This document shows positions 1 to 26,321 of a stretch of 26,321 nt of DNA, piece by piece. Source of the DNA: an uncultured virus (IMG/VR IMGVR_UViG_3300044859_000256) (taxonomy: Duplodnaviria; Heunggongvirae; Uroviricota; Caudoviricetes). The stretch is taken from the IMG/VR virus record IMGVR_UViG_3300044859_000256, one strand, 5' to 3'. Each line of letters begins with the position of its first letter. The stretch's first letter is position 1. Below the pieces are notes generated by a model, which had not been told where the DNA came from, made no database searches, and saw only the letters and a list, made by a program, of their open reading frames with translations. Both the position numbers and the translations under genes were made by a program.

Positions 1-155
1 GAAGCAACTTCGCCGTTTCTCACATTGAGAATGGAGAATACCACATCATACACCGCTTCAGGCTCACTGAAACGAGATGGTTCAATAAGCATAAACTGTA
101 GCACAGTATAATTATCTTGGTCAATTGTTAATGTCTTAGTGAATGTCTCATTCAT
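1..155 (-). CDS. hypothetical protein, runs off the window edge (MNETFTKTLTIDQDNYTVLQF...)
   Basis: ATG at 155 overlaps the TGA of 152..421 (ATGA coupling). The frame stays open to the window edge. Not in the ORF track. Confidence 0.7.
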   Translation of the reverse strand, partial: MNETFTKTLTIDQDNYTVLQFMLIEPSRFSEPEAVYDVVFSILNVRNGEVA

Positions 156-421
156 ATCTTTACCTTCTTGATAGATTTTATACAGCCAATCGGTATGCAA
201 TTAACATCCGATACAATAGAACCAACATCATCCCAAGTAGCAGCAACAGTAATGTACTCTTGATTACACTCATAGAGTTTAGCAATACTTATACATTGAT
301 GAGGGTGCATATCATAGATGTCTTTCTTATCCATCCATGAGTCAGCATACCCAGAGATATCTTCCCATTCGATAATAACAATTGCGTTAATCAGTTTCTC
401 TAACTCAGTATCAAACACCAT
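152..421 (-). CDS. conserved-looking small phage protein of unknown function
   Basis: SD-like AGAAAGGA before the ATG. The pattern EW.DI....W...C.S...IP.GCI resembles a widespread uncharacterised phage family (recognised by eye). Confidence 0.85.
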   Translation of the reverse strand: MVFDTELEKLINAIVIIEWEDISGYADSWMDKKDIYDMHPHQCISIAKLYECNQEYITVAATWDDVGSIVSDVNCIPIGCIKSIKKVKI

Positions 422-439
422 GATAGTATCCTTTCTTAG

Positions 440-511
440 TGGGACAGAAGAGACTTGAACTCTTAACCAATCGGTTAAAAGCCGACTGCTCTACCATTGA
501 GCTACAATCCC
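440..511 (-). tRNA. tRNA-Lys(UUU)
   Basis: Cloverleaf GGGATTG-TA-GCTC AATGGTA GAGC-A-GTCGG CT TTT AA CCGAT-TGGTT-AAGAG TTCAAGT CTCTT-CTGTCCC-A. No encoded CCA. Confidence 0.95.
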
Positions 512-516
512 TATAG

Positions 517-589
517 TAGCACGGGTGGGAGTCGAACCCACACTACACAGATTTTAAGTCTGTAGACTCTGCCATTGGTCTACCGTGCC
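517..589 (-). tRNA. tRNA-Leu(UAA) with short variable loop
   Basis: GGCACGG-TA-GAC CAATGGCAGA GTC-T-ACAGA CT TAA AA TCTGT-GTAGT-GTGGG TTCGACT CCCAC-CCGTGCT-A. A73 discriminator, 3-bp D stem, 5-nt variable loop. Confidence 0.92.
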
Positions 590-590
590 A

Positions 591-644
591 TAGGTAGGAT
601 ACATAGCATGATAGGGTCAAAGCCTATTGTATATGCACCTACCA
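591..644 (-). ncRNA. armless tRNA-Gln(UUG)-like hairpin
   Basis: TGGTAGG-TGCATATACA-ATAGG CT TTG AC CCTAT-CATGCTATGTAT-CCTACCT-A. Acceptor-like stem plus a perfect anticodon stem-loop, with no D or T arm. Fills the Arg-Leu spacer almost exactly. Confidence 0.6.
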
Positions 645-647
645 AAG

Positions 648-721
648 CGTCCCTGACTGGACTCGAACCAGTAACCTATCGGGTAGAAACCGATGCCTCT
701 ATCCAATTGAGATACAAGGAC
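648..721 (-). tRNA. tRNA-Arg(UCU)
   Basis: GTCCTTG-TA-TCTC AATTGGATA GAGG-C-ATCGG TT TCT AC CCGAT-AGGTT-ACTGG TTCGAGT CCAGT-CAGGGAC-G. The A20 Arg identity base is present. Confidence 0.95.
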
Positions 722-727
722 AGTGGT

Positions 728-1153
728 TTAAAGTTCAGCAACATGCACATCAATAACATCAGCAAGTTTAGCGAATGACATACCATGATCATTCAGTTCT
801 GCCAAAGAGTCTTGTGCATGTGATGCATTAGTGAATCGTCCAAGTGCATCGTGCATACCTGCCCATTCACGAACACGCAATGGTAACACAAGACTATCAT
901 TATCATAGACAGTGATAGAGTCATCACCTATACTCAACATCTGAGTGTGTTGAAGGTTCACATCTGACTTACGAGTAACAACCTTAACATCTAATTCATC
1001 AGGGTTCTGTTGCATATACAGATCACACAGTACACCAAGGCAGCAGTACATACATGTCCCATTAATATCTGTGGCATGTAGTTTACCTTGCCCTTGCTGA
1101 TAAGTACCAGACTTAAGAGCATCAACCCATTGCTTAGCAATATCAATCTTCAT
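728..1153 (-). CDS. conserved phage hypothetical protein (W..AL.SG.Y.QG / CCLGVLCD family)
   Basis: Motifs WVDALKSGTYQQG, CCLGVLCDL and LAELND.GMSF..LAD.I. Start moved to the ATG at 1153, which follows AAGGA. Confidence 0.85.
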   Translation of the reverse strand: MKIDIAKQWVDALKSGTYQQGQGKLHATDINGTCMYCCLGVLCDLYMQQNPDELDVKVVTRKSDVNLQHTQMLSIGDDSITVYDNDSLVLPLRVREWAGMHDALGRFTNASHAQDSLAELNDHGMSFAKLADVIDVHVAEL

Positions 1154-1421
1154 TGTCATCTTCCTTATAGTTAGGATCAATAGAGAGAACACGCTTCATC
1201 TCAGTAATATATTCATAACCCGCAGTAATCATTGCACTTTCAAGATGGTCTTCCCTAAAGGTAACATACCCATCAGTCTCCTTGTAATGCTTAGGGTCTA
1301 GTGTCATCTCTTCAGGTGTCCACATAGCAACGGCATACCCTTGCTTACGAATCCAAGAGTATGCTTGGTATACATTCTCTTCAATACTTTCATCCTTATT
1401 ATACACAAAGACATCAGCCAT
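1143..1421 (-). CDS. hypothetical protein, paralog of 1414..1638
   Basis: Start MADVF at 1421 after AAGGAAGGA. Shares W.R..G[YF]AV...TP[ED][ED]...[DE]PK with its neighbour. Confidence 0.85.
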   Translation of the reverse strand: MADVFVYNKDESIEENVYQAYSWIRKQGYAVAMWTPEEMTLDPKHYKETDGYVTFREDHLESAMITAGYEYITEMKRVLSIDPNYKEDDNED

Positions 1422-1638
1422 TGTAGTATCCTTCCTTAAGCCATTCAATGTAGTTAGTAGCAGCCGCTTGCATCTCAAGTTCTACTGTCTCTCTATTAAT
1501 CTTATCCTGTTTAGGTTCAACTTCTAAATCATCAGGCGTAAGTATAGTAACAGCAAACCCATGAAGACGGAGCCAATCATACATACGATCAGCAGTCTCA
1601 TAGATAGTTTCATTAGCATCTAAGTCGGGTAAGATCAT
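1414..1638 (-). CDS. hypothetical protein, paralog of 1143..1421
   Basis: SD AAAGGA, overlap with the downstream gene, and the shared motif. Confidence 0.85.
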   Translation of the reverse strand: MILPDLDANETIYETADRMYDWLRLHGFAVTILTPDDLEVEPKQDKINRETVELEMQAAATNYIEWLKEGYYNG

Positions 1639-1651
1639 AAGGTTCCTTTAA

Positions 1652-1727
1652 TAGAAGGGGCGGGAGTTGCACCCACATACTCACACTTATAAGGTGTGCG
1701 CTATAACTGCGTTTCAGCCACCCTTCT
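1652..1727 (-). tRNA. tRNA-Ile(UAU), non-canonical D and T loops
   Basis: AGAAGGG-TG-GCT GAAACGCAGTTAT AGC-G-CACAC CT TAT AA GTGTG-AGTAT-GTGGG TGCAACT CCCGC-CCCTTCT-A. All four stems pair. Confidence 0.85.
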
Positions 1728-1731
1728 CTGT

Positions 1732-1950
1732 TTACTTCTTCTTCTTCTTGAGAGGGACAGTTCTGTTATCCATACGCATACCACTAAGTTGGTTGTCTAA
1801 TAGTTGACACCACTTAATCAAACCATCACAGCGTTCATTCACTTCATGTAGTCGAGTATCATAATGCCTACGACTTAAGATGTCACTAACAATATTTATA
1901 ACAACATGTGCAATAAATCCAAACATTAGAATCAGTAGCGGGATATCCAT
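1732..1950 (-). CDS. small protein with N-terminal transmembrane helix
   Basis: Hydrophobic N-terminus (LLILMFGFIAHVVINIV). TAATG coupling to the upstream gene. Confidence 0.8.
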   Translation of the reverse strand: MDIPLLILMFGFIAHVVINIVSDILSRRHYDTRLHEVNERCDGLIKWCQLLDNQLSGMRMDNRTVPLKKKKK

Positions 1951-2162
1951 TAGTCTTCTTCTCCATTAATATCAGGTAGTTCTTCAGTCCATTCATAAGT
2001 TGGTGGGATATACCAATCTTCAGGGATCATGCCACTAACATATGATTTAAAATTAGCATGCATGTTCTTAGTCCATGCATCAAACTTATCAGCGGGGATT
2101 TCACCCGGATCAATGCCCTTCTCAGTAAGAAGGACAATCATATATGCGGTGATAATATCCAT
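1950..2162 (-). CDS. hypothetical protein
   Basis: TAATG-coupled at both ends. Confidence 0.8.
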   Translation of the reverse strand: MDIITAYMIVLLTEKGIDPGEIPADKFDAWTKNMHANFKSYVSGMIPEDWYIPPTYEWTEELPDINGEED

Positions 2163-2377
2163 TAGTCGATACTAATTGAAAGGGAGATATCAGAGACAGC
2201 ATCATCAACCAACTCAGTAACCTTCTCACTAATAGCATCCTTGATAAGGTACTTACAATCACTACTCTCAAGGTATGCGGTAACAGCATGCTCACAGATT
2301 AGATTAATCTTACCCGTCAAGTCCTTAGTGATCAGGTCAACGAGAGTCTTAACAGCAGTATCTAGTTCGTTATTCAT
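2162..2377 (-). CDS. hypothetical acidic protein
   Basis: GGAG SD, with overlapping stop/start at both ends. Confidence 0.8.
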   Translation of the reverse strand: MNNELDTAVKTLVDLITKDLTGKINLICEHAVTAYLESSDCKYLIKDAISEKVTELVDDAVSDISLSISID

Positions 2378-2586
2378 TGTGTCTCCAGTAAGTGGTCAAG
2401 TTGGTTAATAAACAATTCTTCATCTTCAGTAAGATAAAACTTATCGACTGTCATAGTATCAAAGTCATTCAGCATACGCTGAGCATCATCTCTCTTCTTA
2501 GGATCTTCGATCCAATAATGAAAGACAGCAGCCACTTCTTTAATAAACTTAATGTTATCAGAGATGATTGTAGTAGACGGTGACAT
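2374..2586 (-). CDS. hypothetical protein
   Basis: AGGAG SD, coupled to both neighbours. Confidence 0.8.
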   Translation of the reverse strand: MSPSTTIISDNIKFIKEVAAVFHYWIEDPKKRDDAQRMLNDFDTMTVDKFYLTEDEELFINQLDHLLETQ

Positions 2587-2849
2587 TAGTCTGCTCCTGA
2601 TGGTAAGGTGTCATAGGTATCCTCTTCACCACGGTAAGGTGTCAATGGATTAAAGTTTAACTCTTCAATAACATTATCTAACAACCCTTTGATTGTATCA
2701 TAGTCAACTATAGTAGGGTAGAAGTCTTTGATATCTACAGTACCCATCTCCCATTCCCCATCCTCAATAGTCCACTCAATGCTAAAGTCTACATCAATGT
2801 TACCATAGTCTTCAGTATAGATATTCATAGTGTGATTATTAATTCTCAT
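2586..2849 (-). CDS. hypothetical highly acidic protein
   Basis: GGGAG SD. Very rich in D/E. Confidence 0.8.
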   Translation of the reverse strand: MRINNHTMNIYTEDYGNIDVDFSIEWTIEDGEWEMGTVDIKDFYPTIVDYDTIKGLLDNVIEELNFNPLTPYRGEEDTYDTLPSGAD

Positions 2850-2949
2850 TTCAAGTTCTCCCTAAAGTTACTTATCAGTAGCCCCAACTATTCGGCAGGT
2901 TGCCGATAGTGCAAGGCTTTGTGTTTCTCCGGCGCACACCGGATACCAT

Positions 2950-3150
2950 CTAGGATTGTTGTAGGTTAGTACGCACCCTACCCATATGATCTTCGTCCCC
3001 ATCGGCAACGGCTTTACCATAATTTGTATACCACCATCCATAGGATAGGGCATCTGTCTTGTCTCTGAATCCATTGACATATACTCCATCTACTGTGACA
3101 TTATACCACATCTCTCCTTGATACAACGCCTTGACAATCTCATACTTCAT
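2950..3150 (-). CDS. hypothetical protein
   Basis: GAGG SD. The start overlaps the end of 3140..3286. Confidence 0.65.
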   Translation of the reverse strand: MKYEIVKALYQGEMWYNVTVDGVYVNGFRDKTDALSYGWWYTNYGKAVADGDEDHMGRVRTNLQQS

Positions 3151-3286
3151 CTGCAGTTACCTCATCAATGTAATATGGATAAGGAAAGTGTTGCATTGCA
3201 TCAGTAATCATCATCAATGCATTGTCTGCATCTTGTGAGTCAACATCATCAATCTCTGGGATCTCTACAACCATATAGATTTTCAT
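3140..3286 (-). CDS. 48-aa acidic hypothetical protein (MKIYMVVEIPEIDDVDSQDAD...)
   Basis: Below the ORF-track cutoff. ATGA overlap with the upstream gene, and it fills the gap exactly. Confidence 0.75.
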   Translation of the reverse strand: MKIYMVVEIPEIDDVDSQDADNALMMITDAMQHFPYPYYIDEVTADEV

Positions 3287-3471
3287 GGGTTCACCATTGG
3301 GTAAGAGTATAGTTCAATGTCAGCACCTGCATATGTCAGTCCGAGAGTAATAGCATAACGCTTAGCGTCATGCTTACTGTCAAGGATAAGACGCACTTGT
3401 CCATTCATCTTTACTACATAGCATGGGCTAGTAGTCTGTTTAGTCTTAGACTTCTGCTTCAAGGTTTTCAT
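3283..3471 (-). CDS. hypothetical protein
   Basis: ATG start MKTLK at 3471 after GGAG. Confidence 0.75.
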   Translation of the reverse strand: MKTLKQKSKTKQTTSPCYVVKMNGQVRLILDSKHDAKRYAITLGLTYAGADIELYSYPMVNP

Positions 3472-3652
3472 ACTTGTCTCCAAAGATAATGGCGATGATC
3501 TCAACATCTCTATATAGATAACGCAATCCCTTACTTACTTGTTTAGTAGACCCAGCCAATACAAAGTGTGAGCATTCAATAAAGATCTCACCCTCTCCTT
3601 TAATAGATGGGTTATATATAACAACAACATTATACGGGGCTAACTCTTGCAT
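3446..3652 (-). CDS. hypothetical protein
   Basis: GGAGG SD and TAATG coupling. Confidence 0.8.
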   Translation of the reverse strand: MQELAPYNVVVIYNPSIKGEGEIFIECSHFVLAGSTKQVSKGLRYLYRDVEIIAIIFGDKYENLEAEV

Positions 3653-3825
3653 TAATCCTCCAGTTGGTCAAAGATAACAGAACGGAGATGATCCTTACGC
3701 TTACTATAGATGTAACCGATAGAGATGATTACATCTAACCGATCCACAGCCCATAGACTCATGAACTCTTGTTGTAACATTTCATCCCTATCATCATAGA
3801 TAATCAGTACATTCCATAGTGTCAT
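3652..3825 (-). CDS. 57-aa hypothetical protein (MTLWNVLIIYDDRDEM...)
   Basis: Below the track cutoff. GGAGG SD, with ATGA and TAATG overlaps on either side. Confidence 0.8.
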   Translation of the reverse strand: MTLWNVLIIYDDRDEMLQQEFMSLWAVDRLDVIISIGYIYSKRKDHLRSVIFDQLED

Positions 3826-4046
3826 TGCGTAGCCTCCGGATATTCCATGCTAGTAAACATCTTAGTGTACACATTACACAATGCACCAATGGTAGCAATG
3901 TTACTCATGTGTGCAATCTCATACTCCGCATCGGTATCGAAACTATCACGATAGTTGTGATTTAGATTAGTACCATACTCACTAATGGATTCCCGAAGGA
4001 GACACAGTACTACTAGCACATCCTCTCCTTCAATAGTTACTTTCAT
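3822..4046 (-). CDS. hypothetical protein
   Basis: AAGGA SD, coupled to both neighbours. Confidence 0.8.
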   Translation of the reverse strand: MKVTIEGEDVLVVLCLLRESISEYGTNLNHNYRDSFDTDAEYEIAHMSNIATIGALCNVYTKMFTSMEYPEATQ

Positions 4047-4132
4047 TAATATTCCTTATCAGTAAAGAGGTAGTTAATATAACAACTCAATACAATACAT
4101 ACAATAACCCATGATGCAACCATCATAATCAT
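4046..4132 (-). CDS. 28-aa membrane peptide (MIMMVASWVIVCIVLSCYINYLFTDKEY)
   Basis: AAGGA SD, ATGA and TAATG overlaps, one hydrophobic helix. Confidence 0.65.
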   Translation of the reverse strand: MIMMVASWVIVCIVLSCYINYLFTDKEY

Positions 4133-4233
4133 TGCTTATTAATTTCCTTGTTCTCATCAATACAATAGAGTAGGCATGCTACAATGAGCACACCAATAGC
4201 ACCACCTATGATAGGGAATATGATACCAATCAT
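4129..4233 (-). CDS. 34-aa membrane peptide (MIGIIFPIIGGAIGVLIVACLLYCIDENKEINKQ)
   Basis: GGAGG SD, ATGA overlaps at both ends, one hydrophobic helix. Confidence 0.7.
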   Translation of the reverse strand: MIGIIFPIIGGAIGVLIVACLLYCIDENKEINKQ

Positions 4234-4514
4234 ACCTCTACCTCCGTCCACTTACTAACACCATTCATTTTATTGATAGTCTTCTTAAGTGAGTCTACAT
4301 ACTCCTCAAGTTTACCCACAGTAGCGGCATAATACTTAAGGGTATTAGTAAACCCTTCATTGCCCGTCTTCAAGATAGCATTAGCATCTTGTAGTCTCTT
4401 ATTAGCCTCGACTAACTCTCCAATCTTATCAGAGAACTCAGACTGAACAGCCTCAAGGTGTACGATGTACGCTTGTGCTGCAGTCAACATCTTCTTTACT
4501 TCTGTTTCGTTCAT
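4230..4514 (-). CDS. coiled-coil hypothetical protein
   Basis: Start MNETE at 4514 after AAAGGAG. Heptad-like L/I pattern. Confidence 0.8.
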   Translation of the reverse strand: MNETEVKKMLTAAQAYIVHLEAVQSEFSDKIGELVEANKRLQDANAILKTGNEGFTNTLKYYAATVGKLEEYVDSLKKTINKMNGVSKWTEVEV

Positions 4515-4545
4515 AGTGTCTCCTTTATAGGAAAGAAAGTAAGTC

Positions 4546-4818
4546 TTAGACATAGTGAAGGACAGATGTAATGTCCAACATATTAACATGCATACACGCT
4601 CCATCATCATGACATATACTAATCCACTGATTAGCAGACACTTGTCGCATCTCAATCTTAATTGAATCCCTAGCCCATCCCGGCAATGATTCAGCAACCA
4701 TATCAGCCAATCGACTCTCTTGTACATCCTTCATATCACTAAAGACACCAAGGGGAAGCGTTCCCTTATCACCATGCGCGGTGAGTACCTCAAGACTCCG
4801 ACTTGTTACTACGATCAT
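4546..4818 (-). CDS. hypothetical protein
   Basis: AGGA SD inside the end of the upstream gene. Confidence 0.75.
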   Translation of the reverse strand: MIVVTSRSLEVLTAHGDKGTLPLGVFSDMKDVQESRLADMVAESLPGWARDSIKIEMRQVSANQWISICHDDGACMHVNMLDITSVLHYV

Positions 4819-4819
4819 G

Positions 4820-5077
4820 TTACTTTCCTACTTTCTTAGCAAACATAGTTCCATTGTTATAACGAATCTCATACGCATTCTCATCGGCAATACGACCGAG
4901 ATACTTAATGGCAGTCTCAGCATAGACTACATCAACATAATCACAAGGATCAACCAAAGGATACATACGGTATCCACAGTAATCTTGCTCATCCTTGATC
5001 TCCTTAATAACAATGACACCACCACGATTAAACTCCTTAGAGATACCGTTCAATGTCTGTGTTCCTACTACTGACAT
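4820..5077 (-). CDS. hypothetical protein
   Basis: TAATG coupling to the upstream gene. Confidence 0.8.
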   Translation of the reverse strand: MSVVGTQTLNGISKEFNRGGVIVIKEIKDEQDYCGYRMYPLVDPCDYVDVVYAETAIKYLGRIADENAYEIRYNNGTMFAKKVGK

Positions 5078-5265
5078 TACTTGCCTACTTTCTTATTGAT
5101 ACGAATCTTAGTAAACACTCCAACCTTACGGAGTGCAATGATAACAGCCTTCTCATTCAACCCCATACCCCGAAGGTATTGGAATGCCTTCAGTTCATCC
5201 TGAGATGAATTCCCTGCATTCAACAACAACTGCCGACCAACCGTATCAATCGTCTTAGTAGCCAT
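5077..5265 (-). CDS. small basic hypothetical protein
   Basis: Strong SD AAGGAGG. Confidence 0.8.
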   Translation of the reverse strand: MATKTIDTVGRQLLLNAGNSSQDELKAFQYLRGMGLNEKAVIIALRKVGVFTKIRINKKVGK

Positions 5266-5281
5266 AGTAACCTCCTTGAAT

Positions 5282-5313
5282 GGATGATAGGGGATATTTC
5301 ACCCCTACCATCC
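5282..5313 (-). promoter_or_regulatory. intergenic RNA hairpin, candidate processing or stabiliser stem
   Basis: GGATGGTAGGGG-N8-CCCCTATCATCC. 12-bp stem whose G-U pair forms only on the minus strand. No U-tract. Confidence 0.55.
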
Positions 5314-5331
5314 GATAGATTAGATCATACC

Positions 5332-5631
5332 TTACAGACCAAACTCAGCAAGAACATTCGATGCTTCATTAGCAGCATTGCTCTTGTTAGTACCGGGAGC
5401 AGGTAGACCAACCCACGAATTGAACTCAGCCCGTTCATCACGATCAAAGCCAAGATGACCACCGCGAACCAACAGAGCATTCATCTGACCAAAGACAGAC
5501 GATGCAATGCCTTGCGTAGTATGCTTGGCATTCTTAGCCTTGCAGTACAAGTAATCATACACCGCTCCGGCGGTTTCCATATCAGCAGAACGACCCTTGT
5601 TCATGAAAGTAATGAGAGTATTCTTATCCAT
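5332..5631 (-). CDS. first gene of the early-type cluster, hypothetical protein
   Basis: Start MDKNTL at 5631 after GGAG. Confidence 0.85.
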   Translation of the reverse strand: MDKNTLITFMNKGRSADMETAGAVYDYLYCKAKNAKHTTQGIASSVFGQMNALLVRGGHLGFDRDERAEFNSWVGLPAPGTNKSNAANEASNVLAEFGL

Positions 5632-5673
5632 AGTGATTATTCTCCGAAAGAGGATGAAAGGATAGAACAATTC

Positions 5674-5743
5674 TACCCTCTAGCAATACCCTACGAAAGA
5701 ACGCAGGGGATTCTAGAGGGTACTCTAGTGCCAAACTAGAGTA
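5674..5743 (-). promoter_or_regulatory. leader hairpins upstream of the first early gene
   Basis: TACCCTCTAG/CTAGAGGGTA stem extended by CCCTGCG/CGTAGGG, plus an adjacent TACTCTAGT/ACTAGAGTA stem. Confidence 0.5.
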
Positions 5744-6056
5744 TCCACCATCTTACGTACTGAGATATCTATCGCTTTCGCCTTTACTATACCTCAGTCT
5801 TATTCAATCTCCTCACTTGCTCCACCTCTTGGGGCTGCAAGTTACGCTTATTGAACGATGCCCTATGGGCATAGCACTCCTCGTGCCACTTCCTTACGTC
5901 AGAATCATCGGCTTACCATAAGTGCGAGGATTCATCGGGTTACCTACTAGGACGGCTTATTGGATGCGTTCCATATCGTAGGGGAAGTTCTGATAACATT
6001 CACGCTTGTGACGCTACTGCCCCCCTCATGTCGGTGAGGGATCCATCGGCACTCAA

Positions 6057-6229
6057 GCCGGGGTTCGCGCGGTCTGCGTGACATCACCTCCGACAACCCT
6101 TCGGGCGTTGGCTTTACCTGCTACGATGTCCCGTGAGGGCGGTAGATCCGGTAAGGTGCAATCAGGTCGGCGATTCGTATTCGCTGACACTTTACAACGC
6201 ATCAGCCGCGGAAATCCGCAACGCATGGC
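6057..6229 (+). ncRNA. candidate multibranch structured RNA
   Basis: A closing stem encloses three hairpins with UUCG and GUGA loops. Several G-U pairs work only on the plus strand. Confidence 0.4.
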
Positions 6230-6231
6230 AG

Positions 6232-6324
6232 CAAAGTCCGATAACTTTATCCCTCGCCACCAAGGTTATCGGACTTTGATCCCCACAGGTTATCGGACGC
6301 GCCACGCCCCTCAGGTTATCGGAC
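6232..6324. repeat. three direct copies of AGGTTATCGGAC plus one inverted copy
   Basis: Direct copies at 6263-6274, 6287-6298 and 6313-6324. Perfect 14-bp inverted repeat at 6232-6245 / 6265-6278. Confidence 0.9.
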
Positions 6325-6540
6325 ATGGCGGGATGACGGGGGGTTGCGCGGGGGGATTTAGGGGGGATACCCCTTCGCTAATTTTTGACCCCTCTAGTCG
6401 ATTTCTAGATTGAGTAGGGATCCCCCTAGCTTGCCCTGTGTGGGGTTGTTTGTGTTGATGTCCTCCGGTAGCCCCAGAGGGATCCGGGGACCCCATAGGA
6501 AATCGACAAGGGATTAACCGGGGGGTAAACCCCGGAGTGC
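6325..6540. other. probable genome terminus / terminal repeat region
   Basis: Non-coding, rich in G/C tracts and palindromes. Lies between the last structural gene and the early-type cluster. Inferred from podophage layout. Confidence 0.4.
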
Positions 6541-6555
6541 TCTATTCCTTAAATA

Positions 6556-6585
6556 ATCCTAGATCCCCTTTCGGGGACCTAGGAT
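6556..6585 (-). terminator. GNRA-capped hairpin, probable terminator of the structural operon
   Basis: ATCCTAGGTCCCC GAAA GGGGATCTAGGAT (13 bp, one G-U) followed by TATTT, downstream of the last structural gene. Confidence 0.65.
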
Positions 6586-6594
6586 CTGTATGTT

Positions 6595-6716
6595 TATATA
6601 ATATTAAAATTAACACTTAGGTTAACTAGGGTTACCCTTAGGTTACCTAAGGGACTATGTATTACTATATAATATAATAACATAATTTTAAAAACTTAAA
6701 GACAGTCTAGGTTACT
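6595..6716. repeat. AT-rich tract with short GGTTA(A)C repeats
   Basis: TATATAATAT at 6595 and 6666. GGTTA(A)C at 6620, 6630, 6641 and 6710. Inverted repeat CCCTTAGG/CCTAAGGG at 6635-6653. Confidence 0.7.
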
Positions 6717-6752
6717 CAAGGTATCCCTTAAGTATCTATCTAGTAGCCCCAA

Positions 6753-9700
6753 CTATTGGGCATTATCTAAGAGATCCCCTAGGGAACCTGATACACCCTT
6801 TGACATGTCTTCATAACGGACTCCGGCTTGGGCTGCTCTTGCCTTCTTAAGGGCTTGGGCTTCCAGCTCAAAGTTGCGGGGGGCAACCTTAGGTATCGGT
6901 GGTAACGACTGAGAAGAACTTTGTTTTCTTCCTTGGCTCTTTGCATAAGGATGTGGGTTCTTGTGAATCATGTTCATGTAGGTTTGCAATGTTCCCTTTT
7001 CTTCCAAAGCTCCTGAGACTTCTAGGGATCTAGCAGCCACAGCAATTGGACTTCGGTTTAACAAAGAGTTAACTGATGTGATATCACCAACTCCCTTAGC
7101 AACCTTCATGTAATCAACTTCTTCATCACCCGTGACTCCTTCTACAACTTCACTAACGCCTCTACCAATACTCTCTACAGCCCCGGTAGCAGCTCCCATA
7201 CCAATGGACTGCATTGGACTACCGTAGTACTTCCAAGTTCCACCAGACATGTAGCTCAGACCACTTAAACCAGCCTCTAGAGCACCAGACCACATTCCCA
7301 TGATAGGGGCAGACTTAGCTACACGGACAGCAAAGGCATGTGGGTTATCTGAGAACTCTTCAAGGATATCCTCGCCATCTCTTCCGGCTAGCCACTCACG
7401 GAGTAGACCGATAGTGGCATCCAATGTTCCATAGAGAACTATGTTAGCGGCTAAGTACCGAAGTGTATCGCGGCTACCATAATCCAGTATAACATTATCT
7501 TGGAACCCACGGATGTAGGAGCTAAGAGCATACCAGAGTTTACCAAGTGGTGTCTTGGAATCAATCGTAGTAACTCGACCTAAACCAATAGGTTCAGGTG
7601 TAGATGTCTTTACAATCAGATCTTCTAGGGCAAGTCCGTAAGAACTAATAACTTGCTCTAATACTTCTGGTTTAATCCCAGCAACAGGATGAGTCGTAGC
7701 ATGCCAATATACATCAACCATGTTGTGTAGATTAACCCGACCTTCACCCTTCTTGTCAACCTTCTTAATTAAATATTCAAGATGTTTAATCTTCTCGACA
7801 GAGTTTAAACCATACTTCATAAAGACTAGAGCTTCCTTTGGGTTGAACCCGAAGCCAGTCTTTCTAGCCAATGCATAGAATTGTTTACGGAGCTGATTCT
7901 CTGCTCCTGCGCTTGTTTCTGCAGCTGCCATATAGTCCTGCATGAGTTTCATCATAGCAGGATCTTCTAGGGCTACTAGTAGCTTTTGAATTCTACCTTT
8001 CTTAATATGACCATAGATCATACGCTGTAGTCGGACCTTAGCCATTGATCTGGTTATATTGGTGATCGCTTGTAGCGAACCAATAGTCTCAGCAACTCTA
8101 GCTCCAGACTCTAGAACACGAACGCCTCTATCCACAAGACCCGTTGCAGGGCGGGGATTAATAAATTTACCCTTGATCTTAGATCCAATTGTAGAATCTA
8201 ATTCAAATGCTCCTTGATTTGCTTCACCCAAGAATCGAGAACTAAACTCATACTTAATATTTTCTAGACCGAAGATCATATCCCCAAGCTCAGAGTTATT
8301 CATAAGAGAGTTCTTTGAGACTCGAAAGTCTCCGACCACAAACCTTAAAGTACTAATGAGATTACCCGGAAGATGTAAAGGATTTGACTTTAGAGTTTCC
8401 ATTATAAGCTCAGTCATTGCCCCAAGGTAGTAACCGGAAGCAACCTTAATCTTCATCAATGCCAATAGGCTTCTTGCAGCCGCTTGATCCTGATAAGGAA
8501 GCATAGGAAGAGTATCTGCATTAGATGCATACTCATCCTTAAGTCTTTGAATACCTTCCGTAACATCTTGGAGTCTTGCAGCTAGCTGTCCGGGTGTCCA
8601 GTTTTCAGCTTTAGCTATAGCCTCTATATCTCTTCTGGCTTCACTAGCTACATGAGGAAACACATCAGTGATTCTTACATTGCGAGAACCCATGAGTCTA
8701 TCAAGTTCTCTCTGGAAGATAAGTTCAAATACTCTACCATTCATAAAGTAATTATAAGACTCAGCTAGATTGGTTCTAATGTGTTTTAGAATAACAGGAT
8801 CGGATAGTACTTCTTCAGGAATCAAACCGGGAACAGCCAAAGCTGTCTCCGCTGCCTGATCAACTACCATCAGAGGTCTATCAATGTTAGTACCAGTGTT
8901 TCTCTGGTACTCACTGTATGCACCCTTCTTTGTCTTATAGTCTAACATCTCATTCATCTCAACTTCAATAAGCTCTCTACCCTTTAGGTAGTCTTGCCAC
9001 CGTTGGGTATACAAAGATTTATTGCCGTTGACTGCTTCAATGTAACGAACTCTATCGGCATCAGCTAGTTCACTAATGACCTTAGGCATTCGATATAATG
9101 TGATAACACCACTCTTATCATTTGTAAGAACAAAGTAATTCTGTGAGTCAGAACCATTAGCCAATGTAGCTAGAACACCTTTCTCACCAACAGTAATTGG
9201 ATGTTCAGATATCTTTAGACCAGCTAGAGTCTCAGGGCTAAAGCTCTGAGTTGACTCACCGGGTCTAAAGTCTCGCTTGCCAGCAAACAAGGCAGTACCT
9301 CTCGCCTCTTTTGATGGAGCAACGTCTAGCCAACCAAGAACAATAAGTGTATTGATGTCTAAGATTGGTGACTTTAACTTACGAGTTCTACGAGCCTTTA
9401 CAAGACCCGCTACAAAGAGAGCACGATCAGTTGGACTCATAGCTGAGAAGCTTTCATGGTTCAACTGAACTGGAGCATACTTCATAGGATCAAATGGCGT
9501 ACCATCAGCAGCATTGCTATTAAACAAACCTGTCTCATTCTGTAAACCTAATATAGTTTGATTGGTCTGTCTTGTAATTTGTAATAATGAATTAGCTTCA
9601 ACAGCTATTGACTTAGCTAGGTCTGGAGATAGACCAAGAGCAACAAGATCAGCAGGGGCAATAATAGTACCCTCTGAAAGCTTTGTATAACTTAGTACAC

Positions 9701-12700
9701 CAACAGCTCTAACCTTATCTAGAGCTAGTCCACTATCCTTTAACTTTTTATTGAGTAAGAGTTGTTGTCTAGCAATACGAGTAATCATCCGGGCTTCATC
9801 AGACTTACATTGTCTTGCAGTTCGGAAAGCTTCCTTACCTGCTCCAACTAAATGTCCTGACTGTGCTCGGTTGTCTTCAAACAAACGAGATAAGAATCGA
9901 ATATTCTTCTGTAGATTTCTAATGGTCTTACCAGTCTGACTAGCAGCCTGTGTTGCATTAGCCATCCAACTATTCATTGCTCTCCACCAGTTTCTAGATG
10001 CTCGTTCACTACCACCAAAGATTGCTCCAATAAGACTTCCTTGACGCAAGAGCACTGATGTACTTTGTTCGGAGTCCTTTGTAGCAGTATTAATGATTCT
10101 ACCCATATCACCTCTAGGTGTTTCTTTTATAGGTTCTAATGGAATAGTTTCTGGCGTAACTGGAACTTCCTCACCAGCCTTAGGGGCTGGAGCTGGAGTT
10201 GGCTCAGGTGGTACAGGCACAGGAGACTCTGCTTTAGTAGCATCACTTACTTTCTTTCGCGGAGTCTTAGACTCCTTGGCAACTAAAGTAAATGCAGTAG
10301 CATCCTCAGATGATTTAACAATATTTAATTCATCCAAAAGAATAGGAGGCATGTAAGCATCTCCAACTTCCTTAGCAGCAAGCACCATAAGCTGACGCTC
10401 TGATAAAGACTTGAAACCCGGAACAGTAGCAAGCTTCTGAACATTTTCAGCCCGTAGCTTATCTACCGCAATCCAGAACTTGGATATACCCTCATCACCA
10501 AAGACAGCTCTGTTAGCTTCAACAATTGCTTTGTTGATAGTAACAAACTTTGTCCACAGCGACAACAGCGTAGGAGAGTAAGTATCAACTGCCTTATCTA
10601 TATTCTTCATGCGTGTCCAGTAGTTCTTTAAGAATAACTTTAAGAACCCTTGGTCCATTCCATTGTCACGGAGTAGATCCTTATCATCATTAACAACCCG
10701 CTCTATTCTTTCTGTCTCAGTAGTCTTAACAACGTCTGATACAGTCTTTCGTGGAGCAGGGGGAGCAATGCCACCTGTCTTAGTAACTCTAACTGGTGCG
10801 CCTTCGCTGGCTGCAAGTGGAACCGGAGTTGAAGGTAAATCTTCCACAGGTGCTACAGCCGGAGCTGGAGTTGTGGTTGGTTCTACTACCTCAACCTTAG
10901 GAGGTTCAACGGCAGCTGTTACAGTCTTTATTGGCACACCTTTCTTAACCTTAATCTTTGTTACAGAAGGAACACCCGCCTTAACCTTAGTTTCAGTAAC
11001 ACCCTTAACAACTACAGATGCATCAGCTTGAATTGGCATTACTACACCGTCTGAGAAGACGAGAGCATCAACGCCCATTCTATCTGCAACCTTCATAGTG
11101 GATGCCATCTTAACTTCGTTAGCCATGAACTCAGCTGCGGTCATGGTCATTGTTAGTGGCTTCTTAGGAACAAACGACACAGCTTCTTTGGTTGACACAT
11201 CACTGTTTTCAATGATAGCATCAACTTGTTTCTCTGGTCGTAGTACAGCTTCTGGAACATTACCAGTAACTTCCGAAGTAGCTCTAAACAATGTACCCTC
11301 TTCCACCTTTGTAACAGGTGTCATAACTGGAGATGCATCGGTCTTTTTACTTCTAGCAGCCAAGGCTTGCTTCTCTAGCAAGCGACTTCCAGCATCAATA
11401 GGATTAGATACTTGCTTTGGAGTTGGCGCAGCTTCGGCTTGCTTAACAATCGCCTTAACTGACTCTGGCTTTTCTACTGCCTTAGTAACAACCTGATCCA
11501 TTTGCTTAACATGTGCTAGAAGAGAGTCTTGAGTTTCTACTAGTCTAGCCTTTGGATCATATTCAATAGCTTTACCAATAGCAACCATCTTATTATACAA
11601 CGCATTTCTGCGGTTGCCAATAGTTCTATCTTCTACTTTCTTACCAAGAAGCTCGGCTGACTTAGAAGCTAATTCTTTATCGGACTCAACCAATAGCAAG
11701 GCTTTAGCTAGCGTAACTTCTTCTGGAGTTAAGAGAGTATTGTTTGTGAGATTATTCCATGTTAATGCTCTGTCAAACATAATAGCACTAAATTCTTTAT
11801 CAGTAGTTGGTACAAACACACCAGCATTTTTACTCGGTACAGATCCTTCTTTGAGGATACCTTCTGCAGTTTCTCCTTGCTGATCTTTCTTACCAGCCTT
11901 ACCTTTTCTTTGTTCAGATAGAAAATCTCTTCTCTTAATTGTTCCAGCAAGACGAAGCAGATGCTTTACAGACGGTAACTTACCTGCTTCAATTCTCTTA
12001 ATGAGATATGGGCGGTTCTCATATAGAGGACCAAGTTCTTCGTCTGTAAGTTTGCCTTCTGTGAACAATCTAATAACAACATCATCTAGATTATCTACAG
12101 TAAGTTCTTCACTACCATCGGAAATAGCGGCAAGCGTTGCGGCTTCCTTTACCTTAGCTTCTTTTGCTGCAACTGCTTTCTTTGCCCTAGGCGTTTTAGC
12201 AGCCTTGGCAGCTTTACTTGGTTTCTTTGGTTTCTTAGTAGAAGGAAGTTCCCACTTACCAGAAGTTTCATTTAAGACAATACTACCACTAGTAATCATT
12301 GTGTGAATACCAGTTAAGAGTTTTTCAGGAGTCATGTTTGGAGTATCGCTTATCTTTTGAATCAATGCTGCATCAATGTTCTTAAGCAAAGTAGGAATAC
12401 TCAGATGAGTAATATCCTTGTTGCTTAGGAATGCAGCAATCGAATCAATAGCAATATCCTTGGAAGACCAGATAGGAAGATCCATGTCTCTTGTGATAAT
12501 AGGATCAGTAACACTGAATGTTCCTCTGTTGGAAGTAGATTTAATTTGTGGTTGTTCAAAGGCAATCCAAACACGGTGTCTTACACTATCTGCCTTTACC
12601 CGACCACCACCCATATGTGTGATGCCATCAATAGGAGATTGTTTAAACAGATCCATTACTATAGCAGAAACATAGTCATCACCATCTTCAACATAAGAAA

Positions 12701-15700
12701 TAATATTATCTTCTAGCTGTCTAAATGCTGATTCATTTGTATCAAACTGTTTTGTATAAGATGTTGGTTCAAGTACAAGACCTTTTGCCGTAATCATACC
12801 TTCAGATCCAAGAGGAAGTCCTAAAAATTCTTTTCTAGTAGTTTCTATCTGGCGTTCAATCTGAGCTAATAAGTCACCATTATATTTTAAACCGTCAGTT
12901 AACTTTTCTCTTAGCTCTGGTGAAATACGATAATTACTTACAACTGATGACCAAAGATTTCGATCAAACGGTGCATCCATATCAATTGGATTTTTGATAG
13001 ATAAGTAAACAGGATAAATAGAGGCTCCCTTACTAGGTCTTGTTCCCGGCTTAACTGCATACTCAGAAGCAATACTTGGATTAGCCGTAAAATAATAACC
13101 CGGACCAAACAAACCAAACTCAGGATTCTCTGGTAATTTAAACTGATCATAACCACCACTGCGTGTACCATGATACATAATCAATGGATTACCATTCTCA
13201 TCAACAACTTTACTACCATCAAAGTAAATCTTAAACTCAGGAGTTTCTTTAACGCGCTCTAAGAAAGCTTTACGGGTTTGATTGTTATCAACACCAGCAT
13301 CTATATCCCTACGAATATCGGGATCAAGTTTATTAAAGGTTCCTTCGTTGTAGACAGACTTAACTTGTTCTACCTTAAGGGCAATCCAGTAAGTATTACC
13401 CTCAGCCATTTTAATTTGATAACCATCATAACCCAAAGCTGCCACTGCTTTAGCCAAAGATGTATTAAAGATTGTTTGGACTGTTTCCCCATCAGCCATA
13501 TTTCCTAGGCGTGTGGCTTCCTTTAATGCATTATACTCTTCGGTTAAATTCTTTTCTTTTAATAGCTTGTAAACTTCCTGTAAGATTCTTTTTGGTTCTT
13601 TACTATAATCTAAAATCAAAGGATTAACAATACTAATAAATAAAGGAAAGAGGCGAGCACCCGTAGGTGCATTAGGTTGTCTTGGATTTACTAAAGCAAA
13701 GTTATTAGCAGTAGATGGATTGGTAGTTGTGTAAACACCACTTCCAAACATACCACCACCCAATTTAAATTTATTGAAGTCAACTAAGGTTGTTGTGCCA
13801 TGATAAACAATAATAGGCTTACCATTCTCATCAACAGCTTTGCTGTCCCCAAAGAACTTTTTGAACTCCGGTGTGGATGTAACTTCTTCAATGTAAGAAC
13901 GGTTTAAACCTTCGGTGTCAAAGACACCCTCTGCCTTGAGCGTATCAATGTAATGCTTATGATGTACCAGAGTAACCAGATGAGCAATATCTGCAAAGCC
14001 ATTATTTTTATAATAGTCTTTCAAGGTATGCATCAACGGTTGGTTCAAGTATGGATCATTTCTTACTTGCTCTAATAAAGCAAGTCTATCAGTTTCACTA
14101 AGACTATTCTTAGCAGTTCCTTCAACAGACTTGTCTAGCAGTTCAATAAGCGAAGTAGCTTTGGTTCCCCAGAAGGTGTGTGAGTATCGACTAGGTTTAT
14201 TTAGAGGATCTAAATAATTAGTAGCTTGCATCTGGGCTAGACCACGATCTTCATAAGTAGCAGCTAAGATGGTTTCAACACCACCCTGAACCGACTCAAA
14301 AGATTCGGCTCCCATGCTAAACAATCTTCGTTGCATGAACTTGATACGATCCTTTTTACTCATTCCAACTAGTTGTGCATAGTCTGGAGTAGTAAGTAAG
14401 AAGGCAGTTTTAATAAGCATAGACCCAAACTGGGTTTGCTTATATGTACTATAGACATCAACCAAGTCTTTCATATATACAGTAGGATTGCCCTTCATGT
14501 CAATAGCTTGTCTACCATTGCTCTTTAGGATTGTCAGTGCAACAATTAGAGAAGGATCTCTCTCACCTCTCATAATGAGATTATATTCACCACTAGTTAA
14601 CATAGCTCTCTTAACAACTTCTGGACTATGCTCTGGTAGATTCTTAATCATCCAGTCTTTTACAAAAGTATTAAACACATTAGGGGCAATATCACTTGAT
14701 ACTGTCTGTGCATTTACTGCAGCTGCATATGCTCTTGATAAGTCTGGAACAGAGATAGCTTTAGATGCAGCCGTATCCATTTCAGTCAGACGATTAATCA
14801 AACCATTAACAACAGTGTAATGATCTGAAGTATCAAACATACTGGCTGCAAGTATGATCCCCTGTTCCATGCTGTTGATGATAGATCTAAAAGAAGATAC
14901 TTCAATTGGAGCCATCTGTGATACAGCAAGCTGTGCTTCAGTAAATAGAATCTTTGAGAAGGACTGAACAAATACTTCTTCAGCATTCTGAAGATGATAC
15001 ACACTCAGGAAGTTAGCGGAGAGTAATGGATCAGACATATTAGCCACATCTAGATTCAATAAGGATGGTCCATAGTTTCGAGTGAGACTATTGTACATCT
15101 TTAGATTGTCTACATAGATATCAGCTGTTGCACTTGATTGGAAATAAGCATGTCCAATTTCATGCAAGACTGTGATAGCTCTTCGCTCTGAATCATTACC
15201 AATCCATAAGCTGTTCATTACTATTGTCTTATTCGCTGCGGAGTAAGCACCAATTGTGGTGTACTCAATGTTCCCATCCACATCTAGAATTGGTTCAATC
15301 TTAAAGTCTACTGCAAAAGCCTTGGAGTCAAAGTTTAAATGAACTACAGAAGCCAATAGAATAGCTTGGTCAATTTCATTAATGATTTCATTCTCTACTA
15401 AATCATTGGTGAACTGAAAGAACTTCTCAGCATTGACTTGGTTACCAGAAACTAATGAAGAGAACTTATTAATGTCATCCTTAAGTGCGTTGATCAAAGC
15501 CATTCGCTTTGGATTCAACTTCTTAATCTTAAGGGCTTCCTTAATTGAGTTTGTCAGTCTATTGGATGGCTTACGAGCCACTCCACTAATGTCTGCCTTT
15601 AGGGCTTCAACAGTACTTGGACTGACTGTGCCAGTAATAGCAACTTCAGTGATTGCGGCATCAAGAATATCTAAGACTTCCTTTGGAAGATCAGCACGGA

Positions 15701-17975
15701 GTTCAGCCTTCCTTGATGGATTAGCTACGATCTCTCGCGCTGTTCCCAGCAAGCTGACTGCAGCCTTTTCAGCTGCATCATTCTTGGCTGCTGAAGAGAT
15801 CACGGTAGATCTAGCATCAGCTACATGTTCCGTAATAGTCTTAACAGGTTTCTTGACACCACCAAGACTATCACTGAGAGCCTTACGCTCTGGCTTGGAT
15901 AGAGACTTAGTGTATTGTTTAATCATACTACGCCGCTGCGACTCCATAATCGCATAGGCTTTCTCACGAGCAGGGGTTAACTTACCTGCTTCCTTTTCCT
16001 TAAGTCTGGTTGTATTCAGATGTTCTTCGGATGCATAAAGAATCCGAAGTCTATCTGTAGTTCCCATGTCACCAAAGGTATCACCCGTCCCAGTAAGGGA
16101 AGCGCGTTCTTTAACCGCATCCCCCGCTGAGTTCTTACGGGATATCTCAGTAACAAACTCAATGATGTTGCTGAGAGTACCATTAGCACCTGTGCGTTCA
16201 GCATAGGCTTGTCTGGTTTCGTTATCCAACCGTCTGGTCATAGGGACATCAGGGGTTGCTCTAGCGGCATCAGGAGTTACTGCAGCACGAGCATCAGCTC
16301 TATTGACTGCAGTCTGGGTTTCATTACTCAGCTGCTGTGCTGATGGCTTTACACCCTCTAGCTCGGCTTCGGTAATGATCTTCTCATGGAGGGGCAGATC
16401 AACTGCTACATCCTTACGACTTAACTTGCCTTTGTAGAATCCCAGAGCCTCACCAAGGCGTGTACCTTCATAGGTAAAGCGTTTGTCTCCGGTCATACGA
16501 ACTACAGATTCCCCCAGAGGGGCAACATTGACACCCCTGAGTTTGTTTAAAAAAGCCCCAGCCGTACTGCCCATAACTCCGGGTGCTAAACCAAAACCTA
16601 AGAAGCCGATTGCAAAGCCTTCACCACCAGCCCAGCCAATGCTTGAAAGATCATAATCCTTCTGCATTTCTGGGTCCGCAAAAAGAAGAGCATTACTATA
16701 AGCAATTTGTTTCTCTTGTCTGGTAGCCTCTTGTAAGGCTGCACCAACTCCGAATATTGAACCAGTTAAAGTATAAGTACCAAGCATGCCAAGATTCTTA
16801 GCATAGGTTGGGCTTAGTCCAAGGGGAAGTTTAGCAATTGTTGAAGCAACATTACGAGCTGCTCTAAAAACAGCAAAGCCTGTGCTTGCAACAGCAACCG
16901 TAGGGGCTGCATATGCTGTAGCAACCAAATTAAAACCACCAGTAGCAACTGTGGCTGCAACTTCTAAAGCAATAAATGGAACGGTATCCGAAGAATTTAG
17001 AATACCACCAACCAAATTATCTGCTATTAATCTCCCACTATCAAAATAACCGGGAGCATATGCTTCAATTCTTTTTTGCGTATCACTCTTAAAGATGATC
17101 TCACCAATTCTAAAGTTAGCTTCATCTTCATTGAGTGCTGTTCTAATTGTATTTGATGAGATACCATTTTCAATAAAACCCTGCTTGACAGTAGGATCTA
17201 AATTACTCCACCATATAGCAGGATCAAAAGTTAAATCAACTCGGTTACGAATCTTTAGAATATCATCAATGCCTCTAGCAATCTTAGTATTCTTAGTAGG
17301 ATTATAAGCTGCATTGTATCCATCATATAAAGCACCTGCGGCTCCATAAGTATAAGCATTTAGAATCTTACCATAGACTTCTGCTTGTGAGCGGAAGGCA
17401 TCAACCATAGAGAAACCAAGATCCGTTTTAGTAACCTCGCTTGCTTTTGCATAGGCAAGCTGGTACATCATAGCATTCACTCTTTTTTGTGTTGGAGTAG
17501 GATTCTCAGGATCTTGTGGTTCTTGTTTAGCAATAGGTAACAACTTGGAAAGTATGGAGCGGAGATTATCTTGTACTTCAGGAGTTAACTGACTGGCTCC
17601 AAACTCTGCCGGAGCTAAAGGATCATCTTTCTGACCCATTAGAATACCACGCTGGAATGCACCAAATGAATAGTCTTGGAACTCATTAGGTCCCATACCT
17701 ATATACTGAGCAATCTTTTGGGCATAGCCCTGTGCGCCACCTGTGCTAATAGATTCTGCTTGTGTCAGCGCATATAAATTGTTATAGGTATCTTTTTGAG
17801 TGTTAGGCTGTGGTCCCCAAAAACCTGGTTCATGCATTCTTGCAACATCAACATAGTTAGGAGCACCCTGATAAGCCATCAGGAATTGATTACCAGTTGT
17901 GTAGTATTGTGGTTGCAGTCTCGGTGTTTCTGGTGTCTCCGGTACTATAGGAAAGTTGTTAGTGTAATTAATCAT
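6753..17975 (-). CDS. giant polyvalent internal virion (ejection) protein with zincin peptidase, tandem ADP-ribosyltransferase and HTH modules
   Basis: 3740-aa ORF with an AGAAAGGA SD. Last of four size-ascending genes after terL. Gly/Ala-rich hydrophobic segments near both termini, HEIGH motif, two YHGT ART modules. Confidence 0.85.
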   Translation of the reverse strand: MINYTNNFPIVPETPETPRLQPQYYTTGNQFLMAYQGAPNYVDVARMHEPGFWGPQPNTQKDTYNNLYALTQAESISTGGAQGYAQKIAQYIGMGPNEFQDYSFGAFQRGILMGQKDDPLAPAEFGASQLTPEVQDNLRSILSKLLPIAKQEPQDPENPTPTQKRVNAMMYQLAYAKASEVTKTDLGFSMVDAFRSQAEVYGKILNAYTYGAAGALYDGYNAAYNPTKNTKIARGIDDILKIRNRVDLTFDPAIWWSNLDPTVKQGFIENGISSNTIRTALNEDEANFRIGEIIFKSDTQKRIEAYAPGYFDSGRLIADNLVGGILNSSDTVPFIALEVAATVATGGFNLVATAYAAPTVAVASTGFAVFRAARNVASTIAKLPLGLSPTYAKNLGMLGTYTLTGSIFGVGAALQEATRQEKQIAYSNALLFADPEMQKDYDLSSIGWAGGEGFAIGFLGFGLAPGVMGSTAGAFLNKLRGVNVAPLGESVVRMTGDKRFTYEGTRLGEALGFYKGKLSRKDVAVDLPLHEKIITEAELEGVKPSAQQLSNETQTAVNRADARAAVTPDAARATPDVPMTRRLDNETRQAYAERTGANGTLSNIIEFVTEISRKNSAGDAVKERASLTGTGDTFGDMGTTDRLRILYASEEHLNTTRLKEKEAGKLTPAREKAYAIMESQRRSMIKQYTKSLSKPERKALSDSLGGVKKPVKTITEHVADARSTVISSAAKNDAAEKAAVSLLGTAREIVANPSRKAELRADLPKEVLDILDAAITEVAITGTVSPSTVEALKADISGVARKPSNRLTNSIKEALKIKKLNPKRMALINALKDDINKFSSLVSGNQVNAEKFFQFTNDLVENEIINEIDQAILLASVVHLNFDSKAFAVDFKIEPILDVDGNIEYTTIGAYSAANKTIVMNSLWIGNDSERRAITVLHEIGHAYFQSSATADIYVDNLKMYNSLTRNYGPSLLNLDVANMSDPLLSANFLSVYHLQNAEEVFVQSFSKILFTEAQLAVSQMAPIEVSSFRSIINSMEQGIILAASMFDTSDHYTVVNGLINRLTEMDTAASKAISVPDLSRAYAAAVNAQTVSSDIAPNVFNTFVKDWMIKNLPEHSPEVVKRAMLTSGEYNLIMRGERDPSLIVALTILKSNGRQAIDMKGNPTVYMKDLVDVYSTYKQTQFGSMLIKTAFLLTTPDYAQLVGMSKKDRIKFMQRRLFSMGAESFESVQGGVETILAATYEDRGLAQMQATNYLDPLNKPSRYSHTFWGTKATSLIELLDKSVEGTAKNSLSETDRLALLEQVRNDPYLNQPLMHTLKDYYKNNGFADIAHLVTLVHHKHYIDTLKAEGVFDTEGLNRSYIEEVTSTPEFKKFFGDSKAVDENGKPIIVYHGTTTLVDFNKFKLGGGMFGSGVYTTTNPSTANNFALVNPRQPNAPTGARLFPLFISIVNPLILDYSKEPKRILQEVYKLLKEKNLTEEYNALKEATRLGNMADGETVQTIFNTSLAKAVAALGYDGYQIKMAEGNTYWIALKVEQVKSVYNEGTFNKLDPDIRRDIDAGVDNNQTRKAFLERVKETPEFKIYFDGSKVVDENGNPLIMYHGTRSGGYDQFKLPENPEFGLFGPGYYFTANPSIASEYAVKPGTRPSKGASIYPVYLSIKNPIDMDAPFDRNLWSSVVSNYRISPELREKLTDGLKYNGDLLAQIERQIETTRKEFLGLPLGSEGMITAKGLVLEPTSYTKQFDTNESAFRQLEDNIISYVEDGDDYVSAIVMDLFKQSPIDGITHMGGGRVKADSVRHRVWIAFEQPQIKSTSNRGTFSVTDPIITRDMDLPIWSSKDIAIDSIAAFLSNKDITHLSIPTLLKNIDAALIQKISDTPNMTPEKLLTGIHTMITSGSIVLNETSGKWELPSTKKPKKPSKAAKAAKTPRAKKAVAAKEAKVKEAATLAAISDGSEELTVDNLDDVVIRLFTEGKLTDEELGPLYENRPYLIKRIEAGKLPSVKHLLRLAGTIKRRDFLSEQRKGKAGKKDQQGETAEGILKEGSVPSKNAGVFVPTTDKEFSAIMFDRALTWNNLTNNTLLTPEEVTLAKALLLVESDKELASKSAELLGKKVEDRTIGNRRNALYNKMVAIGKAIEYDPKARLVETQDSLLAHVKQMDQVVTKAVEKPESVKAIVKQAEAAPTPKQVSNPIDAGSRLLEKQALAARSKKTDASPVMTPVTKVEEGTLFRATSEVTGNVPEAVLRPEKQVDAIIENSDVSTKEAVSFVPKKPLTMTMTAAEFMANEVKMASTMKVADRMGVDALVFSDGVVMPIQADASVVVKGVTETKVKAGVPSVTKIKVKKGVPIKTVTAAVEPPKVEVVEPTTTPAPAVAPVEDLPSTPVPLAASEGAPVRVTKTGGIAPPAPRKTVSDVVKTTETERIERVVNDDKDLLRDNGMDQGFLKLFLKNYWTRMKNIDKAVDTYSPTLLSLWTKFVTINKAIVEANRAVFGDEGISKFWIAVDKLRAENVQKLATVPGFKSLSERQLMVLAAKEVGDAYMPPILLDELNIVKSSEDATAFTLVAKESKTPRKKVSDATKAESPVPVPPEPTPAPAPKAGEEVPVTPETIPLEPIKETPRGDMGRIINTATKDSEQSTSVLLRQGSLIGAIFGGSERASRNWWRAMNSWMANATQAASQTGKTIRNLQKNIRFLSRLFEDNRAQSGHLVGAGKEAFRTARQCKSDEARMITRIARQQLLLNKKLKDSGLALDKVRAVGVLSYTKLSEGTIIAPADLVALGLSPDLAKSIAVEANSLLQITRQTNQTILGLQNETGLFNSNAADGTPFDPMKYAPVQLNHESFSAMSPTDRALFVAGLVKARRTRKLKSPILDINTLIVLGWLDVAPSKEARGTALFAGKRDFRPGESTQSFSPETLAGLKISEHPITVGEKGVLATLANGSDSQNYFVLTNDKSGVITLYRMPKVISELADADRVRYIEAVNGNKSLYTQRWQDYLKGRELIEVEMNEMLDYKTKKGAYSEYQRNTGTNIDRPLMVVDQAAETALAVPGLIPEEVLSDPVILKHIRTNLAESYNYFMNGRVFELIFQRELDRLMGSRNVRITDVFPHVASEARRDIEAIAKAENWTPGQLAARLQDVTEGIQRLKDEYASNADTLPMLPYQDQAAARSLLALMKIKVASGYYLGAMTELIMETLKSNPLHLPGNLISTLRFVVGDFRVSKNSLMNNSELGDMIFGLENIKYEFSSRFLGEANQGAFELDSTIGSKIKGKFINPRPATGLVDRGVRVLESGARVAETIGSLQAITNITRSMAKVRLQRMIYGHIKKGRIQKLLVALEDPAMMKLMQDYMAAAETSAGAENQLRKQFYALARKTGFGFNPKEALVFMKYGLNSVEKIKHLEYLIKKVDKKGEGRVNLHNMVDVYWHATTHPVAGIKPEVLEQVISSYGLALEDLIVKTSTPEPIGLGRVTTIDSKTPLGKLWYALSSYIRGFQDNVILDYGSRDTLRYLAANIVLYGTLDATIGLLREWLAGRDGEDILEEFSDNPHAFAVRVAKSAPIMGMWSGALEAGLSGLSYMSGGTWKYYGSPMQSIGMGAATGAVESIGRGVSEVVEGVTGDEEVDYMKVAKGVGDITSVNSLLNRSPIAVAARSLEVSGALEEKGTLQTYMNMIHKNPHPYAKSQGRKQSSSQSLPPIPKVAPRNFELEAQALKKARAAQAGVRYEDMSKGVSGSLGDLLDNAQ
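11580..11740 (-). other. sigma70 region 4 / LuxR-like helix-turn-helix within the giant protein
   Basis: LTPEEVTLAKALLLVESDKELA...LLG...RTIGNRRNALYNKM (from about aa 2082). Confidence 0.5.
12480..13255 (-). other. ART-PolyVal-type ADP-ribosyltransferase domain, copy 2
   Basis: FKIYFDGSKVVDENGNPLIMYHGT, FGPGYYFT, ASEYA, IYPVYLSIKNP, IDGI, QIKS..NRGTF...DP.I (His about aa 1602). Confidence 0.85.
13305..13885 (-). other. ART-PolyVal-type ADP-ribosyltransferase domain, copy 1
   Basis: FKKFFGDSKAVDENGKPIIVYHGT, FGSGVYTT, LFPLFISIVNPL, GYDG, QVKS..NEGTF...DPDI (His about aa 1392). Confidence 0.85.
14900..15330 (-). other. zincin-like metallopeptidase domain within the giant protein
   Basis: GAY.....I.M...TVLHEIGH (15150-15164, about aa 938), with downstream EEVF as candidate third zinc ligand. 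Confidence 0.75.
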
Positions 17976-18012
17976 TCATATCCTTTCTGGGGGCAATGCG
18001 CCATAAAGAGGA

Positions 18013-21000
18013 TTACTTTGCTAGCAATCGTTTTGTAAATGTTTTAAGCCAGAGATCATCTGGTGTATATTTAGTTGTTCTACTCTGTGGAAGTAACCAG
18101 TGCATTAAGAAGTCTTGTCGAAGATCTATAAATTCCCTAGGATCTTTTAACTTCATTTCAAATTCTTTTGTAGCTTCTTGTCTCTTTTTATTACGCTCTT
18201 GCGGATCATAGTCTGCTTCATTAAGAACTGATTTAACTTGACTCTCTTGATAAGAATCCCAAGCCTTTAATGCTGTCTCTCTCCATTGTTTTTCTACTTC
18301 GGGATCTAAAAGGAACGAAGAAGAATCTAGAGCAGCAATGGTTTGATTGACGGTCATGTATTTCTTTGAACCAAGTCGATCTTTTATTAGTCTATCTTTT
18401 TTTAAAGCGGTTCTAATTTGGTATTCAAAAGCAGCTGGCTCCCATTTTTTTGCTACAAAATCAACCATAATTTTCATGTAAGAATCTTTAGTAATACCAT
18501 ACATGGGTTGTTCATTCCCATCTAGAATTTCTTGAATAACTCTACCAGACATTTGTTTATCAAATGCTGTTAAAATAAAGTTTGATGCATCTCGTGGAAG
18601 TTTAGTGTCTTCATCGCGTGTTCTTAAAATAGCTATTGGATCACCAACAGTTTCAGCTAACACAACTTCCATACTATCTTGGTCAGCCACTTCTTTTAAT
18701 TTAGCAGTTTTTAATACATCTGCCTGTTTATCCTCAGTTACTTTTTCCCAATAAGCATCGCTAATAGCATTGCCAAGTTGTTCTCTAATAACTTCAGGAT
18801 CTGTTTTAAGATTTTTATTTCTATAGCGAGAATTACCCGGAAGTGCATACTCTGCTGGAAGATCAGACCATTCCTTTGGTAGTTCACCTGTATCAAAATA
18901 CAGACCAGTGAAATCATAGGTCTTCATTTCAAGAAGACTAGCAGGAGAATTTAAACCAACCAAACGGTTGTTATCCATAAACTCTATAAAGGATTTTTTA
19001 AAGCCAGAAACTTTTGATGAAGGAAGAATTGTTTGCTTTTGAATAGATGCCTCAATTGGCATACTAACACCACGACCAATCATTTCTAAACTGGTTTGTT
19101 TAGCAGCTTCTTTGTTTTTATTATCTGTTAAGATAGAACCAAAGACGCTGTTGAATCGTGCAGTATAAGCAGCTTCATCTTCATTAGGCTTACGCCCCTC
19201 AAAGTAAGGCTCCATTTCTGTAGTATCAACATCTTCTCCAGCACGATAGACATAGAATACATTGCTATCTTTTTGCTTCCAAATATTACTACCACCACGG
19301 GCTGAGCTATCCATATTACGAACAAACCTATCTGAGTTTGGTCGGTATAGTGACATACCCGCAGCTGGACCAACCTGAACTACTGAATCACCTTCGTGAA
19401 TTGGCATAGCAGGAGCACCTGATGCTACAGATCTCTTATAAGCATTTTCTGCAGCATCCTCCATAAAGTCTGATTGGTCTTGTCTGTTTTCTACTTTAGC
19501 TACGGCAACGCCGAGAGTATAAGACACAAAATCAGCAACAGTTTTAAGACCTTTTTTCTTTGCGTCTTCTAACATTACGCCAAAGTTCTCTTGACTAAAA
19601 ACAGCAGTCTTTTTTTCTCCAGTAATATCGTTCTGTAGTAGATACTTGATTTGTTTGAGGCGAGGATCAGCTTCAACAATAGCCATAATTTTATCAGCAT
19701 TAACAAGAAAGACAGTGCTTGCAGAATCTGCAGTCAGATCTGCTATTGAAATATCTTCTTGATTAGCAAACATTCTAGCAACAGCGTTTACGGCTTGAGG
19801 CTCTGCTTGTCTCATAATAAGACCTATATCTTGTGGAAGTATTCCTGCTGCTTCACTGCTAGAAACAATCGTATAAGAGGGAGTGTTAGTTGTTCTATAG
19901 CTTTCTATGTTTTCTAATGTCTGACGATATGCATCTCCCTTGTCTCTTGATGCGGGTACTCTCAATATAGGAGTGCCATCATTTTTACGGGGGGTAAACA
20001 CACCATTGGAATCAACCTGAGAAGCAGGAGCAAGATATGGAAGTACATCTATATCACCCATCATAATCCTTCGGTATCCAAGAGGAAGACCGCCAGCTGA
20101 TGAAGTCATAAAGCCTTGATCTCTTGGACTCACACTATATTCCATTCCCCATTGTGACATTGGTGGAATCTTTGCATAACCCTTTTTGACTGCTGCTAGT
20201 TGTGCGGCAAAGTCTGCTTCTGCTGTTGCTCCTACTACTGGAACATATCCATTGAGTTTCATTACGGCAGCACTACAAGCAACGGCAAGTCTACCCTGCT
20301 CACCCACTGGAATAACTCTAGAAACTTGTGTTCTATCTGTTAGACTAGTTGGTTGATTAACAGCCATATTATCTAAAAAAGATGTATAGAGTCGTTCATT
20401 CAAATCAGGGACTAAACCCTTTGCAGTTTTAATTGCTGAGTCTCTAACACCCGTTGGGTTGGTTACATCATCGGTGCTATATGTACTTGCAAAGTGTGTA
20501 TCAAGTATGGCGGTCTTTGTTCCTTCTTGCTTAAGAGTATTTGTCCAAGATAAATCTGGACTGTCGGTAGAAACCATACTACCATCAGCACCTTTTACAG
20601 CGGTGATACCACGGTGGTTTGCAAGTGTCTTATTGAAAGTATCAGTAAACTTAGCAACCTTATCTGAATCTAATTCTCCACCCTTACCAGCTACCACAAA
20701 CTGACCTCTGTTAGCTTCAACATAAGCTATAGCTCGTAAAGAAGTTGCAAGGAGTTGGGGGTTGTTTTTTAAAACACGGACAAGACTTTCAGGTCCACCC
20801 GCATCCTTTACAGTATCCCCATTTTGTTCTATTAGTAAATCTTTAAGTTGTTCGTCATTTAAACCCAATGCCTGTCCGACAATACGCCGAACTACACTAT
20901 TTGAGTATGTAAATAAATCAGCTTTAGTTGCAGCACCCTTTACATAAGGACTATATTGTTGGGTGTAACCTAAAATTTCATTAGCTACACCAATATCTGC

Positions 21001-22227
21001 TGCGGTTATGCTTTTTAATTCTGATAGAGTCTGCATTGTGCCGCCCTTTTGAACAGCATCTCTAAGGATTACAGCCATGCCAACATCTTCTTCATTCAAG
21101 CCTATTTGCTTTAGGTTTTCAGCTAGGGTTGAAACAGGAAGTTGATTAAACATCAGACCAGCACGAAGCATTGCTTGTGGCGATCTTGTAGCAAGGGGCT
21201 TATTAAATTCAGACTTAATAAAATCCGCGGAATCTGGAGCAAACATACCTTGATAAGATGCAGTAGCTGAGATATCTCTATATTGAGCAGAAGGATGAAA
21301 CTGAGCATAGTCAACAAGTTGCTTAGTCTCATTTTCATCTAACCCCTCTTGCCCTGCTGCAGGATTCCAGAGCCACTGACCAGTAGCTTGATCTAGGATT
21401 ACTAGTTGGTTACCAGCAGCATCTACTTTTGGTGTAAGTTTACCATCCTTTAGTTGTGTAAAGAAATAAGGTGTGTTAGTTGGATCAGTTGGAGAAGCTG
21501 GGGGATATTGAGATCCTACAGCATTCAATGGAGCAACACCAGCTAATACCATATTTGCAACATCACCAGCCTTATAAGGTACATTGCCATACTTTGTTTG
21601 CTTAGCATCAAACTCTTTCTTCTGCTTACCAATGTTATTGAATTGGGCATCAAACAAAAGCTTTGTTGCTGCAGCAGAGATATCTCTATCGGATGAACGA
21701 ACTCTTAAGGCGAGTTCTTGATACCTAGAGCCTAGGCTTTTAATGTCTAGCTTTTCATCCCAGTAATCAATAGCAGGTTCAAATAGACCACCCTTGTTAT
21801 TCTCTACGACATCTCTTGCCTTGTCATTCCACTCGGTTTTATATTCATTAATTCTTGAAATTAAGCTATCCATGATTGGCTGGTCTATTGCTATACCTTT
21901 AGCTCTAGCTTCAGCTTGCTTTGTATTGAGTTCAATATATGCATTATTTAGTTTAGTTGAATATACATCCTTAAGTTCTGCAATAGCATTACCCTTAGAT
22001 GAGATTAAATTATTAACTACAGCACCAAAGGTTTCATTAGCAATCTTAAAGCCATTCTCGCCTAATGCATACCAATCAATATCTGCACCTTCAACTCCAA
22101 TAGGTTGCTGTCCGAATTGGGTTTGGGTTTCTTTGTACATGTTGATGGACTCAGGCGGCACAAAGCCAGCCTTTGGTCCTTCTTCAAAGACGGTCTGTTG
22201 TAATGGATTAAGCTCAGGTGCTGGCAT
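18013..22227 (-). CDS. large putative internal virion protein (about 1404 aa)
   Basis: ATG start MPAP at 22227 after GGAG is preferred over the track's TTG. Assignment rests on position in the ejection-gene block; no catalytic motif recognised. Confidence 0.7.
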   Translation of the reverse strand: MPAPELNPLQQTVFEEGPKAGFVPPESINMYKETQTQFGQQPIGVEGADIDWYALGENGFKIANETFGAVVNNLISSKGNAIAELKDVYSTKLNNAYIELNTKQAEARAKGIAIDQPIMDSLISRINEYKTEWNDKARDVVENNKGGLFEPAIDYWDEKLDIKSLGSRYQELALRVRSSDRDISAAATKLLFDAQFNNIGKQKKEFDAKQTKYGNVPYKAGDVANMVLAGVAPLNAVGSQYPPASPTDPTNTPYFFTQLKDGKLTPKVDAAGNQLVILDQATGQWLWNPAAGQEGLDENETKQLVDYAQFHPSAQYRDISATASYQGMFAPDSADFIKSEFNKPLATRSPQAMLRAGLMFNQLPVSTLAENLKQIGLNEEDVGMAVILRDAVQKGGTMQTLSELKSITAADIGVANEILGYTQQYSPYVKGAATKADLFTYSNSVVRRIVGQALGLNDEQLKDLLIEQNGDTVKDAGGPESLVRVLKNNPQLLATSLRAIAYVEANRGQFVVAGKGGELDSDKVAKFTDTFNKTLANHRGITAVKGADGSMVSTDSPDLSWTNTLKQEGTKTAILDTHFASTYSTDDVTNPTGVRDSAIKTAKGLVPDLNERLYTSFLDNMAVNQPTSLTDRTQVSRVIPVGEQGRLAVACSAAVMKLNGYVPVVGATAEADFAAQLAAVKKGYAKIPPMSQWGMEYSVSPRDQGFMTSSAGGLPLGYRRIMMGDIDVLPYLAPASQVDSNGVFTPRKNDGTPILRVPASRDKGDAYRQTLENIESYRTTNTPSYTIVSSSEAAGILPQDIGLIMRQAEPQAVNAVARMFANQEDISIADLTADSASTVFLVNADKIMAIVEADPRLKQIKYLLQNDITGEKKTAVFSQENFGVMLEDAKKKGLKTVADFVSYTLGVAVAKVENRQDQSDFMEDAAENAYKRSVASGAPAMPIHEGDSVVQVGPAAGMSLYRPNSDRFVRNMDSSARGGSNIWKQKDSNVFYVYRAGEDVDTTEMEPYFEGRKPNEDEAAYTARFNSVFGSILTDNKNKEAAKQTSLEMIGRGVSMPIEASIQKQTILPSSKVSGFKKSFIEFMDNNRLVGLNSPASLLEMKTYDFTGLYFDTGELPKEWSDLPAEYALPGNSRYRNKNLKTDPEVIREQLGNAISDAYWEKVTEDKQADVLKTAKLKEVADQDSMEVVLAETVGDPIAILRTRDEDTKLPRDASNFILTAFDKQMSGRVIQEILDGNEQPMYGITKDSYMKIMVDFVAKKWEPAAFEYQIRTALKKDRLIKDRLGSKKYMTVNQTIAALDSSSFLLDPEVEKQWRETALKAWDSYQESQVKSVLNEADYDPQERNKKRQEATKEFEMKLKDPREFIDLRQDFLMHWLLPQSRTTKYTPDDLWLKTFTKRLLAK

Positions 22228-23263
22228 TGGTTGTATCTCCAAACATATTAGGGTACTTAGACATAGCTGTATAAATACTTTCGGTTAGTTCTTTTGTTGT
22301 TTTAATTCTACCAGCTGCAATCTCCCCACGAAGACCACGATATACTTGGTCTTTAGCGGAAGACTCTGGGTTAACTGCAAAGGCTTCATTCCATCTATCA
22401 ATGTTATAATGACCTGACTCTAAAAGCTTAGAGACTTCCATTGCAGATTGCTTCTCTTGTCTAGAGATAACACTGCGTTGGGAATAGATCTTATTCTCAA
22501 TGGCTTCCTTGATTGGCTGTGTTGCTGTGTCTTTAACTAAGACTTGCTCAGCAAACGAAGGAGCACCATAAGCATCATTTGGTAAAGCTTGCTTACGATC
22601 CTGTAGACCAAAGCTTGGGATAAAGGTTCCATTCTGATTGTAGATACCAATACGACCATTAACTACAGAGGCTACATCAAACAAGTTCATTTGTTCTAGC
22701 TTCATAAAGTCAGCGGAATGTTGATCAGTAGATACATCAGGGTCTAGTTCATTCTTCATAAGGAATTGATTAACCTTACCACTCAATGAATTGGAGTAGA
22801 CCTGACTAGCCTTACTGAAGTTAGCCGTAGCCACTACAGTTGATAGTTTAGCTAACTCCGGAGCGAGGGCTGATCTTGCCCACTCAGGGGAGTTAGCCAT
22901 ACGATCTCGTAGGAAAAACTCCTTACTGGAGACTCCACTAATATTGTTTAACTCAATGAGACTGGTGTTGATAAAGTCACTGACTGCCCCATCCTTACCA
23001 GATGGATGCATCTTCTCGTATTCTTTCCAGAAGTAATTTCTACTTGTGTTGGAAAGACTGTCGAGGGAATTATTATTCTTCCAGTAATTGAATCTGTTCT
23101 GTGCGTTAGTAGGATACATCTTAGTAGCTAACTCTGTGATCTGATTAATCTTAGCAATGTCTTGCTTGTCAATCATCTCTTCAGTGTTAACTGCATCAAC
23201 GGCATTGGTGTTTGTTTCAGTTGCAATCTTTTGCAATGAAGAGTATAAATCTTTTTTAGCCAT
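22214..23263 (-). CDS. putative internal virion / structural protein
   Basis: 349-aa ORF overlapping both neighbours. Function inferred from position only. Confidence 0.6.
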   Translation of the reverse strand: MAKKDLYSSLQKIATETNTNAVDAVNTEEMIDKQDIAKINQITELATKMYPTNAQNRFNYWKNNNSLDSLSNTSRNYFWKEYEKMHPSGKDGAVSDFINTSLIELNNISGVSSKEFFLRDRMANSPEWARSALAPELAKLSTVVATANFSKASQVYSNSLSGKVNQFLMKNELDPDVSTDQHSADFMKLEQMNLFDVASVVNGRIGIYNQNGTFIPSFGLQDRKQALPNDAYGAPSFAEQVLVKDTATQPIKEAIENKIYSQRSVISRQEKQSAMEVSKLLESGHYNIDRWNEAFAVNPESSAKDQVYRGLRGEIAAGRIKTTKELTESIYTAMSKYPNMFGDTTNAST

Positions 23264-23972
23264 TAGGTAATCCTAGTCTTCCTGCAAAAGGCATAAAGCT
23301 ACCACCACTACTTGGTGTAGTTCCGGGTTTAGTAGTATATTGAATACCTGCTTGAATACCAACAGATGCTCCCGACAGACCAGCCTGAATTAAACCAGTG
23401 GTTAATGCAGTTGAGGAGTTGTTAGCAATACCACCCTTAGATGGAATAAATACTCCAAGGTCTGGAGCAAAGGCATTGCCTCGCTGTCCTAGTCTTGTTT
23501 GCTGTTGTGTAATAATATCCTGATAGGCACTACGATGGTTTAGCTTAAGGGCTACCATGTTGCTACCTAAGGCTTCAATGTTTTGACGAAGCATAGCTCT
23601 AGCCGTTCCACTGTTTGCAGTGATACCACGGCTTGTCATTGAAGAAATGAACTGTGCATTGACCTGTGAGGTTTGCTTGCTTAGTGTACTCTTTTGATTT
23701 GAGAATGACTTGTCTAAATAGTACTCTGCTAATGCTCGTTCAGTTGCAGCACCCTTTTCAATCTGAGTACTACGCTGAAGATTGGCTTGAAACTCACGCA
23801 TAACATTTCTGTCTTGCGTTGCCTTTGCCCATTGGTTCTGAAAGTTTGCATTCCTTTGCTGGATTTCTGCTGCCTGTGCTGCTGCGTCAGCTTGGCTAGC
23901 TGAACCTAATGCACCCATAACACCTGAAGCCAAAGCCATTGCTCCCATTGCTCCTGCTGCTACTACTCCCAT
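23256..23972 (-). CDS. internal virion protein, T7 gp14-like pilot/ejection protein
   Basis: Gly/Ala-rich hydrophobic N-terminus, Q/A-rich coiled middle and a second Gly-rich segment at the C-terminus, the usual architecture of small ejection proteins. Confidence 0.75.
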   Translation of the reverse strand: MGVVAAGAMGAMALASGVMGALGSASQADAAAQAAEIQQRNANFQNQWAKATQDRNVMREFQANLQRSTQIEKGAATERALAEYYLDKSFSNQKSTLSKQTSQVNAQFISSMTSRGITANSGTARAMLRQNIEALGSNMVALKLNHRSAYQDIITQQQTRLGQRGNAFAPDLGVFIPSKGGIANNSSTALTTGLIQAGLSGASVGIQAGIQYTTKPGTTPSSGGSFMPFAGRLGLPNG

Positions 23973-24460
23973 TTGAGTCCTCTTTCTAAGAAGGATAAGA
24001 TATCTGGTATTGAATCTGTAAGATCCTCAGTATTTACCCGCATTATTTTATTTTGATTTTGTTTATTGAGCCACTCATTTAAATAAGTAGCATGCTCGTA
24101 GAATATATCCACTGGGTTGATCAGATCAAGAAAGACGGGATGTAGTTCACACTCGTCTTTAAAGACTTTATATATACTATACATCTGAGCCAGCTTATCT
24201 TTTCTTTCTAAGACAACAATACGAGATATTCTGTTTGTGTTAATGGTGATTAAATTAGGATACCAAAGTTTAACAATATGGTTATTAAGTTCTTTGGGAT
24301 TAAGTGTGTTTGTTTCCCAGTAGCCCTCAGGGTTGTGTTTGGGAACAACTATGTTATTGAATGCCTCCCCTATGATGGGGAGTCCTGCCTTCTTAGCACT
24401 TTGCATTACAAATGAAGTACCAGTACGGGGACCAATACCTGTCACAACAGATATACTCAT
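23963..24460 (-). CDS. sulfotransferase-like P-loop protein
   Basis: N-terminal VVTGIGPRTGTSFVMQ (5'-phosphosulfate-binding loop pattern), NPEGYWE, and VVLER.D....MYS (3'-phosphate-binding R/S pattern). Confidence 0.75.
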   Translation of the reverse strand: MSISVVTGIGPRTGTSFVMQSAKKAGLPIIGEAFNNIVVPKHNPEGYWETNTLNPKELNNHIVKLWYPNLITINTNRISRIVVLERKDKLAQMYSIYKVFKDECELHPVFLDLINPVDIFYEHATYLNEWLNKQNQNKIMRVNTEDLTDSIPDILSFLERGLKWE

Positions 24461-26142
24461 GGACGATTTCTTTTTAATATAGATTTACCGAACTTACCCT
24501 TTGGAATATCTTTTCCATTTAACAAAACAGCACCGGAGATTCTATCACCTAGAAGACCCAGTACTCTTTTGTTTCCCATCCAATCTTTAATCTGATTCTT
24601 GTAGTCTTCCTGTTGTTTGTAAATCAATTCTCTATCTGGATCAATAGCCAAAGCATTAACCCAATGGGACACAGCAGCACTCAGTACATCAACACGGTCA
24701 TCATGCTTAAGAGCACCACGCTTGTTCTGTAGTCGAGTGATCTGCATCTGATTCTCTTTGTCTTGAATAACTCCAACATCAAATACAAGACGGTGTTGTG
24801 CCATGATTGGCTCAAGTGTACTTAAGATTCTATTCTCTTTAGAGCCTGTAACCTTGTACTCTTCAATTCCAATCTGCCCACAACTCTGTGCAATGACAGG
24901 CTGGATAATCTTACCGAACATACCATCACCATAGTTAGACTCATACTTAACAAGGTTAATCTTATACTGATTGATAAGCTTACAGATCTTCATCAGGGTA
25001 ACACTATCGTATCCCCCTTGGATTCCTGTCAGTTCATGTACTACAATATAACCATGAGCAAAGGAAGCCACACATAGGGCTGTCTCATCTGCGCCACGAC
25101 CAGAGGGATCTATAAATAAGATTGTCTGATTATAGGGAGCAAAGGCTGGTTCAATATGCATAGGCTCATAAACAAGATCACCCTTCATACCAAATGAAGA
25201 GACTCTTTTATTGACTACACTCTTAGCATGAACTACCTTGACTGGGAAGACCTGTGGATCTACATCCAATACAATCAAATCTTCTAATCTAAGGGGGTAT
25301 CTTTTGACATCTGAAGTCGATGTCTTAAGCTTGTAGTGTAAGTCAAAGTTGGTCGGACCAATCTTCGCTTCAATTTCAGCAAGCTTTTCTGTGGGAAATC
25401 TTTCAGGCTGAGTCGATTCTCCCGGCTCAAAGCCCAGACCAAGAATATATTCATCAACATTTTCTATCTCTTCGGGGTTAGTTAAGTCTGGCATGACAGC
25501 CGGAAACTTAACGGTGGGGTAAATCCCACCTAATTTATTATATACAGAGTCTTTAGATTGTGGTGTACCCAAGAATCGGATACTAGCCACATCAACTTTA
25601 TTTACTACATTCTCTAACTCCAAGCATCTCTCCCAGAGTTTCTCTCTAGCCTGAGGGGAGTCAGAGTTTTCTACAATCTCAACATCATCACCAATGATCT
25701 GATCAGCATGTAGACCTGTGATCTGTGAGGTAATACCCTTAGCAGTTACTGACAGATCCTGTCCGAACTGGGTACGGGTATGTACATTAAAACCAAAGGC
25801 ACTGTCCTTGTCATTCTCTAATGGCTCAAGATCCTTCATGTAAGGAACCTGAGTTAGGATAGCTCTGGTCTGGAACACAAACTTAATAGCCCGGTCAGCC
25901 CCTGCTGATAATACAAGTATTGTAGTATTGTGATTCAACAAGAGTAACCATGAGACATAGCATGCCATGATTACAGACTTGCCGTCACCACGCCCTGCCT
26001 GTAGGAGCATATCCTTGGTTCCTACTTGGAGCCGATGTGCCATAGCATACTGCTTAGGGGTAGGTTGACCCAAGCCTAGGTACTTGAAACAAAAGTAAAG
26101 ATGGTTTCTAAAGTCTTCTAGGACTTCTGGGGGAGCTTTCAT
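24457..26142 (-). CDS. terL: terminase large subunit (T7 gp19 family)
   Basis: Walker A QAGRGDGKS, Walker B IIGDDVE, LGTPQ, and nuclease motifs IDPSGRGADET, ESNYGDG, HDDRVD. Confidence 0.97.
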   Translation of the reverse strand: MKAPPEVLEDFRNHLYFCFKYLGLGQPTPKQYAMAHRLQVGTKDMLLQAGRGDGKSVIMACYVSWLLLLNHNTTILVLSAGADRAIKFVFQTRAILTQVPYMKDLEPLENDKDSAFGFNVHTRTQFGQDLSVTAKGITSQITGLHADQIIGDDVEIVENSDSPQAREKLWERCLELENVVNKVDVASIRFLGTPQSKDSVYNKLGGIYPTVKFPAVMPDLTNPEEIENVDEYILGLGFEPGESTQPERFPTEKLAEIEAKIGPTNFDLHYKLKTSTSDVKRYPLRLEDLIVLDVDPQVFPVKVVHAKSVVNKRVSSFGMKGDLVYEPMHIEPAFAPYNQTILFIDPSGRGADETALCVASFAHGYIVVHELTGIQGGYDSVTLMKICKLINQYKINLVKYESNYGDGMFGKIIQPVIAQSCGQIGIEEYKVTGSKENRILSTLEPIMAQHRLVFDVGVIQDKENQMQITRLQNKRGALKHDDRVDVLSAAVSHWVNALAIDPDRELIYKQQEDYKNQIKDWMGNKRVLGLLGDRISGAVLLNGKDIPKGKFGKSILKRNRP

Positions 26143-26227
26143 GGGCTTCCTTTCTAAACCCCCTAGCAGGGGCTATAAACGGTTTCTCAGTCAATGGGCT
26201 ATCTTGCTAGCCCAAGTACAATCAAAT

Positions 26228-26259
26228 GGTTCCTAAGGGCATTCCTGCCCCTAGGAACC
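26228..26259 (-). terminator. GNRA-capped hairpin upstream of terL
   Basis: GGTTCCTAGGGGCA GGAA TGCCCTTAGGAACC (14 bp, G-U on the minus strand) followed by ATTTG. Confidence 0.55.
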
Positions 26260-26265
26260 GTTGTG

Positions 26266-26321
26266 TTAAATCTGGGTAGACTTAAATTTGAATGGCATCT
26301 TAGCCTTCATTGCCACCTCTA
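26266..26321 (-). CDS. 3' end of an upstream gene, possibly terminase small subunit (...EVAMKAKMPFKFKSTQI)
   Basis: Open frame from the window edge to TAA at 26266. Identity inferred only from position before terL. Confidence 0.4.
   Translation of the reverse strand, partial: EVAMKAKMPFKFKSTQI

Follow-up and report, generated by a model that had tools for sequence, protein, structure and literature searches.

What is the element that fills the space between two tRNA genes in a phage tRNA array, and why is it kept there? The question arose for an uncultured virus of the Caudoviricetes (IMG/VR record IMGVR_UViG_3300044859_000256), of which we analyzed a stretch of 26,321 nucleotides (in the following, the window). 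The first-pass annotation, made from the sequence alone, had read the spacer between tRNA-Arg and tRNA-Leu as an armless tRNA-Gln(UUG). Phage tRNA genes have come to be regarded as weapons directed at those host nucleases that cleave tRNAs in the anticodon loop. Should a phage in addition keep a bare anticodon arm on top of a stable rod, its tRNA array may supply not only replacement tRNAs but also mimics binding these very factors of the host.

A Hairpin Lies Between tRNA-Arg and tRNA-Leu in the Array of a T7-Type Phage

The virus record containing the window comprises 67,266 bases with a G+C content of 41% and is estimated to be 99% complete. Its gene set is of the T7 type and includes a single-subunit RNA polymerase, primase-helicase, DNA polymerase I, and ribonucleotide reductase, as well as terminase, scaffold, and tail tube genes; in addition, the phage encodes an ORF of 3740 residues. 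No RNA polymerase of a named phage exceeds 28% identity to the one encoded here, thus the phage is without an annotated relative, and a blastn search of positions 400–1800 against 50,697 phage records yielded only matches of tRNA length. ORF families were searched for 51 distinct ORFs with PHROGs or Pfam, whereby three ORFs were included in both libraries. The tRNA array is located in a region of small ORFs immediately upstream of the polymerase gene, and no informative Pfam or PHROGs family was assigned to these small early ORFs. Only four tRNAs were found in the whole genome. All of them are encoded on the minus strand, score 53–71 bits with Rfam RF00005, and have UNN anticodons throughout, a pattern which had already been noted in the first-pass annotation and which ARAGORN and Rfam confirmed. 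The tRNA genes and the parts of the element, given in the order of transcription, are as follows:

1727..1652, minus strand: tRNA-Ile(UAU) (ARAGORN and Rfam)
721..647/648, minus strand: tRNA-Arg(UCU), the upstream neighbor of the hairpin on the transcript (ARAGORN; Rfam tRNA model, 57.7 bits)
646..590, minus strand: hairpin with its single-stranded tails, corresponding to the 57-nt spacer (sequence)
644..591, minus strand: hairpin element as first delimited (sequence, fold, and model R1)
630..643, minus strand: 5' strand of the lower rod, pairing with 593–608, with two bulges on the 3' strand (RNAfold)
628..629, minus strand: 5' side (CA) of the 2x2 internal loop, within a UAUACA block shared without change by all 14 aligned variants
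611..627, minus strand: perfect upper 5-bp stem AUAGG/CCUAU, 627–623 pairing with 615–611 (RNAfold)
616..622, minus strand: 7-nt loop CUUUGAC at the tip, resembling an anticodon loop with the triplet UUG (sequence and RNAfold)
609..610, minus strand: 3' side (CA) of the 2x2 internal loop, CAUG here and CAAG in most relatives
593..608, minus strand: 3' strand of the lower rod (RNAfold); C598 is U in two related contigs
589..516, minus strand: tRNA-Leu(UAA), the downstream neighbor of the hairpin (ARAGORN and Rfam)
511..439, minus strand: tRNA-Lys(UUU), the last gene of the array (ARAGORN and Rfam)

The 54-nt element at 644..591 on the minus strand was found as the first-pass annotation had delimited it. 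It begins 2–3 nt past the discriminator of tRNA-Arg, depending on the tRNA caller, and ends 1 nt before the 5' end of tRNA-Leu (G589), which is 3 nt past the last base pair. The tRNA-Arg(UCU) gene does not encode a CCA end, and the junction between tRNA-Leu and tRNA-Lys is 4 nt long. RNAfold predicted a rod for 646..590 with a minimum free energy of −18.8 kcal/mol (z = −3.07), whereby only one of 200 shuffled sequences was as stable. From the base upward, the rod consists of a 6-bp stem (643–638 with 598–593), a bulge, a second 6-bp stem (637–632 with 605–600), another bulge, two pairs (631–630 with 608–607), the CA/CA internal loop, and the upper stem. The annotated perfect 5-bp stem with the loop CUUUGAC, carrying C32, U33, UUG, and A37, is thus present in the window in both the sequence and the fold, and the short strands in place of the D and T arms do pair with each other. 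Model R1 scores 66.3 bits at 590–649 on the minus strand. It had also been anticipated that standard finders would miss the element. Indeed, ARAGORN in bacterial mode made no call at this site, and Rfam, RF00005 included, gave no match at E ≤ 10 for 590–646, nor for the B-, E-, and F-type hairpins of related phages that are introduced below.

The Hairpin Is Restricted to One Clade and Keeps Its Place Upstream of tRNA-Leu

Nine related viral contigs encode a neighboring protein that is 87–100% identical to that of the window. Their 301-nt array is 99.7–100% identical, with flanking 100-nt bins going down to 78–87%, and the sole change within the element is C598 to U in two contigs, which turns a G-C into a G.U pair. 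A search of viral contigs with the exact Arg 3'-end pattern returned the same nine contigs and none further. Wider relatives were collected by an RNA polymerase search, which yielded 41 loci, followed by ARAGORN, which predicted 88 tRNA genes in 27 of them. Contigs with 80–83% polymerase identity carry arrays in the order Ile, Arg, gap, Leu, Lys, and the gap holds a homologous hairpin directly 5' of tRNA-Leu, the stems of which are mostly rewritten while the loop is identical. Among relatives with a polymerase identity of 45–74%, neither a hairpin upstream or downstream of tRNA-Leu nor a match of model R1 was found.

Further variants were searched for with anchored scans, three of which left the loop and its stem unspecified in order to avoid circularity. 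The Leu-anchored scan of viral contigs gave 38 loci, 15 with the hairpin and 23, from other phage lineages, without it. A metagenome scan that was anchored only on the T-arm of tRNA-Leu and the D-arm of tRNA-Lys led to 16 loci; 14 belong to the clade and all 14 carry the hairpin. With a variant Leu 5' end as anchor, six loci on six contigs were obtained, namely the known E type, a second E type, two loci with a more divergent form (F type), and two loci without hairpin. The scan anchored only on the internal-loop flanks, with the central 15–16 nt free, matched 57 loci, 49 of them by chance. The remaining eight have a lower stem of at least 9 bp, all eight show a loop of the form C-Y-U-U-N-A-M, and no new variant was among them. 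In total, 15 distinct variants were available, all from one narrow clade, so that the counts given here are not phylogenetically independent. The hairpin is confined to one clade.

Fourteen of the 15 variants were aligned. The E type (two contigs), in which an additional small hairpin follows the anticodon-like arm, could not be aligned reliably and was left out of the pair counts, and the model-search alignment A3 with its five weak antisense rows was likewise excluded. According to model R1, the hairpin is single-copy in the 67-kb genome and in the loci of the relatives. It is always located upstream of Leu-Lys, 3–5 nt from tRNA-Leu in 13 of the 15 variants. In the F type it lies about 50–70 nt from tRNA-Leu(UAA), with a fragment of the Leu D-arm upstream of it; in the D type, an ORF of about 100 codons is inserted ahead of it; and in the E-type array, tRNA-Arg is aberrant and 9 nt of the Leu 5' end are duplicated.

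The first-pass annotation had proposed looking in related arrays for either a full tRNA-Gln or a covarying hairpin with a conserved UUG loop. The latter expectation was largely borne out, in that the relatives keep a covarying hairpin with a mostly fixed loop, UUG being present in 13 of the 15 variants only. A full tRNA-Gln was not found: there is none among the 88 tRNA genes, and none occupies the slot of the hairpin in any relative. Since the stem covaries and the loop is largely fixed, the element is more than a generic hairpin.

Compensatory Changes and Fixed Unpaired Bases Reveal a Selected RNA

With a two-helix model for the 14 aligned variants, 92.6% of 243 cells form a pair, compared to 30–52% with slid partners. 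Changes on both sides were observed for 12 of the 18 pairs, four of five in the upper stem and eight of 13 in the lower stem, and the covariation score was reached by none of 500 shuffles; a set of 12 variants agrees with these results. Compensatory change above the controls, by which conserved structured non-coding RNAs are generally recognized, was thus found in this hairpin.

The unpaired positions behave in the opposite way. Variable columns amount to 26 of 36 among the paired positions and to four of 14 among those of the loop and the internal loop (Fisher p = 0.009). Between the window and the B type, 21 of 36 paired positions differ, whereas the loop differs at none of seven and the internal loop at one of seven positions. 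Invariant in all 14 aligned variants are the UAUACA block before the upper stem, the loop nucleotides C32, U34, U35, and A37, and, where the internal loop faces it on the 3' strand, C and G, whereby the internal-loop nucleotides constitute the most invariant part of the whole element. As 12 of 18 pairs are compensated and the unpaired bases are nearly fixed, the element is a selected structured RNA. The 14 variants contain 36 G.U cells when read in tRNA sense, and model R1 scores 15–20 bits on the antisense strand versus 66–85 bits in sense orientation; the structure thus belongs to the tRNA-sense transcript. With its strong covariation, its fixed unpaired bases, and no Rfam family, the hairpin is a candidate for a new RNA motif.

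Parts of the stretch occur in 14 RNA-labeled sequencing runs, four of which were examined; they hold assembled contigs, which carry no information on ends, strand, or level. One of these, a 290-nt RNA-library contig (X1, record 4), spans Leu, hairpin, and Arg (508–796), for which DNA carry-over is possible.

The Apical Loop Resembles a UUN-Type Anticodon Loop

Across the 15 variants, the loop reads CUUUGAC six times, CUUUGAA five times, and once each CCUUGAA, CUUUGUC (E type), CCUUUAA, and CUUUCAA (both F type). The triplet in the anticodon position is UUG in 13 of the 15 variants and UUU or UUC in one each, both of the latter being the F-type contigs. C33 occurs in two variants, once together with UUG and once with UUU, and U37 in one (E type), and A.C mismatches close the loop in eight of the 14 aligned variants. 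Because of the two F-type contigs with UUU and UUC, the term "Gln mimic" would be too narrow. Judged by these sequences, the fixed feature is a look-alike of a UUN-type anticodon loop and not strictly a Gln anticodon. Three tRNAs have a 2-thio uridine in the wobble position, and their anticodons are UUG, UUU, and UUC; as no more than two variants deviate from UUG, the match to this set may be due to chance.

The Element Is Almost Certainly Not a Working tRNA-Gln

Glutamine identity is set by G2-C71, G3-C70, a weak 1-72 pair, U35, and G36. The window copy does show G2-C71, G3-C70, and an open 1-72 position (an unpaired U.U), as the first-pass annotation had pointed out, and together with C32, U33, UUG, and A37, the tRNA-like slot and spacing, and the frequent use of CAA in the phage (341 of 609 Gln codons), these features would be in favor of a genuine armless tRNA-Gln(UUG) which receives a CCA tail, is aminoacylated, and decodes CAA. 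In addition, ARAGORN in metazoan-mitochondrial mode forces the call of a 72-nt "mtRNA-Gln(ttg)" with the same anticodon arm. However, this call overlaps both neighboring tRNAs and has a poor acceptor stem. The relatives argue against a tRNA as well: the acceptor pairs G2-C71 and G3-C70 are found in the A type only, the 2-71 pair is G.U in the B and C types, and the D and F types lack both Gln pairs and begin with other ones. G36 is present in 13 of the 15 variants, U33 or A37 is lost in three, and the A.C mismatch closes the loop in many. The length of the lower stem ranges between 9 and 14 bp and its bulges differ, and the connector strands pair with each other, which results in a straight rod without an elbow. 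Furthermore, no match to tRNA-related enzyme families (nucleotidyltransferase, EF-Tu, synthetase) was obtained among the 51 distinct ORFs with PHROGs or Pfam, i.e. no adapted CCA-adding enzyme or EF-Tu gene was seen, such as nematode armless tRNAs require according to the available text of two reports (PMC7730189; PMC12221289). The element is thus almost certainly not a decoding tRNA, and a chargeable mini tRNA-Gln, one of the readings first suggested, is not supported and regarded by us as extremely improbable. The other suggestions of the first-pass annotation, a decoy or a reduced tRNA retained as a spacer, may still apply.

A derivation from a tRNA is a different matter. The 17-nt anticodon arm with the flanking CA and CAT also occurs in a genuine tRNA-Gln(UUG) of an unrelated 229-kb phage contig. 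We scanned one genome each of 185,579 prokaryotic (bacterial and archaeal) species with the 19-mer of the anticodon-like arm of the window, and no canonical bacterial tRNA-Gln with this 19-mer was detected; neither of the two hits is a normal tRNA. The scan uncovered a T-arm-deleted derivative of the same phage-type tRNA-Gln as on the 229-kb contig, located 4 nt before a tRNA-Asn, which demonstrates that such reductions happen. Homology beyond the core of 17–24 nt is without statistical support, and the Rfam tRNA model does not match the element. We infer that the hairpin most likely derives from the anticodon arm of a former array tRNA that lost its D and T arms. Since the four real tRNAs all decode A-ending codons and CAA makes up the above share of the Gln codons, a former tRNA-Gln(UUG) in the array is plausible; descent from a Lys(UUU)-like arm is possible instead. 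In either case the element would record a route by which a tRNA gene loses both side arms yet stays under selection. Mimicry of a host tRNA by the stem was considered separately and discarded, as the 19-mer matches no canonical tRNA-Gln in the genomes scanned and the stem therefore copies no known host tRNA.

Proposed Function and Alternative Explanations

We tentatively propose, at somewhat less than an even chance, that the hairpin acts as a conserved small RNA derived from a tRNA anticodon arm, which would be released by processing, recognized through its loops, and serve as a binding site or decoy. The RNA is made from the tRNA-sense strand, in our reading within the early tRNA transcript of the phage, and is built of a rod of 9–14 bp, the internal loop with its fixed nucleotides (5' side UAUACA, 3' side CA.G), the 5-bp stem, and the 7-nt loop that looks like a UUN anticodon loop, which is that of Gln(UUG) in the window. 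If tRNA processing works here as it does in general, the element would be set free by the processing of its neighbors, with the 3' maturation of tRNA-Arg on one side and RNase P cleavage at Leu +1 on the other side, and the product would be a separate hairpin RNA, about 55 nt long and flanked by short tails. Since variation is free in the stems but narrowly limited at the unpaired positions, the hairpin probably acts via sequence-specific recognition of its loops. The likeliest partner would be a factor that normally reads tRNA anticodon loops, for instance a host anticodon-directed nuclease, a wobble-U modification enzyme, or a synthetase, for which the hairpin may present a decoy or a docking site. 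Our full-text literature search revealed neither a phage anticodon-arm decoy RNA nor an armless phage tRNA, so that such a mechanism would be without known precedent. A narrower version, which we consider unlikely, would have the hairpin as a decoy for a host factor that attacks or modifies UUN tRNA anticodon loops (Gln, Lys, Glu class): a stable mini-RNA from the tRNA precursor would soak up or misdirect, e.g., an anti-phage anticodon nuclease and thereby complement the replacement tRNAs encoded alongside. If this were true, the decoy would represent a new class of RNA-based counter-defense.

It speaks against a binding or decoy role that the constant position upstream of Leu-Lys, within one transcription unit, also fits a purely cis-acting role. 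The hairpin might be a processing or stability element of the early transcript that sets the tRNAs apart from the RNA upstream and has no role of its own after cleavage, either as an RNase III-type site like those between the early genes of T7 or as a protective 5' leader for the Leu-Lys precursor, a reading that we do not favor but take as a serious possibility. The phage is T7-like (single-subunit RNA polymerase, terminase, scaffold, tail tube), the small ORFs among which the array is situated lie immediately upstream of the polymerase gene, and the roughly 18–20 bp of the hairpin are split by an asymmetric internal loop, which is the general shape of the RNase III sites in T7. The hairpin, moreover, would part mRNA from tRNA in the D type, and the internal-loop nucleotides are the most invariant ones. 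On the other hand, general RNases do not need an anticodon-like tip, yet C32, U34, U35, and A37 are invariant in all 14 aligned variants. T7 carries several RNase III processing sites, whereas model R1 detects nothing beyond the single copy, neither in the 67-kb genome nor in the loci of the relatives, bearing in mind that differently sequenced sites would escape this model. In addition, RNase P and 3' maturation are able to split adjacent tRNAs without any hairpin, as for example at the 4-nt Leu-Lys junction.

A cis role could also be imagined for the loop itself. Its UUG (5'-UUUGA) could mimic a codon and kiss the anticodon loop of the adjacent tRNA-Leu(CAA or UAA) in the precursor; UUG is a Leu codon, the hairpin abuts tRNA-Leu in 13 of the 15 variants, and UUUGA would form five Watson-Crick pairs with the Leu(CAA) of the B, C, and D types and four pairs plus one G.U with the Leu(UAA) of the window. 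We rate this as improbable, given that the loop does not track the Leu anticodon (UUG stands beside both UAA and CAA), that the F type has UUU or UUC beside a Leu(UAA) at a distance of about 50–70 nt, that variants with C33 or U37 lose flanking pairs, and that a chance complement to one of four neighboring anticodons is expected at an estimated 1 in 16. A functionless, decaying tRNA remnant, the similarity of which would be due to close kinship only, could explain the scars in the arrays, such as the aberrant Arg and the Leu duplicate of the E type and the Leu D-arm fragment of the F type, as well as the restriction to one clade with absence at a polymerase identity of 74% or less. Neutrality is contradicted by 92.6% pairing across 12 doubly changed pairs and by unpaired bases that are held while 26 of 36 paired columns vary, which makes a remnant very improbable. 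The least credible of the readings considered, with next to no chance in our estimation, is a signal at the DNA level, i.e. a host sigma-70 promoter, a promoter of the phage polymerase, or an attP relic. The loop does contain TTGAC, which could pass for a −35 box, but the combined promoter and terminator scan returned no site at the hairpin, the −10 box would abut Leu +1 and place the start of transcription inside the tRNA, and the candidate hexamers are poor and unconserved. Unlike phage promoters, the element is single-copy, and its G.U pairs point to RNA. An attP site must match a host tRNA gene, which is incompatible with covarying stems, and no integrase family was matched among the 51 ORFs scanned.

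Comparison With Known Systems

Like the RNase III hairpins of the T7 early region, the phage hairpin is about 20 bp long, has an asymmetric internal loop, and precedes the RNA polymerase gene within the early part of a T7-like genome. Shape and position between cistrons are thus those of a T7-type RNase III site, at which cleavage would be predicted. Unlike the T7 hairpins, the element described here occurs once per genome, and selection acts on its anticodon-like apical loop. Small stable RNAs inside a phage tRNA cluster are known from T4, namely RNAC (species 1) and RNAD (species 2), for which we know of no function. They resemble the phage hairpin as non-tRNA RNAs of a phage tRNA array that are presumably freed by the tRNA-processing enzymes. 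As they are usually described, the T4 RNAs have about double the length and do not look like an anticodon arm, which sets the phage hairpin apart from them.

Isolated mimics of an anticodon arm occur elsewhere. The operator of the E. coli thrS gene contains such a mimic, which is bound by the aminoacyl-tRNA synthetase. In HIV-1, a tRNA-like element (TLE) binds LysRS, as stated in the accessible part of the report (PMC5113203). Like these two, the phage hairpin is an isolated stem-loop that copies a tRNA anticodon loop, and it carries conserved anticodon-loop nucleotides (14 of 14 aligned variants) on a covarying stem, by which an anticodon-arm mimic is recognized. The thrS operator and, as far as its description in that source extends, the HIV-1 TLE are read by the protein that normally reads the respective loop, whereas the phage hairpin is a putative mimic; moreover, the former two are part of an mRNA leader and a viral genome, respectively, and serve a defined process, while the hairpin is part of a tRNA array with no adjacent regulated ORF.

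Phage tRNAs that counter anticodon-directed nucleases are described, in the portions available of three reports, as full replacement tRNAs that resist cleavage (PMC10264068; PMC12445682; PMC11555353). Such tRNAs and the hairpin have in common that they are phage-encoded and tRNA-related, the conserved feature here being the sequence of the anticodon loop, and the hairpin adjoins tRNAs of the classes that are attacked by these nucleases, e.g. Lys(UUU). A truncated decoy hairpin is not described there: neither "decoy" nor "hairpin" appears in PMC10264068, and "decoy" does not appear in PMC12445682.

The armless mitochondrial tRNAs of enoplean nematodes, e.g. Romanomermis culicivorax, come closest to what the first-pass annotation had in mind. 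In the sections of the reports that were accessible (PMC3579883; PMC6158502), these tRNAs, like the phage hairpin, are devoid of D and T arms, combine an acceptor-like stem with a normal-looking anticodon arm, and escape standard tRNA finders. As characterized in those sections, the nematode tRNAs have unpaired connector bulges and a constant design, whereas the connectors of the phage hairpin are paired and its rod varies in length. The nematode tRNAs, furthermore, work with a co-adapted CCA-adding enzyme and EF-Tu (PMC7730189; PMC12221289). In the phage, the identity positions of acceptor and loop drift, and no adapted machinery was seen among the 51 ORFs scanned. We class the phage hairpin as a structured RNA, most likely of tRNA origin, that belongs to a phage tRNA cluster.

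Rearrangements of the tRNA Array in the Window and Its Relatives

In the window, the A-type form of the locus, one tRNA gene stands apart from the other three:

window 1652-1727, minus strand, tRNA-Ile with the genomic anticodon UAU

Since tRNA-Ile immediately adjoins tRNA-Arg in the B-, C-, D- and F-type relatives, it is in the window that the array has been split, by inserted small ORFs. An ORF has also entered the D-type array, where about 100 codons are inserted in the interval between tRNA-Arg and the anticodon-like hairpin, the latter remaining beside tRNA-Leu. The B, C and D types furthermore carry a second small hairpin, GUAAG(AAA)...(UUU)CUUAC, immediately 5' of the anticodon-like hairpin, which is absent from the window and may serve in processing or as a weak terminator. 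The regions concerned in the individual relatives are:

L053:2429-2740 and L055:2647-2960, inserted ORF region, D type
L049:3301-3329 and L062:3555-3583, second small hairpin, B and C types
L053:2735-2760, second small hairpin, D type

The remaining two types deviate in other ways:

L061:1255-1411, E-type array region (the same in L145)
L143:174-300, F-type region (the same region in L144)

The E-type tRNA-Arg is aberrant, being missed by ARAGORN and reaching only 31 bits with Rfam, barely above the cut-off; an extra 3-bp hairpin comes after the anticodon-like hairpin, and a 9-nt copy of the tRNA-Leu 5' end is duplicated ahead of tRNA-Leu. These features look like recombination scars. In the F type, a tRNA-Leu D-arm-like fragment lies upstream of the anticodon-like hairpin, and another hairpin of about 50 nt is located between the latter and tRNA-Leu.

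A T-Arm-Less tRNA-Gln-Like Gene and a Look-Alike Hairpin

Two further elements were encountered in other contigs:

L134:114-179, tRNA-Gln(UUG)-like gene in a metagenome-assembled genome labelled Clostridia
L156, L173 and L184, positions 151-182 in these viral contigs, another hairpin with ACA/CAAG flanks

The tRNA-Gln(UUG)-like gene consists of an acceptor stem, a D-arm-like hairpin, an anticodon arm and an encoded CCA, whereby the T arm is missing, and tRNA-Asn starts 4 nt after it. Its acceptor and anticodon arms match those of the full tRNA-Gln from the unrelated 229-kb phage contig L026. The hairpin in the three viral contigs shares the ACA/CAAG internal-loop flanks with the anticodon-like hairpin and has a 6-bp upper stem, an AAAA loop and a lower stem of only 5 bp; it probably matched the search pattern by chance.

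Unusual ORFs of the Phage Genome

Two ORFs of the phage are listed here:

window 6753-17975, minus strand, single ORF of 3740 residues
L036:4710-5279 (L036 being a piece of the window phage's own genome; genome 40710-41279), ORF of 189 residues, Pfam PF00285

The 3740-residue ORF adjoins ORFs of 1404 and 1750 residues, both of which yielded no match in the family search, and a 1097-residue ORF matched a PHROG tail protein. The 189-residue ORF matches the citrate synthase C-terminal domain (PF00285, E = 3.8e-12), and a citrate synthase-like gene is odd in a T7-like phage.
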